A DNA stretch of 64,000 nt from Candidatus Poribacteria bacterium (GTDB lineage Bacteria; Poribacteria; WGA-4E; PCPOR2b): positions 2,016,001-2,080,000 of the forward strand of contig OZ242326.1 of the NCBI GenBank assembly GCA_965208325.1. Direction: 5' to 3'. The notes beneath the pieces are model-generated. The model was not told the DNA's origin. It did not search any database and saw only the letters and a list, made by a program, of their open reading frames with translations. Position 1 is the first letter of the stretch; each line of letters starts with the position of its first letter. Of the stretch, positions 1 to 64,000 are shown one piece after another. The translations under genes and the position numbers were made by a program.

Positions 1-44
1 AAAACCGTTATAATCAGTACATTGCGGACTGTGAAAATTCAACG

Positions 45-2048
45 ATGCTCGCAACCCGCAAAGCACCGAAACGCCGAAACCGTGAAAATCTGCCTTCCCT
101 CAATGCAACTCCTCCAATTATGAGAACATCTCCTCAATCTCAATTCGCCGCCTCGACCGGTGTTACGCCGCGTGCGGTTGTCATCGGGCTGATCTTGGTT
201 GTCTTAAACGCCTACTGGCTGAATCATGTAATCTGGCGCGGGTTATTGCACACCTACATGTCACTGTTCGCCAATACGGTCTTCAGCCTATTTGTGGTTG
301 TGGTGCTATTCCACCTTCTTTTGAAACGAATCCTGCCCCGGTACGCGCTGCACAATACGGAGGTGCTCGTCATCTATGTCATGGTGCTTATGGTTTCGAC
401 TGTGGGCGGCAACACAAACATGGGCTATCTCGTCTATATCCTGGCGCACCCGTTTTGGTTTGCGGACGCGGAGAACGACTGGAACCAGTTGTTTGGCGGG
501 TACATCCCCCAATGGTTTAACGTCCGGGAAAGGTCAGTTTTAAAAGGTTTTTTTGAGGGGGATTCGATTTTCCTAACTGCCACTCACATTTACAACTGGA
601 TGGTGCCGTTTCTCGTTTGGTCGGCTTTTGTGTTTGTGCTCTACTTCGTGTTAATTTGCATAAACGCCGTTCTGCGAAGGCAGTTCTCGGAACATGAACG
701 GTTGAGTTATCCCATCCCCCGGCTGCCGCTGGAGATAGGGAAGAATCCTGAGGGGTTTTTTAAGAACAGGCTGATGTGGGTTGGATTCAGCGTGGCTGGC
801 GGGATCGAGATCCTCAACGGCGTAAGTTATCTGTATCCTTCCTTTCCGTATATTCCAATCAAGCCGTGGGACAATATCCACCTGTTCCCCGACGAGCCGT
901 GGGACGCGCTTGGGACGATGCTGCTGTCTTTCAATCCGTTCATCATCGGCCTCACCTTTTTCATGCCGCTGGACCTGTCATTCTCCGCACTGTTCTTTTT
1001 CGCTCTCGGGAAAGCGTTACTCTTGGGGCGACGCGTTTTGGGCTTGCACACCGGATTCTACCTTGATGAACAGGCGCAGGGGGCTTGGATCGGCTTGGGT
1101 ATTCTCGCCTTATGGGTGGGGCGAAGGCATTTGAAAGGCGTGTTCAAGCACGCGGTTGGAACGGCGAGAACTGCCGATGATACAGCCGAACCCATGCGGT
1201 ACAGGTGGGCAATTTACGGGATTGTTGCCGGGCTTATTTTTATCGCTCTATTTGCCTACCATGCGGGCATTTCGATCTGGGCGGCGATAATCTTTTTTGG
1301 CTGTTACTTCCTGATGGCTATCGGATTAACGAAGGTACGGGCAGGACTCGGTCCGCCGCTGCACGAAACCATCGGGAAAGACCCTGCGAGTACGATGGTC
1401 GCGGCGCTCGGCACACGCACGATTGGCGCGCGGAATTTAACGTTGCTCTCCTTTTTTTTCTGGATGAACCGCGTCAACACGGCGCACCCGATGCCCAACC
1501 AGCTCGAAGCCTTTCACATCGGACGCCAAGGCGGCATCAACAATCGAAAGCTGCTTTCGGCGATGCTCCTCGCGCTGGCGGTCGGCATTCCGTGGACGTT
1601 TCTCGTATATCTGGGCATGGCTTATGATATCGGCGGCGGTGCCGCGTTTCATACAGTCGGAATCGGTTGGCAGAACTTCAGGTTGTTGGAGAGCCGACTG
1701 AGCAACCCGACGGAGGTGGACAGCTTCGCAATGATTGCCATGGGCACGGGATTCGGTGTGACGACGCTGCTGTCTGCGTTGAAGCTAAGGTTCCTGTGGT
1801 GGCCTCTGCATCCCATTGGCTACGTAATAGGGACGGGCAATTGGGGCGACATGTCGTTCATCTGGCTTCCGGTACTTTTCACTTGGGTGGTCAAGTCCTT
1901 GCTGTTGACGCACGGCGGTTTGCGGGTATACCGGAGCGCAATACCGTTTTTTGCGGGACTCATTCTCGGTGATTTTGTTGTGGGCGGTATGTGGAGCCTT
2001 GCCGGTATTGCGTTCAACACGCCGACGTACGCTATCTGGACGCGGTAA
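45..2048 (+). CDS. Polytopic membrane protein, DUF6785/DUF6784-like (OPT-superfamily-like putative transporter); true start may be ATG at 120
   Basis: 667-aa ORF with many TM segments; motifs ERLSYPI, WWPLHPIGY and PFFAGLILGD typical of this family. Confidence 0.7.
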   Translation: MLATRKAPKRRNRENLPSLNATPPIMRTSPQSQFAASTGVTPRAVVIGLILVVLNAYWLNHVIWRGLLHTYMSLFANTVFSLFVVVVLFHLLLKRILPRYALHNTEVLVIYVMVLMVSTVGGNTNMGYLVYILAHPFWFADAENDWNQLFGGYIPQWFNVRERSVLKGFFEGDSIFLTATHIYNWMVPFLVWSAFVFVLYFVLICINAVLRRQFSEHERLSYPIPRLPLEIGKNPEGFFKNRLMWVGFSVAGGIEILNGVSYLYPSFPYIPIKPWDNIHLFPDEPWDALGTMLLSFNPFIIGLTFFMPLDLSFSALFFFALGKALLLGRRVLGLHTGFYLDEQAQGAWIGLGILALWVGRRHLKGVFKHAVGTARTADDTAEPMRYRWAIYGIVAGLIFIALFAYHAGISIWAAIIFFGCYFLMAIGLTKVRAGLGPPLHETIGKDPASTMVAALGTRTIGARNLTLLSFFFWMNRVNTAHPMPNQLEAFHIGRQGGINNRKLLSAMLLALAVGIPWTFLVYLGMAYDIGGGAAFHTVGIGWQNFRLLESRLSNPTEVDSFAMIAMGTGFGVTTLLSALKLRFLWWPLHPIGYVIGTGNWGDMSFIWLPVLFTWVVKSLLLTHGGLRVYRSAIPFFAGLILGDFVVGGMWSLAGIAFNTPTYAIWTR

Positions 2049-2242
2049 AGTAGGATTAATTCCCACAACTGAAGCGTCCAGAGCGCGCCAAAATCTTGTT
2101 GCGTTCATTTTGATGCTGTGATAGGATAGTGCAACGCCCGATTTGGGCAAGCTATCGATTTAGCAATCATCCGAGCGGTTAGCGAGAGCAATAGTGTTCA
2201 AGTCTTTACCTGATTTAGCAACTCATACCCCCCTTTGACTCT

Positions 2243-3304
2243 ATGAAGGAGAACGATATGCACTACACCCTTGAAATGCGCGGAAGGTACATACAGGGGC
2301 CGGGGGCAATTCATGAGATAGGACGGTTCACCGCGGGATTGGGGGATAAAGCCCTCCTCATGGGCGGGCCCACGGCGTTGTCACTAACTCAGGTTGCGAT
2401 ATCCGACAGTCTGAAAGAACATAATGTTGACACCGTTGTGAACCGGTTCCGAGGAACGCACGACGATGATGAGATTGAGCGGTTGGCGAAGATTGCGGAT
2501 GAATCCGGCGCCAACGTCGTCATCGGGATTGGCGGCGGCCAAGCGTTGGACACCTCAAAAGGCATATCCCACAGCAGAGGACTTCCGCTGGTCCAGGTAC
2601 CGACGGTCGCGTCGACAGATGCGCCTTGCGCGGGCGGTCCGCTTCTAGTCATCGCCGATACGGAGATAATCGTAAAGAGCCCTCCGCGATACACGGTTGC
2701 CGGAATGGGTGACGCACTCTCCACGCCGTTCGAGGCGGAGGCATGCATCAAATCGTCCGCGCCGAATTTCCGAGAGGGGCGCGCCACAGAATTAGCGTAC
2801 GCAGCGGCGAAATTGTGCTATGACATCGTTATGGAACACGGGATAGAGGCGAAGCGCTGTAACGAGGAGGGGCGCTTGTCCGAGGCGTTCGAAAAAATCG
2901 TTGAAGCAAACACGCTCTTGAGCGGGGTGGGATACGAAAACTGTGGACTATCTATCGCGCACGGGCTATGGAACGGTTTTAAGCGTGTCGACGGCTTCCG
3001 GGAGAGCGGCACACTACACGGCGAAGCGGTCGCTTGGTTCACGCTTGTCCAATTGGTTCTGGAAGGACGTTCTGACGAATTTATTAATGAGATGCTCGCC
3101 TTCTACAATGCCGTCGATCTTCCGGTCGCCCTGGACGATAGCCGGCTGGTGAACGCTAGCCGAGACATGATTGACGCCGGCGTGGAATTCACGATGGAGC
3201 CGGGCAGCTCAATATATTATACACCGCTATCGCTAGATGCAAATACGGTTCACGACGCAATCCGCCAAACGGACGCCATCGGGCGCGCTTCCAGAAACAG
3301 TTGA
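2243..3304 (+). CDS. gldA: Glycerol dehydrogenase-like metal-dependent alcohol dehydrogenase
   Basis: YIQGPG, GIGGG..LD, PTVASTDAPC, GMGDALST, AH and LHGE motifs; AGGAG precedes alternative ATG at 2258. Confidence 0.8.
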   Translation: MKENDMHYTLEMRGRYIQGPGAIHEIGRFTAGLGDKALLMGGPTALSLTQVAISDSLKEHNVDTVVNRFRGTHDDDEIERLAKIADESGANVVIGIGGGQALDTSKGISHSRGLPLVQVPTVASTDAPCAGGPLLVIADTEIIVKSPPRYTVAGMGDALSTPFEAEACIKSSAPNFREGRATELAYAAAKLCYDIVMEHGIEAKRCNEEGRLSEAFEKIVEANTLLSGVGYENCGLSIAHGLWNGFKRVDGFRESGTLHGEAVAWFTLVQLVLEGRSDEFINEMLAFYNAVDLPVALDDSRLVNASRDMIDAGVEFTMEPGSSIYYTPLSLDANTVHDAIRQTDAIGRASRNS

Positions 3305-3416
3305 CCGCGGCATTCACCGGAAACAACAGCCTGAAGCGGCGCCAAACAATTGGCGAAAATAAAACTAGAGGAAAGTCGATGGTTCATGCTTTCGAGCATT
3401 GTGCGGGGCAAGGAAG

Positions 3417-3695
3417 ATCTCTATCGCACTCCTTATTCAGTCGCTTGATCCCCGACGACAAGGCGCGGCGGCATACCCGGGGCAAGGGGGATCTCTATCG
3501 CGCGGGATTTACTATCGCCTTCGCTATTCGCTCAGTTGATTCTATTCAGTCGCTTGATTCCACCAAATACATTACACCAGCATTGAGCGGGGCAAGATGC
3601 CCCGCCTACAAGGCGCGGTGGTACACACGGGGCAAGATGCACCACCTACGGAAGGTAGCGGGATACTATACACCTGCCGCCCCTCTGGGGCTGTA
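3417..3695. repeat. Composite dispersed repeat (partial tandem duplication, GTAG-footed REP hairpin, cctgccgcccctctggggct module)
   Basis: 3492-3695 aligns with 25244-25408; hairpin gcggggcaagatgccccgcctac at 3587-3609. Confidence 0.8.
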
Positions 3696-3724
3696 TAAAA
3701 TGAACGCGCTATACTAGTGAAAGG

Positions 3725-4714
3725 GTGAATATGATTCTTGAAATACTGGCAGCAGCGATTGCGTTGGCGTTAATCTCGACATCTGTGAGTCACGCGGCTT
3801 CTATTATTGTCGCCGCTTCAAACTCTTCGCCTGAATCAAAAGAGCGCGCAGACTTCATCTGTGACGGCACGAACGACCAGGTTAAGCTGCTAGAGTCCAT
3901 AACCCGTGCGAGCCGCGTCACAACTAAAGTTGACACTGCACCTGCGGTTCAAAAGAGCGTGGAGTGTTATGGCAGGCATTCGGTTGAATGGGTACCCGGT
4001 GACTACTATTTGGGAGAGACGCTGACTATCCCCGACGCCGCGGATGTTGCCATTCATGCGGAGGGAACATACTTTCATTACATACCCAAGGAAGGCGATG
4101 CGGTCGTCGTCACCGGGATGAATCGGTGCCGATACTACTTTGGGACAATCGAATCCAATTCCAGCGGGGCAGCAATCCTAGTGAAACCCACCGCAGAGAT
4201 GCCGGCGCTCATGAGTTTTCTGAATTTTACCGGCTTGCTTGGAAGCGACCAGCGCGGAACAGGGCTATACCTCGATTCTACCCAGTCGGGCGTCTGCTGC
4301 AACCGGTTTGAAGGCACCGACATTATGGGCTTCGATACCGGCGTGTTCGTCAGCGACGCTATCGCAAAATGTGATACGAATTGGTTCTGGTTTAGCTACA
4401 TCCGGATGTGCAACACCGGTATCCAAGAACTCGGAAAGGGCGTCGATGACAATGTCTGGAACGTAAATGTCGACGCTAGCATTCCCGATTCCCTCTCGCT
4501 CCGCACCGCGGCGACGCACGGGAAATGGTACGTTATCATGGGCACATGGACTTTTGAAGGCGTCAACAATGCGGTAATCCTCGATCCGGGTGCAAGCCAA
4601 AACGTAATCGAAGTCCATCCGCCGTTGGAAGATTTCGCATGGGAGGATAACAGCGGCAATAACACAAACATCATTCTTACCGCGAAGCGGTATCTCAATG
4701 CCCAATGTTGTTAG
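3725..4714 (+). CDS. Secreted hypothetical protein, probable pectin-lyase-like beta-helix
   Basis: Signal peptide; ADFICDGTNDQ and PGDYYLGETLTIP N-terminal motifs; Asn/Gly-rich beta repeats; similar to 34015-35244. Confidence 0.6.
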   Translation: MNMILEILAAAIALALISTSVSHAASIIVAASNSSPESKERADFICDGTNDQVKLLESITRASRVTTKVDTAPAVQKSVECYGRHSVEWVPGDYYLGETLTIPDAADVAIHAEGTYFHYIPKEGDAVVVTGMNRCRYYFGTIESNSSGAAILVKPTAEMPALMSFLNFTGLLGSDQRGTGLYLDSTQSGVCCNRFEGTDIMGFDTGVFVSDAIAKCDTNWFWFSYIRMCNTGIQELGKGVDDNVWNVNVDASIPDSLSLRTAATHGKWYVIMGTWTFEGVNNAVILDPGASQNVIEVHPPLEDFAWEDNSGNNTNIILTAKRYLNAQCC

Positions 4715-4768
4715 CGCGCACCATCTTTAAGGAATAAGCCTTAAAACTATGAAAGGGAGGGACAAATA

Positions 4769-5566
4769 TTGAAAACGTTAGTTTCGACTTTATTAATGAC
4801 GGTTCTAGCTACGGCGTTTTATGTTACAGAAGCCGATGCAGCCCTCGACGAAGACATTGTACTCGCCATGCCGTTTGATGAAGGCAAAGGCGAAACCACG
4901 AAAGATCTCTCTGCACACGCTAACCACGGCACCCTCATGCAGAACGCGGGATGGGCAAAGGGTAAATTTGGCAACGGCATAATCGTTGAACCGGTTGGCT
5001 ATGTAGATGCCGGAAACGATCCGAGTCTGAGTCTGTTCAAAACAGATTTCACGCTTGCCGCATGGGTCCACATGAAAGACACCGTCGTCCACCAACACGG
5101 GTTCATGGGTCACGATGAAGGCGGCGGAACAACGAACAAATGGATTTTTCGATACAATAAAGGCGGCAGCCAGAGCATCAATTTTCATATCAATAGAGCC
5201 GACGGTGCAGGAGTTAATCAACTTGAACCCGGTGTTTGGAAAACAAAACCCAATACATGGTATCAGGCGGCTGTGGTTCGATCCGGGAACAAGTACACGT
5301 TTTACACCGACGGCAAAAGAGATGGGCAGATGGAGAGTGATGTGGCCGTCCCAAATTTCATCGACGCCCCAGTCACGATCGGTTGGGCAGAAGGCCCCAT
5401 TGCGCTGGACGGCCGTATCGACGAAGCCCTAATCGCTAAGCGAGCCTTCACCGCCGATGAAATTAAATCGCACTTCCAGGGCGGCGTCAAACAGGTGTTG
5501 GCGGTGCAGCCCGTAGGCAAAGCCGCTACCATCTGGGGCGCCATCAAAACGCGGACATTGCGATAG
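4769..5566 (+). CDS. Secreted LamG/concanavalin-A-like domain protein (paralog 1)
   Basis: Signal peptide; FDEGKG..D.S...NHG, GKFG, FTLAAW, G.IDE motifs; C-terminal AVQPVGKAATIWGAIK; GGAGG RBS. Confidence 0.85.
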   Translation: MKTLVSTLLMTVLATAFYVTEADAALDEDIVLAMPFDEGKGETTKDLSAHANHGTLMQNAGWAKGKFGNGIIVEPVGYVDAGNDPSLSLFKTDFTLAAWVHMKDTVVHQHGFMGHDEGGGTTNKWIFRYNKGGSQSINFHINRADGAGVNQLEPGVWKTKPNTWYQAAVVRSGNKYTFYTDGKRDGQMESDVAVPNFIDAPVTIGWAEGPIALDGRIDEALIAKRAFTADEIKSHFQGGVKQVLAVQPVGKAATIWGAIKTRTLR

Positions 5567-5602
5567 GTTTCCGACATTAGCCTTATGCGGGAAGGACAGC
5601 CT

Positions 5603-6400
5603 ATGAAGGCGTTGGTTTCGGCGACTCTGATTACCGCATGGTGCGCCGCCTTCTACGGTGGATATGCTCAAGCAGCCGGCATCGGCGACATCGTGCTTGC
5701 CATGCCGTTTGATGAAGGCGAAGGCGAGGTCACGATGGACATCTCCCCTCACCGGAACCACGGCACGCTCATGGAAAATGCGGGTTGGGGCATTGGCAAA
5801 TTTGGCAACGCCCTACAGGTCGAACCGGTCGGTTATGTGGATGCCGGCACTGATCCAAGTCTGAGTCTGTTTGACACAGACTTCACGCTTGCCGTTTGGG
5901 TCAACATGAAGGAAACTGTCGCCCACCAACACGGGTTCATGGCTCAGGATGAAGGCGGCGGGCCGGCGAATAACAAATGGATGCTGCGATACAATAAAGG
6001 CGGGGTTCGGAGCGTCAACTTCCATATCCATAGAGCCGACGGCGGTTCTATGCAGCTTGAACCCGGTTTTTGGCGAGCTAATCCCGATACATGGTATCAG
6101 GTCGCCGTCGTTAGAGCTGGAAACGAATACACGTTTTACACCGACGGCAAACGCGATCTGGAGCTAGAGAGCGACCTTGCTGTTGCAAAATTCATTGACG
6201 CGCCGGTAACAGTCGGCTGGGCAGAGGGCCCTATTGCGACGGACGGACTTATTGACGAGGCATTGATTGTGAAGCGGGCTTTTACCCCCGATGAAATAAA
6301 AACGCATTTTGAAGGGGGAGTTCACGACGTGTTGGCAGTTCAGCCACAAGGCAAATCTGCTGCAGTCTGGGGCGCCATTAAGGCGCAAATATTACGTTGA
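5603..6400 (+). CDS. Secreted LamG domain protein (paralog 2)
   Basis: Highly similar to neighbours; start placed at MKALV after GGAAGGA; tail AVQPQGKSAAVWGAIK. Confidence 0.85.
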   Translation: MKALVSATLITAWCAAFYGGYAQAAGIGDIVLAMPFDEGEGEVTMDISPHRNHGTLMENAGWGIGKFGNALQVEPVGYVDAGTDPSLSLFDTDFTLAVWVNMKETVAHQHGFMAQDEGGGPANNKWMLRYNKGGVRSVNFHIHRADGGSMQLEPGFWRANPDTWYQVAVVRAGNEYTFYTDGKRDLELESDLAVAKFIDAPVTVGWAEGPIATDGLIDEALIVKRAFTPDEIKTHFEGGVHDVLAVQPQGKSAAVWGAIKAQILR

Positions 6401-6436
6401 GATTTCCCACCAAAATCCCATGAAGGAGGAATTCCA

Positions 6437-7237
6437 ATGAAAACCCTAATTTCGATTTTTATGATTGCCGCTATAGCCGTCTTTTTTTGTGCCGGCGAGA
6501 CAGCAGCGGCCGGCAGCGATGAAGACATTGTGCTCGCCATGCCTTTTGACGAAGGTGAAGGCAATTCCACCATGGACATTTCTCCCCACGGCAACCACGG
6601 TACGCTTATGGAAAACGCGAGTTGGGGAGCAGGTAAATTTGGTAACGCCGTACAGTTTGAACCGGTCGGTTATGTGGATGCCGGAAATGATGAAAGTTTG
6701 AGTCTATCTGGCACAGACTTCACGCTTGCAGTGTGGGTCAACATGACAGATACCGTCGGCCACCAACACGGGTTCATGGCTCAGGATGAAGGCGGCGGGC
6801 CGCGTAACAAATGGATTTTACGGTACAATAGGGGCGCCAGCCAAAGTGTTAACTTCCATATCAATACAGCCGACGGCGGGTCTATGCAGCTTGAACCGGG
6901 CCTTTGGGATGTGCAGCCAAACACATGGCATCAGGTCGCCGTCGTTAGAGCGGGAAACGCATACACGTTTTTCACCGATGGCGAGCAGAGCGCGCAGTTA
7001 GAGAACGACCTCCCCGTTCCGCCTGTTATCGACGCACCGGTCACTGTCGGTTGGGCGGAAGGTCCCATTGCTATGAGCGGCCTTATTGACGAAGCCCTAA
7101 TCGCGAGGCGCGCCTTCACGTCCGATGAAATCAAGATGCACTACGACGGCGGAGTGCAACAACTACTCGTCGCAGTTCAGCCCACAGGCAAATCTGCTGC
7201 CGTTTGGGGAAACATCAAGGCGAAAGCATCGCGCTGA
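6437..7237 (+). CDS. Secreted LamG domain protein (paralog 3)
   Basis: Highly similar to neighbours; AGGAGG RBS; tail AVQPTGKSAAVWGNIK. Confidence 0.85.
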   Translation: MKTLISIFMIAAIAVFFCAGETAAAGSDEDIVLAMPFDEGEGNSTMDISPHGNHGTLMENASWGAGKFGNAVQFEPVGYVDAGNDESLSLSGTDFTLAVWVNMTDTVGHQHGFMAQDEGGGPRNKWILRYNRGASQSVNFHINTADGGSMQLEPGLWDVQPNTWHQVAVVRAGNAYTFFTDGEQSAQLENDLPVPPVIDAPVTVGWAEGPIAMSGLIDEALIARRAFTSDEIKMHYDGGVQQLLVAVQPTGKSAAVWGNIKAKASR

Positions 7238-7319
7238 AAATCCCAACGGTAATCTTATAGGGGAGTTCTTGTAGGATCAACCGAGTGAATAACGAGGGCG
7301 ATAGTCTTCTCCCCGCATC

Positions 7320-7860
7320 AAATCCTCATCCTTGATAAGCTTTCTATTACCCACAAGTGTCTGGAGGTAGACGCCGTCTATGTTGCGGCTAAGAACGATT
7401 GTTCATTTCGGTATGGTGTAAACTGTGGGAGGGACATCCCTGTCCCGATGAGCAGGGCTAGGCAGCCCTTCCCACAGGCGCTTCACAGCATGGTAACGTC
7501 AAGAATGAGAGGAAAAAACCGTACCCTATCCGACTTTGCGGACTTGTGCGTAATAGTAAGCTTTATAAAGGGGATCGAGAGGGGGTTGCGTGCTTTCAGC
7601 CCGCGTTTTATCTGAATTCTAATCTGAATTTGCAATTTAGCTCTTGTAGGTTGGGTTGAGCGGTGTTAACGCACCAACGCATGTATGCCGCGAATGTTAC
7701 TTGTTCTGGTTGCGTTCAAAATTTGAACTGATGAAGTGTAACTCAACGTTTTTTGTTAAATGCGAAATGTATCGTTGACCGGTAGTTGCAGAAAACTATC
7801 GGCTTCGCTATCCGTTCAGTTGATTTTCGAAAATCGGGAGAAGGATCTCCCTCCCACAGC
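7320..7860. repeat. Intergenic cluster of REP-like palindromes
   Basis: GTGG-footed hairpins at 7425-7448, 7453-7475 and 7834-7857; gtaggttgggttgagcg at 7646; imperfect inverted pair aagctttctattac / gtaatagtaagctt (7337-7563). Confidence 0.65.
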
Positions 7861-7946
7861 GTTGCGGCACGCGGCATTTTAACCTGTGGGAAATAGTAAG
7901 CTGATAGGAACTGATTGCGCAATTGCGCGTATACCACGCATTGCAA

Positions 7947-8765
7947 ATGTTAACCCAAAGACAACGACAACACTTTGATTCCTTCGGATTCGTGCTGTTG
8001 CGCCAGTTGTTTGACGCCGGCGAAATGGACACTCTGCGCCGGGAGTTTGAAATCGGGCTTGAGAGTAAGTATCGCCATGCCCCCTTCGACGGCACCCGGA
8101 TGCACCACACGTACCTGATGGAATCGAACACGCCGTTCTTTGCGTCTCTGCTCGAAGACGAGCGATTCGCCTCAGTTGCCGAGTCGCTCGGCGGATCGGA
8201 CATCCTCGGCATCAACGCGACCGGCAACCGCCACGTCGGCAATACGCCTTGGCACGCGGATACCGACAGCTACCATCAATACGGCGTAAAGTTCGTATTC
8301 TATTTCGATCCCCTCACCGCCGCGAACGGAGCGCTCCGCGTTGTCCCCGGATCGCATCGCCGCCCATACTTCGAACAGATGCGCGAGTTTACAAGCATTC
8401 ACCAAATTCCGGACGGTTCTACTATAGATGAGGTTCCCGCTTTCGGCATCGAGTCTGAGCCGGGCGATGTGATTGTCTTCGACCATCGCCTTTCGCATGC
8501 GAGCCGCGGCGGGCGGGACGACCGGCGGCTCGGCGCTGTTGTGTATTACCACAACCCCGCAACTCCTGAAGAAGAGAAAGCGCTCCGTTGGGCGTTCCAC
8601 AAACGAAAAAAATCCGATCTCGAAAAATTTGGCTTGTCCGTCGGTCCATGGTACGATGCGGACTGGTGGTCGGCTCCGAACCCCAGCCCGAGACGGTTGC
8701 GATGGCGCCAACGCCTTGAATCCCTCGACTTCTTCTCCCCGCTTAACGACCAAGTCACTGAATAG
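7947..8765 (+). CDS. Phytanoyl-CoA dioxygenase (PhyH) family Fe(II)/2-oxoglutarate dioxygenase
   Basis: LT..Q..HF...GF start; WHAD (HxD), NGALRVVPGSH, PGDVIVFDHRLSH, RR motifs. Confidence 0.85.
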   Translation: MLTQRQRQHFDSFGFVLLRQLFDAGEMDTLRREFEIGLESKYRHAPFDGTRMHHTYLMESNTPFFASLLEDERFASVAESLGGSDILGINATGNRHVGNTPWHADTDSYHQYGVKFVFYFDPLTAANGALRVVPGSHRRPYFEQMREFTSIHQIPDGSTIDEVPAFGIESEPGDVIVFDHRLSHASRGGRDDRRLGAVVYYHNPATPEEEKALRWAFHKRKKSDLEKFGLSVGPWYDADWWSAPNPSPRRLRWRQRLESLDFFSPLNDQVTE

Positions 8766-8856
8766 ATCCGTATCGGTTGGTTTGTGCGGGCTTGCGAAAC
8801 CCAACGACCAGACCCGCCATTGGACATACGGTGCCGAACGAAAGGAGAATTTCAAA

Positions 8857-9648
8857 ATGAAGCTAATTAAACTGTGTGTTATTTGTATTCCGTTTCTGTT
8901 ATCTGCAGCCGGATGCGCAAAGCCAAAGTCGTCCGACTACCCCATAATCAGTCCGGATAAGGTTGTCGCCATGTGGCTTTTTGACGAAGACCACAAAGAA
9001 ATCGCCTATGATTCGTCCGGCAATGGACACGATGGGGCACTGATGGCGCTCACCACGCGAGTCCCCGGCAAGTTTGGCACAGCTTTGCAATTTGGCGGTG
9101 CGGGCGATGCCGTCGTCGTCCCCGATTTTGGTGAGTCTGTTCCCGCTAGCGAAGTGACCGTGGCGGCGTGGATCAAACTTGAAGAGATTAAGAATCACGA
9201 CCTTTTCAGTTTGGTTCCCATTAGCCGAGTTGGTCATTGGAGACCCGACATCCTCGATCGATTTACGGTGCATTTTCCGTGGAACAGACCCTATCCGAAC
9301 ATGATTCACTGGCAATTTGGCGGGGAACAGATTTGGATGCATCGTCCCTCGGAAACGCTAGGCAGGTGGGAACATTGGGCATTTGTATGCAGTGCCAGCC
9401 AAAAATTCATGAAAATCTACAGAAATGGGTCCGAGGTGGCGTGGTATAAGAGCGCGGGCCAATATTCTCCCCGTATTGCGGATTTGCACATCGGCGGGCG
9501 GCCTAGAGACTTATTGGGCGGCACTCCCGGAGGCACCTTTGGCGGCATTATCGACGAGTTCGCCGTTTTCAACGTTGCGCTAAATGAGCGCGAAATCGTA
9601 TCGCTGATGGGCGGGATTCAGAATGCCGTCACCCCAATGGAGCCATAA
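8857..9648 (+). CDS. LamG domain lipoprotein
   Basis: AAGGAG RBS before ATG 8857; lipobox-like LSAAGC; WLFDE..DSSGNGHDG, GKFGTALQF and GIIDE motifs. Confidence 0.8.
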   Translation: MKLIKLCVICIPFLLSAAGCAKPKSSDYPIISPDKVVAMWLFDEDHKEIAYDSSGNGHDGALMALTTRVPGKFGTALQFGGAGDAVVVPDFGESVPASEVTVAAWIKLEEIKNHDLFSLVPISRVGHWRPDILDRFTVHFPWNRPYPNMIHWQFGGEQIWMHRPSETLGRWEHWAFVCSASQKFMKIYRNGSEVAWYKSAGQYSPRIADLHIGGRPRDLLGGTPGGTFGGIIDEFAVFNVALNEREIVSLMGGIQNAVTPMEP

Positions 9649-9683
9649 GGTTTTAATCAACACAATTTAGAATATACTAACTA

Positions 9684-10070
9684 TTAAATTGAGTTGCGAC
9701 TGCCATCGGCACTGTCAACTCCGGCCACACGCGCCTCCCCGCAGATGTCAACTAGCCCCGAAGCGGGACCCACGCTGACTAATTGGCGGCGATCTTCCGC
9801 TCGTACGTAACGCACAGAAATGCGTTTTGCAAACTGATACGGCGCAAGTTCAATCGTAATCGGCATGACCGCTTTGCCGCTATCGAAGGCACTTATCCAG
9901 CGCCGAAGCTCTCGCGTCGCTTTGTAGCGGTCTTTCCCAATCACAATTAGGCCCGCCACTGAAATTTCGTACGCTTGTCCGTCTTTCAATACCACAGCGA
10001 TGGCACAGCTGCGCATGTCTGCAATGCGCCCGCGGTCAATGTCCTCCTGAGTAATCTCTATCGTCCACAT
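9684..10070 (-). CDS. Hypothetical protein
   Basis: GGAGGG RBS before MWTIEIT; upstream TGGACA-18-TATAAT-like promoter on the minus strand (~10123-10152). Confidence 0.6.
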   Translation of the reverse strand: MWTIEITQEDIDRGRIADMRSCAIAVVLKDGQAYEISVAGLIVIGKDRYKATRELRRWISAFDSGKAVMPITIELAPYQFAKRISVRYVRAEDRRQLVSVGPASGLVDICGEARVAGVDSADGSRNSI

Positions 10071-10652
10071 ATTGAAATCTCCCTCCAAATTGAAAAAGTC
10101 AGTTTAATGCGTCCACGTAAAAATTATACTATACAAATGTTTAGTCTGTCCACCTGATTTTCAAATTGTTTTCGGATTTTTTTTCGCCGAAAACTCAAGT
10201 CGGGAAAGGTCTTGCGCCCGCGCAAACATTCTCGGCATGGAGATGGATTCGAATTGTTAAAACATCTCTGCCATCGCCGTTGACTATATTTCGCCATTAT
10301 GACATAATCTTGAAAATCTTTCCGATGGAACGGTAGTTTATCGCAGTGTTTGAAACGTCCAGATAACCCGCCGGGGGGCGTCAGCGCCAGAACGATTCGA
10401 AAAAGAGATTACAATTGGCGTATTTGGATTTCGGATCGGTTTGTTGAATTCGGAAGTTGATAGGGTTGCCGGAGGTTACAAAAGCGTTGGGTTTCGCTCC
10501 GCGTGTATTGACAGCAGCATTATCAGGAATTCGTAACGTTTATTGCTGCCTGACCGTATTGGGATTAACCGCTCTACCCAACCTACAAAAACTAGTTAGG
10601 CAGTTAGCGATTCGCAACCACTAACCCTCTATATGGAGTAAAACACGGAGAG

Positions 10653-10892
10653 TTGAAGTTTACACAATACTTTCTCTACATGCGCCAAAGACCCGATCGC
10701 GCCAAAATTAAGATGGCGTGGATTCAGGAAACCATCGAAAATCCCATTCGTATGGAAACACAAGCAGACAGAAGGATAAGAAAATGGAAAAAAATTGAAG
10801 AAGAGGATAAATACTTGAGGGTAGTTTTGCTGCCTGACGGTGAAACCGTTCATAATGCATTCTTCGACAGAAATTTCAAAGGGGAAATTTAA
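10653..10892 (+). CDS. Putative type II toxin, DUF4258-like (RelE/BrnT-like)
   Basis: 79 aa, basic; YLRVVLLPDGETVHNAFFDR motif; stop overlaps partner start (TAATG). Confidence 0.65.
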   Translation: MKFTQYFLYMRQRPDRAKIKMAWIQETIENPIRMETQADRRIRKWKKIEEEDKYLRVVLLPDGETVHNAFFDRNFKGEI

Positions 10893-11110
10893 TGAAAGTG
10901 AAATACTTCCACGATACGGATACCGCCTTGGTTGAATTCTCAGGGCGTGAAGTGACCGAAACAAAAGAGATAAATGAGAACATCTATATCGATTTGGATG
11001 CCTATGGGAATCTGGTGGCAATGACCATTGAACATGCGCATCAACAGGCAAGTCTTCCCGAACTGTCTTATGAACAGATAGAAGCCCCGACCGCGAATGT
11101 GTCGAATTAG
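10892..11110 (+). CDS. DUF2283 family protein, putative antitoxin
   Basis: 72 aa, acidic; MKVKYFHDTDT...IDLD..GNLV.MTIEHA signature. Confidence 0.75.
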   Translation: MKVKYFHDTDTALVEFSGREVTETKEINENIYIDLDAYGNLVAMTIEHAHQQASLPELSYEQIEAPTANVSN

Positions 11111-11146
11111 ACAATTTACGGTAATTGCCCCAATGCTTTCACTTAA

Positions 11147-11944
11147 CTCTACCCAACCTACAAAACATATGTGTCTAAGAAACCGAGTTTTGAAGAAAAA
11201 ACGCGGTTTCTAATTAGGGTCGAGATTCGGAGATCGCTCCTACAGGATAAAGGAGCTGTCTGAACTGTGATTCGTGTGATTGAATGATGGGCGATGATTA
11301 ATTTGAGTCATTTGGGTGCATATATACACACGGAGTAATTTACAATCGAGGCTGGGAAGCCTCTCCCACAGACGGGTGAGGCAATGAATGATTTCTGGTA
11401 ATCGAACTTGATTGGGTTGCCGAAGTTTTTTAAGACAGAAGACTGTAGGAAAACTATCGCCCTCCCTATTTGGTCGGTTGATCGTTGGGTTTCGCTCTGT
11501 GAGAATTGACAGCAGCAGCATCAGGAGTTCGTAACGTTAATTGCTGCCTGACCGTATTGGGATTATCCGCTCTACCCAACCTACAAAAAATTTGTGTCTA
11601 AGAAACCGAGTTTTGAAGAAAAAACGCGGTTTCAAATAAGGGTCGCGAGTCGGAGATTGCTCCTACAGGATAAAGGAGCTGTCTGAACTGTGATTCGAGT
11701 GATTAAATGATGGGCGATGATTAATTTGAGTCATTTGGTACATATATACACACGGAGTAATTTACAATCGAGGCTGGGAAGCCTCTCCCACAGACCGGCG
11801 AGGCAATGAATAATTTCTGTAATCGAACTTGAACGGGTTGCCGAAGATATTTAAGACAGAAGACTGTAGGAAAACTATCGCCCGCCCTATTCCGTCGGTT
11901 GACCCTTCGCTATTCGCTCAGTTGATCTCTACCTAACCTACAAA
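11147..11944. repeat. ~423-bp tandem duplication built from REP-like modules
   Basis: 11147-11569 repeats at 11570-~11903; contains gaaaccgag hairpin, ggagatcgctcctac, gaggctgggaagcctctcccac and ctctacccaacctac; 11484-11587 also matches 10485-10590. Confidence 0.85.
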
Positions 11945-12338
11945 GACTATTACCATGTTATGGCGGATATTGAAAATTTTGAATAGGGTTACCTTTCTGC
12001 TAAGCGTTCTCAACAACCTGAAACGGCGGAGGTTGGGTCGGCTGCTCTGGTGGGGCGTCTCGAACCCGAGACTGACTAGAACGGGAGGACGGTTAACGTA
12101 CTTTAGGAGTAGGCTCAGATTCATATCGCGCGGTTGGCGGCGGATGCGCAGAAAGCTGTCGCGCTCATGAAATAGTTAAGACTTACGTAGTGGAGTTTGT
12201 AGCGGCGGAATGTTTTGCGCGTCCGGCAGGCCGTGCACGTCCTTGGCCTGATATATCGTTTTATGTAGTAACGGGGGATGAATTGCCTTACTACGAACCT
12301 TTAGACGTTAACTAAGTACCTCCAAATAGTTTTAACAA

Positions 12339-12367
12339 TTGCGTTCCAATTTGGAGTTGGATATAAT
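12339..12367 (+). promoter_or_regulatory. Putative sigma70 promoter for the VOC-gpsA operon
   Basis: TTGCGT-N17-TATAAT. Confidence 0.5.
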
Positions 12368-12477
12368 AAGAAGAAACTGCAGCACAAAAAGAGGAGGTGC
12401 GGTTTCCACCCCGTCCTAGTCAATGCCGAACTTCGAGAATCAAATGATTTGGACGAGATTCCTACCGCGAAGAGTAG

Positions 12478-12882
12478 ATGATAAAAGGAATGTGGAACTA
12501 CGGCGTCAAAGTCGAAAATATTGAAGAAACCACGGAATTTTACACCCGCTATATGGGCGCAGAAGTGCGTATTCAAAGCGAAGTTTTGGGGTGTCAATAT
12601 ACGCTGATTCGCATGGGCGAGACGCGAATAATTCTCTTCGACAAAGCCCCCTATGAAGATGACATGGGTCTGAACCTGCCGCTGGGCTTTCTGCACGTCG
12701 TCTACGAAACGGACGACTTCGAAGCTGAAATAGCGAAGCTGCGCGAATCGGGTGTGAATTTCATCATGGGGCCCATGGTCATTGAAAGCGACTTCGGCAA
12801 ACGGAAGTTTGCATTTTTTGAAGCACCCGACGGCATCCGTACCGAAGTCATGCAGGTGTACGAAGACACGGGAATCGCATGA
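12478..12882 (+). CDS. VOC/glyoxalase family protein
   Basis: V.NIEE..EFY...MG, GFLHVVYETDD and FF.APDG...E motifs. Confidence 0.85.
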   Translation: MIKGMWNYGVKVENIEETTEFYTRYMGAEVRIQSEVLGCQYTLIRMGETRIILFDKAPYEDDMGLNLPLGFLHVVYETDDFEAEIAKLRESGVNFIMGPMVIESDFGKRKFAFFEAPDGIRTEVMQVYEDTGIA

Positions 12883-12988
12883 CACCGCTCCAGAACCCAT
12901 AGAGACAACCCGTAAATCTGCCAGATAAACTGTTACACCTGCCGCAGTTCGGCAAAATAGAACGCAGCAACGAGAAAGGAAGCATTGA

Positions 12989-13450
12989 ATGAGGGTTAAC
13001 GGCATCCATCACGTGACGCTTCTTGTGGATGATGAAGAGCGCGCCGCTTGGTTTTACGGCGAGGTTTTGGGATTGAAAGAAAAATCGCGTCCCAGTTTCA
13101 AGTTTCCCGGCATTTTTTATACCTCCGGAAACCAAGAAATTCACATCATCATCGCTTCACGTCCGCTCTCCTATGAAGACCTGTACATTGACATTGGCGG
13201 CGTATCCGACATTACCCGCCGCCACATCCATCGCCATGTAGCGCTAGCGGTTTCCGATTGGGACGGGCTTGAAGCGCGTTTGGAGGAGAACGGCGTCGAA
13301 ATCCTATTTGGCCCCAATCGTGTTGAGCCCGACGATGAACTCTCACGGAACATGATTGACGGATGGATGCGGATGTACGGCGGCGTACCCGTCTTTTGTT
13401 TAGACCCTTTCAAAAACCTGGTTGAACTTGTCCCGATCGGGTTGGAGTGA
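12989..13450 (+). CDS. VOC/glyoxalase family protein
   Basis: IHHVTLLV.D.ERA..FY..VLGL, RHVALAV and DPFKNLVEL motifs. Confidence 0.85.
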   Translation: MRVNGIHHVTLLVDDEERAAWFYGEVLGLKEKSRPSFKFPGIFYTSGNQEIHIIIASRPLSYEDLYIDIGGVSDITRRHIHRHVALAVSDWDGLEARLEENGVEILFGPNRVEPDDELSRNMIDGWMRMYGGVPVFCLDPFKNLVELVPIGLE

Positions 13451-13507
13451 GATTGAGTCAGAAACGCAAAACGTCTTAAATGCTGGATTCTGACAGATAA
13501 GAAGGTT

Positions 13508-14527
13508 GTGATTATGTCCGCAAACATCCAAAAGATTTTTGTCGCCGGGGGCGGGGCTTGGGGTACGACGGTCGCAAATCTGCTTGCTGAAAAGGGGTTA
13601 AAGGTCTCTATCTGGGCGCGCGAGGCGTGGTTGACACGCCATATTGCGGAACATAAAGACAATCCCAAGTATCTCCCGGGCGTTTCATTACATAAAAATC
13701 TACACGCTGCGCACAGCATATCGGAGGGCATGCACAATGCAGGGTTGATTATCTACGCCATTCCCGCCCAATCCTTGCGCGGCGTAGTTCAACAGACACA
13801 GCCCTACCTTCAAGAAGAGGTCATCTTGCTCAACCTTGCGAAAGGTATTGAAGAGGGAACGGGGCTGCGCTGCTCTGAGATTGTTCAGCAGGAAACGAAC
13901 GGGGTTCATCCAATTGCAGCGTTGTCGGGTCCGAACATCGCTTATGAAATTGCCCGGAAAATCCCATCAAAGACGGTCGTGTCGTGCAACAATTACCGAT
14001 ACCTCGGTATACTCCGGGATTTGTTCTCGACACCGCATCTGAAGGTCTACGAAAACCCGGATTTGGTGGGTACCGAGTTAGGCGGCGCATTAAAGAACAT
14101 CGTTGCAATCATGGGGGGAATCGGCGACGGACTCGGATTCGGCGTCAACACAAAGGCGGCGATTATCACGCGGGGACTAAGAGAGATGATTAAGGCCGGT
14201 ACGATGATGGGCGCAAATCCGGACACCTTCTTCGGATTGTCCGGCATTGGTGACCTGATGGCGACGTGCTTGAGCCCCCACAGCCGGAATCGGACGTTGG
14301 GTGAAAACTTAGGGCGCGGCATGGCGCTTGAAGAGGCGGAAGCTGCACTGAATGGCCGTGTCGCCGAAGGCATACGGACAGCGAAGGCGCTTTATGAGGT
14401 GAAGGGCGAATTGAACCTCGAAATGCCGATCGTGGACCAGTTGTACCGAGTGTTATACAAGGGGCAGCTACCGAGTGAAGGCTATCTCGCCATCTGGAAC
14501 CCCGGCGAAGCACATGAACTGAATTGA
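13508..14527 (+). CDS. gpsA: NAD(P)H-dependent glycerol-3-phosphate dehydrogenase
   Basis: GGGAWGT, KGIE, LSGPN, GGALKN, GLSGIGDL..TC....SRN and AEG motifs. Confidence 0.95.
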   Translation: MIMSANIQKIFVAGGGAWGTTVANLLAEKGLKVSIWAREAWLTRHIAEHKDNPKYLPGVSLHKNLHAAHSISEGMHNAGLIIYAIPAQSLRGVVQQTQPYLQEEVILLNLAKGIEEGTGLRCSEIVQQETNGVHPIAALSGPNIAYEIARKIPSKTVVSCNNYRYLGILRDLFSTPHLKVYENPDLVGTELGGALKNIVAIMGGIGDGLGFGVNTKAAIITRGLREMIKAGTMMGANPDTFFGLSGIGDLMATCLSPHSRNRTLGENLGRGMALEEAEAALNGRVAEGIRTAKALYEVKGELNLEMPIVDQLYRVLYKGQLPSEGYLAIWNPGEAHELN

Positions 14528-14537
14528 GGGGCGAGGG

Positions 14538-15296
14538 ATGTCAGCGACGATTGGAATCATCTTGGCGGCTGGCGTCGGTTCACGCCTGCGGCCGATGACG
14601 AATCAGGTGCCGAAATGCCTGATCCCGGTGGCTGGAATCCCAATCCTTCAACGGCAAATCGAAGCGATGCTGGCTTGCGGCATCCGAAAAATCGTTGTGG
14701 TTGCCGGCTATAAGTGCAATCTGGTCGTCAGTTTTTGCCGGCGTTATTCGGAAACCGTCAGGGTGGTAATCAAGGAGGAGTATGCGAACACGAACAACAT
14801 GTATTCGTTCTATACGGCGGCTCAAAATATTGGTGAGGCGCCCGTAATGTTATGCAACGGAGATGTTGTTTTTGATTGTGAAATAATATCATCGCTGTTG
14901 AAATCGGACTGGGGTAATCTTATATGCGTGCAGCCCAACCAGTACATTGAAGAAGCGATGAAAGTGTCCGTCGATTCACAAGGCAGGGTGCTTGAATTGA
15001 GCAAAGCGGTTCCCGCTTCCAGCGCTTTTGGGGTTTCAATTGATGTGTATAAATTCTGCCCTACTGCGTTTAAAGAAATTGTGAAAATAGCAACTCGAAC
15101 CATCGTTGACGAGGGGAAAAGAAACCTGTGGACCGAGGTCGCAATTAACGAAGCGTTGCAACGCATAGAGTTTAGGACGTTTGACATTGGAACACATCGT
15201 TGGGTCGAGATTGACAATTTCGCTGATCTGAAAGGCGCAAATGAATCATTCGCACCTACCGGCTGTAGTCATTCGGGAGATATTAACCCAGCTTGA
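14538..15296 (+). CDS. Nucleotidyltransferase, LicC/phosphocholine cytidylyltransferase-like
   Basis: ILAAGVGSRL.P.T...PKCL, TNNMYS, NGD and WVEID motifs. Confidence 0.85.
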   Translation: MSATIGIILAAGVGSRLRPMTNQVPKCLIPVAGIPILQRQIEAMLACGIRKIVVVAGYKCNLVVSFCRRYSETVRVVIKEEYANTNNMYSFYTAAQNIGEAPVMLCNGDVVFDCEIISSLLKSDWGNLICVQPNQYIEEAMKVSVDSQGRVLELSKAVPASSAFGVSIDVYKFCPTAFKEIVKIATRTIVDEGKRNLWTEVAINEALQRIEFRTFDIGTHRWVEIDNFADLKGANESFAPTGCSHSGDINPA

Positions 15297-16065
15297 AGGG
15301 TTTCTCATAGATCTTGACGGGACGACATTTTTAGGCGATGACTTAATTCCAGGCGCCCTAATGTTCGTTGAAATCCTGCAAAAATTGGGGAAACCACATT
15401 TATTCTTGACGAACAACTCTTCTGAGTCGGCGCACACATATGTGGAAAAGCTGCGCCGCCTCGGAATTGATGCGCAGGATGGAAGCGTCTTAACCTCCGG
15501 CGATGCCACAGCCATGTATCTTGCGGACGCGGGATATACCAGGTTATTTGTTTTGGGGACGCCGAGTTTTGAAAATGAGCTAAAAGAATTTGGATTTATC
15601 CTCACATCTGAGCGTCCGGATTGCGTTGTTCTTGGATTCGATAAAACACTGAATTATCAAAAGCTCGAGATTGCAACGGATTTAATCCGTCGGAAAATTC
15701 CGTTTGTCGCAACCCATCCAGATAAGGTCTGCCCTACGGAAGACGGTTTTATTCCAGACTGCGGTGCGATTGCAGCGCTGCTTTCGGCTGCGACTGATGT
15801 CGATCCACTTGTCATCGGAAAACCCAAGCCGCAAATGGTTCAGATGGCGCTGAAGCGTTTGAATCTCGACTCGCGAAAGATCGCCATAATCGGCGACAGG
15901 CTGTACACGGATATACGAATGGGACGCGACGCCGGACTCGTAACGGTGCTTGTACTCTCCGGTGAGACTACGCCCGAAATGCTTCTGTCGGAAATTGAGA
16001 TGCGACCCCTTATCGTTGTAGAGCGCCTCGGGACACTATGCGGTTATTTATTGAATCTGTATTAG
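15241..16065 (+). CDS. HAD-IIA (NagD-like) phosphatase
   Basis: DLDGT, FLTNNS, GKP and IGDRLYTDI..G motifs. Confidence 0.9.
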   Translation: MNHSHLPAVVIREILTQLEGFLIDLDGTTFLGDDLIPGALMFVEILQKLGKPHLFLTNNSSESAHTYVEKLRRLGIDAQDGSVLTSGDATAMYLADAGYTRLFVLGTPSFENELKEFGFILTSERPDCVVLGFDKTLNYQKLEIATDLIRRKIPFVATHPDKVCPTEDGFIPDCGAIAALLSAATDVDPLVIGKPKPQMVQMALKRLNLDSRKIAIIGDRLYTDIRMGRDAGLVTVLVLSGETTPEMLLSEIEMRPLIVVERLGTLCGYLLNLY

Positions 16066-18101
16066 TTCGGTTAAAGACACCGAGTTTTCAAATGAGGGTC
16101 GCGATTCGGAGATCGCTCTTGCGGCGCGCGGGTGGAATTGGAAGGATGGAAGATTGGATGGGATTCCGATTTTAGATGATGGGTTCGTATTGTTTAAAAA
16201 TTGGGTTAGGTTCAGCTCGGGATTAGGGACGGTGTTCGTAATTGGCAATCAATTCGGATGGGAGAGGTTTTAAAAGCGTTGGGTTTCGCTACAACCATCG
16301 GATTTTGTACACGGATAGATTGACGGGAGCGGTTGGTTTTACTGGGCGATTATTGGATGAACCCGCTCTACCCAACCTACAAAAACTTGTCCACAAACTA
16401 AGATTAGAAGAAACCGAGTTTTGAAGAAAAAACTCGGTTTCAAATAAAGTCCGCAATTTGGAGATCGCTCTTGCGGTGCGCGGGTGGAATTGGAAGGATG
16501 GAAGATTGGATGGGATTCCGATTTTAGAGGATGGGTTCGTATTGTTTAAAAATTGGGTTAGGTTCAGCGCGGGATTAGGGACGGTGTTCGTAATTGGCAA
16601 TCAATTCGGATGGGAGAGGTTTTAAAAGCGTTGGGTTTCGCTACAACCATCGGATTTTGTACACGGATAGATTGACGGGAGCGGTTGGTTTTACTGGGCG
16701 ATTATTGGATGAACCCGCTCTACCCAACCTACAAAAACTTGTCCACAAACTAAGATTAGAAGAAACCGAGTTTTGAAGAAAAAAACTCGGTTTAAAATAA
16801 ACGCCGCGATTCGGAGATCGCTCCTGCGGTGCGCGGGTGGAATCGGAAGGATGGAAGGTTGGAAGGGATTCCGATTTTCGAGGATGGGTTCGTATTGTTT
16901 AAAAATTGGGTTAGGTTCAGCGCGGGATTAGGGACGGTGTTCGTGATTGGCAATCAATTCGGATGGGAGAGGTTTTAAAAGCGTTGGGTTTCGCTACAAC
17001 CATCGGAATTTGTACACGGATAGATTGACGGGAGCGGTTGGTTTTACTGGGCGATTATTGGATGAACCCGCTCTACCCAACCTACAAAAACTTGTCCACA
17101 AACTAAGATTAGGAGAAACCGAGTTTTGAAGAAAAAACTCGGTTTCAAATAATAGCCGCGATTCGGAGATCGCTCTTGCGGTGCGCGGGTGGAATTGGAA
17201 GGATGGAAGATTGGAAGGGATTCCGATTTTCGATGACGGGTTCGTATTGTTTAAAAATTGGGTTAGGTTCAGCTCGGGATTAGGAACGGTGTTCGTGATT
17301 GGCAATCAATTCGGATGGGAGAGGTTTTAAAAGCGTTGGGTTTCGCTACAACCATCGAATCTTGTACACGGATAGATTGACGGGAGCGGTTGGTTTTAAT
17401 GGGCGATTATTGGATGAACCCGCTCTACCCAACCTACAAGAGCTTGTCCACGAACTAAGATTAGGAGAAACCGAGTTTTGAAGAAAAAACTCGGTTTCAA
17501 ATAAAGTCCGCAATTTGGAGATTGCTCCTGCGGTGCGCGGGTGGAATTGGAAGGATGGAAGAAAGGGAGCGCATGAACATTCGGTGTTGAAGGGTAGGTG
17601 GATTGCGTAAGTCTTACGCTTTAATGGCCAAGCATGATTGTTTAAAAATTGGGTTAGGTTCAGCTTGGGATTAGGGACGGTGTTCGTGATTCGCAATCAA
17701 TTCGGATGGGAGAGGTTTTAAAAGCGTTGGGTTTCGCTTCAACCATCGGCATTTGTACACGGATAGATTGACGGGAGCGGTTGGTTTTACTGGGCGATTA
17801 TTGGATGAACCCGCTCTACCCAACCTACAAAAACTTGTCCACAAACTAAGATTAGGAGAAACCGAGTTTTGAAGAAATAGTATCAAATGACCTGATGATA
17901 GTTGGAATGCGCGTGGTTACTGACTTCGAGCCATCATCAAATGAGCGAGTTATGTTGGCTTAATTAGCTTATCCGTCAAGAAATTCATTTGGTTTGGCTA
18001 GAAGCGTGACAAAGTATACCAAAATGGCTATGGCGTGCCAAGCCGATGCCAAAGAAAGAGACGTTGTTTTCCCATGTCTAAGCAATAATAGGCGTATGCT
18101 G

Positions 18102-18995
18102 TCATTGCAAGTCTCCTGTAGGTTTGGAACTGGACGGCACGGTGTTATCTTTGCCGTCTTCCAAGTTTGCGTTGATGTCATTCAGCGAATGTTGAGGAAT
18201 TAGGTCGAGATATTGAGAGATGACGCGCTTGGAAAGTTTGGTAATCTGAGAGATTTTGTCAATGTCATCGGTAGCGGTGCGAACAATCTTAACGGACTCA
18301 TAATCATGGATGTATCGGTCAACAGCTTCTTTGGAGTGCTTGGTTTTGGCAGCAATGGTCGGAGTCAGGTGCCCTTGTAGATAAAGGGTAATAATCTCCT
18401 TCTTGTGTGTAATTGCCGCCGATAAATCGTGAATGTTGCCGCGAGTGGGCAAGATTTTTCCACTGGTGCTTTGCCACTCGTTGACATACTCACTCACTAC
18501 TGGGTCGCGGACGTTGAGCAACACAGCCAGGTCTAGTTGAGTCAACAATGCCCCTTGGTCATAGGCTTGATAACACCATCGCACCAATCGATGAATTCTG
18601 AGTTCACGAGAGCTGAAGCCGCTGTAATAGTGTTCAATGTCCTCGGGGGCCACAAAGCTTAAAACCACAGGCTTCATGCGGGTTTTAACGATTGACTTGG
18701 CTCTCTGTGGATATTCGTCAATCGGCACAGCCATCCAAACCAGTTGACCATAGCTAAGCATTCGTTCATCAGGAAGTTGTTCTCCAGCGGCGAGTTTATC
18801 AAGTGGCAAGCGAATCAGGAAATAGTCTTCAATAGTTTTGACGATGTCATCGACAATGGCTTTGGCAGTCACTTCGCCTTTGTCATACCCATAGGAATTG
18901 ATAAAGCGATGAATCAGCAACTGCCGCAACGATTTATCATTGATACGTCTGATTTTCTTCTCGTTGATTTCGGTTCGAGTCAATGATTTACTCAT
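18102..18995 (-). CDS. DUF1670-like protein B
   Basis: AYDQGALLTQLDLAVLL, PTRG..HD, THK..II.LYL.G and HS..AV.RY motifs; ATGA overlap with upstream gene. Confidence 0.8.
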   Translation of the reverse strand: MSKSLTRTEINEKKIRRINDKSLRQLLIHRFINSYGYDKGEVTAKAIVDDIVKTIEDYFLIRLPLDKLAAGEQLPDERMLSYGQLVWMAVPIDEYPQRAKSIVKTRMKPVVLSFVAPEDIEHYYSGFSSRELRIHRLVRWCYQAYDQGALLTQLDLAVLLNVRDPVVSEYVNEWQSTSGKILPTRGNIHDLSAAITHKKEIITLYLQGHLTPTIAAKTKHSKEAVDRYIHDYESVKIVRTATDDIDKISQITKLSKRVISQYLDLIPQHSLNDINANLEDGKDNTVPSSSKPTGDLQ

Positions 18996-19792
18996 GAGTT
19001 TTCCCCCTTTTTTTCATCAACGGGTTCAGGATGAAGTAAAGTCGTCATTCGCTCTGTATGTTCGTATTTATCATACAGGGAGAGATACTCACGAATCAAT
19101 CGGTCAGAGAGATGGGTGATGAGCCGTATCTGTTCCTTTGGAAAGTCTTGATGATGGAGGGTTGCTACCTGAGTGAAATTACGCAAGTATCTCAACACGG
19201 CGCGTTCGGTGTGGTTCGTCTTTCGCTCAATGTCGGTGAATTGATAGCCTTTAAAGTACAGTTCTAGGATTTGGGTTTTATGAGAGATGCCGGGGCCCAT
19301 GTCGTGTTTGGCGCCGCGAGTCATTACAAAAAACCCTTGCTGTTTCAACTGTCGAATGTCTCGTTTGACGGTCGCCGGGCTGGTGGTTAATAGCACCGCT
19401 AAATCTTCATAGCTGAGCAAAGCGTCTTGGTCATAGGCTTGTTTGGTTAACCGTAAGATTCGATGTCGTCTGAGTCCTGCAAGTCCATAGTTGGCTAACA
19501 CCTCAAGATCGGTGTGCACATCATTGAGGGTGAGTTGGCAGGAGACCTTTTTGGCTAAGGCAATGTGTTTACCTGCGGGTTCGTCGGCGGCTACGGCTTC
19601 ATAGCAGATTTGGCCTGATGTGAGTTTAATATCGGCGTGTTGGGCAAAGTAGGAAGAAATCTGATTATAGTAGGCTTCGGCAAGGATAGGCATCAGATTG
19701 AAGTCTGACGCAATCTTCTGAATAATTGCCGCTCTCGCCGTCTTTGATTCCAGACGATTGATACCGTAGTTTGAATGACTTTGTGGTTTCAT
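18992..19792 (-). CDS. DUF1670-like protein A (paralog of B)
   Basis: AYDQDALLSYEDLAVLL..S..TV.RD (HTH-like), TRG..HD, SHK and HT..AV.RY; GGAGG RBS supports ATG at 19792. Confidence 0.8.
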   Translation of the reverse strand: MKPQSHSNYGINRLESKTARAAIIQKIASDFNLMPILAEAYYNQISSYFAQHADIKLTSGQICYEAVAADEPAGKHIALAKKVSCQLTLNDVHTDLEVLANYGLAGLRRHRILRLTKQAYDQDALLSYEDLAVLLTTSPATVKRDIRQLKQQGFFVMTRGAKHDMGPGISHKTQILELYFKGYQFTDIERKTNHTERAVLRYLRNFTQVATLHHQDFPKEQIRLITHLSDRLIREYLSLYDKYEHTERMTTLLHPEPVDEKKGENS

Positions 19793-19841
19793 AATGACCT
19801 CCATGGATTCATGGTAATTGATGGAAATAACATCTGTTATC

Positions 19842-19870
19842 AGTTTAACTCATGGGGTCATTTGATACAA
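19842..19870 (-). promoter_or_regulatory. Putative inward promoter overlapping the terminal inverted repeat
   Basis: Minus strand TTGTAT-N17-TAAACT about 50 nt upstream of gene A. Confidence 0.5.
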
Positions 19871-20354
19871 ACTATAAAAAACTCGGTTTCAAATAAAAGT
19901 CGCGATTCGGAGATCGCTCTTGCGGTGCGCGGGTGGAATTGGAAGGATGGAAGATTGGAAGGGATTCCGATTTTCGATGACGGGTTCGTATTGTTTAAAA
20001 ATTGGGTTAGGTTCAGCTTGGGATTAGGGACGGTGTTCGTGATTCGCAATCAATTCGGATGGGAGAGGTTTTAAAAGCGTTGGGTTTCGCTCCATTCATC
20101 GGATCTTGTACGCGGTTAGGTTGACGGGGAATTTGGTTTTCATGGACGGTTTTTGGATGTATCCGCTCTACCCAACCTACAGGAGTTGTGTTTAAGAAAC
20201 CGAGTTTGCAAGAAAAAAACTCGGTTTCAATTAACATTTTGCTCGGCTTCAGAGTTTCGGCAGGTGCAGTTGGGAGACTAAACCTACCGCAGTGCAAATA
20301 AATTACGAGCTTTGCAATGATTTGGCGGAAGTCCTTGTTCGGAAGGAACTATTC

Positions 20355-22187
20355 ATGGAATACATAGTGTGTTTTATTGGAATTTGTGTGGTTGGCGGTC
20401 TCGGTTTGGCTGCCGTATGCGCAGCCGAACAGGGCTACCGGGAGACGCAGCTTCACGAGAAAGTCGTAGAACGCATTTACCAAGACGGCCGCCGGGTTTT
20501 GATGGTGAACGGGGATGAAATCGAAGATAGAACACCGAAACCCGACCCGGCTCCACAGGACATCACGCCCGAGGAACACGAACGCGGATACATCGTCTAT
20601 CGACGATCTGATTCTGACGGCGTCTTTCGTTTCAGCAGCCCCCAAACCGGTGAGCGAACTGCCGTTCTCTCGACGGCTGCGAGTCAGGACGAGAAACGGC
20701 ACGCGCAGTTTGCTATACGCGCGCTCCGAGATTTGGGGAGGGTAGATGTGGAACTTGGGGCATTGTCGAACGGGGATGGCGTCACGCTGCCGGTTTCCGC
20801 TGTTTCAGTTCGACCGGTGCGTATCGGCATTTGGAGAAACTATTGGGACCCGTTCTTTGTCGAGGCGCCGAAACTCTTAGATCATTATGACGCTGTGACC
20901 CGCGTGCACCGCGGGCAGAGCCAGCAGTTTTGGATTAGTTTTCACGTACCGCCGGGGACACCTGCCGGCAGATTTTCGGGGGACATTCATGTGCGTACCG
21001 AGCATGGCGGTGAAGCGGCGCTAAGGCTTGAATTGGAGGTTTATCCTTTTTCCCTGGCGCCCGGGCGATGGTGGGGCATCTACTACTACGGTCTGACAGG
21101 CGAGAAAACTGCACGGGACTTCGCTGACATGAAGGCACACGGCGTCAATTCGTTGCTCATCTGTCCTCCGGGGCACGTAGCGCCCGTGCTTGAGCGCGTC
21201 GGGGACCGCGTTACCGCTAGTTTTCCGCACACTGACAAGCTGATGGCTGAACTTAAACGTCAGGGGTTTAACAGGCAGGTGCCGTATTATCCCCGCATGT
21301 TAAGCTGCCGCGTGCTCGATCTCTTCGACCGTGTGGACGGTGTGAAATTCAAGCCCGGCGACTATTACGGCCAACGCTGCGTCGACTATAAAGCTGAAGA
21401 CTATCCCGAAGACCTGAAGGAGGTACTCAAAGATATTTTTCGCCAAATGGTTCAACACGCAAAGGAAGCAGATTGGCCGGAAATCCTCTGGTTCCTCGTG
21501 GATGAACCCGGTGCCGCAGCTTTGCACGAGCGTGAACTTGAATGGGCGAAGGTAGAATTCCCCCTGTTTGCGGAGGCATGCCCCGGCGAGAAATTGCTCT
21601 GTACGGCGTACTCACGCGACGTGATTGACGCTATCGGTGTCCGGCTTGATGTGCGTGTCGGGGAGTTGTGGCGCTTTACCGACGACGACCTGCAGCGTAC
21701 CGACGCGGACGATTCACAGCTCTGGGGTATTCGTTGGCTGTGTCAGCACAATGCCTACCGTTTTCCGCGGCACTTCGCCGGGTTTGGGCTCGACCGTATG
21801 GGGCTTGACGGTTTTACCGAATGGACGTACTACGGCGCACCCGTCTACCGACCCTACGACCAGATTATTGACTGGCAGGGTTGCAGTTACGCCTTTGAAG
21901 ATGAACATGGGAATCTCCTCAGCACGATTACCTGGGAAGCGGCGCAGGAAGGCATTGACGATGCCCGCTACGCGGCTACGCTGCGCGCACTAATTTCCAA
22001 TGGTGAGTCCTTGATGAACCGAGAGCATCAGCGGCTTGGCGGCGATGCGTCGGATTGGATTGAAACGCGCATCGCGGCAATTCCAAATCGCCCGGTTACC
22101 TTGCCCGAGGCGGAACTGGACGCATTGCGGCGGGAGATTGCGAATCAGATTATTGTGTTGATGGACGCGGGACTGTCCGCCGATTAG
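20355..22187 (+). CDS. Secreted putative glycoside hydrolase (GH123/DUF4091-like)
   Basis: Signal peptide; FWISFHVPPGTPAG.F.G, DEP and WEA..EGIDD.RY motifs; AAGGA RBS. Confidence 0.6.
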   Translation: MEYIVCFIGICVVGGLGLAAVCAAEQGYRETQLHEKVVERIYQDGRRVLMVNGDEIEDRTPKPDPAPQDITPEEHERGYIVYRRSDSDGVFRFSSPQTGERTAVLSTAASQDEKRHAQFAIRALRDLGRVDVELGALSNGDGVTLPVSAVSVRPVRIGIWRNYWDPFFVEAPKLLDHYDAVTRVHRGQSQQFWISFHVPPGTPAGRFSGDIHVRTEHGGEAALRLELEVYPFSLAPGRWWGIYYYGLTGEKTARDFADMKAHGVNSLLICPPGHVAPVLERVGDRVTASFPHTDKLMAELKRQGFNRQVPYYPRMLSCRVLDLFDRVDGVKFKPGDYYGQRCVDYKAEDYPEDLKEVLKDIFRQMVQHAKEADWPEILWFLVDEPGAAALHERELEWAKVEFPLFAEACPGEKLLCTAYSRDVIDAIGVRLDVRVGELWRFTDDDLQRTDADDSQLWGIRWLCQHNAYRFPRHFAGFGLDRMGLDGFTEWTYYGAPVYRPYDQIIDWQGCSYAFEDEHGNLLSTITWEAAQEGIDDARYAATLRALISNGESLMNREHQRLGGDASDWIETRIAAIPNRPVTLPEAELDALRREIANQIIVLMDAGLSAD

Positions 22188-22361
22188 CGCCGAGATGTGA
22201 TTACAATGGTTGTGCCCGTCCATTCGAAAGCCGTTGAAAGACGTGGTGCAACCAGCGGTTAGTCGCCCATGAATTCCGACGTTAAAGCCGATTCCATGGA
22301 AATTTAATAGTGTTTCAGAGCGTGCGGCTTGAAACCGCACCTACGGGGTGGAGAATAACTG

Positions 22362-23663
22362 ATGTCTTTAGCAAGAAAAATCATACTCGCCGTGTGCTTT
22401 ACTTTTGCGATAACGTGCAGTGCCTTCGCCCAATGGCTGCTTGTACCGATGGATAAAGCGCAGACCAACCACCTAAAGGCCTACGGATTGACCTACTGGA
22501 CGCTGCAAACGCCGCGGGAATACCGGGCGATGTGGCTATTGAATTACCGCGGCGGCGCCTTCCTGTTGAACGATTCGCCCGACGTGCATGTCAAGTCGAA
22601 GGCGATGGGAGTTCATGTTGAACCAATGTCTGATGTCGATTACGGCGAAATTCTCATTGAGATGGAAAATTCCAACATGGATGAAATCTTGTTGGAAAAA
22701 GCGCCAAAAATTGCGGTTTACGCCCCGCCGGACAACACCCCCTACCGCGATCCGTGGGGCGATGCGGTGAAGATTGCTTTGGATTACGCCCAAATTCCCT
22801 ATCATGTCATCTGGGACAAGGAGGTCGAAAACCAGTTCCTGCTCACGGAAGGGTTCGACTGGTTACATTTGCACCATGAGGATTTCACCGGACAGCACGG
22901 CAAATTCTACGGTTCTTTCAGGGGGCAGGTGTGGTACCAGCAGCGAGTCCGACTGTTTAAGCAAGCGGCTACCGAGGCGGGCTTTTCCCGCGTGCCGAGA
23001 CACAAAGGACATATTGCGCAACTGATTCAGGATTACGTCCTCAACGGAGGATTCCTGTTTGCGATGTGTTCGGCGCCAGAAACGTTGGATATTGCAATCG
23101 CGGCGGGCGCAGGGCACGTCGATATCGTCGCACCAGAACTTGATGGAACGCCCACCCAGCCGGACTATCAATCCAAATTGAATTTTAAAAAGACGTTCGG
23201 CTTCGAAAACTTCACGCTGCATACAAGCCCCTATCAATATGAATTTTCTGATATTGACGACCCGAAACCAGAGCCCGACCCGCTGTCCGGCTTAGAAGAT
23301 TTCACCTTGTTCGAGTTTTCGGCAAAGCACGACCCAATCCCAACGATGCTTACGCAGAATCATGTAGGTAAGGTACGGGGATTTCTTGGCCAGACGACTT
23401 CTTTCAATAGAGACACCATCCGCGATTCGGTGACCATATTGGGCGACATCGAAGGCACGCCTTATGCAAAATACATCCATGGGAAATTAGGCAAGGGGAC
23501 GTTCACGTTCCTCGGTGGACACGATCCGGAGGATTACCGGCATCTCGTCGGGGAGGGAAGGATTCCGACCAATCTGGATCTGCACAAGCACTCTCCGGGC
23601 TATCGCCTAATACTAAACAATATCCTGTTTCCCGCTGCAAAGAAGAAGCCCCAGAAGACGTAG
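22362..23663 (+). CDS. Conserved secreted protein with class I glutamine amidotransferase-like region
   Basis: Signal peptide; Q.NHLKAYG, WLLNYRGG, DWLHLHHEDFTGQ, FAMCSA, GHDPEDY.H and SPGYRLILNNILFP motifs. Confidence 0.65.
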   Translation: MSLARKIILAVCFTFAITCSAFAQWLLVPMDKAQTNHLKAYGLTYWTLQTPREYRAMWLLNYRGGAFLLNDSPDVHVKSKAMGVHVEPMSDVDYGEILIEMENSNMDEILLEKAPKIAVYAPPDNTPYRDPWGDAVKIALDYAQIPYHVIWDKEVENQFLLTEGFDWLHLHHEDFTGQHGKFYGSFRGQVWYQQRVRLFKQAATEAGFSRVPRHKGHIAQLIQDYVLNGGFLFAMCSAPETLDIAIAAGAGHVDIVAPELDGTPTQPDYQSKLNFKKTFGFENFTLHTSPYQYEFSDIDDPKPEPDPLSGLEDFTLFEFSAKHDPIPTMLTQNHVGKVRGFLGQTTSFNRDTIRDSVTILGDIEGTPYAKYIHGKLGKGTFTFLGGHDPEDYRHLVGEGRIPTNLDLHKHSPGYRLILNNILFPAAKKKPQKT

Positions 23664-23808
23664 TCTGAATCAGGATACTCAGGATTGAAGGATTTGCAGG
23701 ATATGATGCGTGTAAATATGAAATGACTATTGGGCCGCATTTCCTTAAAGATTAGGCGAGGCTGCATGCTTTAAAAATTCACATTTAACACTTGGAAAGA
23801 GAAGTGAA

Positions 23809-25185
23809 ATGTCGAACATTCAGAGTGAATTTTCCACCGAAGATTACCGAGAAATTGATCGAGCGCACGTTTGGCACCCGCTCTTTCAACATGAACTTTT
23901 GAATCAGACAAATCTGATTGTGTTCAAGGAGGCGCATGGGACAACCATAGTTGACTCGGACGGACACGAATATTTGGATGCGTATTCAGGTTTGTGGAAT
24001 GTCATCGTCGGATATGGACGGCAGGAGATTGCCCAAGCGGTGTATGAGCAGACTCAACAGTTGCACTACTATCCACATACGCAGATAAACATTCCGGCAA
24101 CGTTACTGTCGGAACGGCTGGCGGAGCTACTTCCGGGGAACCTCAACCACGTCTATTTCAGCAACAGCGGTTCTGAAGCCAATGAAACAGCAATAAAAAT
24201 AGCGCGGCAGTACGGCAGGCAAAGGTATCCGGGGCAGAACCGGTACAAGATTATTGCACGGTACCGCGGCTATCACGGATTCACTTACGGGGCAATGTCT
24301 GCAACCGGACAGGTGCTGCGGAAAAAACCTTTTGAACCGCTCGCGCCCGGTTTCCTGCACGTCCAGCCACCGTATTGCTATCGGTGTCCGTTTGACTTGA
24401 ATGATTCGGACTGCGCCATGTTCTGTGCGGATGAAATCGAACGAGTCATTCAGTGGGAGGGCGCGGAAACCGTCATTGCAGTAATTGCCGAACCCATCAT
24501 CGGCGGCGGCGGAGTGATTGTTCCGCCGGACGACTATCTTCCAAGACTGAGAGAAATCTGCGACCGCTATGGAATATTGCTCATCCTTGATGAAGTGATT
24601 ACGGGGTTTGGAAGAACAGGCACGCTGTTCGCGTGTGAACGGTGGGGAGTGCTACCGGATATCATTACATTGGCGAAAGGGTTGACGAGCGGCTACGTTC
24701 CGCTGGGCGCATGCGTCGTCAGCGATGAGGTTTTTGAAGGATTTCTCGGTGCGCCGGAGGAGGAACGGGAATTCGCGCAAGTCTGCACGTATGCTGGGCA
24801 CCCTGTGGCTTGCGCTGCGGGTTTGGCGAACCTGAAAATTATCTCAGACGAACGGTTATGGGAAAACTCCGAGCGTGTAGGAACCTACCTTCTTGATAAA
24901 CTTGATACGCTGCGATCGTTGCCAATTGTGGGAGATGTCCGCGGAAAAGGACTTATGCTGGCGATTGAGTTAGTGAAAAACGGCAAATCACATTTAGACA
25001 CCGCGAAAACAAATCAGATTGTTGCGGCAGTCCGAGAAAAAGGCATCCTAATCGGAAAAATCAGCCGCGCTGTAGATGAGCCGGAAAACATCATTTTCGT
25101 TGCCCCGCCGCTAATTCTGACGGATGATGAGGCGAATCGAATCTTCGAATCACTCCGCGAGGTACTTGCTGATTTTAGCACCTGA
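23809..25185 (+). CDS. Class III PLP-dependent aminotransferase
   Basis: YLD..SGLW, SGSEANE, YHG.T, DEVITGFGRTG, AKGLTSGY.PLG and RGKGL motifs. Confidence 0.92.
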   Translation: MSNIQSEFSTEDYREIDRAHVWHPLFQHELLNQTNLIVFKEAHGTTIVDSDGHEYLDAYSGLWNVIVGYGRQEIAQAVYEQTQQLHYYPHTQINIPATLLSERLAELLPGNLNHVYFSNSGSEANETAIKIARQYGRQRYPGQNRYKIIARYRGYHGFTYGAMSATGQVLRKKPFEPLAPGFLHVQPPYCYRCPFDLNDSDCAMFCADEIERVIQWEGAETVIAVIAEPIIGGGGVIVPPDDYLPRLREICDRYGILLILDEVITGFGRTGTLFACERWGVLPDIITLAKGLTSGYVPLGACVVSDEVFEGFLGAPEEEREFAQVCTYAGHPVACAAGLANLKIISDERLWENSERVGTYLLDKLDTLRSLPIVGDVRGKGLMLAIELVKNGKSHLDTAKTNQIVAAVREKGILIGKISRAVDEPENIIFVAPPLILTDDEANRIFESLREVLADFST

Positions 25186-25243
25186 TTGGATAATAGGTGA
25201 CAAAGCCATACTTGTGCGTTTGAGTTGCTATAAGCGGTGGAAC

Positions 25244-25408
25244 CTCTATCGCGCGGCATTTACTATCGCCCTCGTTAGTCGCTCTGTTGATGCTATTTGG
25301 CCGCTTGATTCCATCAAATACCATACTCCAGCATTGAGCGGGGCAAGATGCCCCGCCTACGGAGGGTAGTGGGTTACTATACACCTGCCGCCCTCTCGGG
25401 CTGCATAA
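25244..25408. repeat. Second copy of the composite repeat at 3492-3695
   Basis: Same module order including gcggggcaagatgccccgcctac (25338-25360). Confidence 0.8.
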
Positions 25409-25504
25409 AGTGAATTTTCAAACGAGTTCTTAAGGGTTGATAGAGATTCACAATCCTACGGCATTTTTTCACGATAAACAGCTGTCCCTGACGGATTTTC
25501 ACGA

Positions 25505-25598
25505 TGGCGGGAGAGGGTGGGAGTCGAACCCACCTACCCACTTGCATGGGCAAGCTGGTTTTGAAGACCAGTAGAGCCACCGGACCCTATCCTCTCCC
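25505..25598 (-). tRNA. selC: tRNA-Sec (anticodon UCA)
   Basis: 8-bp acceptor stem GGGAGAGG/CCTCTCCC, anticodon arm CTGGT-CTTCAAA-ACCAG, long variable arm, GGTTCGACTCC, GCCA end; follows selB. Confidence 0.97.
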
Positions 25599-25652
25599 AA
25601 AATGAACGGTTAACATTGGACGCATGAGCACCGTGTAAATGTGCGCAACGGA

Positions 25653-27578
25653 TTATGAACTCTTTTGCGGAGATTTCCGCAGACGGCGGTGGTTTCCTTC
25701 GCGAATCGTGAACCCTTTGCCGTCGCAGTATTCCAAGAACGGCACAGCATATTTGCGGCTAGTCTGCGCAACCTCCCGGAATTCAGCGACTGTAATCACG
25801 GTTTTTTCTTGGAGGAAACCGGTAAGCAGATTCATGGTGTTTTCAAATGTCCGGATATGGACAAAGAAGTCATCTGCAATTTTGACAAGCTGTCCAAGAT
25901 TTACGAGCGCGTAGAATGTCTCTCGAACCGATTGCGCGGAATATTCCGGAAGTTGCTCGGTTAGCGCTTTTATATTGGGGACGTTTATACCTGCATCCAA
26001 AAAGACGGCTTCAACTTTCTCTTTGATTGCCTCCTCTTGTACCGAAAATTGGATTTGATGTGACGCCAAACGCAGGAGATTTCCGTCTATAACGACCCGC
26101 TTCTGCCGGATTAAATCGCCCACAATCTTCTCGAAAGCAGTTTCATCAAGGTCAAGTTGTAGACGGAGTTTCGCCGTGTTCTGACCGGGTGCGAGCGGCG
26201 TCTCTGCGTGGAAACCCTCCAAGGCGTCGATGAGATTAGTTTGCGCCCTTTGCAATCGATCCCTAGCGGCAATAAGCCGGCTGCCACCGTTCCAACGCGT
26301 TATTTTATGCTCGCGTTCCAGTGCTTTCAGGATTTTTTCCATCGTTGAATTCGGGTGGCTGAGATAATACCGCAGAGAGTCTTCCGACAAGCAGAGTTCA
26401 CTCCTTTGCGCTAGCAGCAGATTTATCACGCCGACATCGTCAGCCATTTTCCATTGATTGAGCGTATGCGCAGTCGCTTTCGCAAACCGCTTGTGGCGAG
26501 GCGCAAACGGATTCATCACCGTACCACCTCCGACGGTATACTGCGATGCGAAATCGCGGACGATAAGCCGATCTCCCCTGAATGTGAGAATTGGCGTCTC
26601 TAAGCGCAATTGGATTTGCGCCGTTTCGCCCGGCAAAACGGCTTCATCCACAAGCAGTATCGCCCGACAAAACGCTTCGCTAGTACCGAGATAAAACCGC
26701 AGCCGCGTCCAGTGTTCTAACATTCGCGGAAAGGACGACAGCACATGGAGTGAAACATCAATGTTGTCCGTCACTCTTGACAAGCCGATTGTGCAAAGTA
26801 CATCTCCGCGGCGAATTTCTTCTGTCGTAATGCCCGAAAGGTTCAATGCGGTCCGCTGTCCGGCGTGCGCTTCCTCGGCTGGACGATTGTGAACTTGTAT
26901 CCCGCGCACACGAATGTCGCGTCCCTGCGGCAATATCATAAGCCGTTGTTCGCGGTGTATGGAACCGTCAATCAGCGTTCCGGTAACGACGGCGCCAAAC
27001 CCCGGCATGGTAAAAATCCGATCCACATAGAGGCGTGGAATACCGTTGCGGCTCTCTTTTCCTGCAACAGCCGTGACTCTATCGACAATTGCCTGCTTTA
27101 GGCGGTCCACGCCTTCTTCAGTCTCAGCCGACACTTGCACAGTTGGTGCGCCTTCAAGCGCGGTACCCGCCAACATCTCTTGTGCCATCTCGGTAGATTC
27201 AGCTAATTCTTCCGCCGTCACCAAATCAATTTTGGTCATCACCAATATGCCGGTCGAGATGCCGAGGAGATCGAGGATTTCCAAGTGTTCCAAGGTCTGC
27301 TCCTGTACACCCTCCTTCGCATCCACGACTAGCAGCACAACGTCCATTCCGTAAGCGCCCGAAAGCATATTCCGGATGAACCTTTCATGCCCTGGCACGT
27401 CCACGATTCCGGCGCGTGAACCGTCGGGGAGGTCGAAATAGGCGAACCCCAACTCGATTGACAGTCCACGTTCTTGTTCCTCCTTGAGCCGGTCGGTTTC
27501 GATTCCTGTGAGGGCGCGAATAAGCGCTGTTTTGCCGTGGTCGACATGTCCGGCGGTGCCGATGATGACGTGCCGCAT
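25653..27578 (-). CDS. selB: Selenocysteine-specific elongation factor
   Basis: [23 protein letters not shown] and C-terminal [11 protein letters not shown] winged helix. Confidence 0.97.
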
Positions 27579-27582
27579 AGCG

Positions 27583-29022
27583 TTATCCTGAATTACAGCT
27601 CAGGCCTCCCATGACATTTTTGGCCGCATCGGCGATCCAATCCAGTTCCTGCTCGCCTATCGTTCGAACGTCCATCCAAAACCGATTATCCTGCGAGCGA
27701 CCGATTACCGGCCTTGACTGAGTGCGGAAACTGGCAGCCAGCGCTTCCGCGGAGGTGTGTTTCGACTCCAAGACTACTGCGAGGCTGGGCAAAGTTTCAA
27801 TCGGGAGGGAACCGCTGCCAATCTGTGCGTGACTCTCTTCGATTGCGACAGCCATCTCTTCACCAAAGACTTGCTGTAGGCACGTTTCTAATTGTTCGGC
27901 AACCGTTCGTAGCTCATGCATTGAGCGGGTACAGCGGTAAAGCATAGGGAGGTTATCGATTAGGCTGTCTTCATTGAGATAGAGACGTAAAGTCGCTTCG
28001 AGCGCAGCGATTGTCAGTTTTCCGACGCGGAACGCACGCATCAGCGGATTTTTACGAATTTGCCGAATTAAATTCGACTTACCGGCGATAATCCCCGCCT
28101 GCGGACCGCCGAGCAGCTTATCACCGCTAAATGTTAGGATATCGACGCCCGCCTCAATTCGCTCACGAACGACTGGCTCATAAGGTAAATTGTACTTGGT
28201 CAAATCGATTAGCGATCCGCTGCCGAGATCTTCCATAGTTGGGATGCCACTCCGATGCCCAAGTTCGGCGACCTCTTCTATGCTTGGCGCCGCGGTAAAG
28301 CCGACGATTTTGTAGTTGCTGGGATTCACTTTCAGGAGGAGCGCTGTGTTCTCGTTGATTGCATTTTCGTAATCCTTGAGATGGGTCCGGTTCGTCGTGC
28401 CCACTTCCCTCAGGATTGCCCCACTGGCTTCCATTACATCGGGAATTCGAAATGCACCGCCTATTTCAATCAATTCTCCGCGCGAGACGATGACCTCCTT
28501 GCCTCGCCCCAATGTGTTCAACGTCAGTAAAACTGCCGCGGCGTTGTTGTTAACGACGGTTGACGCGCCGCAGCCAGTTAACCGCTGAAGAATAGGTTCA
28601 GTGATAAGATCGCGGTGTCCACGATTTCCACTCTCCAGATTGTACTCTAGGTTGACATAGTTACTGGCGGCTTGACGAATCCCTTCACACGCGGATGTGC
28701 TGAGAAGCGATCTACCAAGATTGGTGTGGATGATTGTCCCGGTCACGTTTATTACAGGCAGGATAGAGGAAGCGGTCATGGCTTCAAGTTTAGCGCGCGT
28801 AATACCGGCAAGTTGCGCATCATCGGGTACATGCGAGATTTCACGGTCGGCGAGAATTTGCGTTCGAATCTCCGCAACCACTGAACGCAATGCTTCGGTG
28901 ACGAGATCTCGGGAATACTGTTTCTGAATGTCGAGAAACAATCCACGAACCAACAACTGCTCAATGGCAGGTATGCGGCGTAAAGCGGCATGTTGTTTTT
29001 CGGTCAGGTTATGTTCGGACAT
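27583..29022 (-). CDS. selA: L-seryl-tRNA(Sec) selenium transferase
   Basis: [37 protein letters not shown] and [13 protein letters not shown]; start placed at MSEHN. Confidence 0.97.
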
Positions 29023-29120
29023 TTGTGATTGAAGGGATATGACGAGTATAAGACTTGTTAGATTGGATTGATTAGGAAAACGGTCACTTACCACCTTTAG
29101 CGCTTTGAAACTTCGATATC

Positions 29121-29201
29121 GGACATCTTTACTAATTAACTCGGTGTGGTAGACAAATCCAAAGCGGCATCGGGTTACAGAAATATTTTGGAAAGATGTT
29201 C
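29121..29201. repeat. Short inverted-repeat-bounded element (short form)
   Basis: ggacatcttt...ggaaagatgttc ends; both arms match 32583-32798. Confidence 0.55.
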
Positions 29202-29322
29202 ATTATTTGAATTATTGTATTGGCCGCGGATATGGTTTACACATTGCGCTGGTGTCAATTAGGGAATGGCGATCCAAGCCGACGGGTATGGCGGAGTAGC
29301 TTCAATATACTGCTCGGTTAAA

Positions 29323-29354
29323 GAAACTGAGTTTTCAAGAAAAAACTCAGTTTC
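29323..29354. repeat. Dispersed variant of the array hairpin
   Basis: gaaactgagttttcaagaaaaaactcagtttc, with paired C>T / G>A changes relative to the array copies. Confidence 0.8.
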
Positions 29355-29542
29355 AAATTAACCTCTGCACCGCTTTTGCGCAAGAGGAAGAATTGCGGAC
29401 ATCTTTGTTTAACACCACTATTTCATATTATATAATATTTCGGTGCATTTAACAACCAAGTAACTCCGCTGCGGCAGACCTTGTACTGACCTCATCGTAT
29501 AGGTTCGTCCGGGAATATAGGTTTACCGATAGCAGCGCTGTG

Positions 29543-29551
29543 TGCTATAAT
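29543..29551 (+). promoter_or_regulatory. Putative extended -10 promoter upstream of the heme gene cluster
   Basis: TGcTATAAT about 110 nt before 29659. Confidence 0.45.
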
Positions 29552-29658
29552 ATGGCGGTCTTAATCCAAATAGATGCGGGATTTTTGAAGACTAGCTACA
29601 AGTAAAATCACATCATTACGGGCACCTATGTTCCAGAATCTTACTGACGGTTAAACAG

Positions 29659-29967
29659 ATGGGCATACAATTTTTTGTAGTCTTTGCGCTATCAATAATT
29701 TTCCTATCCATAGGGGTGACCGGGTGCCGTGACTTCGCTTCCGTAATTTGGGATAATGGAACACCCAAGTTGAGTTTCGTTTCGAATGCCTCAGCGATTA
29801 TCCAGTGCGCACTTGGGTTTCTACTATTTTTCATCAGTCTGTACGTTATGGGATTCTTTCTGTATCTTGAGGAGCGGGAAAGCGGCCGAATTATGAAAAA
29901 CATCAAGAGTTTCGTGAAGCTCAGGGAGTTTCTTGAACGACATCAGAAAGAGGAAACTAGGGAATGA
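29659..29967 (+). CDS. Small membrane protein, two predicted TM helices
   Basis: Two hydrophobic segments and charged tail; ends 15 nt before hemE. Confidence 0.55.
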   Translation: MGIQFFVVFALSIIFLSIGVTGCRDFASVIWDNGTPKLSFVSNASAIIQCALGFLLFFISLYVMGFFLYLEERESGRIMKNIKSFVKLREFLERHQKEETRE

Positions 29968-29982
29968 GGATATGGAAAAATC

Positions 29983-31089
29983 ATGAACCCGCCTTCAACG
30001 CAAAAACGATTCTCCCACCCGCCAAAAAACGACCTCCTGCTTCGTGCTGCGCGCCGTCTTTCGGTTGAACGGGTGCCTGTCTGGATGATGCGGCAGGCCG
30101 GACGTTCGGATCCGGCTTACAGGGCACTACGCAAACGCCTACAACTCCCATTGGAGCAGTTGTTTCGGGATGTCGATCGAGCGATTGAAATTTCGCTCAT
30201 GCCGCAACGTATTGGGGTTGATGCAATCATCATGTATCAGGATATTCTTACGCCGCTCACCCCGATGGGGGCGCACTTCCAATTCGCTCCGGGCCCCGTG
30301 TTGACGACACCGATTCGATCGCGAGCACAAGTCGAGGCGTTGCGACCGGTGCAGCCGCCGTCAGAATTGAAATTTGTAGGGGAAATCTTGAACGGGTTGC
30401 GTCAGAGTTTAGCTGGCGAATTACCGGTAGTCGGTTTTGCCGGCGCCCCGTTGACGCTGGCATTTTTTATGATTGCCGGCAAAAGCCCCATGAATGCGGG
30501 AAATGGAGTCTCTAATGCGGCGAGCCTTGTGTTTCAGTTTATGCGTGAGGAACCGCGTATTTTCCATAATTTGTTGGAACGCCTGACACGGCTGACGATT
30601 GATTATCTCAACTACCAGATTGCAGAAGGGGCGCATGCAGTGCAACTCTTTGAATCCATCGCGGATATCATTGATCGTGTGTGCTATGAAACCTTTGTTC
30701 AGCCTTATCACGAACAGATATTCGCCGAGTTAAATTCTAATTCAATAACTATTCTGTTTGCGAAGGAATGTCCTCATTTAGATCTCATGCTAAAAGCCGG
30801 TGCGGACGTATTGAGCGTCGGCACATGCGTAAATCTCGCAAAAGCGCAAGCGCAAGCTGCGGGGGAAGCCGCGTTTCAAGGAAACGTGGATAATAAAACC
30901 TTACGAGACGGTACCGCCGATGACATTTCGGCTGCTGTCAACCAATGCTTGAAAGAAGGCGGAAAAATTGGGCATATCCTGAACCTCAGCCACGGACTTT
31001 ACCGCGATACTCCATTTGAAAATGTGAAACATTTTGTGAAGGCCGCCAAAGTGTATGATTGGGACAATGAAACCGCCAAAAGAACATAG
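29983..31089 (+). CDS. hemE: Uroporphyrinogen decarboxylase
   Basis: PVWMMRQAGR, DAII.Y.DIL, GFAGAP.TL, QGNVD and HILNL.HG motifs. Confidence 0.95.
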   Translation: MNPPSTQKRFSHPPKNDLLLRAARRLSVERVPVWMMRQAGRSDPAYRALRKRLQLPLEQLFRDVDRAIEISLMPQRIGVDAIIMYQDILTPLTPMGAHFQFAPGPVLTTPIRSRAQVEALRPVQPPSELKFVGEILNGLRQSLAGELPVVGFAGAPLTLAFFMIAGKSPMNAGNGVSNAASLVFQFMREEPRIFHNLLERLTRLTIDYLNYQIAEGAHAVQLFESIADIIDRVCYETFVQPYHEQIFAELNSNSITILFAKECPHLDLMLKAGADVLSVGTCVNLAKAQAQAAGEAAFQGNVDNKTLRDGTADDISAAVNQCLKEGGKIGHILNLSHGLYRDTPFENVKHFVKAAKVYDWDNETAKRT

Positions 31090-31107
31090 TCATTTTGAGG
31101 CGAGCAC

Positions 31108-32565
31108 ATGATTTCACCGCGAGAAAACCCCTTTGCGCCAAGAGTTTATGGGAGCCTCGAAAAGGTCACTGACCGAGTTTATCTCTTTCGAAATATTGTC
31201 AATTCATCAATTGTTATCGGTGACAACGGGGCCGCTGTGATTGATACGCAAGTTAATCAGCCGATGGCTCGCCGCTTGCTTCAGGCGGTTCGTACTGTGA
31301 CCGACAAGCCGATTGTTTGCACGATTAACACGCATTACCACTGGGACCACACCAATGGGAATATCGTCTTCCACAACGAGGGGGCAACGATTCTCTCACG
31401 GGCGATGACAAAAGAATTCATCGTCAACCGTGCCCCCCGGCAAAAAGCGTTTCTTCAATCGCGCGGGTTTGAATTGGGCGACGATCCCTATCTGCCCGAT
31501 GAGACCTTCTCAATGGAAACGGAAATCGATCTTGGCGGTCAGCCACTCCATCTCATTCACCTCGGCAAAGCAGAAACCGATGATGCCACAGCGGTTCGAA
31601 TCCCTAGGGAAGGCTGTATCGTTTCCGGCGATACGATCATGACGGGCAGCTTTCCCATTTTTGGCCAGCCGGTGATGAATGAGGGGCTCACGGCAAATCA
31701 CGATTGGATTGATACGATTCGGGAGTTGAGATACTATGGGCCGAAACATGTGCTGCCGGGTCATGGTCCCCTTGCCCATGACGAGGAGATTGATTTATTG
31801 ATTCAGATTGAGGCTTATTTCCTCAAGGAGGTCGAGGAGCGAGTTGAGCGCGGCATGAAGTTGCCTGAACTCATAGCAGATTTGGAAAGGGCATTGCCCG
31901 GCTGGATTACGCAAATCGCTGAAGTCTGGGGAACACCCCGTTATGCCATCCTGCGGGTGTATCGCGGATTGATTGACGACTCAGAGCCGGGTTGGCAACA
32001 CCTGAAACCGTCGGCAATTCCCTCGACCGATAAAACTGCAGTTGAAGCAAGAACTGCTGGGTTGGAGAATTACGAAGGTTACCGCCAAACTTCTGAAGAG
32101 GCGGAGGAAGGCGGCGACATCGGATTGGCGGTTGAGATGCTGCGTGAGTCTACACAGCAGTTTCCCGACAATCCCGCTGCATGGGTGGAACTAGCCGAAC
32201 TGTTATATCGGAGCTCCCGAAGTATATCGAGTATCTTAGAAAAAGGAGATTTTTTCACGGAGGCGAAAACCGCCATAAGAAAAGCGTTGGACTTAGACCC
32301 GACCTATGCCCCGGCATTGCTCTTGATTGGGCAGTCACTCATAACAACTGCTCATCGTAACGGTGATGATCCAACGCCTGGATTGCGGTATATCCGCCGA
32401 GCGTTGGATTTGAATCTCACAAATACGCAACGCGCTCAAGCCAACTTTTGTATTGGACTTGCGCACCGCACCAATGGTGATGAGACGCAAGCGAAAGCCT
32501 TTTTTGCCAAAGCCGTTGCGGCTGATGCGAAGTTTATGCCTGCTCAGTTGGCGAATATCGCTTGA
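31108..32565 (+). CDS. Metallo-beta-lactamase-fold hydrolase with C-terminal TPRs
   Basis: THYHWDHTNGN, SGD and PGHG motifs; TPR-like helices in the last ~150 aa. Confidence 0.85.
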   Translation: MISPRENPFAPRVYGSLEKVTDRVYLFRNIVNSSIVIGDNGAAVIDTQVNQPMARRLLQAVRTVTDKPIVCTINTHYHWDHTNGNIVFHNEGATILSRAMTKEFIVNRAPRQKAFLQSRGFELGDDPYLPDETFSMETEIDLGGQPLHLIHLGKAETDDATAVRIPREGCIVSGDTIMTGSFPIFGQPVMNEGLTANHDWIDTIRELRYYGPKHVLPGHGPLAHDEEIDLLIQIEAYFLKEVEERVERGMKLPELIADLERALPGWITQIAEVWGTPRYAILRVYRGLIDDSEPGWQHLKPSAIPSTDKTAVEARTAGLENYEGYRQTSEEAEEGGDIGLAVEMLRESTQQFPDNPAAWVELAELLYRSSRSISSILEKGDFFTEAKTAIRKALDLDPTYAPALLLIGQSLITTAHRNGDDPTPGLRYIRRALDLNLTNTQRAQANFCIGLAHRTNGDETQAKAFFAKAVAADAKFMPAQLANIA

Positions 32566-32582
32566 ACCAACCACTAAACACT

Positions 32583-32985
32583 AGACATCTTTCCTATTTA
32601 ACTCAATGTGGTTGACAAAACCGAAGCGTTAAGGGCAACCACAAGGGTTGCCCCTACAGCGCATTAGCCCAATTTGAGGGTAGTCGTTTTACACCTGCCG
32701 CCCCGATGGGGCTAGATGTTGATGTGTAACAGTGATTTCTATATACCTGCCGACCCTCTGGGGCTATCGGGCGGTGGAATTATTTTGGAAAGATATCTAC
32801 TAAAAGCCTGTTTGAATAATAGGCGGAAAACCCTTTCTTGGGCGTTTGAGTCATTTTAATCTGTCGCCCCTCTGGGGCTTGGGTTGAATTGTGAATCGAA
32901 GTTTCTATACACCTGCCACCCCTCCGGGGTTTTGGTTTAATGCATTTAGTGCTTTAAAATATTAACAATCAAACAAGTTCTGACA
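32583..32985. repeat. Nested REP cluster
   Basis: agggcaaccacaagggttgcccctac (32632-32657) and four ctgccgcccctctggggct-like copies (~32691, 32744, 32861, 32910). Confidence 0.75.
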
Positions 32986-33029
32986 TCGTTAATTACACCT
33001 TAAAATTGACGTAAAGAGAAAATAACAGA

Positions 33030-33992
33030 ATGACCATTGCCAACGGATTTGATAGTATATTATTGATTGCATTTGGCGGTCCAACACCCGGATGCTGCAA
33101 AAAATATGACGGCTGCCCGGGAGAAGCGCACTGTTTCGTTGAGGGAATTGTCGGGACATCGGAGTCGCAGGCCGATCGGCTCAGAGAGGTTGCCAGCCAC
33201 TACACGGTGCTCGGCGGTTTTTCTCCTTTTAACGAGCTAACGTTCAAACAGGCTCGCGCACTTGAAACGACTCTAAAAAATGGCGGTATTGATATTCCCG
33301 TTTACACCGGGTTTCGGCACTGGACGCCGTACATCCGCGAAGTCATATCGGCGATGGGAGAGAAGAAGCATCGTAGAATTCTTGGCATCATCATGGCGCC
33401 CCACCAGTCCAAAGTTAGCTGGGATTGGTATCAGCAGACAGTTAGAGAAGCGATTGATGCGATTGATGCGCAGTTAACAATCAGTTATTTAGATCCCTGG
33501 TATACGAATCCAGGGTACATTCAAGCTATTACCAACGAAATTAAAGTTGCCTGCCAACACCTGTCGAAGGACGGCTTCGATAACGCGTCTTTGATTTTTA
33601 CGGCACATGCTGTGCCGCAATCGGTGGCGAAAACCTCGCCATACATCCAACAGTTCGCGGAAACTGCGAGGGTCGCAGCTACCCTCATTGGCAAGAAGGA
33701 CCACAATCTAGCATATCAGAGCCAAGCCGAAAATGCGAAGTTTCCTTGGACGCAGCCCGATATCAATGACCTGATTCGCGAGAAAAAACAGGCAGGCGTT
33801 AGTGGCGTTATTGTGTCTCCGATTGGGTTCTTGTGCGATCACGTCGAGGTGCTCTACGACCTAGACATAGAAGCCAGAACGACTGCCGAGGAATGTGGAA
33901 TGCGTTTTATCCGCGCCAAGACAGTCGGCGATCATCCCGAATTTATCAGCATGCTAGCGGCACTTGTACGCGAACGATGCATTAAAGTTTAA
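33030..33992 (+). CDS. hemH: Ferrochelatase (coproporphyrin ferrochelatase-like)
   Basis: FGGP, HY...GG.SP, FTAH.VP, YQS, W..PD and PIGF.CDH.EVLYDLD motifs. Confidence 0.93.
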   Translation: MTIANGFDSILLIAFGGPTPGCCKKYDGCPGEAHCFVEGIVGTSESQADRLREVASHYTVLGGFSPFNELTFKQARALETTLKNGGIDIPVYTGFRHWTPYIREVISAMGEKKHRRILGIIMAPHQSKVSWDWYQQTVREAIDAIDAQLTISYLDPWYTNPGYIQAITNEIKVACQHLSKDGFDNASLIFTAHAVPQSVAKTSPYIQQFAETARVAATLIGKKDHNLAYQSQAENAKFPWTQPDINDLIREKKQAGVSGVIVSPIGFLCDHVEVLYDLDIEARTTAEECGMRFIRAKTVGDHPEFISMLAALVRERCIKV

Positions 33993-34014
33993 CGACAATC
34001 ACGGAGGTGTTAAA

Positions 34015-35244
34015 ATGAGCGAAAGGCGCAAACCTTATGTCTTTGTAACACTTGAGGGACCGGATGACGGCGGCGATTTTGGCCCGAACACACCGGGCAC
34101 CAAAACGAGCGGCCTTCAAGAGGCGATAAACTACGCGCATGAAAACTGTAGAGATGTTTATATCTACGGCGGCCGAGGCGGCATGCATAAAGGAGAGGGC
34201 ATCAATCTCAACGTTTATACGCTTGAGGAAACGTTGAAAATTCCTTGGAGCCAGGATTTCCGATTGGATGGCGGTAATTACTTGCTATCATATCCAAAAA
34301 GCACCGGGGATGCTATACAAATCGACAGCCAAATGAACTGCAGATACAAGTTTGGCCTCATTGCCAGCGCCACCGAAGACGCGGCGGTGCGTTTTAAACC
34401 TGAAACCCCGGGACCTGATGATTTTGTTGTAATCACCGCCAGCGTATTTGATTTTTCAGCAGCATGCTCGCGCGGCACGGGTATTTTGATTGACACGTCC
34501 GAGGGACCGATTATCAATAGCAAAATTTTCGCCGAAGAAACAAACACCTTTAAAAACGGGGTCTATATACGCGACGACGGTACGGGGAAAGGGGCTTTTA
34601 GCAATAATTGGTTGCAGGTAATGTTTACGAACCAATGCCATGCTACCGAAGACGCCATTGGATTCCGCATAGGGGACCCGGGATCCAGCAAAATCGCTCA
34701 TAACCGTTTTTTTTCGTCTCTTCATGCGCCCACGGGTGTGTATTTTGATGAAGAGACAAAAAGGTTCACGACCCCGGAAGTATTTGAACCGTCACCGGGT
34801 GCGATTGGGGCGGATATTTTCGCCCAAAATAACCGCTTCGAATTTGCGTTCCATGGTAGTAGAGCGCCGGGAAATGACGTTGTGTTTGAAGAGGAGGCGA
34901 GAAACAACACGGTATCTGTTTGGAATCTGCCGCACGGCATCACAAATAAGGCTAGGATTCCGACCAATCGAATTATACAAAATGAGCCTGTCGGTTTTAA
35001 CGTTTCCACGCCTGCGATTCCAGCTTCAGGCACGTACCTCGTAAACACTTCCGCTTATCTCGTGGAGGTATTCATTCTATCGCCGGGCCAAGTTGTAGAT
35101 TGGACAATTGTAGATGGCGTTGGTAACGCGCAAACAGTGTCAGCCGGGCTATTCGCCGGTCAAACATTTCTCCTAGAGCCGGGCGACAAAGTCATGTTCA
35201 ACTATACGGCTCCCCCAACTTGGCGGTGGAGAGCGTTCAGGTAA
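34015..35244 (+). CDS. Hypothetical beta-helix-like protein, paralog of 3725-4714
   Basis: GGAGG RBS; GLQEAINYA motif; segment YTLEETLKIP...GDAI.ID..MNCRYKFG aligns with the 3725 protein. Confidence 0.6.
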   Translation: MSERRKPYVFVTLEGPDDGGDFGPNTPGTKTSGLQEAINYAHENCRDVYIYGGRGGMHKGEGINLNVYTLEETLKIPWSQDFRLDGGNYLLSYPKSTGDAIQIDSQMNCRYKFGLIASATEDAAVRFKPETPGPDDFVVITASVFDFSAACSRGTGILIDTSEGPIINSKIFAEETNTFKNGVYIRDDGTGKGAFSNNWLQVMFTNQCHATEDAIGFRIGDPGSSKIAHNRFFSSLHAPTGVYFDEETKRFTTPEVFEPSPGAIGADIFAQNNRFEFAFHGSRAPGNDVVFEEEARNNTVSVWNLPHGITNKARIPTNRIIQNEPVGFNVSTPAIPASGTYLVNTSAYLVEVFILSPGQVVDWTIVDGVGNAQTVSAGLFAGQTFLLEPGDKVMFNYTAPPTWRWRAFR

Positions 35245-35286
35245 AGGTCGAGAACGCCGGCAGTGTTACCCCGAGAGGAATGCGGC

Positions 35287-36072
35287 ATGACGAGAGTCAA
35301 GCAATCTGCGGCGGCATGGTGTTTTGTTCGAGACGGCGTTACCCCGGAGCAGTTTATCCAAGGCGCGGCCGAGATTGGCCTGTCAGCGGTTGAGATGATT
35401 GATCAAAAATACTGGCCGTTGGCGAAATCGCTCGGACTTCGGATTGCGATTATCTACCGTTCAGGGCTCCGATCGGGGCAACCGGTGCACTCAATCGGGT
35501 TAAACAGGCGTGAAAACCACGGTTGGTTAGGTCAAGAACTCATCGAATACATTGAACTCGCTGCTGAAAATGACGTTCCGGGCGTAATCTGTTTCGCCGG
35601 AAACCGGTACGACGGCATCTCCGATGAAGAAGGAATCGATATTACGGCGGAAGGATTGAGCCGGATTATCGGGGTGGCAGAGGAGAAAGCGGTGAATCTC
35701 TGCCTGGAACTGCTCAATAGCAAGATTGACTGCCCCGGATACCAGTGCGACCGTGTCGCATGGGGGGCATCGGTGTGTGAGCGCGTGAACTCGCCGCGGA
35801 TGAAACTTCTCTTTGACATCTACCACATGCAGATTATGGAGGGGGATCTCATCCGAAATATTAGGGAGAACATCCAGCATATCGGGCACTTCCACATCGC
35901 GGGCAACCCTGGGCGGCGGGATATGGACGAGACACAAGAGATTAACTGCCGGGCTGTGATACAAGCTATCGCTGAGACCGGTTACGACCTATATGTTAGC
36001 CACGAATTCATCCCCAAGGGCGATGTGATTGGAGGGTTGAGAGCGGCGTTTCACCGGTGTAGTGCGGGCTAG
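35287..36072 (+). CDS. Hydroxypyruvate isomerase / xylose isomerase-like TIM barrel
   Basis: LELLNSK.D.PGY, LLFDIYHMQIMEGD, HFH.AGNPGR and HEF.P motifs. Confidence 0.88.
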   Translation: MTRVKQSAAAWCFVRDGVTPEQFIQGAAEIGLSAVEMIDQKYWPLAKSLGLRIAIIYRSGLRSGQPVHSIGLNRRENHGWLGQELIEYIELAAENDVPGVICFAGNRYDGISDEEGIDITAEGLSRIIGVAEEKAVNLCLELLNSKIDCPGYQCDRVAWGASVCERVNSPRMKLLFDIYHMQIMEGDLIRNIRENIQHIGHFHIAGNPGRRDMDETQEINCRAVIQAIAETGYDLYVSHEFIPKGDVIGGLRAAFHRCSAG

Positions 36073-36109
36073 ATTTCAATGCGATGAGGTGTAATTGCGG
36101 AGAGATACA

Positions 36110-37555
36110 ATGGCAGTGAAGCGCGGCGACGCGCGCCGTGCTGTCGTCATCGGCGGCGGCGTCACAGGACTGGCGGCTTGTTACCGTTTGATAACTGAAT
36201 CCCGTAAGCGCGGTGTTCCACTTGATGTTAAACTGTTGGAAGCGAGTGAGCTGCTAGGAGGCGTAATTCGCACCTCAAAGGTAGACGGTTATATCATCGA
36301 ACACGGTCCTGATGCTTTTATCTCCGCAAAGCCGTGGGCGAAAGCGTTATGCGAGGAGCTTGGGATTGCGGATAGACTCATTGGAACAAACCCGAAGCAA
36401 AGACGCAGCTTTATCCTTCACAAAGGCGCGCTGCATCCCGTTCCTGAAGGCTTTTATTTGATGGCGCCAGCGTCGTTTCTACCATTTGTGAAGTCGCCGA
36501 TTTTCACTTGGCGAGGGAAGTTACGAATGGCGCTGGATCTCTGCATTCCCCGCCATCGACACGGCGAAGAGGAATCGGTGGAACATTTCGTTAAGCGCCG
36601 GTTGGGGACAGAGGCGTTCACTCGGATGGCGCAACCGATGATTGGCGGGGTCTACACAGGGGATGCAAAGCATCTTAGTCTGAAAGCGACGCTGCCGCAA
36701 TTTCTTGAAATGGAGCAAGCGCACGGAAGTATCATCAAAGCGTTGATTCGGCGGAAGAAACAATCCAAGGCGGAAATCACCGGCACGAGCGGTCCACGTT
36801 ACAGCTTGTTCCTTACGCTTGAACCAGGAATGCAGACGCTTGTTGACACCCTCGTTGAGCGCTTGCCGCCCGATTCTATACAGCTAGGGGCGGAGGCCAA
36901 TCGGATTGAACAGCCTGCTAACCGGGAAGGTTGGCGTGTTCACCTCAATAATCAAGAGACCATTGAAACCGATATCGTCTGTCTTGCGCTCCCCGCCACG
37001 CGAGCTGCGTCATTAATGACGACAGTTGCCCCCGATCTTTCGGCACTTCTTGCGTCCATTCCATACGCATCCTCCGCTGCAGTCAATTTGGCGTTTCATC
37101 GAAAGCAGATTGAACACCCCCTAAATGGTACAGGTTTTGTTGTTCCGGCTACGGAAGGGCGTTCGATATTGGGGTGTACATTCAGCAGCGTCAAGTTTGC
37201 AGGACGCGCCCCTACAGATGAAGTGTTATTGAGAGCATTTGTAGGAGGCGCATTACAACCGAACCAGCTTCTTCAATCTGAATCCGATTTGGTTGAATGT
37301 GTGTTAAAGGATTTGCGTGAAACCCTCGGAATTCACGGAGAACCGACGCTGTCCACCGTGAGCCATCACAGGAACGCAATGGCACAGTATCATGCGGGTC
37401 ATATGGACAAAGCGGCAACGATTAAAGCGCAAGCGGGAAGACTCCGGGGACTTGCACTTGCGGGTAACGCTTACCACGGTATCGGTATTCCCGATTGCAT
37501 TCATAGCGGAGAGCAAGCGGCGTATACTCTATTGGAATACCTTGAAACCGTGTAA
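36110..37555 (+). CDS. hemY: Coproporphyrinogen/protoporphyrinogen oxidase (HemY type)
   Basis: IGGGVTGLAA, E.GPD.F, GVY.GD...LS, SS.KF..RAP and G.GIPDCI.SG motifs. Confidence 0.93.
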   Translation: MAVKRGDARRAVVIGGGVTGLAACYRLITESRKRGVPLDVKLLEASELLGGVIRTSKVDGYIIEHGPDAFISAKPWAKALCEELGIADRLIGTNPKQRRSFILHKGALHPVPEGFYLMAPASFLPFVKSPIFTWRGKLRMALDLCIPRHRHGEEESVEHFVKRRLGTEAFTRMAQPMIGGVYTGDAKHLSLKATLPQFLEMEQAHGSIIKALIRRKKQSKAEITGTSGPRYSLFLTLEPGMQTLVDTLVERLPPDSIQLGAEANRIEQPANREGWRVHLNNQETIETDIVCLALPATRAASLMTTVAPDLSALLASIPYASSAAVNLAFHRKQIEHPLNGTGFVVPATEGRSILGCTFSSVKFAGRAPTDEVLLRAFVGGALQPNQLLQSESDLVECVLKDLRETLGIHGEPTLSTVSHHRNAMAQYHAGHMDKAATIKAQAGRLRGLALAGNAYHGIGIPDCIHSGEQAAYTLLEYLETV

Positions 37556-37605
37556 ACGCTCGCCTCACGGTGCTTGCAACGATTCAAACGTAGGCACGTT
37601 AAGTT

Positions 37606-38739
37606 TTGCAAGCTACGGGGCTGAGGAAATCGGGGGAAATGGGAGACCTGGGAAGATTTATACCGTGTTTTGCGTTTTGCCATTCGAGAATACCGCATTT
37701 CGCATTACTTGTTACATTGATTAACTTAATAATCTTGATATGTGTTTCTCCGATTTCCGTTGTGCACACGCAACAGTCGATCGAGATTGAGGAGGGGGAG
37801 AATCAAAATCTCGCCAGCACGCATTTGGGGTACGATGATATTTATGACGAGTTTAGGCGGGGCAGATGCAGGAATTGTCACCCGGCAATCTGGCGGGAGT
37901 GGGAGAAATCGCGGCATGCACAGGCATGGAAAGATCCTATTTATCAAAAAGCTGCGAGTGAAATCCCTGATCGGGAAGAGAGTTGCGATCCATGCCATGC
38001 ACCGCAGCCGATTCTGATCACCGGCATCGGAAAGATGCCGAAATTGCGGGCGACAGATCGAGACTCTGGCGTATCCTGCATGGTGTGCCATGTCGATGCG
38101 AATGGCGGGATGCACGGTCCGCCCGCAAGCATTGACGCAGTTGTACATGTGAACATTACCGACGAGTTTCATCAGACTCCTATTGAACTTTGCGGCACAT
38201 GCCACGGTCAGCCCGGCGTGCCTGAATACAATCAATTGGCTAGCTTCAAGCATAGTCCTGCCGCAAAAGCAGGAAAACACTGTGCGACCTGCCACATGCC
38301 CGCCATTAAACGGTTACAGAGCCTTCGGAGCGACGATCCGATTCTGGGCGGGCGCCACACTTGGATTGCGAGCCGCAGTGTTGACATGCTAAAAAGCGCG
38401 GTGGATCTGAAAATTACGTTCTCCGAGAATAAGGCGGTGATTCACGTCACCAACAAGTCCGGGCATGTACTCCCCGGCGGGGGGTTGCGCATCGTCGTTC
38501 TTGATGTGAAAATCTACGATAATAGCGGTTCGATTATTGGGCATGAACAGAATTCAATTTCAGCTACGTCAGGGGAAGGCGGCGATGACAACCGCATCCA
38601 GCCGGGTGTGACTCGGCAGTTCAGATATGGATTTGGTCATGGAGCAGAGATTGAGGCGAAGCTGCGTTATCGACTGCTGCCGACAACGCCGGAATCAGAA
38701 TGGATTACGATGGCGGAGGATCGCCAGACTGTGCAGTGA
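37606..38739 (+). CDS. Multiheme c-type cytochrome, five CxxCH motifs (start uncertain, probably downstream)
   Basis: CRNCH, CDPCH, CMVCH, CGTCH and CATCH; EW..S.HA motif of c554-like domains; N-terminal hydrophobic helix. Confidence 0.85.
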   Translation: MQATGLRKSGEMGDLGRFIPCFAFCHSRIPHFALLVTLINLIILICVSPISVVHTQQSIEIEEGENQNLASTHLGYDDIYDEFRRGRCRNCHPAIWREWEKSRHAQAWKDPIYQKAASEIPDREESCDPCHAPQPILITGIGKMPKLRATDRDSGVSCMVCHVDANGGMHGPPASIDAVVHVNITDEFHQTPIELCGTCHGQPGVPEYNQLASFKHSPAAKAGKHCATCHMPAIKRLQSLRSDDPILGGRHTWIASRSVDMLKSAVDLKITFSENKAVIHVTNKSGHVLPGGGLRIVVLDVKIYDNSGSIIGHEQNSISATSGEGGDDNRIQPGVTRQFRYGFGHGAEIEAKLRYRLLPTTPESEWITMAEDRQTVQ

Positions 38740-38950
38740 ATTGGCGAGCACCTTATGATAAATCTATCTTCCTTTATCCTCCAATACAGCGCAATTGAAA
38801 CGCCTATGGTCGGGAGGTTAAAGCACGATGCGCATCCGTGAATCTTGAGACTCGCTTGGGAAACAACTCTTGATTCAAGCCGATCTAACCTGCCGTTAAA
38901 GTCCATTTCAGGTTGCCGCTGTCCTGTGATAACTTGTGGAGTGAGAATCA

Positions 38951-39826
38951 ATGAATACAACCTACACATCCCCCGTAAGCAGTTTACTGACCTATGGCGA
39001 TTGTCGTGAGTCTCAGGAATGGCCGAACTATCTAGAACTCGGTTTCACCCAAGAGCACATTCCTGAATTGATTCGAATGGCTACAGACCAAGAACTGAAT
39101 TGGGGTGACTCAGACGATCTGGAAGTATGGGCGCCCGTGCATGCTTGGCGGACTCTTGGACAATTGCGAGCGGAAGAAGCGATTGAACCGTTGATGTGCT
39201 TGTTCCATGAATTAGAAGAGCTCGACTGGATGAGCGAGGAACTTCCCATAGTTTACGGCATGATTGGTGTCAACGCGATACCTGCGCTCGAAAGGTATCT
39301 ATCGGATTCTTCTAACAGCATCTATCCACGTCTTAGCGCGGCTTACGGTTTGGAACGTATCGGCATCACAATCCCGGCAGCGCGGGAAGAATGTGTTTCC
39401 ATACTGACGCATCAATTGGACCGGTTTAAAGAACAAGCTCTTGACTTCAATGCACTCTTGATAGCTCACTTGATCAATCTGAAAGGAGTGGAATCCATAT
39501 CAAACATACGAAAAGCCTTTGTAGAGGGCTATGTCGAATACGCAGTCTGTGGCGATATCGAAGATGTAGAAATCGAGTTGGGATTAAGAAGTCATCGATC
39601 CACGCCTGCAAACTACCCTACATTGGCAGACCAGTTTTTCCCTGATTTGAAAGCGGTTCTTTCGCGTCATGAGACCAAGAAGAAAAATAAAGTCGGGAGA
39701 AATGAACCATGTCCATGTGGAAGCGGTAAGAAATATAAGAAATGCTGTCTCAACAAACCAAAGGAATCGGTGGACACGCAGGAGTTTTCCCCAAAACAGA
39801 TCGAATTATCGGAATCAGAGAAATAG
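38951..39826 (+). CDS. HEAT-like/DUF1186-like protein with SEC-C zinc motif
   Basis: [12 protein letters not shown] motif; [20 protein letters not shown]. Confidence 0.85.
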
Positions 39827-39973
39827 GAGATTCAATTGATGCTGAACCATGGAAAAAGAATTCAGGCGATGCAACGAGTTATGAAGCACACAAATGCTGG
39901 ATTAAAAGCCGCCAAAGATAATATAGACCATTTCCGGTAAAATGAAGTGTTCATGGATTTTTTGTACAGGGTT

Positions 39974-40735
39974 CTACGTTTTGAAATCCCCATGCGATTG
40001 GTTGATTAACGCCGCGCTATAGCCTGCACCAAACCCGTTGTCAATGTTGACGACGGTCACGCCAGCGGCGCAGGTATTAAGCATACCCAAGAGCGCAGCC
40101 ATGCCTCCAAAACTAGCGCCATACCCGACACTTGTTGGAACAGCAATCACGGGTTTATCAACCAATCCACCGACAACACTCGGGAGCGCCCCCTCCATCC
40201 CCGCTACAACTATGATTACGCGTGCTTTGACCAGCGTTTCGTGGTTGCCGAGCAGGCGGTGTAGTCCCGCGACGCCGACATCATACAGGCGTTCGACGCG
40301 GTTTCCCAAAATCTGGGCGGTTTCTACAGCCTCTTCCGCTACAGGGATATCCGATGTGCCCGCCGATACGACCAAGATGCCGTCATGCAATTCCCCAGAT
40401 GGCTGACCAACGCTAATAGTTCGTCCAAGTTCGTTAAATTGCGCGGACGCATCAAGGGTAAGCACCGCTTCATAAATTTCCTGGGTGGCGCGAGTCGCAA
40501 AAAGGAGATTGCCCGCCGCCAGAATTCGCCTGCTAATTTCTTTAACGTGATTAACGGTTTTTCCTTCGCAAAAGATAACTTCCGGAAAGCCTTTCCGCAG
40601 TTGACGGTGGTGATCGACTTTGGAAAACTGTATATCTTCAAACGGCAGATAGCGCAGGGATTGAATTGCCGCATCAATGTCAATGTCACCGTGCTGAACA
40701 CCTTCAAGGAGCGTTTTTAGTTTATCAAGATTCAT
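39974..40735 (-). CDS. larB: Nickel pincer cofactor biosynthesis carboxylase/hydrolase
   Basis: DHHR..RKGFPEVIF..GK, AGTSD.PVAEEA, DVGVAGLHRL, AGMEGAL and VVNIDNGFGA motifs. Confidence 0.93.
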   Translation of the reverse strand: MNLDKLKTLLEGVQHGDIDIDAAIQSLRYLPFEDIQFSKVDHHRQLRKGFPEVIFCEGKTVNHVKEISRRILAAGNLLFATRATQEIYEAVLTLDASAQFNELGRTISVGQPSGELHDGILVVSAGTSDIPVAEEAVETAQILGNRVERLYDVGVAGLHRLLGNHETLVKARVIIVVAGMEGALPSVVGGLVDKPVIAVPTSVGYGASFGGMAALLGMLNTCAAGVTVVNIDNGFGAGYSAALINQSHGDFKT

Positions 40736-40762
40736 ACGCAGCGTTATTCGAAATTCGAGATT

Positions 40763-40801
40763 AAAAAGAAGCCACAGGTGGAAACACGCCCTGTGGCTTC
40801 T
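40763..40801 (-). terminator. Rho-independent terminator after the YtxH-like gene
   Basis: agaagccacagg...cctgtggcttct stem followed by a T-run on the minus strand. Confidence 0.65.
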
Positions 40802-40906
40802 ACTTTCGCGGATAAATTATGTGTGATTAGCCTACGTCAACAAAGTGAGCGAACAATAGTCAGGTGATCGGCGTTCGCACTTTGCCCTAAGATAAGCAGA
40901 AACATT

Positions 40907-41284
40907 TCAACTTGCGGACTCGCCATCGGTCTTTTTTGAATTGCCATCTTTTTGAACATCCGCATCTGACAGCTCATCCTTCTTTTTGACGAAGGCTTTT
41001 TTGCCCGCTTTAACGGCTGCTTTCATACCGCCTTTTGTTTCATCAATTCGGTCTTTACCTTGATTGACGAGTTCAGTGGCTCTTCCTTTGGCGGTGTGGA
41101 CAGCATCAACAGTCTTGTCTTTGGCATCCATAGAGACTTCACGGATCCTTCTTCGCGTTTCGCTGCCTGCGAATGGAGCCAGCAGCAAACTGAGGACAGC
41201 ACCAACCAAACCGCCCATGAAAAAAGCAACTAAGTATCCAAGTCCGCTTCCACGTTCTTCATTCTTCACTTTAATTACCTCCAT
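40907..41284 (-). CDS. YtxH domain protein
   Basis: F..GGLVGA...LLLAP..G.ETR motif. Confidence 0.85.
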   Translation of the reverse strand: MEVIKVKNEERGSGLGYLVAFFMGGLVGAVLSLLLAPFAGSETRRRIREVSMDAKDKTVDAVHTAKGRATELVNQGKDRIDETKGGMKAAVKAGKKAFVKKKDELSDADVQKDGNSKKTDGESAS

Positions 41285-41312
41285 TCTCGTAAATTAGATA
41301 TTATTCATTACA

Positions 41313-41831
41313 TTATTCGGAACCATCTTTTTCCTCTGGTTTCCATGATTGACTAAATACCTCCCAACCAGTCTTTATTCCGCTCCACAAACTAATCATG
41401 TCTGAGATGGGAACAGTGAGTTGATCTCGATAGTATTCAGCACGATTGACCGTTTTTTGGGAAAAATCGCCGATCAAGTTCATCAATTCATCTAGCTTTG
41501 CAACACTCTGATTCACAACCTGCGTCATTTCATGAATGTTGTGTGTAATCGGCTGGACTTCAGATTCGCTAATGTGCTGGATAGAAGCTGTGATTGCATT
41601 GACATTTTTGAGCAGTTCTGGCAATTCGGTATTCAACGCTTTGACGGACTGATCGACCTCCTTGAGTAAACCGTTTAGCTCATTGTCCACTATTGCTTCT
41701 ACCGATTTGAAGGTGCCGCCAATGTCTTTAAGCACCCTGCCTAAGCGTACAACCAGATATATAGCTGCGCCACTGAGTACGATCAGGAATACAGATAAAC
41801 TTAGCTTCCAAACTAACGGAGCCCATTCCAT
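41313..41831 (-). CDS. DUF948/YtxG-like membrane-anchored coiled-coil protein
   Basis: N-terminal TM helix followed by heptad repeats; lies upstream of YtxH-like gene. Confidence 0.65.
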   Translation of the reverse strand: MEWAPLVWKLSLSVFLIVLSGAAIYLVVRLGRVLKDIGGTFKSVEAIVDNELNGLLKEVDQSVKALNTELPELLKNVNAITASIQHISESEVQPITHNIHEMTQVVNQSVAKLDELMNLIGDFSQKTVNRAEYYRDQLTVPISDMISLWSGIKTGWEVFSQSWKPEEKDGSE

Positions 41832-41888
41832 ATCAAATTCCTTTCTACATCAACTAATGTACAACATCTCAAGCTGGCGCAACATTCT

Positions 41889-44540
41889 TCAATTTAGCTG
41901 ATTGGCGACAATGTTTACGACAGCATCAATCGCGCATTGCATCTTGTCGGGATCCTTGCTGCCGCCTTGAGCAAGCTCGGGGCGCCCGCCGCCGCGTCCG
42001 TCAGCTATACGGGTGACTGCCTGAACAATTTTACCGGCTTGCAAGCCGCGGCCTTTTACGAGATCGGGAGTAACACCTGTTATGAATGCAACTTCGTTTC
42101 CAGTTGCCGAAGCGAGGACAATAACGCCTGATTCAAGGCGGTTTTTCAACTCGTCGGCGAGCCGGCGCAGCCCGTCCCGATCCATACGATCCACCACGGA
42201 AGCCACGACGCGGAAACCATCCACGACAACGGCTCGATTCGCGAGATCGACGACACTGGATTTTGCGAGTTTTGCCTGCAGTTCGTTAATCTGTTGTTCA
42301 AGTTCTCGATTGGCTTGCACCAATCTTTCCACCTGTTCCGGCGTACGATGCTTAGGGGTTTTGAGTATACTTCCGATGGAGGAAAGCAAGTCATCTTCCG
42401 AACAGACATGTTGATAGGCTGCACTTCCGGTAACGGCTTCAATTCGACGGGTACCGGCGGCGATGCTGCTTTCGCTCAAAATTTTGACAAGGCCTATTTC
42501 GCCAGTCGCACGAGTGTGCGTACCGCCGCAGAGCTCCATGCTGTAGCCGCCAATCTCGACCACGCGCACGACGTCGCCGTATTTATCGCCGAAGAACGCG
42601 AGTGCTCCCTTATCCTTGGCTGTTTGCAGGGACATGGAGTCAATTTCAACTTCGTCATTCATACGAACACAGTGGTTAATGAAGCCTTCAATCTCGCGGA
42701 GTTGATTATCCGTCACGGACTGAAAGTGCGCGAAGTCGAATCGCAACCGTCCCGGCTCAACAAGTGATCCCGCTTGACTGACATGCTTTCCGAGCTCCTT
42801 GCGCAACGCGCTGTGCAGCATGTGAGTTGCCGTGTGGCTCGCCGCGATGTGCGCTCGCCGGACCGCATCAATCTGCGATGTGACGGGCGTCTGCGGGGTA
42901 ATTTCTCCTTCGATAACCTTACACTTGTGAACAATCAGATCGGGGTTCGGTTTGAAAGTATCAACGACGTTTAGCCTCGCATTTTCACTCTCGATTGTTC
43001 CGATGTCACCGACTTGACCTCCCGATTCCGCATAAAACGGCGTGCGGTTGAGGATGGCAGCAACTTCTTCACCTTCGTGGATTCCCGATACCTGTTCATT
43101 ACCTCGAATTAATGCGATGACCTCTGCCTCCGCCTCCCCCGTATCATACCCCAAAAATTCGGTTTTCTCATATTCCTTAAGAATTTCTAAATAAACCTCT
43201 TCGCCCTTCCCGCTGCCGCCAGCGGCTTTCCAAGCGGCGCGGCTGCGCTCTTGCTGTGTAGCCATACTAGCGGCGAAGCCTTTTTCGTCGACTGACAGTC
43301 CACGCTCACGAGCCAAAATCCCGGTGAGGTCAAGCGGAAATCCAAAGGTATCGTAGAGTTCAAAAGCGCGTTCACCGGGGACGACAGATTGTTGCTGCGC
43401 GTGGAGTTCATCAAGTGATTTTCCAAGGATTTCCAATCCCCGATCAAGTGTTTGATGGAATCGCCCTTCTTCTCCCTGAATAATCTGCTTCACAAACTCC
43501 CGACGCGGGACGACATCAGCGTAAACCGAGCCGAGCAGTTCGATGACTTTGTCCACGAGCCGAAAAATGAAAGGGACATCCATCCCTAACCGTTTTCCAT
43601 AAAGGACGGCTCGGCGCAAAATTCGCCGTATTACATAGCCGCGCCCTTCGTTAGAGGGCATCACGCCGTCACCGATAGCAAACGTCAGGCAGCGCACGTG
43701 GTCGGCAATGACGCGGTGGGCAACACCGGAAATGTCCTCCGAATACGCGCTATCCGTAATATCGGCGATAGCATCAATCAAGGGGGTGAACACATCGGTT
43801 TTGTAGTTTGAATCGACGCCCTGCAAGATTGCAACCGCGCGTTCAAAGCCCATACCCGTATCAACGTGTTTTTCTGGCAACGGATACAATTTTCCCGCAG
43901 CGTCTCGGTTATACTGTATGAATACGAGATTCCACAGTTCGCGGTACCGATCGCATTTATTGACACCACATTCGTGCGCAGGGTCTTGGGTTGAACATGC
44001 CTCAGGGCCGAGATCTATGTGTACTTCTGAACAGGGGCCGCATGGACCGGTATCCCCCATTTCCCAGAAATTGTCTTTGTCGAATCTTATTACTTGGCTG
44101 GCTGGAACATCGGTTACTGTCGTCCACAGCTTTTCGGCTTCATCGTCATCCAAATGAACCGTTGCCCACAATCGATTTTTCGGAATCTTCCAGATTTCCG
44201 TAACCAACTCCCAAGCAAATTCGATAGCTTCGTGTTTGTAGTAATCTCCAAAGGACCAGTTGCCCAGCATTTCAAAAAAGGTATGATGTCCACCGGAATA
44301 GCCGACCTCTTCTAAATCGTTATGTTTACCGCTGACGCGAATACACTTCTGAGAATCAGCCGCACGTTTATATTCGCGCTGCCCCACGCCCAAGAACACA
44401 TCTTTAAACTGGTTCATACCAGCGTTTGTAAACAGCAGGGTCGGATCTTCCGCAGGCACTACCGGTGCGCTGGGAACGATAGTATGACCGCGCTCCCGGA
44501 AAAAATCCAAAAAACTCGATCGAATTTCATTGGATGTCAT
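41889..44540 (-). CDS. alaS: Alanine--tRNA ligase
   Basis: DPTLLFTNAGMNQFK, HHTFFEMLGNWSFGDY, HTATH.LH, ELCGGTH and GGGRP..AQ motifs. Confidence 0.99.
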   Translation of the reverse strand: MTSNEIRSSFLDFFRERGHTIVPSAPVVPAEDPTLLFTNAGMNQFKDVFLGVGQREYKRAADSQKCIRVSGKHNDLEEVGYSGGHHTFFEMLGNWSFGDYYKHEAIEFAWELVTEIWKIPKNRLWATVHLDDDEAEKLWTTVTDVPASQVIRFDKDNFWEMGDTGPCGPCSEVHIDLGPEACSTQDPAHECGVNKCDRYRELWNLVFIQYNRDAAGKLYPLPEKHVDTGMGFERAVAILQGVDSNYKTDVFTPLIDAIADITDSAYSEDISGVAHRVIADHVRCLTFAIGDGVMPSNEGRGYVIRRILRRAVLYGKRLGMDVPFIFRLVDKVIELLGSVYADVVPRREFVKQIIQGEEGRFHQTLDRGLEILGKSLDELHAQQQSVVPGERAFELYDTFGFPLDLTGILARERGLSVDEKGFAASMATQQERSRAAWKAAGGSGKGEEVYLEILKEYEKTEFLGYDTGEAEAEVIALIRGNEQVSGIHEGEEVAAILNRTPFYAESGGQVGDIGTIESENARLNVVDTFKPNPDLIVHKCKVIEGEITPQTPVTSQIDAVRRAHIAASHTATHMLHSALRKELGKHVSQAGSLVEPGRLRFDFAHFQSVTDNQLREIEGFINHCVRMNDEVEIDSMSLQTAKDKGALAFFGDKYGDVVRVVEIGGYSMELCGGTHTRATGEIGLVKILSESSIAAGTRRIEAVTGSAAYQHVCSEDDLLSSIGSILKTPKHRTPEQVERLVQANRELEQQINELQAKLAKSSVVDLANRAVVVDGFRVVASVVDRMDRDGLRRLADELKNRLESGVIVLASATGNEVAFITGVTPDLVKGRGLQAGKIVQAVTRIADGRGGGRPELAQGGSKDPDKMQCAIDAVVNIVANQLN

Positions 44541-44791
44541 CAGTGACTTTTCTCTCTAAATTGAAGCCCGCAATCATCTTCCCAATATCAATCGCTTTCG
44601 TTGAGAATGCTCCTCTTATTGATTAATCCGCTTAACAATTCTATATGGGCAATCACCATCGGAGCAAGCGTCTATAACAAGTATACCAAATTGTGAATCT
44701 CAATTTCAAGGTTGATAACTATTACTTCGCGGTTGATGTGGGCGAAGGTTAGTCCGTCTGTCATGTTCACAAGCGTGTAAGTACCGCAATT

Positions 44792-45361
44792 TTATTTGTT
44801 AGGTTCACCAAAATCTTTCCCTTCCAGAAAATCGTCCAATTCAACTCCGAACGCGTCTGCTATCCGATTGACATAGTTGAAAAATCCGACGACCTCCACA
44901 ATGGCGAAGAGCGCCTCGTCGGAAAGTCCATATCCGCGGAGGCGCTTTAAGTCTGCTGGTGTAACAGTGGGCGCGGCTTTTGTTACCTTAACGGCAAATT
45001 CAAGGATCGCTTTTGTGGCTTCGTCAATATCAGCCGTCTGAAAATCCGCCACGATCTGGGCAATCTGCTTGTCAGTGAGTTGTTCCCGCAACTCGTCCGC
45101 GTGCGATATTACTCAGTAGCGGCATTCGTTCACTTTCGATACAACAGTGGCAATCATTTCGCGTTGCATTCGACTAAGTGGGGACTCTTCGTCGTGCATC
45201 ACGACTTTGTAGAGTTCAATAAAAGCGCGCATACTTTTCGGCCGCGCACTGAAAAGTTTGACGATATTGTAAACTTTCCCCACCCGCGCAATTGCCGCGT
45301 TGTATTCCTCTTTCACGATGCCAGTTGCATCAGTCTCATCTACAGTGTGAATCCATGCCAT
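44792..45361 (-). CDS. AhpD/CMD-family peroxidase-like selenoprotein (CxxU; in-frame UGA at 45113-45115)
   Basis: Two listed ORFs are in one frame: ...VSKVNEC-R-Y-UGA-VISH...; hairpin GAGUUG-CGGGAA-CAACUC 18 nt after UGA; selABC in window. Confidence 0.9.
45077..45094 (-). promoter_or_regulatory. Candidate bacterial SECIS apical hairpin
   Basis: 6-bp stem with G-containing loop just downstream of the in-frame UGA. Confidence 0.65.
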
Positions 45362-45453
45362 CTTTCACGCTCCAATCACAGTCCAAATATACTTGCAACT
45401 GCGCCATTGTGTCCGGTTTTTATCGTCGATTGGACACGTCAGAATGTCAAAGT

Positions 45454-47586
45454 TTATTCTTGCAGGGGTGTCAACATTGCGGCGATGTCCGCCGGCAGAT
45501 TCACGCCATGTCTCGCCTCGAAGTCCGAAACGCTTGCGTAGTCGTTATGAAAGCCAGCGATGATATTTACACCCATGTCCCTAGCAATGTTCAAATCCTC
45601 TCGGGCTTTTTCCCATTCTCTCAGTCGCAACCACACTTCACCGCGATTATAATAGGCGGCGATAAAGACCGGCTTTAATTCTATCGCTTTGTTATAATTT
45701 TCAAGCGCACGGTCAACCTCGCCTTTGCTATAATGAGCCACTCCGCGATTGTTATAAACAATGGAAAGCCGCGGATTGAGTTCTATTACTTTGTTAAAGT
45801 CAACAATGGCACGGTCATATTCGCCAACGGTGATATAGGCATTGCCCCGACCATTATAGGCTTCGACAAGATTTGGTTCGAGCTGTATCGCCTTGTCAAA
45901 GTCGGCGATGGCCCGGACACAATCACCTTTGTTGCGGTATGCGGCACCGCGATTGCTATAAGGCTCGGCGTAATCGGGTTTGAGTTCTATCGCACGATTA
46001 CAGTCTACAATGGCAAGGTCAAAATCCCCCTTTCCCCGATAGACAGCACCGCGATTGTTGTAGGCTATGGCGTAATCGGTTTTGAGTTCTATAGCATGGT
46101 TAAAGTCTTTAAGGGCAAGGTTAACCTGATCTTTTTTGCCGTAAGTGATACCACGGCTGTTGTATGCCTCGGCAAATTTCGGTTTCAGTAGTATTGCCAT
46201 GTTAAAGTCTTCAGTGGCACGGTCAAAATCGCCCTGCTGGTCGTAAGCGATACCGCGATTGATATAAGCTTCAGCAAGGTTGGTATTGAGTTCTATGGCT
46301 TTGTTCAATTCTAACATGGCACGGTCATGGTCGCCTATCATGCCGTAAACAACCCCGCGATTACTATATGCTATGGCAAAATCGGGATTCAGCTCTATCG
46401 CTTTATTGAAGTCGTTGAGAGCAAATTGAACATTGCCTTTGTTCTTAAAAGTAACGCCGCGATTGTAGTAGGCGTTCGCATAACCGGGGTTGAGTTGAAT
46501 TGCTTTATCAAAGTCTTTGAGAGCACGATCAAAATCCTCTTTGTCATGATAAGCCCCCCCACGATTATTATATAGCTCGGCGAGGTTTGGTTTCAATTGT
46601 ATTGCCTTGTTAAAGTCTGCAATAGCACAATTATGCTCTCCCTTGCTACTAAAAACGTTACCACGATTGTTGTAGGCATTGGTACAATTGGGATTGAGTT
46701 CTATTGCCCTGTTATAATCTTCAATAGCACGGTCAACCTCGTCTCTCCTGTAGAAAACCTCGCCGCGATAGTTATAAGCATCGGCATAATCCGGTTTCAA
46801 TTCTATCGCTTTGGTAAAATCTGAGATGGCATGTTCAAATCTACCCTGTCTGTTGTAAGCCAGACCGCGATTAAAACAAGCATCGGCATCATCGGGATTT
46901 AATTGTACCGCTGTATTAAAATCTTTGATGGCGCAGTCATAGTCCCCCTTGCTGCTGTAAGCAATGCCACGATTGTTGTAGGAGTCAACCTGCAGCGAAT
47001 TTAACTTTAACGCTTTGGTATAATGCTCAATGGCTTTTTCATAATCTTCTCTATTTTGGCACGTCAGCCCTTCAAGGAACTCCGTGTAAGCCCTTTGATA
47101 AGTATCTTGATTACTAATAAACTCATGAAGGTCGTAATAGATAGTTGGATTAGATATGTCGTGGTACTTTTGGAGGTGGTTCAACATGAGCTTCCTGAGG
47201 CTTTTGGGAATATCGACTACACGGTACTGTTCCTGTTGAATAAGCCTCTCAGGCAGTCTAACAAATACCCGCTTTTGAACGTTGGCGCGACGCATTGGAT
47301 TTCGATCGAATTCAATCCGGTCACTTATCGCGTCGGTTTTTTTCAGTAGGATAACCCTGCCGGATTTTTCAAGCGAACCGCTACAGGCGAAGAAGAGAGC
47401 TATCAGGTAATCGGTCGTGAATTCTATAACGTTCGCTGTCTTAACCTCATCCTCACGGTAGAGGGTTGACGAGACTCCCTCATAGTATTCTGACTCACCA
47501 CGGTAAATGTAGTCGCCATCGGCTGATTTTTCCTCTATCTCGCGTAATTTTTCCCTAATCTTGCTTCGATTGTTTTTTGTGCTCAT
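45454..47586 (-). CDS. Degenerate FRG domain plus long TPR array protein
   Basis: YIYRGE..VSS.LYR and FTTDYLIALFFAC at N-terminus; many AY.NRG...AI.DFNKAI.L.P repeats. Confidence 0.85.
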   Translation of the reverse strand: MSTKNNRSKIREKLREIEEKSADGDYIYRGESEYYEGVSSTLYREDEVKTANVIEFTTDYLIALFFACSGSLEKSGRVILLKKTDAISDRIEFDRNPMRRANVQKRVFVRLPERLIQQEQYRVVDIPKSLRKLMLNHLQKYHDISNPTIYYDLHEFISNQDTYQRAYTEFLEGLTCQNREDYEKAIEHYTKALKLNSLQVDSYNNRGIAYSSKGDYDCAIKDFNTAVQLNPDDADACFNRGLAYNRQGRFEHAISDFTKAIELKPDYADAYNYRGEVFYRRDEVDRAIEDYNRAIELNPNCTNAYNNRGNVFSSKGEHNCAIADFNKAIQLKPNLAELYNNRGGAYHDKEDFDRALKDFDKAIQLNPGYANAYYNRGVTFKNKGNVQFALNDFNKAIELNPDFAIAYSNRGVVYGMIGDHDRAMLELNKAIELNTNLAEAYINRGIAYDQQGDFDRATEDFNMAILLKPKFAEAYNSRGITYGKKDQVNLALKDFNHAIELKTDYAIAYNNRGAVYRGKGDFDLAIVDCNRAIELKPDYAEPYSNRGAAYRNKGDCVRAIADFDKAIQLEPNLVEAYNGRGNAYITVGEYDRAIVDFNKVIELNPRLSIVYNNRGVAHYSKGEVDRALENYNKAIELKPVFIAAYYNRGEVWLRLREWEKAREDLNIARDMGVNIIAGFHNDYASVSDFEARHGVNLPADIAAMLTPLQE

Positions 47587-47811
47587 GGTTTTTCCTCCGC
47601 AATAGGGATTCTTTCGACACTAGTCTAAAACGTGAATTGGTGCAGATTGAAGGAGTCCACAAATTAAACCAGCCCAAAAATGAGTCTAAAAATGAGTCTC
47701 GGCTTGAATCTGCGTTCCCGCGCTATCTACCCGATTAACAATGCAGGCAAATTATATCGTAGACTCATCCACAAGAATGGCAATTCCTTCAGGGTTAAGC
47801 TGCATAACGCG

Positions 47812-48240
47812 TCAATCAATCAATTCATCATTTTCCCCATCCCCGACAATGGCCATCGCAGACTGTACTGGAATAAATTTTGACCGTAGTGCGAGCTCAG
47901 TTGCCAGAAATTGCATGTCTTCCCGTTTGTCTGGCCACGGTACAATGTCTGCATGTAAGTGGTGTATGGAAGTTTCTGGCTCAACCCTTTGGTCTAGCGC
48001 GTAAACGTCTCGCGCCAAAATGTCCGCTCGACCATAAAGGCGCTCACCTTGCGGTCTAGCGACAAATTGGTTACCAATTGACCAAATTTCGTCTTCACTA
48101 AGCGTTGAAGTAAGGTAAACGGACAAGCGTTTGCTTTTCGGGGGCATAAATGCCCTAAACTTAACTCTCTGATCGGAAGGACGAACCTCATTTTTTCGCA
48201 TAATGAAATGGCTGAGTCTTTCATTTGGACTAATAACCAT
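47812..48240 (-). CDS. Hypothetical protein, possible ADP-ribosyltransferase-like toxin
   Basis: AF.P...LSV...HA.I pattern; overlaps upstream gene. Confidence 0.5.
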   Translation of the reverse strand: MVISPNERLSHFIMRKNEVRPSDQRVKFRAFMPPKSKRLSVYLTSTLSEDEIWSIGNQFVARPQGERLYGRADILARDVYALDQRVEPETSIHHLHADIVPWPDKREDMQFLATELALRSKFIPVQSAMAIVGDGENDELID

Positions 48241-48826
48241 AATAGGGATAGAGATTCGTAATCATGCCAAAAATGGCGAAAAGATGCGGAGTTGAGAAGG
48301 TGAATATACCACGGGCTTGACTCTCTTCGCTGAAGATTCCCGCGAATACAATATGTCCATCGCCACCAAAACTCAAGGTGAATATCTTCTGTCCTTCCCG
48401 CCATTCTATGCCAATTTCACCGTTATCCAAAGGCATAATATCAGCTAGAGATGCAATTCGACCGAGTGTACCGTCGTGAGATTTGTGGAGTGTTTTTAGA
48501 AACCTTTCCACGTCTTGGTATGCGCCCTCTGGGATACCGTCTAGCTCTGGGTCAAGTCTTCTTTCTTCTTCTGCCTCCGCTCGTACCTTTTGCAGTGTCT
48601 TCTCAATCTGTTTTGGGTCGAAGTCATACAGCTTGGTTTGACTGAGTTCGCCGAAGTCTGTGTGAATAGTGCTTCCTTTTTGCACAGGCGTTCTTAGCCT
48701 CATCTGCTCGCCAATTGAATCGGATGTCCAAAAGCCCGGTTTCTTGTCAAAACCGAGCGCGTTCAAATCATTCGCGTTTTGCATGAGAGTTGTGGGCTGA
48801 TTTTCAGCAGCTACTAGCTGACTCAT
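48230..48826 (-). CDS. Hypothetical protein
   Basis: GGAGGG RBS; I.P..NGEIGIEW motif; coupled to next gene. Confidence 0.6.
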   Translation of the reverse strand: MSQLVAAENQPTTLMQNANDLNALGFDKKPGFWTSDSIGEQMRLRTPVQKGSTIHTDFGELSQTKLYDFDPKQIEKTLQKVRAEAEEERRLDPELDGIPEGAYQDVERFLKTLHKSHDGTLGRIASLADIMPLDNGEIGIEWREGQKIFTLSFGGDGHIVFAGIFSEESQARGIFTFSTPHLFAIFGMITNLYPYYGY

Positions 48827-48972
48827 CTTAATTTCCCTCCAAAATTACGTCAATAGGTATTAGGTGTATCAACCGGTTTCCCTCCAAAACAACAATACCT
48901 GCAAGATGGATTGTCACTAGAATAAATAACGGGTTTCACGGCTTAAGTCCATCTAATTTGAGGGTACCGCAT

Positions 48973-49371
48973 TTAATCTGCACCATCCTCGTTCGTTGGC
49001 TGCTCCAGCAATGATTGCAGAAGGTCGGCGATTACCTCAATATCGGTAATTGATCCATTGGCAATCTTTACGCCAAGTTCAACAATTGAATCATCAATGC
49101 CAAGACGAAGGGAACATCCATTCAAAACCAAAAACCAAAGCGCACAAGTCATGCCGGTACGCTTGTTCCCATCTAAAAATATATGTCCTGTGATAATGTG
49201 ATGGGCATATACAGCGGCTTTTTGAATCAAAGTCGGAAACAGTTCTGTGTTGCCGAATTTTTGACAGACGATTTCTACCATATACTGTAACTGGTTTTCC
49301 TTTAGCAACTCATTGTTTGCCACATGGCGCTTGGCAACCCGCAGAATCTCGTCAATTGCCAAATATCTCAA
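48973..49371 (-). CDS. Death-on-curing (Doc/Fic family) toxin
   Basis: HIFLDGNKRTG Fic/Doc motif and LFPTL..KAA; likely TTG start overlapping upstream TGA giving MRYLAIDEIL. Confidence 0.88.
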   Translation of the reverse strand: MRYLAIDEILRVAKRHVANNELLKENQLQYMVEIVCQKFGNTELFPTLIQKAAVYAHHIITGHIFLDGNKRTGMTCALWFLVLNGCSLRLGIDDSIVELGVKIANGSITDIEVIADLLQSLLEQPTNEDGAD

Positions 49372-50516
49372 AGTTTTGCCAGGGTTTTCCATGCTCGATC
49401 GTAGTTTTCTAAGATTCCCTCTAAGACGATTTCTGCATCATTATTCTCCGGAGAAGCCGTGTTCTGTGCTTTCTCTTTTTCCGTAGCAGTTACTTCAGGT
49501 ATCAGTATTGCGACGATGTCGTTAGGTAGATTCACACCGTTTTTCTGTTTGAAGTCTACAACGCTTGGATATGAACGATGAAATGAGGCAATGATATCTA
49601 TCCCCATATTCTTGGCGGTTGCCAAGTCTGACTTGGCTTCCTTCCATTCTCCCAAGTGTAACAACATGTAGCCACGATGATAGTGCGCTATGGCATCATA
49701 AGGTTTCAGGATTATTCCTTTGGTAAAATCCTCAATAGCGAGGTCATATTTGCCTCTTTCCCCGTATGCCATACCGCGATTGTTATAGATTCGGACCTCG
49801 TTGGTCTTGTATTCTATAGCTTTAGTGAAATCTTTGATGGCGCAGTCAATATCCCCTTTTCTGGCGTAAGCTGCACCACGATTGTTATATGCCTCGGCAT
49901 CATCAGGTTTCAGTTTTATCACTTGACCGAAATCTTTGATGGCACGGTCGACATCACCCTTTTGTCCGTACGCTAGACCTCGATTGTAATAGGTATTGGC
50001 ATTATCAGGTTTCAGTCGAATTGCTGTGTTAAAATCTTCGATAGCATGTTCAACATCGCCTTTAATGTTGTAGGCAACACCGCGATTATTATGAACATCG
50101 GCATTATCGGGTTTCAGTTGTATTACTTTGGTGAAGTCTTTGATAGCGTGTTCAACATCGCCTTGTTGACCGTATGCTAGGCCGCGATTATAATAGGCGT
50201 GGTCATAATTGGACCACAGGTCTATCGCTTTGCTGAAATCTTCAATTGCTCTATCAATATCGCCTTTTTCACCGTGAGCGACGCCGCGATTGTTATAGGC
50301 TTTGGCGTCATTGGGATTGAGCGTTATCGCTCCGGTACAGTGTTCGATTTCACGGTCAATCTCACCCAATCGGCCAGAATCAATTTGGCACATGCGATGT
50401 TCCTCAACGCCGTCTAACGTTGAGGTTACTTTTTTGATGCCACCCTTAATATTCCTATCGGGTCTTCCCACGTAATGGTAGTCAAAACCGGCAGACGTTA
50501 AGTTCAGTTGAGGCAT
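49368..50516 (-). CDS. TPR protein with antitoxin-like C-terminal helix
   Basis: About seven TPRs; GAGGAG RBS; ends ILENYDRAWKTLAKL. Confidence 0.85.
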   Translation of the reverse strand: MPQLNLTSAGFDYHYVGRPDRNIKGGIKKVTSTLDGVEEHRMCQIDSGRLGEIDREIEHCTGAITLNPNDAKAYNNRGVAHGEKGDIDRAIEDFSKAIDLWSNYDHAYYNRGLAYGQQGDVEHAIKDFTKVIQLKPDNADVHNNRGVAYNIKGDVEHAIEDFNTAIRLKPDNANTYYNRGLAYGQKGDVDRAIKDFGQVIKLKPDDAEAYNNRGAAYARKGDIDCAIKDFTKAIEYKTNEVRIYNNRGMAYGERGKYDLAIEDFTKGIILKPYDAIAHYHRGYMLLHLGEWKEAKSDLATAKNMGIDIIASFHRSYPSVVDFKQKNGVNLPNDIVAILIPEVTATEKEKAQNTASPENNDAEIVLEGILENYDRAWKTLAKL

Positions 50517-50866
50517 AGCTCTTTCTCCTCAAAAATTTCACACACTGTACAGGCAAATAAAACTAATCCGCCGCTATTCGTTTGTGCGGTGGAGGTATGG
50601 CGATAATCATTTTGGGATTTAAAACGACGCAAGTCAATCCTATTGTTGACAATCCTACTGATTCAGTCAGTCTAAGCTATGATGATTGAGAAAGACCGAT
50701 TCCCCAAAGTTCACACTGAGAACTTTTCGATTGAATCGACTGTGGAAATCTGATAAGATTCAGACGGCACTATTGAGCAAATTATACGCCCCGTCCCTGA
50801 AATCGTCAAGGGAAAGTAGGGGAACGCGGGCGTTACATCTTAATCAGCGTGAGGCTAGGCAAACAG

Positions 50867-51643
50867 ATGACAGCGCATATAACGGCGACACACGAAATTG
50901 AATCGGCGATTCACCACTTGGACACGTATGGCTATTGCATTCTCACGAGCCGAATGCCGGTGGATGTTGCCGGTGAGATTGCCGAACGCTGCTTGGAGAT
51001 GCAGGACGACCCGCAGTACCAAGCCTACAACTCCGGAAATCCCAATGAAAGCACGACAATGTCGGGTATGTACAACTTGGATGATCGGGTGTGGCAATTC
51101 TTGACTCACCCGGACGTGCTAGCGATTGCATACCACTTCCTCGGCTCGGATTGCCGGGTTACCGAGGTATGCGCCAAGCCGATTTGGCCCGGGTCGCTTG
51201 GATACGGTCTGCACGTCGATGAAGCCAATTTTTTTCACAAGGTACCGAACGTTCCGTGGCTAATTAACACCATGTGGATGCTCACCGATTTCACGGAGAA
51301 AAATGGCGCCACTGCAGTTGTTCCGATGAGCCACAAATGCCATTTTAAGCAACAGCCGACTGAAATTCCGTTTGAGAGTCCACTTGTGAAAATCGCTACC
51401 GGTCAGCCGGGTTCAGTGCTTCTGTGGCACGGCGGCACACTCCATACTGCTACGCCCAACACGGGAGATGGGGTTCGCGTGGGACTAAATATCGCGTATC
51501 ACGCACGATGGTTCAATCATTACGTCAATACTCACATTGAACCAATCTGGGCTGAGACATACGTACGTATGCCGCCGGAGATGCAAAAACTTTTTACCTT
51601 GCGGCGCGGCAGGACAAAATCTGAAATTTATGAGGTGGGCTAG
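50867..51643 (+). CDS. PhyH family dioxygenase
   Basis: LHVD (HxD), WMLTDFTEKNGAT.VVP.SH and GSVLLW.G..LH motifs. Confidence 0.88.
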   Translation: MTAHITATHEIESAIHHLDTYGYCILTSRMPVDVAGEIAERCLEMQDDPQYQAYNSGNPNESTTMSGMYNLDDRVWQFLTHPDVLAIAYHFLGSDCRVTEVCAKPIWPGSLGYGLHVDEANFFHKVPNVPWLINTMWMLTDFTEKNGATAVVPMSHKCHFKQQPTEIPFESPLVKIATGQPGSVLLWHGGTLHTATPNTGDGVRVGLNIAYHARWFNHYVNTHIEPIWAETYVRMPPEMQKLFTLRRGRTKSEIYEVG

Positions 51644-51747
51644 ATTCCGCATACTTTCGGATTCACAGGGATTTGCAATTTCAGAAGGTTGGCGCGAAAT
51701 AATTTTTGGATTCCTCCGCAGTTGGCGCGATTGTGTGTTTTCTATGC

Positions 51748-51777
51748 TTGACACATTTTCGAGAAATATGGTATATT
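51748..51777 (+). promoter_or_regulatory. Putative rpsB promoter
   Basis: TTGACA-N18-TATATT with TG extension. Confidence 0.6.
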
Positions 51778-51807
51778 TTGTGTTTTGCGTGGTCTTTAAC
51801 AATAAGC

Positions 51808-51885
51808 GCACTTCCTAATTTCACAATGGGTGCTCAGTTTTTTTCGGAGTTGGATGTGAACGCGAGGGAAGTGTAAGAAAAACCC
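51808..51885 (+). promoter_or_regulatory. Putative rpsB leader (S2 autoregulatory RNA structure)
   Basis: Stems gcacttcc/ggaagtgt and ttcaca/tgtgaa; loop GGGT complementary to downstream ACCC, as in known rpsB leader pseudoknots. Confidence 0.6.
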
Positions 51886-51904
51886 AAAGATTAAGGAGGA
51901 TTTT

Positions 51905-52693
51905 TTGACAGTTACAATGAAAGAACTCCTGGAAGCAGGGGTTCATTTTGGCCATCAGACACGACGCTGGAATCCCAAAATGGCAAAGTACATATTTGCC
52001 GAACGAAATGGGATTTACATCATCGATCTTCAAAAAACCTTGGCATTGCTCAAAAAGGCGTGTGAATTCCTGCAGGAAGTTGCTGCCGGCGGCGGCGCGG
52101 TGTTATTTGTCGGCACCAAAAAGCAATCTCAGGAAACCGTGGTGGAAGAAGCCACGAGATGTAAAATGTTCTATGTTAACCATCGCTGGTTAGGCGGCAT
52201 GCTTACAAATTTTGAAACTATTAGGCGCAGCAGTGACCGATTGAAAAAACTTGAAACTGATGAGGAGAGCGGTCAATTTGAGAAACTCCCGAAAAAGGAA
52301 GCTATGCAGTTAAGGCGTGAGAAGATTAAGCTGAACAATAACCTCGCGGGAATCAAGACAATGGGGCGCCTTCCCGAAGCTGTGATTGTCACCGATGTCC
52401 GCAAGGAACAGACGGCCGTCCGGGAAGCGAATAAGCTTGGCGTTCCGGTGATTGCAATAGTTGATACGAACTGGGATCCAGACCCGGTTGATTTTCCAAT
52501 TCCTGGGAATGACGACGCCATTCGCGCAATTAAGCTAATCTGTTCTGTCCTCGCTAGCGCGATTATCGAAGGACGAGGGGATGCCTTGCAGGGTGCGGAT
52601 GACATAGAAATGCCGCAGCCGGAAGACGCGGCACCTACGCCAACGAGCGATGAGAAAGCTGAAGAGGAAACATCGCAACCAGACGGAGAATGA
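51905..52693 (+). CDS. rpsB: 30S ribosomal protein S2
   Basis: [28 protein letters not shown] and IPGNDDAIR motifs. Confidence 0.99.
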
Positions 52694-52827
52694 TAAATTA
52701 CACTTCCTGGCTGGACTCACCTCGTTGGATAAGATAACTTCTCGAAAGACACCCCAGATAGAAAAGCAAGCCGATTCAAAGCTTGGCAATGGTTTCTGTC
52801 AAAACCGAACGGAGGATTAAAAATTTA

Positions 52828-53427
52828 ATGAATATTACCGCAAAAATGGTCAGTGAGTTGCGTGCGCGTACGAGCGCCGGGATTATGGATTGTAAGCAAG
52901 CCTTAATAAAATCTAACGGCGACCTAGAAGCTGCTATTCAATACTTACGGGAAAAAGGGCTGAAAGCGACGGAACTAAAGAGCGCGCGCACGGCATCTGA
53001 GGGACTCATCGTATCATACATACATCCCGGCAACAGAATCGGCTCACTGGTTGAACTGAACTGTGAAACTGATTTCGTCGCACGGACGGAACAATTCCAG
53101 AAACTGGCAAAGGACATTGCGATGCAGGTGGCAGCATCCAAACCGAAGTACGTTAGCAAAGCGGATGTTCCGGAAAGCGCTTTGGAATCCGAAAAAGTAA
53201 TTCTGAGAAAACAGGCTATGGATGAAGGCAAGCCGGAACACATCGCTGACAAAATAGTTGAAGGACGGATTTCAAAGTTCTATTCCGAAGTTTGCTTGCT
53301 AGAACAGCCTTACATTCGGGACACCGATAAAAGTGTCAGGCAACTTATCCAAGAAGGCGTAGCGCAACTTGGAGAGAACATTGTAGTTGGGCGATTTACA
53401 CTTTATGTGTTGGCGCAGAGTGAATAA
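52828..53427 (+). CDS. tsf: Elongation factor Ts (short form)
   Basis: ELR.RT.AG.MDCK, ELNCETDFVA and CLLEQ motifs; GGAGG RBS. Confidence 0.98.
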   Translation: MNITAKMVSELRARTSAGIMDCKQALIKSNGDLEAAIQYLREKGLKATELKSARTASEGLIVSYIHPGNRIGSLVELNCETDFVARTEQFQKLAKDIAMQVAASKPKYVSKADVPESALESEKVILRKQAMDEGKPEHIADKIVEGRISKFYSEVCLLEQPYIRDTDKSVRQLIQEGVAQLGENIVVGRFTLYVLAQSE

Positions 53428-53643
53428 ACATACCGGACGAGTATGGCGCCTTGACACGGGTGTTTTTGTTCAATCCGAAGCGTTGGCGGCGGCGCATCGC
53501 CACGCTGGCTGAATGTAAATGCCTAAAGCGTGTTGGTAACCGGCACGGTGAATATTATGTAGATTTTATGATTTGTGCATAGGATGTACCAGCCTTCTTA
53601 GATAACGTGCTGAAATAGCATCCTTAAGATGAGGAGTTTCCAC

Positions 53644-54228
53644 ATGTCTGAAACGATTATTCGTAATGCAGAGATGCGAATGAAAAAAGCGGTAGAGTCC
53701 ACGGCAAATAATTTTGCACGGGTACAGACAGGGAGAGCTTCCCCCTCGTTGTTGGACGGTGTGTTTGTCGAATATTACGGAACGAAGAATCCCATAAATC
53801 AGGTTGCAACTATCACGGCGCCCGAACCCCGCGTTATTATGATCCAACCTTGGGATAAGACGGTTAGCAAGGAGATTGAAAAGGCGATATCCCGATCGGA
53901 TTTGGGTTTGAATCCGAATAGTGACGGCAATGTTATCCGTATACAAGTGCCTGAACTGACAACGGAGCGGCGAAAAGAGCTGGCGAAATATGTCAGCAAG
54001 TTAGCTGAAGACGGCCGCATCGCAATTAGGAATATTCGGCGTGATGCGAATGACGCCATTAAAAAGCTCGACAAATCGGACGCTACATCGAAAGGCAGGA
54101 AGGGAAAAGAAAGGGGCGGGGAAAAGAGAAAAGGCGACGATGATCCGGTGCAAAAGATAACGGATAAGTATATTGATCAGATTAGCCAGCTACTGAAATC
54201 GAAAGAAGTGGAACTCATGGAGTTGTAG
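53644..54228 (+). CDS. frr: Ribosome recycling factor
   Basis: TGRA.P.LLD, DLGLNP, P.LT.ERRKEL and IRNIRRDA motifs. Confidence 0.97.
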   Translation: MSETIIRNAEMRMKKAVESTANNFARVQTGRASPSLLDGVFVEYYGTKNPINQVATITAPEPRVIMIQPWDKTVSKEIEKAISRSDLGLNPNSDGNVIRIQVPELTTERRKELAKYVSKLAEDGRIAIRNIRRDANDAIKKLDKSDATSKGRKGKERGGEKRKGDDDPVQKITDKYIDQISQLLKSKEVELMEL

Positions 54229-54471
54229 GCATCTCGCCTTAACGCTACCTTGATGTGCGTCGCCCACACGGATGAAAGTCTGAATTCACAATTCTGTAGA
54301 GGAACGTTCCCCTCGTGTAGAACCAGAATCAAACTAAGCGATTTTTTAAACCTAAGATGTAACGTGCAAAGATAGGTCAGTTGGAATTTGTGCATGGGTG
54401 CATATTCCGGCCGATTCGTTCTGTTATGACCGCATGACTCACTTTTCCCATGACTGTACCGTCCCTAACCG

Positions 54472-55293
54472 ATGTTCTGGAAGCGAGCAGTCAGTTGCGC
54501 CATCCTAATCCCTATCGTCATCTTCGCTGTTCAGTGGAGCGATCCCCGTCTTTATTTCGCTCTGGTAATCGGCGTAACGTTCCTCATGCTGGTCGAATTC
54601 AGCCGATTATGCAAGTCAATCGGTTTGACAGAGATTCGGGTTGCTGTCGTAGCATCAGGAATCCTATTTTGTGCGTCAGCACTCATTGACCGTCTTGCCG
54701 TTGAATTTGTTCTCGCCCTTACGCTTTTTTTAGCCTTCGCCTTCCAAATTCTTCATCGCCAAATTAACAGCGCATTCATGGCAATAACGACCACCATAAC
54801 GGGTGCGGTTTATATCGGCTGGATGTTTGGGTATCATCTGATATTGCTGCGAAAATTAAACGATTCTTCGGGCGAGTCAGTTGGCAGCGAATTAATTTTA
54901 TTCCTAGTTGTAGTTACGTGGTGCGGTGACACAGCCGCCTATATCTTGGGAAGATGGTTGGGCAAACACAAATTGATTCCCCAAATCAGTCCTGGAAAAA
55001 CGGTTGAAGGCACCATTGCCGGCTTGTGTATTGGCGCAATTGGCGGTCTTGTTATTTGGCATTTATTGCTTGAAGAGATGTTCGGTCCTGTGCACGCATT
55101 GGGTCTTGGAATACTGCTAGGAATTGTGAGCCAAATCAGCGACTTAAGCGAATCAATTGTCAAACGTACCGCTGATGCCAAAGATTCAGGTACCCTGATA
55201 CCAGGGCATGGCGGATTTCTTGATCGCTGTGACAGTTTGATTTTTTCCGCCCCAACCCTTTATTACTACTTTCAATATGCCATCCACGCTTGA
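54472..55293 (+). CDS. cdsA: Phosphatidate cytidylyltransferase
   Basis: DTAAY, ISPGKTVEG and KDSG.LIPGHGGFLDR.DS motifs. Confidence 0.95.
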   Translation: MFWKRAVSCAILIPIVIFAVQWSDPRLYFALVIGVTFLMLVEFSRLCKSIGLTEIRVAVVASGILFCASALIDRLAVEFVLALTLFLAFAFQILHRQINSAFMAITTTITGAVYIGWMFGYHLILLRKLNDSSGESVGSELILFLVVVTWCGDTAAYILGRWLGKHKLIPQISPGKTVEGTIAGLCIGAIGGLVIWHLLLEEMFGPVHALGLGILLGIVSQISDLSESIVKRTADAKDSGTLIPGHGGFLDRCDSLIFSAPTLYYYFQYAIHA

Positions 55294-55307
55294 TTGGTAG
55301 GTTCGAT

Positions 55308-56486
55308 ATGAAACGCTTGGCGATTCTAGGTTCAACGGGGTCAATTGGAAAAAGTGCGCTCTCCGTTGTCCAAACCCATCCTGGCAAGTTCACGATTGCT
55401 GGACTTGCTGCTAATACTTCGGTTGACCTACTAGAACAGCAGATTCGCCAATTTCGCCCTAGACTTGCGGCATTAAACGATAGTGACACCGCTAATCAGC
55501 TTCGGGAACGCTTGACGGACTTGAAATCTGTTGAAGTGCTTTCAGGTAAAGAAGGGGTGTTAGCGATAGCGAGGATGGAGGAAGTCGACTTGGTTATCGA
55601 GGCCATCGGAGGGAGCGCAGGATTGCTGCCGACGTTGGAAGCGATTCAAACTGGCAAGGATTTGGCGTTCGTCAACAAAGAAGTGTTAGTCATGTGCGGT
55701 TCTTTGGTTATGAGTGCGGTCGAAGAGTATGGTGTCAATCTGTTGCCTGTCGATAGCGAAATTAGCGCGATTCTCCAATGCCTTGCTGGTAGGCTAAGCG
55801 ATAATCCACAAGAACGCAACCAGATTAATCGCCTCATTCTAACAGCTTCCGGCGGCCCATTCCGCCAAACACCTCTAGATCAACTCCATTCCGTGACGCC
55901 CCAACAGGCACTGAAGCATCCCACGTGGAACATGGGGAATAAAATCACGATTGACTCGGCAACGATGATGAACAAGGGACTGGAAGTCATCGAAGCGAGA
56001 TGGTTATTTGACATAGAACCGTCACAGATTGATGTGATAGTTCAGCCGGAAAGTATCATCCATTCAATGGTCGAATTTGTGGATGGCTCCTACCTAGCTC
56101 AACTGAGCGTCGCCGATATGCGGGTTCCGATCCAATACGCTTTAACTTATCCCCGCCATCTGCCGACCCCTGCTCCGAATCTTGACCTTGCTCAAATCCG
56201 CAAACTACATTTCGAACCTGTTGATTTCGAGAAGTTTCCCTGCCTGTCGCACGCTTATACTGCCGCCAAAGTTGGCGGGACACTGCCCACCGTTCTTAGC
56301 AGCGCCGATGAGGTTGCGGTCAGTGCTTTTCTAAATGAGCACATCGGGTTTATGGACATACCGACGATTATTGAAACTGTCATGAATCAACATGACGTAG
56401 AACTTGAACCGAACCTCAATGATATTCTAGCTGCCGACCGGTGGGCAAAATCCACCGCCCATCAGTTAATCCAGAGCCTGTATTAA
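55308..56486 (+). CDS. dxr: 1-deoxy-D-xylulose 5-phosphate reductoisomerase
   Basis: LGSTGSIG, LPVDSE, LTASGGPF and HPTW.MG.KITIDSATMMNKGLE motifs. Confidence 0.97.
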   Translation: MKRLAILGSTGSIGKSALSVVQTHPGKFTIAGLAANTSVDLLEQQIRQFRPRLAALNDSDTANQLRERLTDLKSVEVLSGKEGVLAIARMEEVDLVIEAIGGSAGLLPTLEAIQTGKDLAFVNKEVLVMCGSLVMSAVEEYGVNLLPVDSEISAILQCLAGRLSDNPQERNQINRLILTASGGPFRQTPLDQLHSVTPQQALKHPTWNMGNKITIDSATMMNKGLEVIEARWLFDIEPSQIDVIVQPESIIHSMVEFVDGSYLAQLSVADMRVPIQYALTYPRHLPTPAPNLDLAQIRKLHFEPVDFEKFPCLSHAYTAAKVGGTLPTVLSSADEVAVSAFLNEHIGFMDIPTIIETVMNQHDVELEPNLNDILAADRWAKSTAHQLIQSLY

Positions 56487-56531
56487 GTTCTGTTGTCGAT
56501 AGCGTGCATGCTTTGCGACAGTGTGATTAAA

Positions 56532-59500
56532 TCATTCCCCGCTGCTGCCACTGCCAGTACGCCGAGGAATGCCCTGTGATTTCATGTAGGATGTGATTGA
56601 CGCGATTTGCTGTTGAGCTCGCCTTAACACTTTGTTGACCTGCGGACTTACCGGAGGTTCTATCTCGTATTTTTTCCAGAGCTTGTCAAACCAATCGAGT
56701 GCATCGTTGTAATAGTTATCGTCTTGGTCAGCCAACACCATGTAAGCTTCCCCGATTTGGGCAAGAGAGAGATCTCCGTATTTGGTGTTGGGATAAGCAT
56801 TGATGATTTCGTTGAATTCAGCAATTACTTTTTCAAGCGCCGGCTTTTGAGCATCACCACGTGTCCCCTTTGCTTTGTCAAAATTATCACTGGTTTGAAT
56901 ATAGAATGAACTTGCGAGCGCCGTTTCCGTTTCCACCAGATATCCTGAAGCAGTATTTTTGGAATCCTGATCGATACCCGGCACTTTCAATGCCCGGCGG
57001 TATTGCTCGACAGCCAAGTCGTAGAGACGGATGCGCTCGGCATTTTCCATATCTTGTACCGAACCTTGGTTAAAATAATCGTTTCCGAGGTTGATGAACG
57101 CTTGAGCGGCGTAGGGGGTATCTGGGTAGTTCTTTGCGAGAATCTCGTTTATATCAAAGATTTTCGCATTCCATTTTTCCTTCATTTCCGCATCGTCCCC
57201 CGCGTCTTCAGCCAAACGTGAATAACTGGCAGAAATCGCGTTAAGCGATTCGGCTGCTTTTTCATGCTGCGGACTCAAGCCGCGGACTTTTCCATACTCA
57301 TCAATTGCCTTCAGGAACTTCTGAGCGGCGAAGTAAGATTCTCCTGCCTGATATTGCCACAATGGCGCATCCCCTGCATTTGGGAAGCGGCGAACCAGTT
57401 CTTTGAACGAAGGCACGGCTCGTTCAAAGTAGGCTACGGTTTGATCGGAATATTCAGCATCCAGCCCGAGTTGAATTCGACCGAGTTCAAAATAGGCGGA
57501 TCCAATGTATGTCAATGCAGTCATGATATTGTCCGTCAATTCATTCGAGGCTGGAAAAATCCCTTTATCGACATAGTCCATGAAGAGCGTCAACGCATCG
57601 GTTGCCGTTTCAAGATCGACTTTTGGCTCTTCCGTCAGTTTAATCTGAGAACCAATCGAATAGGAAATCTGACCTGCTTGGAAAAGCGCATTTTGGACAA
57701 ACGGAATCACTGCCTTCTCAGCATTTTCAATCGGCGCAGCGATTTCATGGACTTTCAAGTAAGTCGCAGCAGCTTCTCGGCTTCCAAGGATATACGGTTT
57801 CATATCGGCGCCCACTTGATCTGAAAAGAGCTGATACGCCCTGTCGAAATATAAGAAACCAAGATTATACTGGGCGGACACTTTCTGCGGTACCGTTTGG
57901 GCAGCCTGCCGCGCCATCTCAGCCTGAGCGATTGCCTCGTCTAATCGACCCAATTTCACATACAGGTCCGATTTACGAATTCCAGCGTCTGCCACCATTG
58001 CTTGAATGTTTTTGTCGGATTCATTGGCAAAATCGGTCGTAACAACCTCATATGCCTGTAATGCGTTTTCAAGCTCGGTTAGCTTCGTTTCATAAATCAA
58101 CCCTGAACGATAGTACGACTGTGCTTTAACGAGTGCATCGCCTACCAATTGAACGGCGTTCTGGTAGTTGAGCAAAGCATCACTATACTGTTGCAGATGC
58201 GCGTCTTGCGCATAAGCCATTGCGAAATAAGAGCGCCCCTTGCGGTCAGCGTCATCCGTATTTTGGATAACATGCTGATATTCTTCGACAGCGGCGGCAT
58301 GATTTCCGACAGACGTATTCAATTCCGCAAGCCGAGTGTGAGCTTGATGGATTAAACTCTGACGCGCCTCATCTTCAGTTTGTCCTTCATACGCGGTTGT
58401 TTTCTGGAAGGCTTCGATTGCCCCCATCGAATCATCCAAACCAAATCTTGCAAGCCCCAAAGTGTAGTAGGCACTAATCATGGCATCAACACCGGGATTT
58501 GTCTCGACTGCTTGCATAGCATAATTGGCAGAATTTTGGAATGACAATTTTTTGGTGCCATCGTCCGAAGCGTCTTGCCCTAACTGATAATAACATACCG
58601 CGATTTGGTACAACGCATTTTTCAAAAGTTCATTGCCTGGGAACATCTCAACGAACATTTGGTATTCGGGAATTGCTTTTTCATACTCCTTAGCACTGTA
58701 AAGCGAATGTCCAACCTTTAACTGTGCGCGTGAGCGAGCGTCTTCGGGCGCTGCCGTATTATTTGCAATGCGCTTGAGACTCGCTAGGTGCGCAGCCATA
58801 TCCTCTTCGGATTCAATACCTTGCTGTTCGATTGCAGTGGCTTTTACGAGGTCTATATGACCTAGCGTCTTTCTAATTTTGTCGTCGTCGCTGTTCCCGT
58901 ATTTGGCAGCGGCGAGGTCGGCGACTTCAAGTACATTCGGCCACAAAGAGGCATCACCCTGTTTAGCCAAATCGCGATAAGCGAGGACAAGGCCATAGTA
59001 ACCCTCAATAGCATTTGGGCTGTCACCGTATTGCTCAATGACTTTTTGGAATGCAACGACGGATTTTTCTAGTAAGGCTGAATCGTCGTCCGCCGCTTTA
59101 TAGTAACAAAGCCCAATCAGGTATTGCGCGTCGTCTGCATATTCACCCTCTGGGTTTCTAGCAACAATACTTTCGTATTGAACAGCAGCTTCAGCGAATC
59201 GTCCTTCGGAACGCAGCAGGTCAGCCAGCTTAATCTCGGCTAGTGAGCGGTTATCTGGGCTCAACGAGTCAAGAATTGATTGGTATGCTGCCACAGCTTG
59301 CGACGGATTGCCTTCCCTGACGTGGCTTTGTGCGATTAATAACTGTGCCCGCTCGTAATTTTCACTACCGGACGGGATGGATGCGTAGAGTGCACGCGCA
59401 TCGTTCCACTGATCCAGTTTTTCATGCGCAAGTGCTTGGTTCATTTTGCAAGCCTCAACCTGCTGTGGACGTTCCGCAAAGTCGTCATAGCGGCCATCTT

Positions 59501-61211
59501 CAACACCACCTACAAACGCTTCGTCATTGAACCTATCTATTGCTTCTTGATAGGCGACGATTGAATTCTGCAGCAGTGATTCATTGAACACAGCGTCAGA
59601 ATCTCCTTCACGGTAATCTGCCGGTTTGCTAGCTTCGTAGTAAGCACGCCCTTCCTGAAATTTTCCAATCAACTTAATGGTGTGAAATTTCGGCAACTCC
59701 GGATATGCCCAAAGTTTTGCATATTCTGCTGCCGCTTCGGCATATTGTTTGAAGTCGTTAAATTTCATCTCAGCGAACTTAAGCTGCACTTCGGCTGCGA
59801 GAATATCGAACTCCGGATCGGCGCGGTGTTTATCTATAAATTCGCGTGCGACCCTTTCGAGTTCATCCTTTCGTCCGAGATCGTTCAATGCCCAAATTGC
59901 GCCGTAGAGTGCATGAGGCGCAACGGGATCTGTTGGGAATTCATCAATCGCTGTTTGATACCACTGCAGAGCCGTTTCAAAGTATCCTACCGCTTGATCG
60001 TTCTGACCGGAGAGTTTCAGATTAGTTGCCAATTTATAGTGGGATTCGCCCATTTGATAAGTAACATAGGGCTTAAAGTCAGTATGATCGGGGTGTTCAT
60101 CAAGGACGCGCTGGTATGCCGCGACCGCTTCATTCCAGTCTTGCAGCTTGAAGTAGCTATCTGCGATTCCCAACTTGCCCTCAGCGACGAAGTTGCTTTC
60201 AGGATACTCTTCCAGCAGCTTATTATAAGATACAATAGCATTTGGATAATCTTCTTGATCGTAATACGTGCGGCCAATCGTCGCCTGAATTTCAGCCTGA
60301 AGATCGCGGTCTTCCGTGTTTTGCAAAGCGAGTTCATAGTTGACTCGGGCGTTGTCATAGTCTCTCTGTTTCGCGTAAATCGTACCCATATCGAAGTATG
60401 CCGCGGTGACGTATTGGCTATCGGGGAATTTCGTAATGAATGTCGAGTAGCGCCCAATGGCTTCTTCATCACGGGCAAGTTGGTTCAAACAGAAAGCCGC
60501 TTTATACATCGCTTCTGCTTGCAACTCCGGGTAATTCTTAAATTCTTCGGTGGCCAGCTTGTCGAATTCCTGATAAGATTGCTCGTAGTTTTTTTCATTA
60601 AGAAAAGATTGGGCAATTAGATGCTGTGCGTCATCTTTGAAATCCGAGTTTGGAAACCCGTCGAGCACCTCCTTAAATGCATGGCGGGATTCTTCATACT
60701 TTTGCAGCTTATAGTTAAGTTGGCCGATTGCGTACCAGGCGTTTTCAACAAACAAGCTATTTGGGAAGGTTTCGATTAACGCCTGAAATTTGGGTTCTGA
60801 TAGCTCGAATTTTTCTTGCTTGTAAAGAATATGCCCCCAGAGGTAAGTTATACCCTCTTGGTGTTTGGGCACGCTCGCGTCCGCGGCAACTTTTTCAATA
60901 TATTCTACCGCCGTGTCATAGTAGTTAACATCTCCCGATTGTTCGGCCCATTTGGAATAGCTGACCGCAATCTTGTAATGTGCGAGTGTGTGGAAATCCC
61001 TATCAATGACTTCAGTTTTAACGCCCCATTTTATTGATTCTTCAAGGGCTTGGTTATATCCATCGATGGCGCGTTCATAATCAGCTTGGCTAAAGTGTTC
61101 CTCTGCATCATTATATAACCGTTCGACCTTCTTGGAACTGCCGGATGGCCAAAACAGAACAGCGAGTAAAGCAACTCCGCCAAGTATTCCTAGTGTTTTC
61201 GGGTTCATCAC
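56532..61211 (-). CDS. Very large membrane-anchored or periplasmic TPR protein (BamD/CpoB-like repeats)
   Basis: N-terminal hydrophobic helix; repeated ..FP.S....A.Y TPR caps over 1559 aa. Confidence 0.85.
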   Translation of the reverse strand: MMNPKTLGILGGVALLAVLFWPSGSSKKVERLYNDAEEHFSQADYERAIDGYNQALEESIKWGVKTEVIDRDFHTLAHYKIAVSYSKWAEQSGDVNYYDTAVEYIEKVAADASVPKHQEGITYLWGHILYKQEKFELSEPKFQALIETFPNSLFVENAWYAIGQLNYKLQKYEESRHAFKEVLDGFPNSDFKDDAQHLIAQSFLNEKNYEQSYQEFDKLATEEFKNYPELQAEAMYKAAFCLNQLARDEEAIGRYSTFITKFPDSQYVTAAYFDMGTIYAKQRDYDNARVNYELALQNTEDRDLQAEIQATIGRTYYDQEDYPNAIVSYNKLLEEYPESNFVAEGKLGIADSYFKLQDWNEAVAAYQRVLDEHPDHTDFKPYVTYQMGESHYKLATNLKLSGQNDQAVGYFETALQWYQTAIDEFPTDPVAPHALYGAIWALNDLGRKDELERVAREFIDKHRADPEFDILAAEVQLKFAEMKFNDFKQYAEAAAEYAKLWAYPELPKFHTIKLIGKFQEGRAYYEASKPADYREGDSDAVFNESLLQNSIVAYQEAIDRFNDEAFVGGVEDGRYDDFAERPQQVEACKMNQALAHEKLDQWNDARALYASIPSGSENYERAQLLIAQSHVREGNPSQAVAAYQSILDSLSPDNRSLAEIKLADLLRSEGRFAEAAVQYESIVARNPEGEYADDAQYLIGLCYYKAADDDSALLEKSVVAFQKVIEQYGDSPNAIEGYYGLVLAYRDLAKQGDASLWPNVLEVADLAAAKYGNSDDDKIRKTLGHIDLVKATAIEQQGIESEEDMAAHLASLKRIANNTAAPEDARSRAQLKVGHSLYSAKEYEKAIPEYQMFVEMFPGNELLKNALYQIAVCYYQLGQDASDDGTKKLSFQNSANYAMQAVETNPGVDAMISAYYTLGLARFGLDDSMGAIEAFQKTTAYEGQTEDEARQSLIHQAHTRLAELNTSVGNHAAAVEEYQHVIQNTDDADRKGRSYFAMAYAQDAHLQQYSDALLNYQNAVQLVGDALVKAQSYYRSGLIYETKLTELENALQAYEVVTTDFANESDKNIQAMVADAGIRKSDLYVKLGRLDEAIAQAEMARQAAQTVPQKVSAQYNLGFLYFDRAYQLFSDQVGADMKPYILGSREAAATYLKVHEIAAPIENAEKAVIPFVQNALFQAGQISYSIGSQIKLTEEPKVDLETATDALTLFMDYVDKGIFPASNELTDNIMTALTYIGSAYFELGRIQLGLDAEYSDQTVAYFERAVPSFKELVRRFPNAGDAPLWQYQAGESYFAAQKFLKAIDEYGKVRGLSPQHEKAAESLNAISASYSRLAEDAGDDAEMKEKWNAKIFDINEILAKNYPDTPYAAQAFINLGNDYFNQGSVQDMENAERIRLYDLAVEQYRRALKVPGIDQDSKNTASGYLVETETALASSFYIQTSDNFDKAKGTRGDAQKPALEKVIAEFNEIINAYPNTKYGDLSLAQIGEAYMVLADQDDNYYNDALDWFDKLWKKYEIEPPVSPQVNKVLRRAQQQIASITSYMKSQGIPRRTGSGSSGE

Positions 61212-61300
61212 AATCTCCTTTTGAGTTTTAAGTTAAGCATAAGGTATTAAGAGGCGTTAACGTCTATCACCTCGTAGCTTCAGCTAAAGTATTTGCAGGG

Positions 61301-62221
61301 TCACAAAATTTTCTCGAGTGATAGATCCGGCAACTGAACATCCGCCAACACTCCACTCGTAAAGCTGCTCGACCGGTTATCTTTCCTTTCAAATCTATAA
61401 GAAATGTTAATCACCGCCCTTAAGGGTTGCGAATAATCTACTCTAGAGAGGTAAGGTTCCGGGGTTGATAACTGAGCGAAAACCAATGAATCTGAAGATG
61501 AATCATGAGTTATAATCTCTTTGAGTCCCTCGCCATCATTTCCAGAGGTAGGAGGAGTCCCATTCCAATCCAAGTATTCTGTAGTCAAATCAGTAAGGTT
61601 GGATTGTCGGAGTGTTTTATGAACGAACCGATTCGGTGAAGATGGGGATATTGTCGCGATTTTTTTAAGATTATCCCTAACAAGATTACGGTCCATTTCA
61701 ACATGTGCGTGATAACTCGGCGGCGCATTCAAAAACTGCGGCGCACCAGGTGGATAAAGCCGTTCGTTGCGACTTGTTTGAAATCCTTGGTACACCAACA
61801 GCGTCGTGAGCATAACGAGAAAGATGACCGCATAAGCGGGCGATAATCTCGCCCATCGCCAACTCCACTGAACGGGGTGTCGAATTAGCGAATTCAGAAA
61901 GAAACAACACCGGTCGAAAATCCTTGGACTTCCAGCTACAAATAACAACGATCCAACTAAACGCCTCCACCATGTGGGCCGCGGTCTTTCCTCTATCACT
62001 CGCTGGAGTTGCTGCCAAAACAAGCTGTCATAACCATCGGGGGGAGTCGGGGGAACGTAATAATGGAGTAATGCCTTCGTATTTCTTAAGGACTTCACTT
62101 CTTTCCGACAACCGCGGCAAATCCCAAGGTGTTGCGCAATGGCGACAGTTTGCCCCCTAGAGAGTGTACAGTCTATGTAGTCAGATAAGTAACGCTGAAC
62201 GGATCGGCACTGAGGTTTCAT
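61301..62221 (-). CDS. Anti-sigma factor with zf-HC2 (ZAS) domain and TM helix
   Basis: C.....LSDYID..L......QHL..C..C motif; downstream of ECF sigma. Confidence 0.8.
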   Translation of the reverse strand: MKPQCRSVQRYLSDYIDCTLSRGQTVAIAQHLGICRGCRKEVKSLRNTKALLHYYVPPTPPDGYDSLFWQQLQRVIEERPRPTWWRRLVGSLLFVAGSPRIFDRCCFFLNSLIRHPVQWSWRWARLSPAYAVIFLVMLTTLLVYQGFQTSRNERLYPPGAPQFLNAPPSYHAHVEMDRNLVRDNLKKIATISPSSPNRFVHKTLRQSNLTDLTTEYLDWNGTPPTSGNDGEGLKEIITHDSSSDSLVFAQLSTPEPYLSRVDYSQPLRAVINISYRFERKDNRSSSFTSGVLADVQLPDLSLEKIL

Positions 62222-62264
62222 GATTACCTCATTCTTCTAATGAAACAAGGTACAGCCTAAAATC

Positions 62265-62855
62265 TTACGGAGAGAGATTAGTCAATTCCACATAAGATTT
62301 CAACCGCTCCCTGAGTTTTTTTCTGGCGTAGTGCAAACGAGATCTTACAGTGCCCTCAGAACAGTTGAGAATCGACGCAATTTTGGCATGCGTTAATCCT
62401 TCAAACTCGTGCAAAATTACAACCATTCGATGCTTAATTGGCAAACTATTTACTGCCTGAGTAACGTGTCTTTGTAGTTCTTTCCTTTCAACACTCAAAT
62501 GAGGGTTATTCCTAAAATTGGATGCACGCTTCAATTCTGAACGAATTTGAGTTTCGGTTGTTCCAGATAGCGGGGCTTCACGCCGGCGTTCCCGGCGTTT
62601 GACAAGGTTTATTGCCTGATTGACAACAATGCGATAAAGCCAAGTTTCAAAGGCAGATTCCTTCCGAAAGCTATGAATCGATTCATAAACTTTCAAAAAC
62701 GTATCTTGCATGACATCGTTAGCGTCTTCGTGATTTTTGGTAATCTGGAAAGCTAGACGGTAGACATGCCTTTTGTGTTTCTCGACAATAACCGCTAACG
62801 CCGTCATATCTCCTGCGCGGAGATCTTCGATAAGCAAACATTCGGTTCGTTCCAC
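62265..62855 (-). CDS. ECF sigma factor (sigma70 group 4)
   Basis: DA.DVMQD.FLK, F.TWLYRI..N and GTVRSRLHYAR motifs. Confidence 0.95.
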   Translation of the reverse strand: MERTECLLIEDLRAGDMTALAVIVEKHKRHVYRLAFQITKNHEDANDVMQDTFLKVYESIHSFRKESAFETWLYRIVVNQAINLVKRRERRREAPLSGTTETQIRSELKRASNFRNNPHLSVERKELQRHVTQAVNSLPIKHRMVVILHEFEGLTHAKIASILNCSEGTVRSRLHYARKKLRERLKSYVELTNLSP

Positions 62856-62893
62856 TGGGCATTATCTCCCTAGTTTTCCACTTTCAAGTTATA

Positions 62894-62922
62894 TTAGACA
62901 ACGAAGGCTCAAAAACCGTTCA
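62894..62922 (-). promoter_or_regulatory. Putative autoregulatory ECF promoter
   Basis: Minus strand TGAAC-N18-GTCTAA about 40 nt upstream of the sigma gene. Confidence 0.6.
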
Positions 62923-63005
62923 AAAAATTTTGGATGTTTTCTCATGCCCATTAAGCAGCCAATTTCCGTTGCCAGGAAAACGAAAATCTGCGGAACACCG
63001 CGGTG

Positions 63006-64000
63006 CTAATCACATGTGTAACTCAGCAACAATTCCCGTTTAGGCGGCGAGACACGGTGGTTGGCTAAATTTCGTTGATTCATATAATACACATGGATGG
63101 ATTGAAGTTGTTCCATTTCGATGTGCGACTCGTTCCACCGGCGGCACAAATACTCTCCATAATGGATTCTATATGGGTCTCCCAACTTTACGAATTTCCG
63201 CATATACCTCCGCCACCGTGCGCTCTCGTAGAGCGAAATCACCAGATCGGGTTTTTCCCACAGAACTTCTTCCCCAGGCTTCAAAAGGTTTACCCTCGTA
63301 CCGTCTTTCAGTTGCCCGGTGATAACGAACCATCCATTTTTTTTCGACGGTCCTGCGAACACCCCCCAAGCCTGATCCAACCCAAGGGCATATCCAACTG
63401 GATTGATAACATCAGGGAAAAACCGATAGAGCGGTTTGTTGGCGGTTCGAAGGTTCCAAAACAACACGTAAATCATCAGAAACACAACGGCGCCATTCAA
63501 CAGGCGCGCCCAAATCGTCTTGTTTCCTTGGCGATTGAGTGCGGGTGACTTTATTTTCAGGCGATCCCAGACCCAACTTGGAATGAATAGAAGCCACGCA
63601 GCGCTACAGATATATCCGAACAGCCACAACTCGAGACAAAGCCCCATGCCCAAGTGAAACAACCAAAACGCCGCGATGATACCGCACCGAATCGGCCCCT
63701 TGGCAACAATGGGGAACAGTGCGAGCAACGGCCCAAATAGCTCAAGCCCCAATGTGCCATAGTTGAGCAACTTCAAAATGATTGGGTTAGCATCAAGAAG
63801 CCACTTTCCGATGGGCGTCACATACCGATCGAGCATCAACGCATAATAGACACCGTCACCTTGGATATACCATGTATTGCGTGATTTCAATAACCCAGCG
63901 AACCAGTATATTATGCAGACCTGCAGCAGTATTGCCGCTGCACTTATGGAACGGACAGCGCTTGAGGCGCGGCGGGAACCCCGGTTCCGACAAGCATCAA
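63006..64000 (-). CDS. HTTM-domain membrane protein (5' end outside window)
   Basis: Frame is open to the window edge (LLQVCIIYWFAGLLK); W..G..VYYAL, FH.G, LDQAWGVFA and RWRRY motifs. Confidence 0.75.
   Translation of the reverse strand, partial: DACRNRGSRRASSAVRSISAAAILLQVCIIYWFAGLLKSRNTWYIQGDGVYYALMLDRYVTPIGKWLLDANPIILKLLNYGTLGLELFGPLLALFPIVAKGPIRCGIIAAFWLFHLGMGLCLELWLFGYICSAAWLLFIPSWVWDRLKIKSPALNRQGNKTIWARLLNGAVVFLMIYVLFWNLRTANKPLYRFFPDVINPVGYALGLDQAWGVFAGPSKKNGWFVITGQLKDGTRVNLLKPGEEVLWEKPDLVISLYESARWRRYMRKFVKLGDPYRIHYGEYLCRRWNESHIEMEQLQSIHVYYMNQRNLANHRVSPPKRELLLSYTCD

Follow-up and report, generated by a model that had tools for sequence, protein, structure and literature searches.

We found that a two-gene insert splitting a hairpin in a Candidatus Poribacteria genome is an IS-like element that has been active recently: its ends are defined, it is present in several copies and patchily distributed, and it is absent from an orthologous empty site. 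We consider it probable that this element is an autonomous, target-specific insertion sequence (IS) of an undescribed family, whose transposition proteins are two DUF1670 paralogues and whose movement may depend on a type of transposase not described so far. The element lies in a 64,000-nucleotide stretch of the genome (GCA_965208325.1, OZ242326.1:2016001-2080000), hereafter the window, and had been proposed as a candidate mobile element in a sequence-only reading of it. Its features are collected in Table 1.

Table 1. Features of the element and of its insertion site in the window
Feature	Coordinates	Strand	Description	Basis
Mobile element	17877..19875	genes on minus strand	1,999 bp, ATAGT...ACTAT	4 identical copies; identity between copies ends at these bases
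Left copy of target duplication	17875..17876		2 bp, AA	Flank comparison of 77 full copies
Right copy of target duplication	19876..19877		2 bp, AA	Flank comparison of 77 full copies
Left terminal inverted repeat	17877..17892		ATAGTATCAAATGACC	Same ends in 74/80 related loci
Right terminal inverted repeat	19856..19875		GGTCATTTGATACAAACTAT	Left-repeat match with a 4-base insertion
Subterminal imperfect palindrome in left end	17894..17939		14-nt arms, gatgatagttggaa / ttcgagccatcatc
ORF A, DUF1670	18992..19804	-	270 aa from first ATG	Pfam E 7.6e-64
ORF B, DUF1670 paralogue	18102..18995	-	297 aa	Pfam E 1.1e-59
Left half of split target hairpin	17858..17874		gaaaccgagttttgaag	Intact hairpin at orthologous site of sister genome G002
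Right arm of split target hairpin	19878..19890		aaaactcggtttc
Tandem array (context)	16086..20230		~352-bp units, each closing with the hairpin; one unit interrupted by the element

Results

The element has precise ends and duplicates an AA dinucleotide

The element interrupts a tandem array, in which TRF detected 4.2 clean copies of period 352 (16086-17562, 95% matches), the later units being less regular by reading. As noted earlier from the sequence, the hairpin gaaaccgagttttgaag-A6-ctcggtttc is whole in neighbouring array units (e.g., 17118-17149 and 17470-17501) and is split here by ~2.0 kb (17858-17877 / 19876-19890). The perfect 13-bp inverted repeats reported for the insert, GTATCAAATGACC (17880-17892) and GGTCATTTGATAC (19856-19868), are indeed present, and a repeat search extends them through the hairpin arms to give 41-nt arms of 80% complementarity. 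The boundaries first given as 17878..19875 are refined by one base on the left (Table 1), and the target duplication amounts to 2 bp (AA) rather than zero.

We then compared the ends and flanks of related loci. Of the 80 loci, 74 have the two ends, with a unit length of 1,895-2,027 bp. On the left, AA followed by the element's A was seen in 77/77 full copies, and on the right, the flank began with AA in 76/77. In 35/56 gene-end sites (see below), the left side reads AAA and the right side AAG, so the third A is part of the element. The subterminal palindrome occupies the same position in 26 diverse copies, its inner stem showing compensating changes between lineages, and its DNA-fold z was below -2 in 13/26 copies (median, -1.8). 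RNAalifold did not call a consensus fold in the left end, palindrome included, an Rfam search of the element gave no match above threshold (one sub-threshold match was snoRNA-like), and predicted promoters and terminators in the element were not above those of shuffled sequences.

Identical copies, an orthologous empty site and relatives in other genomes

The 4.7-Mb genome contains four copies of a 1,998-bp stretch of the element that are 100% identical, all of them inserted in this hairpin with one and the same orientation and with ~20 bp of common flank on each side; beyond the target motif, the flanks of element copies are unrelated. A sister genome lacks the element at the orthologous site, where the hairpin is intact and both flanks are present (G002:C1:3898540-3898740). 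Further copies and an empty site, which the sequence-only reading had proposed to look for in this genome and its relatives, both exist.

We found 73 further full copies with the same ends in Poribacteria, a total of 77 with the four described here. PF07900 (DUF1670) was matched in 9/41 related genomes, this one included. The six other genomes with full-length matches have them arranged as A+B pairs, with 1 to 5 intact pairs in five of the six; one genome (G006) has about four copies with ORF B broken by TGA, and two (G009 and G038) contain fragments only. A search of a species-genome collection, seeded with a narrower DUF1670 alignment, yielded 247 relatives, and among the best 80 of these 247 loci, 79 were titled Poribacteria, with up to ~16 in one assembly. 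For many homologue clusters the longest contig was ~2 kb, as for collapsed repeats. Deletion derivatives and solo ends of the element were also found, and the ends can therefore persist without the genes.

A right-end-AA-left-end junction was present in only 1/151 genomes, where the second end is a remnant, and neither a circle junction nor another transposition intermediate was seen in the assembled contigs of sequencing runs. Contig joints across the element are no proof of excision, since their sides have 20-21 letters and fit other hairpin copies. Contigs from an RNA library covered parts of the element genes at 4-8% difference, which is no demonstration of transcription. The element proteins had no tblastn match in plasmids, and no relative was confirmed in viral contigs.

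Insertion into a hairpin loop or into the last codon of T9SS-tail genes

Evaluation of the 77 full copies placed 15 in the hairpin, always in one orientation, 56 at genes ending ...[RK][KR]M..xK* and 6 elsewhere. Targeting of the hairpin, which the sequence-only reading had considered along with A-tracts, is therefore borne out (4/4 copies here, 15/77 overall). A-tracts do not serve as a general target, the main target of the family being the last codon of genes with a T9SS tail (56/77). This genome has 4,089 A/T runs of at least 6 and 73 intact hairpins (0 in a reversed-pattern control). All hairpin copies fall within one clade of 18 rows, and the hairpin is the target of one sub-lineage.

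The gene-end insertions lie exactly in the last Lys codon, and the element's first four bases, A+TAG, complete this codon and supply a stop, so that the host protein is unchanged. We sampled six target tails: all six passed the FlgD_ig cut-off, five passed TIGR04183 (the sixth scored 21.9 versus 23) and three passed Pfam Por_Secre_tail (PF18962). This genome contains 14 T9SS-tail genes, with decayed left ends behind several of them. The best match for an empty gene-end site, in G013, was rejected: its downstream sequence differs and it is probably a paralogue.

The flank of ~20 bp per side shared by the four genome copies, together with the 41-nt arms that enclose the inner repeats, could mean that a larger element has its real termini at the hairpin arms and that the 73 intact hairpins are its excision scars or miniature derivatives. 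We give virtually no credence to this explanation, because 62/77 full copies have the ATAGT/ACTAT ends but no hairpin arms, many copies reside in genomes with 0-1 hairpins, and the orthologous site in G002 is a hairpin without the element. Moreover, one of two Y1_Tnp genes in the genome, resembling a REP-associated transposase, adjoins a hairpin repeat, and the hairpin thus has a likely mover of its own.

We then looked for sequence differences that accompany target choice. ORF B has 20 fixed differences between hairpin and gene-end copies, 11 of which track the discordant copy L038, while none of the 8 fixed differences in ORF A does so. In ORF B, at nt about 1190-1400, L038 matches gene-end types at 84-87% and hairpin types at 80-81%; outside this segment, the values are 79-81% for gene-end types versus 90-91% for hairpin types. 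By this comparison, L038 is a mosaic. ORF B residues about 105-195, comprising a helix and a winged helix, co-vary with target class. Judging from a single clade and a single mosaic copy, target choice seems to follow element lineage and this ORF B segment. Host content is a confounder of the ORF B-target link, as hairpin-using genomes have 46-421 hairpins and gene-end-using genomes have 0-1.

A common target motif for hairpin and gene end was considered and rejected: in a weight matrix built from 54 distinct gene-end flanks, hairpin arms fell between the 42nd and 89th percentiles of GAAA sites taken at random, the likeness extending no further than GAA|A. As the hairpin arm is unlike the gene-end target beyond these bases, one protein set must have changed specificity. 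We found no recurrent shared or complementary 9-mer between the element interior and the target, in a search that covers contiguous pairing of at least 9, and this absence of a target-complementary internal stretch speaks against an RNA guide that pairs in this way, as the bridge RNA of IS110/IS1111 elements would.

The element encodes only two paralogous DUF1670 proteins

Both proteins match Pfam DUF1670 far above the gathering cut-off of 25 bits (201.9 and 215.5 bits) and are paralogous to each other (34% identity, E 2e-27), in line with the earlier view that the insert codes for nothing else. ORF A likely starts at 19792, behind GGAGG, giving 266 aa as in most homologues, and its stop overlaps the ATG of ORF B (ATGA). 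A distant lineage, 38% identical, has the same A+B two-gene layout in a 1.68-kb unit with unrelated flanks, and a 4-base start/stop overlap in 12/13 loci. ORF A scores 170 bits against ORF A of that lineage and 95 bits against ORF B, so A and B are ancient paralogues. Non-coding DNA is nearly absent from the distant lineage, 17 and 25 bp lying outside the genes. Fused proteins of the types A-B, X-A and X-A-B were also found.

Both ORFs are whole in 73/77 copies, and the median dN/dS over 45 pairs is 0.084 for A and 0.103 for B, values that point to strong purifying selection. The AF2 model of ORF A (pLDDT, 89.9) consists of helix-turn-helix (HTH) modules and one beta hairpin, and that of ORF B (pLDDT, 67) has the same architecture; the models are almost all helical, with only 2-4 short strands. 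A conserved motif, R-G-x3-D-x5-[ST]-H-K ... H-[ST]-x5-R-Y, is common to A and B, with R163 invariant and D, H and K nearly invariant, and is a candidate active or DNA-contact site.

No known transposase in the element and none recurring among its neighbours

Pfam assigned to A and B only DUF1670 and weak HTH families of the HTH_23/HTH_29 kind, without any match to DDE, rve, Y1_Tnp, PF00239 or the IS110 DEDD families (PF01548/PF02371). None of the NCBIfam transposase models passed (the best, an IS1 model, reached 15.5 bits for a cut-off of 100), in agreement with the DDE, HUH and serine recombinase signatures not having been recognized in the initial reading. A profile search of PDB sequences gave six weak matches (E 0.043-0.5), mostly to chains of transcription regulators or transcription factors. 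With the ORF A model, Foldseek found no match at E <= 0.001 and VIA gave a best Z of 6.8, to single HTH domains, residues 1-100 being barely covered in either search. PADLOC had no match to the element proteins, PHROGs only regulator-type HTH matches and the ESM Atlas only low-scoring HTH clusters. Judging from their models, both proteins resemble arrays of purely DNA-binding modules.

The genome, a single contig that is 95.6% complete, has no match to DDE_3 (PF13358), Resolvase (PF00239) or IS110 DEDD (PF01548); in the four transposase families searched, only the two Y1_Tnp genes match, and they are located away from the element. Among 86 ORFs neighbouring element copies, no family matches more than 7, and the 25 commonest families include no transposase, which does not fit with DUF1670 loci always accompanying a conventional one. 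The end motif is found in this genome only in the four copies and in remnants; no other element has these ends, contrary to what might be expected if they belonged to a known IS that had lost its transposase.

The absence of a catalytic domain from the unit, and the existence of deletion derivatives and solo ends, would be compatible with a non-autonomous element that depends on a conventional transposase acting in trans from another locus and that carries the DUF1670 pair as cargo, for example as a pair of regulators. We regard this as quite improbable in view of the few carriers of the end motif, of a genome without DDE_3, Resolvase or IS110 matches and with two Y1_Tnp genes only, and of the lack of a recurring transposase among the 86 neighbours. 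In addition, nothing but A+B lies between the conserved ends in two lineages that share 38% identity, and cargo status accords poorly with both ORFs being whole in 73/77 copies at a dN/dS of about 0.1.

Discussion

Proposed mechanism

We propose that the element moves as an autonomous insertion sequence in the following way. ORF A and ORF B would be made together from their overlapping ATGA and would act as a hetero-oligomer of HTH modules, some of which may hold both terminal inverted repeats, while the central winged helix of ORF B would read the target. Joining at an AA dinucleotide, staggered by 2 bases, would then insert the element, duplicating AA and always giving one orientation, at either of two safe targets, the loop of the REP-like hairpin, as in the window, or the final Lys codon in genes carrying a T9SS-sorting tail. 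The earlier suggestion that the DUF1670 pair is the mobility machinery stands in that these are the sole genes of a real IS-like element. We infer that the two proteins contact one another as well as the ends and the target, and that they are themselves the enzymes that cut and join the DNA; selection on both ORFs and the co-variation with target lend indirect support to a transposase encoded by the element. More tentatively, DUF1670 pairs might constitute a new transposase or recombinase class made entirely of HTH modules, with R-G-x3-D...[ST]-H-K...H as the active site and an exchangeable ORF B winged helix as the seat of target choice.

A host enzyme may instead carry out the cutting and joining. 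In such an adaptor model, A and B only recognize the ends and the target, and a recruited Xer-type recombinase, topoisomerase or repair nuclease breaks and joins the DNA, which would suit proteins that resemble pure DNA-binding arrays without a known catalytic fold. Since the DUF1670 family is present in archaea (Methanosarcina acetivorans), any helper would have to be near-universal, and the three kinds of enzyme are. We judge this model rather unlikely: by our own reading, the element ends are unlike a dif site; the conserved polar motif of A and B, with its invariant R163, exceeds the needs of a plain linker; and we know of no precedent for an element with terminal inverted repeats and a target duplication reaching 16 copies on a borrowed enzyme.

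Comparison with known systems

IS630/Tc1-mariner elements have a DDE domain, short terminal inverted repeats and one transposase, and duplicate a TA target dinucleotide. The element described here resembles them in its short terminal inverted repeats, 2-bp duplication of a fixed dinucleotide, small size and, weakly, its HTH_23/HTH_29-kind modules. It differs in having no DDE domain, its two paralogous proteins being fully DUF1670 and almost all helical, and in residing in a genome without a DDE_3 gene. It also duplicates AA (76/77 copies) rather than TA, so that its insertion is oriented, and specifies ~20 bp of flanking target.

Like REP-targeting ISs, the element inserts specifically and in one orientation into an extragenic palindrome that recurs in the genome, with 4/4 genome copies located there. 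In the survey by Tobes and Pareja (2006; PMC1525189), such ISs comprise IS1397 and ISKpn1 (IS3), IS621, ISPpu9, ISPpu10 and ISPa11 (IS110) and members of IS4, IS5 and IS256, with 5/5 to 10/10 of a genome's copies in the repeat. Each of those ISs carries a known transposase (rve, Transposase_9/20, Transposase_11 or Transposase_mut), none of which has a counterpart in our element. Unlike IS110 members, most of which lack inverted repeats, it has them, and neither A nor B contains the DEDD transposase of IS110/IS1111 (PF01548/PF02371). IS3 members such as IS1397 and ISKpn1 produce an OrfAB with rve, whereas our ORFs overlap by ATGA, without rve, and ORF B is another DUF1670. IS200/IS605 elements and REP-associated tyrosine transposases (HUH Y1) have neither repeats nor duplication, in contrast to the inverted repeats, AA duplication and lack of Y1_Tnp found here, and the Resolvase-type domain (PF00239) of IS607 and serine recombinase elements is missing from A, B and the genome.

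Site-specific integrating elements that rebuild a gene's 3' end, and Tn7 at attTn7, use tyrosine or serine integrases or TnsABCD and occupy one site per genome. As with these, the element finds a safe haven and leaves the host product intact, A+TAG replacing the third base of Lys and the stop, but it is a 2-kb multicopy IS that has a whole family of T9SS-tail genes as targets.

Implications

To our knowledge, all IS families move by a few enzyme classes (DDE, DEDD, HUH, serine and tyrosine). Here, an active and widespread IS has none of these detected and encodes only two paralogous arrays of DNA-binding modules, so that either a new DNA-cleaving and -joining chemistry is hidden in A and B or an IS multiplies on borrowed enzymes, and both would be new for transposon biology. 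Its avoidance of harm is unusually neat, insertions being directed to REP-like hairpin loops or to the last codon of T9SS-tail genes, with codon and stop rebuilt. The mosaic copy L038 points to a 90-residue segment as a possible target setter, a modularity wanted for site-specific integration tools. Should DUF1670 pairs prove to be a new class, they would provide a compact, re-aimable system for oriented, sequence-specific insertion that needs two ~280-aa proteins and extends to more than 1,200 protein clusters of bacteria and archaea.

The DUF1670 family comprises 1,237 clusters at 50% identity, and PF07900 was matched in the archaeal control genome of M. acetivorans. No paper in the literature collection searched mentions DUF1670 or PF07900, and the element offers a first functional context for this domain and accounts for many 2-kb orphan contigs in sponge metagenomes. 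In their source records, homologues are named "hypothetical protein," "biotin operon repressor," "DUF1670 domain-containing protein" and, once, "transposase."

A mobile element splits a hairpin of the repeat array

The array in the window is made of non-coding units, each of which, as read from the sequence, terminates in the hairpin gaaaccgagttttgaag-A6-ctcggtttc, a REP-like palindrome with an A6 loop. In one unit, the hairpin is divided after gaagAA by an insert that starts with ATAGTATCAAATGACC and finishes with GGTCATTTGATACAAACTAT. The sequence-only reading had described a hairpin split by about 2.0 kb and intact in the neighboring units, a perfect 13-bp inverted repeat, and two mutually paralogous DUF1670-like genes; all of this was borne out, with the repeat lying inside the insert and the two gene products (ORF A and ORF B) sharing 34% identity. 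For ORF A, a start at 19792, behind GGAGG, appears more likely than the first ATG and would give 266 aa, as in most homologues.

Features of the element and of the array that it interrupts (window positions)
Feature	Position	Strand	Description
Tandem array	16086-20230		~352-bp non-coding units; TRF, 4.2 clean copies at 16086-17562, 95% matches
Element	17877-19875		1,999-bp insert
ORF B, DUF1670	18102-18995	minus	297 aa; E 1.1e-59; ATG overlaps ORF A stop
ORF A, DUF1670	18992-19804	minus	270 aa from first ATG; E 7.6e-64

A search of the 4.7-Mb single-contig genome with a 1,998-bp query gave four copies at 100% identity. All four lie in a hairpin, in one orientation relative to its asymmetric loop, and their flanks are unrelated past ~20 bp. 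Since the genome holds 73 intact hairpins (0 with a reversed-pattern control) among 4,089 A/T runs of 6 or more, this placement is far from chance. The sister genome G002 has an intact hairpin, without the element, at the locus that is orthologous to one copy, where both flanks are 95 to 96% identical. The hairpin, which the sequence-only reading had put forward as a possible target, is thus confirmed as such, and the further copies and empty sites that it had proposed looking for do exist. We conclude that the element is real and recently active. Our searches of plasmids and viral contigs yielded no relative on the former and none confirmed in the latter, and no transposition intermediate was seen in the material searched, which comprised assembled contigs only.

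At the locus of one copy (L002), the sister genomes G001 and G003 lack the hairpin together with ~100 bp and have ~50 other bases instead; in its own right, the hairpin-bearing unit is thus polymorphic as an insertion/deletion. Pieces of the array unit (the hairpin, gcgattcggagatcgc, and cccaacctaca) also occur as modular repeats in other parts of the genome. The non-coding left part of the element contains on its minus strand (18013-18041) a promoter-like TTGGCA-17-TATACT with a TG, directed out of the element; such sites are not above chance in this region.

Relatives share the ends of the element and duplicate AA

We then looked into the relatives of the element, using the best 80 of 247 loci in the species-genome collection, 79 of which are titled Poribacteria. 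Both ends are present in 74/80 of these loci, with a unit length of 1,895 to 2,027 bp. Among 77 full copies with readable flanks, including the four of our genome, the left flank ends with AAA in every case and the right flank starts with AA in 76. The hairpin arms were considered as the true ends of the element and ruled out, since 73 further full copies share the same ends, most of them without adjoining arms. Evaluation of the insertion sites revealed 15 copies in a hairpin, 56 at the end of a gene, and 6 elsewhere.

In the gene-end cases, the product of the host gene terminates in ...[RK][KR]M..xK*, the copy sits at the very end of the gene, and the genes of the element always converge on it. 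The left junction is AAA+TAG at all 56 sites, and the right flank keeps the original Lys codon and stop (AAGTAA, 19 cases; AAATAG, 14; AAGTAG, 10; AAGTGA, 6; AAATAA, 5; other, 2), from which we infer that only AA is duplicated. The first bases of the element, A+TAG, thereby finish the Lys codon and supply a stop, leaving the host protein unaltered. Six sampled target tails correspond to the T9SS type A sorting domain (TIGR04183 passes in 5/6, FlgD_ig in 6/6, and PF18962 in 3/6). Kamke and coworkers reportedly described such tails for Poribacteria in 2014.

Our genome has 14 genes with this type of T9SS-tail end, and behind several of them lie the decayed left ends of older copies. Directly behind one T9SS-tail gene, outside the window (G000:C1:2139016-2139405), we found an internally deleted derivative of ~390 bp, its left end perfect and its right end decayed; it looks like a MITE-like remnant. 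When contigs of sponge metagenomes are aligned to the window, their loose ends carry flanks of both the hairpin and the gene-end kind. In a related genome (locus L204, G018:C1:246227-249253), a full copy and a decayed copy meet at 247727-247753, where AA separates the right end of the former from the left end of the latter; this shows that one gene end was hit by insertion repeatedly. This right-end-AA-left-end junction, the only one in 151 genomes, fits with a site that remains a target after insertion.

A mosaic copy points to a possible role of ORF B in target choice

The copy number of the hairpin is strongly uneven among Poribacteria genomes, with 73, 46, and 421 hairpins in the genomes where copies use them (our own, G044, and G045, respectively) versus 1, 0, and 0 in three genomes with gene-end copies (G041 to G043). 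In a FastTree phylogeny of the 77 units, 15/15 hairpin copies fall within one clade of 18 rows (local support, 100), which also includes two copies inserted elsewhere and one gene-end copy, L038. Beyond GAA|A, the gene-end target does not resemble the left arm of the hairpin, and no recurrent 9-mer inside the element was found to be shared with or complementary to either target, so that the switch in target is most simply explained by a change in a protein.

We then compared the proteins of hairpin and gene-end copies. ORF B has 20 positions that are fixed differently between the two types, and L038 shows the gene-end state at 11 of them (residues 122 to 135, 163 to 169, and 193); ORF A has 8 such positions, with the gene-end state in L038 at none. 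At nucleotides ~1190 to 1400, in ORF B, L038 is 84 to 87% identical to gene-end types and 80 to 81% identical to hairpin types, versus 79 to 81% and 90 to 91%, respectively, outside this segment. Judged by these comparisons, L038 is a mosaic, and the swapped segment corresponds in the ORF B model to the start of the long helix and the winged helix with its recognition helix. Selection of the target by ORF B is a lead, suggested by a single clade and a single recombinant, with hairpin availability as a confounder.

The DUF1670 pair is old and conserved

ORF A scores 170 bits against the ORF A of a distant lineage versus 95 bits against its own ORF B, and ORF B is likewise nearer to the distant ORF B. 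This lineage, reached in metagenomes via a 38%-identical protein, has a 1.68-kb unit in which only 17 bp precede A and 25 bp follow B. The unit has conserved ends of its own, between flanks that are unrelated, and in 12/13 of the loci of this lineage, the start and stop codons overlap by 4 bases. Fused proteins also occur, as A-B (~545 aa), an extra module plus A (~520 aa), and an extra module-A-B (~940 aa), with no further domain. The DUF1670 family comprises 1,237 clusters at 50% identity (E <= 0.001), with a match in Methanosarcina acetivorans, included as a control genome, and the longest contig is ~2 kb in many homologue clusters, near and distant. The median dN/dS of ten diverse copies is 0.084 for ORF A and 0.103 for ORF B, and both ORFs are whole in 73/77 copies. 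We conclude that the A and B pair is old and part of the element.

In the related genome G006, one in-frame TGA breaks ORF B in each of the ~4 copies, and the profile matches are divided at position ~168; a shared inactivating mutation or recoding could account for this.

We then analyzed the sequences and predicted folds of the two proteins. Sequence searches matched them only to DUF1670 and weak helix-turn-helix families; no transposase model of NCBIfam passed, PADLOC had no match, PHROGs gave regulator-type matches only, and a profile search of PDB sequences returned just six weak matches (E, 0.043 to 0.5). The AlphaFold model of ORF A, built from an 82-sequence alignment (pLDDT, 89.9), consists in order of three helices and a beta hairpin, a long helix, a winged helix, a conserved linker, and two more helix-turn-helix units; the ORF B model agrees in layout, with a lower pLDDT of 67. 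Foldseek found nothing in the PDB for the ORF A model at E <= 0.001, and an independent search gave at best a Z score of 6.8, to single winged-helix and TrpR/Mor-like domains covering residues 100 to 259, with residues 1 to 100 barely covered. Polar conservation peaks in the linker and the unit that follows. R163 is invariant in ORF A, where G164, G170, H175, H198, and Y206 are kept in at least 90% of the sequences; ORF B has invariant R185, G186, H189, D190, T196, H197, K198, H220, R227, and Y228. These polar residues are candidates for either an active site or a DNA-contact surface.

A probable insertion sequence set apart by the lack of a known catalytic domain

The end motif is confined to the four copies and their remnants in our genome, and this genome (95.6% complete, one contig) yielded no hits for DDE_3, Resolvase, or the DEDD domain of IS110. 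The two Y1 transposase genes of the genome are not in the element, and one adjoins a hairpin repeat. We also collected 86 neighboring ORFs, from the non-target side of all copies and from both sides of the hairpin copies and those inserted elsewhere. No Pfam family matched more than 7 of them, and the 25 commonest families listed include no transposase or recombinase. The sequence-only reading had seen no DDE, HUH, or serine recombinase signature in the element. That reading had also proposed an IS-like element with the DUF1670 pair as its machinery: the mobile element with its own ends stands, and the role of the pair is a reading of these data, in which the chemistry would come from a cryptic active site in DUF1670 or from a recruited host enzyme. 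The element is most likely an autonomous insertion sequence. We propose that A and B are coproduced and bind the terminal repeats and the target, perhaps along with a conserved subterminal palindrome at 17894-17939, and that they carry out insertion at AA, staggered by 2 bases. Two features could fix the single orientation, the nonpalindromic AA and the one-sided reading of the flank.

The element is like an IS630/Tc1-type element in its size, its short inverted repeats, and its fixed 2-bp duplication, and it resembles REP-targeting IS3 and IS110 members in choosing a palindrome; however, it lacks the catalytic domain and therefore falls short of each family's defining test. PMC1525189 gives five IS families with REP-targeting members, each with a known transposase. 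We found no publication on DUF1670 (PF07900) in the full-text library searched and no description of the element in searches there on T9SS-tail insertion sequences, REP-targeting insertion sequences, or Poribacteria transposases. The element most likely belongs to a new IS family, set apart from the known ones by the missing catalytic domain, and its transposition machinery may be of an undescribed kind; that the enzyme class itself is categorically new is a real but lesser possibility.

The hairpins probably form a REP/REPIN family that has a mover of its own. Outside the window, at L203:1294-1906 (~G000:C1:3321737-3322349), a gene for a 188-aa Y1 (HUH) transposase is separated from an intact hairpin by 15 bp and from a half arm by ~95 bp; the sole NCBIfam match of this transposase is the REP-associated tyrosine transposase, at 74.4 bits versus a cutoff of 80. 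A separate dispersed repeat family, GAGGATCAACTGACCGAATAGGGAAGGCGATAG, often preceded by ccccctccttac, occurs at many places in the genome (e.g., C1:623066, 640068, and 1600219) and is unrelated to the element.

Follow-up and report, generated by a model that had tools for sequence, protein, structure and literature searches.

A conserved A-run at the junction of paired DUF1670 genes, a probable slip site in an insertion-sequence-like element of a Candidatus Poribacteria bacterium

The window analysed here, a stretch of 64,000 nucleotides from the genome of a Candidatus Poribacteria bacterium, carries a run of seven A's followed by five G's on its minus strand, at the junction of two DUF1670 genes, A and B. 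We propose that an insertion-sequence-like element probably uses this A7G5 tract (19014-19003) for programmed slippage, which would give rise to protein A, protein B and a 567-aa AB fusion. In the genomes compared, an A-run was present at the A/B junction throughout the DUF1670 element family, which is the new finding of this analysis. Directly established are the sequence, the reading frames, the mobile context, natural fusions, and the fact that the run is conserved along with a gene order that can be fused; that slippage takes place, how often and by which mechanism, and what the fusion does are what we infer.

Gene A (18992..19804, minus strand) encodes a protein of 270 aa and gene B (18102..18995, minus strand) one of 297 aa. 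Gene A ends on the minus strand with the codons GAT GAA AAA AAG GGG GAA AAC TCA TGA, and its stop codon (TGA, 18994-18992) overlaps the start codon of B (ATG, 18995-18993) in the tetranucleotide ATGA (18992..18995, minus strand). The ATG is located one base 5′ of the codon phase of gene A, which places B in the -1 frame. The A7 run (19008..19014, minus strand), for which homologous runs exist in relatives, forms together with base 19007 the heptamer A_AAA_AAG (19013-19007, minus strand), which lies in the X_XXY_YYZ phase of the gene A frame, as in -1 sites of the dnaX and IS3 type. Directly 3′ of it follows the G5 run (19003..19007, minus strand). Read from the heptamer, the -1 frame yields K K G G K L M S K and enters gene B without a stop. 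Just 5′ of the A-run, the same frame contains TGA TGA (19014..19019, minus strand), so that the frame of B opens exactly at the A-run and the interval for a productive shift is limited to 19013-18995. According to a hand count, the AB fusion would comprise 266 + 4 + 297 = 567 aa. The first-pass annotation had described the ending of gene A, the in-phase heptamer and the stop-free -1 frame into B, and direct reading confirmed all three exactly.

The bare heptamer is not rare: AAAAAAG occurs 13 times in the 64-kb window, compared to 20.2 expected from shuffles, and 1,080 times in the genome. Hence, the weight rests on position and conservation, not on its mere presence. The G5 run and the two preceding A's (AAGGGGG), 7 nt from the ATG of gene B, likely constitute its Shine-Dalgarno sequence. 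The host 16S rRNA terminates in CCUCC at its 3′ end, with which AAGGGGG can pair over 7 positions (one G-U); the caveat raised earlier, that the G-run could be the ribosome binding site of B, is thus well founded. The AAG GGG part of the window heptamer is explained by this Shine-Dalgarno sequence alone. Moreover, the open -1 frame at the window locus carries no statistical weight, because the run abuts a good Shine-Dalgarno sequence of B and only 4-5 codons remain to the ATG.

Both genes belong to an insertion-sequence-like element (17877..19875, minus strand; 1999 bp by the reading of its ends), which carries no other genes; its limits are given by identical copies, the flanks of which diverge at these bases. 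At the B end, the element is bounded by the terminal inverted repeat ATAGTATCAAATGACC (17877..17892), which also bounds elements in other genomes, and at the A end by its counterpart (19856..19875), likewise found in other genomes. The host genome contains the element four times; the copies share 100% identity along about 2030 nt, and each lies within the loop of a repeated hairpin. In the window, this target hairpin is split into a left half (17858..17876, plus strand) and a right half (19876..19890, plus strand); 82 intact hairpins were found in the genome versus 0 matches for a control pattern. The loop of the filled hairpin has 2+6 A's and that of the intact copies 6, which indicates a 2-bp target duplication. 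With inverted ends, a 2-bp duplication and several identical copies at unrelated sites, the element shows the features of an insertion sequence; among the relatives searched, up to 10 A/B pairs were present per genome, and 19 of the 80 loci kept from the genome collection belonged to a single assembly. The analogy to orfA and orfB of insertion sequences, drawn in the first-pass annotation, is therefore supported by the location of A and B inside a multi-copy element with inverted ends. A tblastn search of A against plasmids gave no match, and the region 15500-20400 had no Rfam match at E ≤ 0.1.

The two proteins are paralogues with 34% identity. Both match the Pfam family DUF1670 (PF07900), A with an E-value of 7.6e-64 (215.5 bits) and B with 1.1e-59 (201.9 bits), above the gathering threshold of 25 bits. 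Pfam returned only DUF1670 and HTH families and no recognisable transposase of the DDE, HUH, serine or tyrosine type, a search of NCBIfam gave nothing above the cut-offs, and Foldseek found no match of the structural model in the PDB at E ≤ 0.001. A wide VIA-align search with the model of A (pLDDT 90.5) returned only winged-helix and TrpR-like DNA-binding domains, matched over a single HTH, with a best Z of 6.9. A and B look like DNA-binding paralogues; that a catalytic domain was not recognised does not prove that there is none. A tyrosine recombinase was considered as well, as the near-invariant residues R163, H175, H198 and Y206 of DUF1670 proteins are what we take to be reminiscent of integrase box II. 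These residues are situated in predicted HTH helices and neither Foldseek nor VIA-align matched an integrase fold, and this candidate was set aside. Complex prediction for A + B (alignments A2 and A4) scored 0.27 against a mark of 0.32 and was uninformative either way. None of the relatives is called a transposase by its source, the names given being hypothetical protein, biotin operon repressor and DUF1670 protein, and a search of full-text literature for DUF1670 or PF07900, with supplementary files outside its scope, returned no paper.

The alternative that survives best assumes no functional recoding. The tract would then be the ribosome binding region of B, i.e. an A-rich leader plus AAGGGGG, placed within the Lys-Lys tail of A, the two genes would be coupled via ATGA, their products would act as a heterodimer, and any slippage would be tolerated noise. 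The pairing of AAGGGGG with the 16S rRNA end at the window site suits this explanation, as does the finding that B has its own ATG and Shine-Dalgarno sequence in every lineage examined; B is thus independently translatable in all of them and a fusion is not obviously required. Furthermore, Baranov et al. 2005 (PMC1088944) found no functional role in 40 of 53 groups of genes that contain a 9A or 9T run. The comparison of homologous junctions speaks against it and makes it, in our judgement, an unlikely account.

Three sets of junctions were compared. The sponge-symbiont set consisted of 64 Poribacteria loci from the genome collection, 61 of which had resolved junctions; two disrupted copies (L095 and L102) and one locus with an ambiguous frame (L099) were left out of the counts. 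The second set was a clade of about 60% identity, represented by 16 loci from genomes and 80 from metagenomes. Over both genome and metagenome sets, 13 + 13 junctions were not resolved by motif anchors, and 23 were settled by looser reading. The third set came from two other phyla and comprised 26 remote pairs of neighbouring DUF1670 genes; in 17 of these, identity to A amounted to just 30-40%. The counts given below overstate the evidence for conservation, since copies per genome and related genomes are non-independent.

Among the sponge-symbiont junctions, B was in the -1 frame in 57 of 61, in +1 in two and fused to A in another two; a further +1 case was L018. In the -1 junctions, B is located behind A5-8 plus G's. 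An in-phase A_AAA_AAG or A_AAA_AAA was found in 48 of the 57, weaker tracts (N_AAA_AAG, GAA_AAG or AAA_AAA_ACG) in nine, and the synonymous AAG AAG in none, though AAG accounts for 39% of the Lys codons elsewhere in these genes. The tract is not strictly kept, given the nine weaker forms and the +1 cases.

A different arrangement prevailed in the 60% clade, with B in +1 behind the A-run in 94 of 96 junctions (16/16 genome loci and 78/80 metagenome loci, the other two metagenome loci being fused). The run was A9 in 76/96 junctions, namely in 15/16 genome loci and in 61 metagenome loci, the latter also including A8 (10 plus the 2 fused), A7 (4), A6 (1) and A5 (2). It ended 34 nt before the ATG of B in 44 of 65 distinct junctions and is therefore separate from the Shine-Dalgarno sequence of B, here GGAGG, which speaks against a role of the run as leader of B. 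The frame of B was open from the run to the ATG in all 65 distinct split junctions, compared to 26/65 for the third frame, which served as control.

The run persisted in the remote pairs. Between both domains, 25 of the 26 pairs had a run of A7-9; such runs numbered 28 in 5,468 nt of junction and 7 in the 32,478 nt that code for the domains, and were thus 22-fold enriched at the junction. In 24 of these 25 pairs, lengthening or shortening the run by one base would bring A and B into a single frame, which they already share in the 25th. A +1 shift is needed in 15/26 remote pairs, and all 10 of the -1 type contain an in-phase A_AAA_AAN; the exact A_AAA_AAC occurs in two DUF1670 lineages. Across the sets, the run is not interrupted by the synonymous AAG despite an AAG share of 27-39% among the Lys codons outside of it, and, fused variants apart, a pair in the same frame that is split merely by a stop was never observed. 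The conservation check at homologous junctions proposed in the first-pass annotation thus came out in support of it, the slippery tract being kept down to 30% protein identity. These observations speak against the absence of a recoding function.

Natural fusions and one-base variants were also found. In one genome, G6 replaces G5 in one of four copies, which yields exactly the fusion predicted; an extra G (G6) marks the two fused natural variants of this kind, L039 and L042, the latter having A6G6. In L119/L162 and in G419, A8 instead of the usual A9 leads to the fused form, and the loss of one A in L068, L097 and L018 puts B in +1. A search for proteins of 474-2000 aa yielded five fused proteins of 529-559 aa, none of which was represented by more than one sequence on one contig; in remoter lineages, numerous DUF1670 proteins consist of two or three modules. 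Fused tandem-DUF1670 proteins, which the first-pass annotation had proposed to look for, therefore do occur in nature. One-base variants in both directions, reminiscent of the 'pseudo-pseudogene' cases described by Baranov et al. 2005 (PMC1088944), would also be expected from a switch at the DNA level, by which replication slippage toggles copies between split (A + B) and fused (AB) alleles, the fused allele being active. We regard such a switch as improbable. Run length is strongly conserved, as the prevalence of A9 in the 60% clade illustrates, all four host copies are identical, fused forms are rare, with the five proteins standing against 946 split-length relatives at E ≤ 1e-10, and some of the variants may be homopolymer errors of assembly. 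A chance in-phase heptamer near a gene overlap, conceivable for a motif as common as AAAAAAG in front of a -1 stretch of just 4-5 codons, is contradicted by the comparative data of all junction sets and hardly deserves credence.

If the tract is a programmed slip site, as we prefer, the main output of the element would be two separate DNA-binding proteins, A and B, the latter translated from its own Shine-Dalgarno sequence and ATG. Less often, an additional base in the message or a backward step of the ribosome by one base would cause A to be read into the frame of B. RNA polymerase might add one A or G within the homopolymer tract, or the ribosome might shift by -1 on A_AAA_AAG; both routes would yield the identical 567-aa single chain (...E-K-K-G-G-K-L-M-S-K...). 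By analogy to IS1 and IS3 elements, this AB fusion may be needed for transposition or may regulate it.

We slightly prefer slippage of RNA polymerase, because it alone explains both frame arrangements in the family. With B in +1 behind A9, a -1 ribosomal shift cannot give the AB fusion in the 60% clade, and the same holds for the 15 remote pairs that require +1. At the window site, -1 ribosomal shifting is possible. The 92 nt 3′ of the heptamer fold with -15.6 kcal/mol (z -0.36), and 66 of 200 shuffles fold equally well; structure in the 91 nt around the site has a z of +0.52, and direct reading showed no SD-like (GGAGG-like) sequence 10-14 nt upstream of the heptamer. Hence, neither of the stimulators of -1 sites, an upstream SD-like sequence or a hairpin or pseudoknot 5-9 nt downstream, was found at the site. 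The same applies to RNA structure beside the A9 run in 58 distinct contexts of the clade (mean z -0.39 upstream and -0.52 downstream, mononucleotide shuffles). High shiftiness on AAG in E. coli depends on decoding by tRNA-Lys(UUU) only. ARAGORN detected both tRNA-Lys(ttt) and tRNA-Lys(ctt) in the host, and the presence of tRNA-Lys(CUU) should lower shifting on AAG. What had been proposed as a dnaX/IS3-type -1 frameshift is thus supported in heptamer phase and open frame, and the specific mechanism is not supported, in view of the missing stimulator, the tRNA-Lys(CUU) and the +1 arrangement of the A9 clade; the lack of stimulators and the second tRNA also fit the assumption of no recoding. For polymerase slippage, the window tract has A7 and then G5, relatives carry A8-A9, and seven A's are close to the lower limit for slippage by bacterial RNA polymerase. 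Assembled contigs from RNA libraries of relatives, in four runs, spanned the junction, where neither a gap nor an insertion was listed; such contigs drop minority forms, and DNA may be present. The element shares in these contig-level libraries were 0.07-0.12.

Several families of insertion sequences are characterised by programmed slippage between orfA and orfB. The conservation of the run from 96% to 30% identity provides independent evidence, at the level of sequence, that the DUF1670 'regulators' may be the working proteins of the element and that the covalent A-B form matters. A more far-reaching interpretation, which we offer tentatively, is that the A-run could be as old as the DUF1670 family and that the element could encode an undescribed HTH-only transposase. 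Its active single-chain pseudo-dimer would be made in split lineages only by slippage, the polymerase adding a base in lineages with B in -1 and dropping one in those with B in +1; such an element would be self-limiting, with recoding setting the transposition rate. If the fusion is the transposase, run-broken, wild-type and pre-fused forms should differ in activity. For annotators, split copies or copies with one-base variants should not be called pseudogenes.

Among known systems, dnaX and IS3-family elements, IS911 and IS150 among the latter, undergo -1 ribosomal frameshifting on A_AAA_AAG. The window site shares the identical heptamer and phase with these and, with the insertion sequences, the orfA-orfB fusion in a mobile element. 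They differ in having an upstream SD-like sequence and/or a downstream hairpin or pseudoknot, none of which was found at the window site. In addition, orfB of IS3-type frameshift families is as a rule not translated independently, whereas B of the window has its own Shine-Dalgarno sequence and ATG. In IS1, InsB′ carries the catalytic domain, whereas the DUF1670 halves are paralogous and look DNA-binding only. Frameshifting of IS1 insA/insB′ on A_AAA_AAC is proven without an established stimulator, which is thus not obligatory (PMC4066793). The DUF1670 junctions resemble this case, as far as it is described there, in a slippery run free of stimulators and in a small DNA-binding product that would be accompanied by a rarer fusion, and A_AAA_AAC itself recurs in the two lineages mentioned. 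According to the same study, insertion sequences with such motifs exist in 46 of 83 species having both Lys tRNAs, and these elements may use low-efficiency sites, since little fusion is wanted (Sharma et al. 2014, PMC4066793).

A run of conserved length together with conserved fusable ORFs in non-identical homologues was described as the mark of programmed transcriptional slippage, mainly in insertion sequences (Baranov et al. 2005, PMC1088944), and run and fusable ORFs are conserved in this way in the DUF1670 family. Elements with a 9A run are known from Deinococcus, Nostoc, Mesorhizobium, Streptococcus and Sulfolobus, with copies varying from 8-10 A (PMC1088944). The DUF1670 homologues likewise share fusable ORFs and a run in the overlap. 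Unlike these elements, which in the cases described belong to established IS families, the direction of the DUF1670 shift varies (+1 behind A9, -1 behind A5-A8), and the composite of a short A-run joined to a G-run, as in the window, is mentioned in the relevant parts of that paper only for editing sites of paramyxoviruses. In IS1447, an IS3-family element of Clostridium thermocellum, slippage on A9 occurs at about 16% in either direction, and a run of seven A's is already sufficient (PMC6211511). As reported there, the transposase of IS1447 is of the DDE type and an mRNA stem-loop precedes the run, whereas in the DUF1670 element, for which slippage is a prediction, no catalytic domain was recognised and no flanking structure was found. 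Both have in common an A-run in the orfA/orfB overlap at which a one-base change in the transcript fuses the frames, and the minimum of seven A's reported for IS1447 fits the A7 of the window as well as the A9 of the clade.

Genes A (18992-19804, minus strand, 270 aa) and B (18102-18995, minus strand, 297 aa, starting at the ATG of an ATGA overlap) both encode DUF1670 proteins (Pfam E-values 7.6e-64 and 1.1e-59) that are 34% identical to each other. The 3′ end of gene A on the minus strand reads GAT GAA AAA AAG GGG GAA AAC TCA TGA. By direct reading, it contains an A7 run (19014-19008), a G5 run directly 3′ of it (19007-19003) and the heptamer A_AAA_AAG (19013-19007) in the X_XXY_YYZ phase of A. 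Gene B lies in the -1 frame relative to A; TGA TGA closes this frame immediately before the run, after which it is open and enters B as K K G G K L M S K. The first-pass annotation had described the end of gene A, the in-phase heptamer and the open -1 frame, and proved exact on re-reading. The bare heptamer alone is unremarkable, since 13 heptamers of the AAAAAAG type occur in the 64-kb window, compared to 20.2 expected from shuffles.

A and B are the sole long ORFs of a 2.0-kb stretch. The host genome, which is a single 4.7-Mb contig, carries four copies of it at 100% identity. When these copies were aligned together with their flanking DNA, the ends of the element fell at 17877 and 19875, where imperfect inverted repeats are found (ATAGT..ATCAAATGACC). 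All four copies reside in the loop of the same hairpin, for which 82 copies were counted genome-wide at ≤3 mismatches versus none for a reversed control pattern. Because filled loops contain 2 + 6 A's and all but three of the 82 hairpin copies have six, the element made a 2-bp duplication. Two further genomes, one of Poribacteria and one of an unrelated bacterium, contain related elements with nearly the same ends and the same TT flanks.

The target hairpin is a REP-like repeat (e.g. window positions 16410-16441 and 17467-17498), and its 82 copies are often grouped in arrays with spacings of ~160-490 bp. A tandem array of 352-bp units at 16086-17876 and 19876-20234 is split by the element; it comprises 4.2 copies at 95% according to TRF or 6 by repeat family, and the 32-nt hairpin closes each unit. 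An Rfam search of this array gave no match, and ORFs within the units look like repeat artefacts. In one Poribacteria genome, the B-end flanks are alike over ~70 nt in five of the six copies shown (loci L074-L077, L080 and L081), hence the element is there again in repeated sequence, which is not the hairpin of the window's genome.

The hosts of related loci are named Candidatus Poribacteria and are sponge symbionts. DUF1670 is patchily distributed, occurring in 16 of 61 genomes of the host's kin (host included), where complete always as A-B pairs, with up to 10 pairs per genome. Junctions were readable at 61 of the 64 Poribacteria-type loci in the species-genome collection; these are far from independent, with 35 distinct junction sequences and many loci sharing genomes. 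B is in -1 in 57, in +1 in two (with one A fewer) and fused to A in two. The 57 tracts in -1 are A7G5 (23), A6G5 (16), A5G5 (6), A8GGAG (5), A6GGAGG (3), A4G4 (2, both in copies with a broken B), A8G4 (1) and A7CGGAGG (1). The expectation that the heptamer is kept at homologous junctions holds in part: A_AAA_AAG or A_AAA_AAA is in phase in 48 of these 57, but the other -1 tracts are weaker and other lineages have the +1 arrangement. AAG AAG is found at the run in none of the 61 junctions, though AAG accounts for 39% of the lysine codons elsewhere in these genes. Decayed copies with B interrupted or broken by in-frame TGA codons were seen in one related genome (L058, L059, L026, L095 and L102 in G006). 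In these the run is eroded to GAA AAG GGG, which fits a relaxed selection on the tract after death of the element.

Since the Poribacteria-type tract adjoins the Shine-Dalgarno sequence of B, 12 nt from its ATG, in this group both the conserved AAG GGG and the openness of the -1 frame could have an explanation other than recoding. The situation differs in relatives of ~60% identity, which stem from Bacteroidota, Ignavibacteria, KSB1, unclassified bacteria and many metagenomes. Here, A reads GCN AAA AAA AAA TCC and B is in +1, and in 44 of 65 distinct junctions the ATG of B follows 34 nt past the end of the run, behind its own GGAGG. Judged from these sequences, the run and B's ribosome-binding site are clearly separate. 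B was in +1 at all 16 genome loci (A9 in 15, A7 in one) and at 78 of 80 metagenome loci, the other two being fused; run lengths among these 80 were A9 (61), A8 (10, plus the two fused), A7 (4), A6 (1) and A5 (2). Among 66 distinct junctions, 65 of them split, the stretch between run and ATG was open in the frame of B in 65/65 split cases, compared to 26/65 for the third frame. No AAG interrupts the run in this clade, and AAA makes up 73% of lysine codons elsewhere. Read with one A less, the junction gives ..A K K N P .. M S K P L T K, the exact sequence of five fused proteins in the protein collection and of the two fused loci.

A search for PF07900 in two other phyla yielded matches in 9/301 and 23/167 genomes, and the DNA was read for all 26 adjacent pairs with a returned locus, 17 of which are merely 30-40% identical to A. 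An A7-9 run lies between the two domain matches in 25 of the 26; such runs number 28 in 5,468 nt of inter-domain versus 7 in 32,478 nt of domain-coding DNA, a 22-fold difference. B is in +1 in 15 pairs (A9 in 10, A8 in two, A7 in two, no run in one) and in -1 in 10 (A8 in eight, A7 in two), and one pair is single-frame, with A8 in an A9-type context. In the 25 run-bearing pairs, lengthening or shortening the run by one base would join A to B in 24, the 25th being already single-frame. Based on these counts, the run is evidently a family-wide feature at a homologous place, while the direction of the needed shift varies. One genome (G448:C1) has six A-B pairs plus four identical solitary DUF1670 frames of 294 codons with no adjacent partner match, which may be a different type of element.

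Natural one-base variants exist as well. One Poribacteria genome carries A7G5 in three copies and A7G6 in the fourth, whose open frame of 579 codons (a 564-aa protein from its Met) contains ..E K K G G Q L M G K.., as expected of a product made by a -1 shift; locus L042 has A6G6 versus A6G5 in its relatives. Close relatives rarely have the fused form: the 474-2000-aa class contains 5 such proteins, each a single sequence from one contig, versus 946 of split length at E ≤ 1e-10. Homopolymer errors of assemblies are a possible source of the variants. In the wider family, the naturally fused tandem DUF1670 proteins that the first-pass annotation had suggested looking for do exist. Among 1,237 clusters at E ≤ 0.001, retrieved from 1.84 billion cluster representatives, are many proteins with two modules (500-570 aa) and four with three (930-952 aa; P0016, P0019, P0023 and P0026), each of the latter having three matched stretches, a natural three-module form. 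Single-chain forms are thus a normal state of the family. The C-terminal tails of ~69 single-module representatives (29-57% identity) are unconserved except for K-K a few residues before the end in most, an uncounted estimate.

The structural model of A (pLDDT 90.5) has N-terminal helices and a beta-hairpin, a winged helix (~105-170) and further helix-turn-helix units (172-260), and structure searches with it returned DNA-binding domains only (best Z 6.9). No transposase family was detected in A or B by Pfam or NCBIfam, and the source names of DUF1670 proteins never include "transposase". In an alignment of 71 A-type sequences (29-57% identity), R163 is invariant and G64, G78, D99, R118, Q126, D134, G164, G170, H175, H198, Y206 and Y240 are nearly so; they are candidates for functional residues of a protein in which no active site has been recognised. 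The module is common to A and B over its whole length, and relatives with two modules in one chain are frequent, which suggests a pair of modules as the working unit, either as A+B heterodimer or as AB chain.

The proposal that A, B and a fused AB protein are made is thus supported by strong comparative evidence, but the -1 ribosomal shift named as its mechanism is one of two candidates. Transcriptional slippage could serve both shift directions, whereas a ribosomal -1 shift cannot produce the fusion where B is in +1, as in the majority of lineages outside Poribacteria. According to Baranov et al. (2005, PMC1088944), programmed slippage is marked by a run and a fusable ORF arrangement that are both conserved; they found such cases mostly in IS elements, noted variants of 8-10 A's from copy to copy and refer to composite sites that combine two short homopolymers. 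For IS1447, A9 is reported to slip in both directions at ~16% each, with seven A's being sufficient (PMC6211511). Some Poribacteria copies have A5G5 or A6G5, tracts that look rather short for slippage by the polymerase and are better matched by a ribosomal A_AAG shift.

The window's site has the classical heptamer in the phase that ribosomal -1 shifting needs. Neither an upstream SD-like stimulator (by sequence reading) nor a downstream structure beyond shuffles was found at this heptamer, and the host encodes both tRNA-Lys(UUU) and tRNA-Lys(CUU), the latter of which should lower shifting on AAG (Sharma et al. 2014, PMC4066793). The same study reports that 46 of 83 species with both tRNAs have IS with A_AAG-type motifs, that no stimulator is established for the working A_AAA_AAC site of IS1 and that a low level of fusion product may be all that IS want. 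Neither the missing stimulator nor tRNA-Lys(CUU) is disqualifying. RNA-library contigs of relatives span the junction without a gap, but contigs cannot reveal minority species. For the window's site, we consider the two routes almost equally probable, with a slight preference for transcription.

The interest lies in the family marked by the run, an undescribed and widespread element with proteins in which no catalytic domain has been recognised; the conserved slip site provides a testable prediction on the element's active form. The kind of phenomenon is the well-known orfA/orfB recoding of insertion sequences. In case of dnaX, both recoding routes are used, in different bacteria, and by analogy the DUF1670 family may use both the polymerase and the ribosome.
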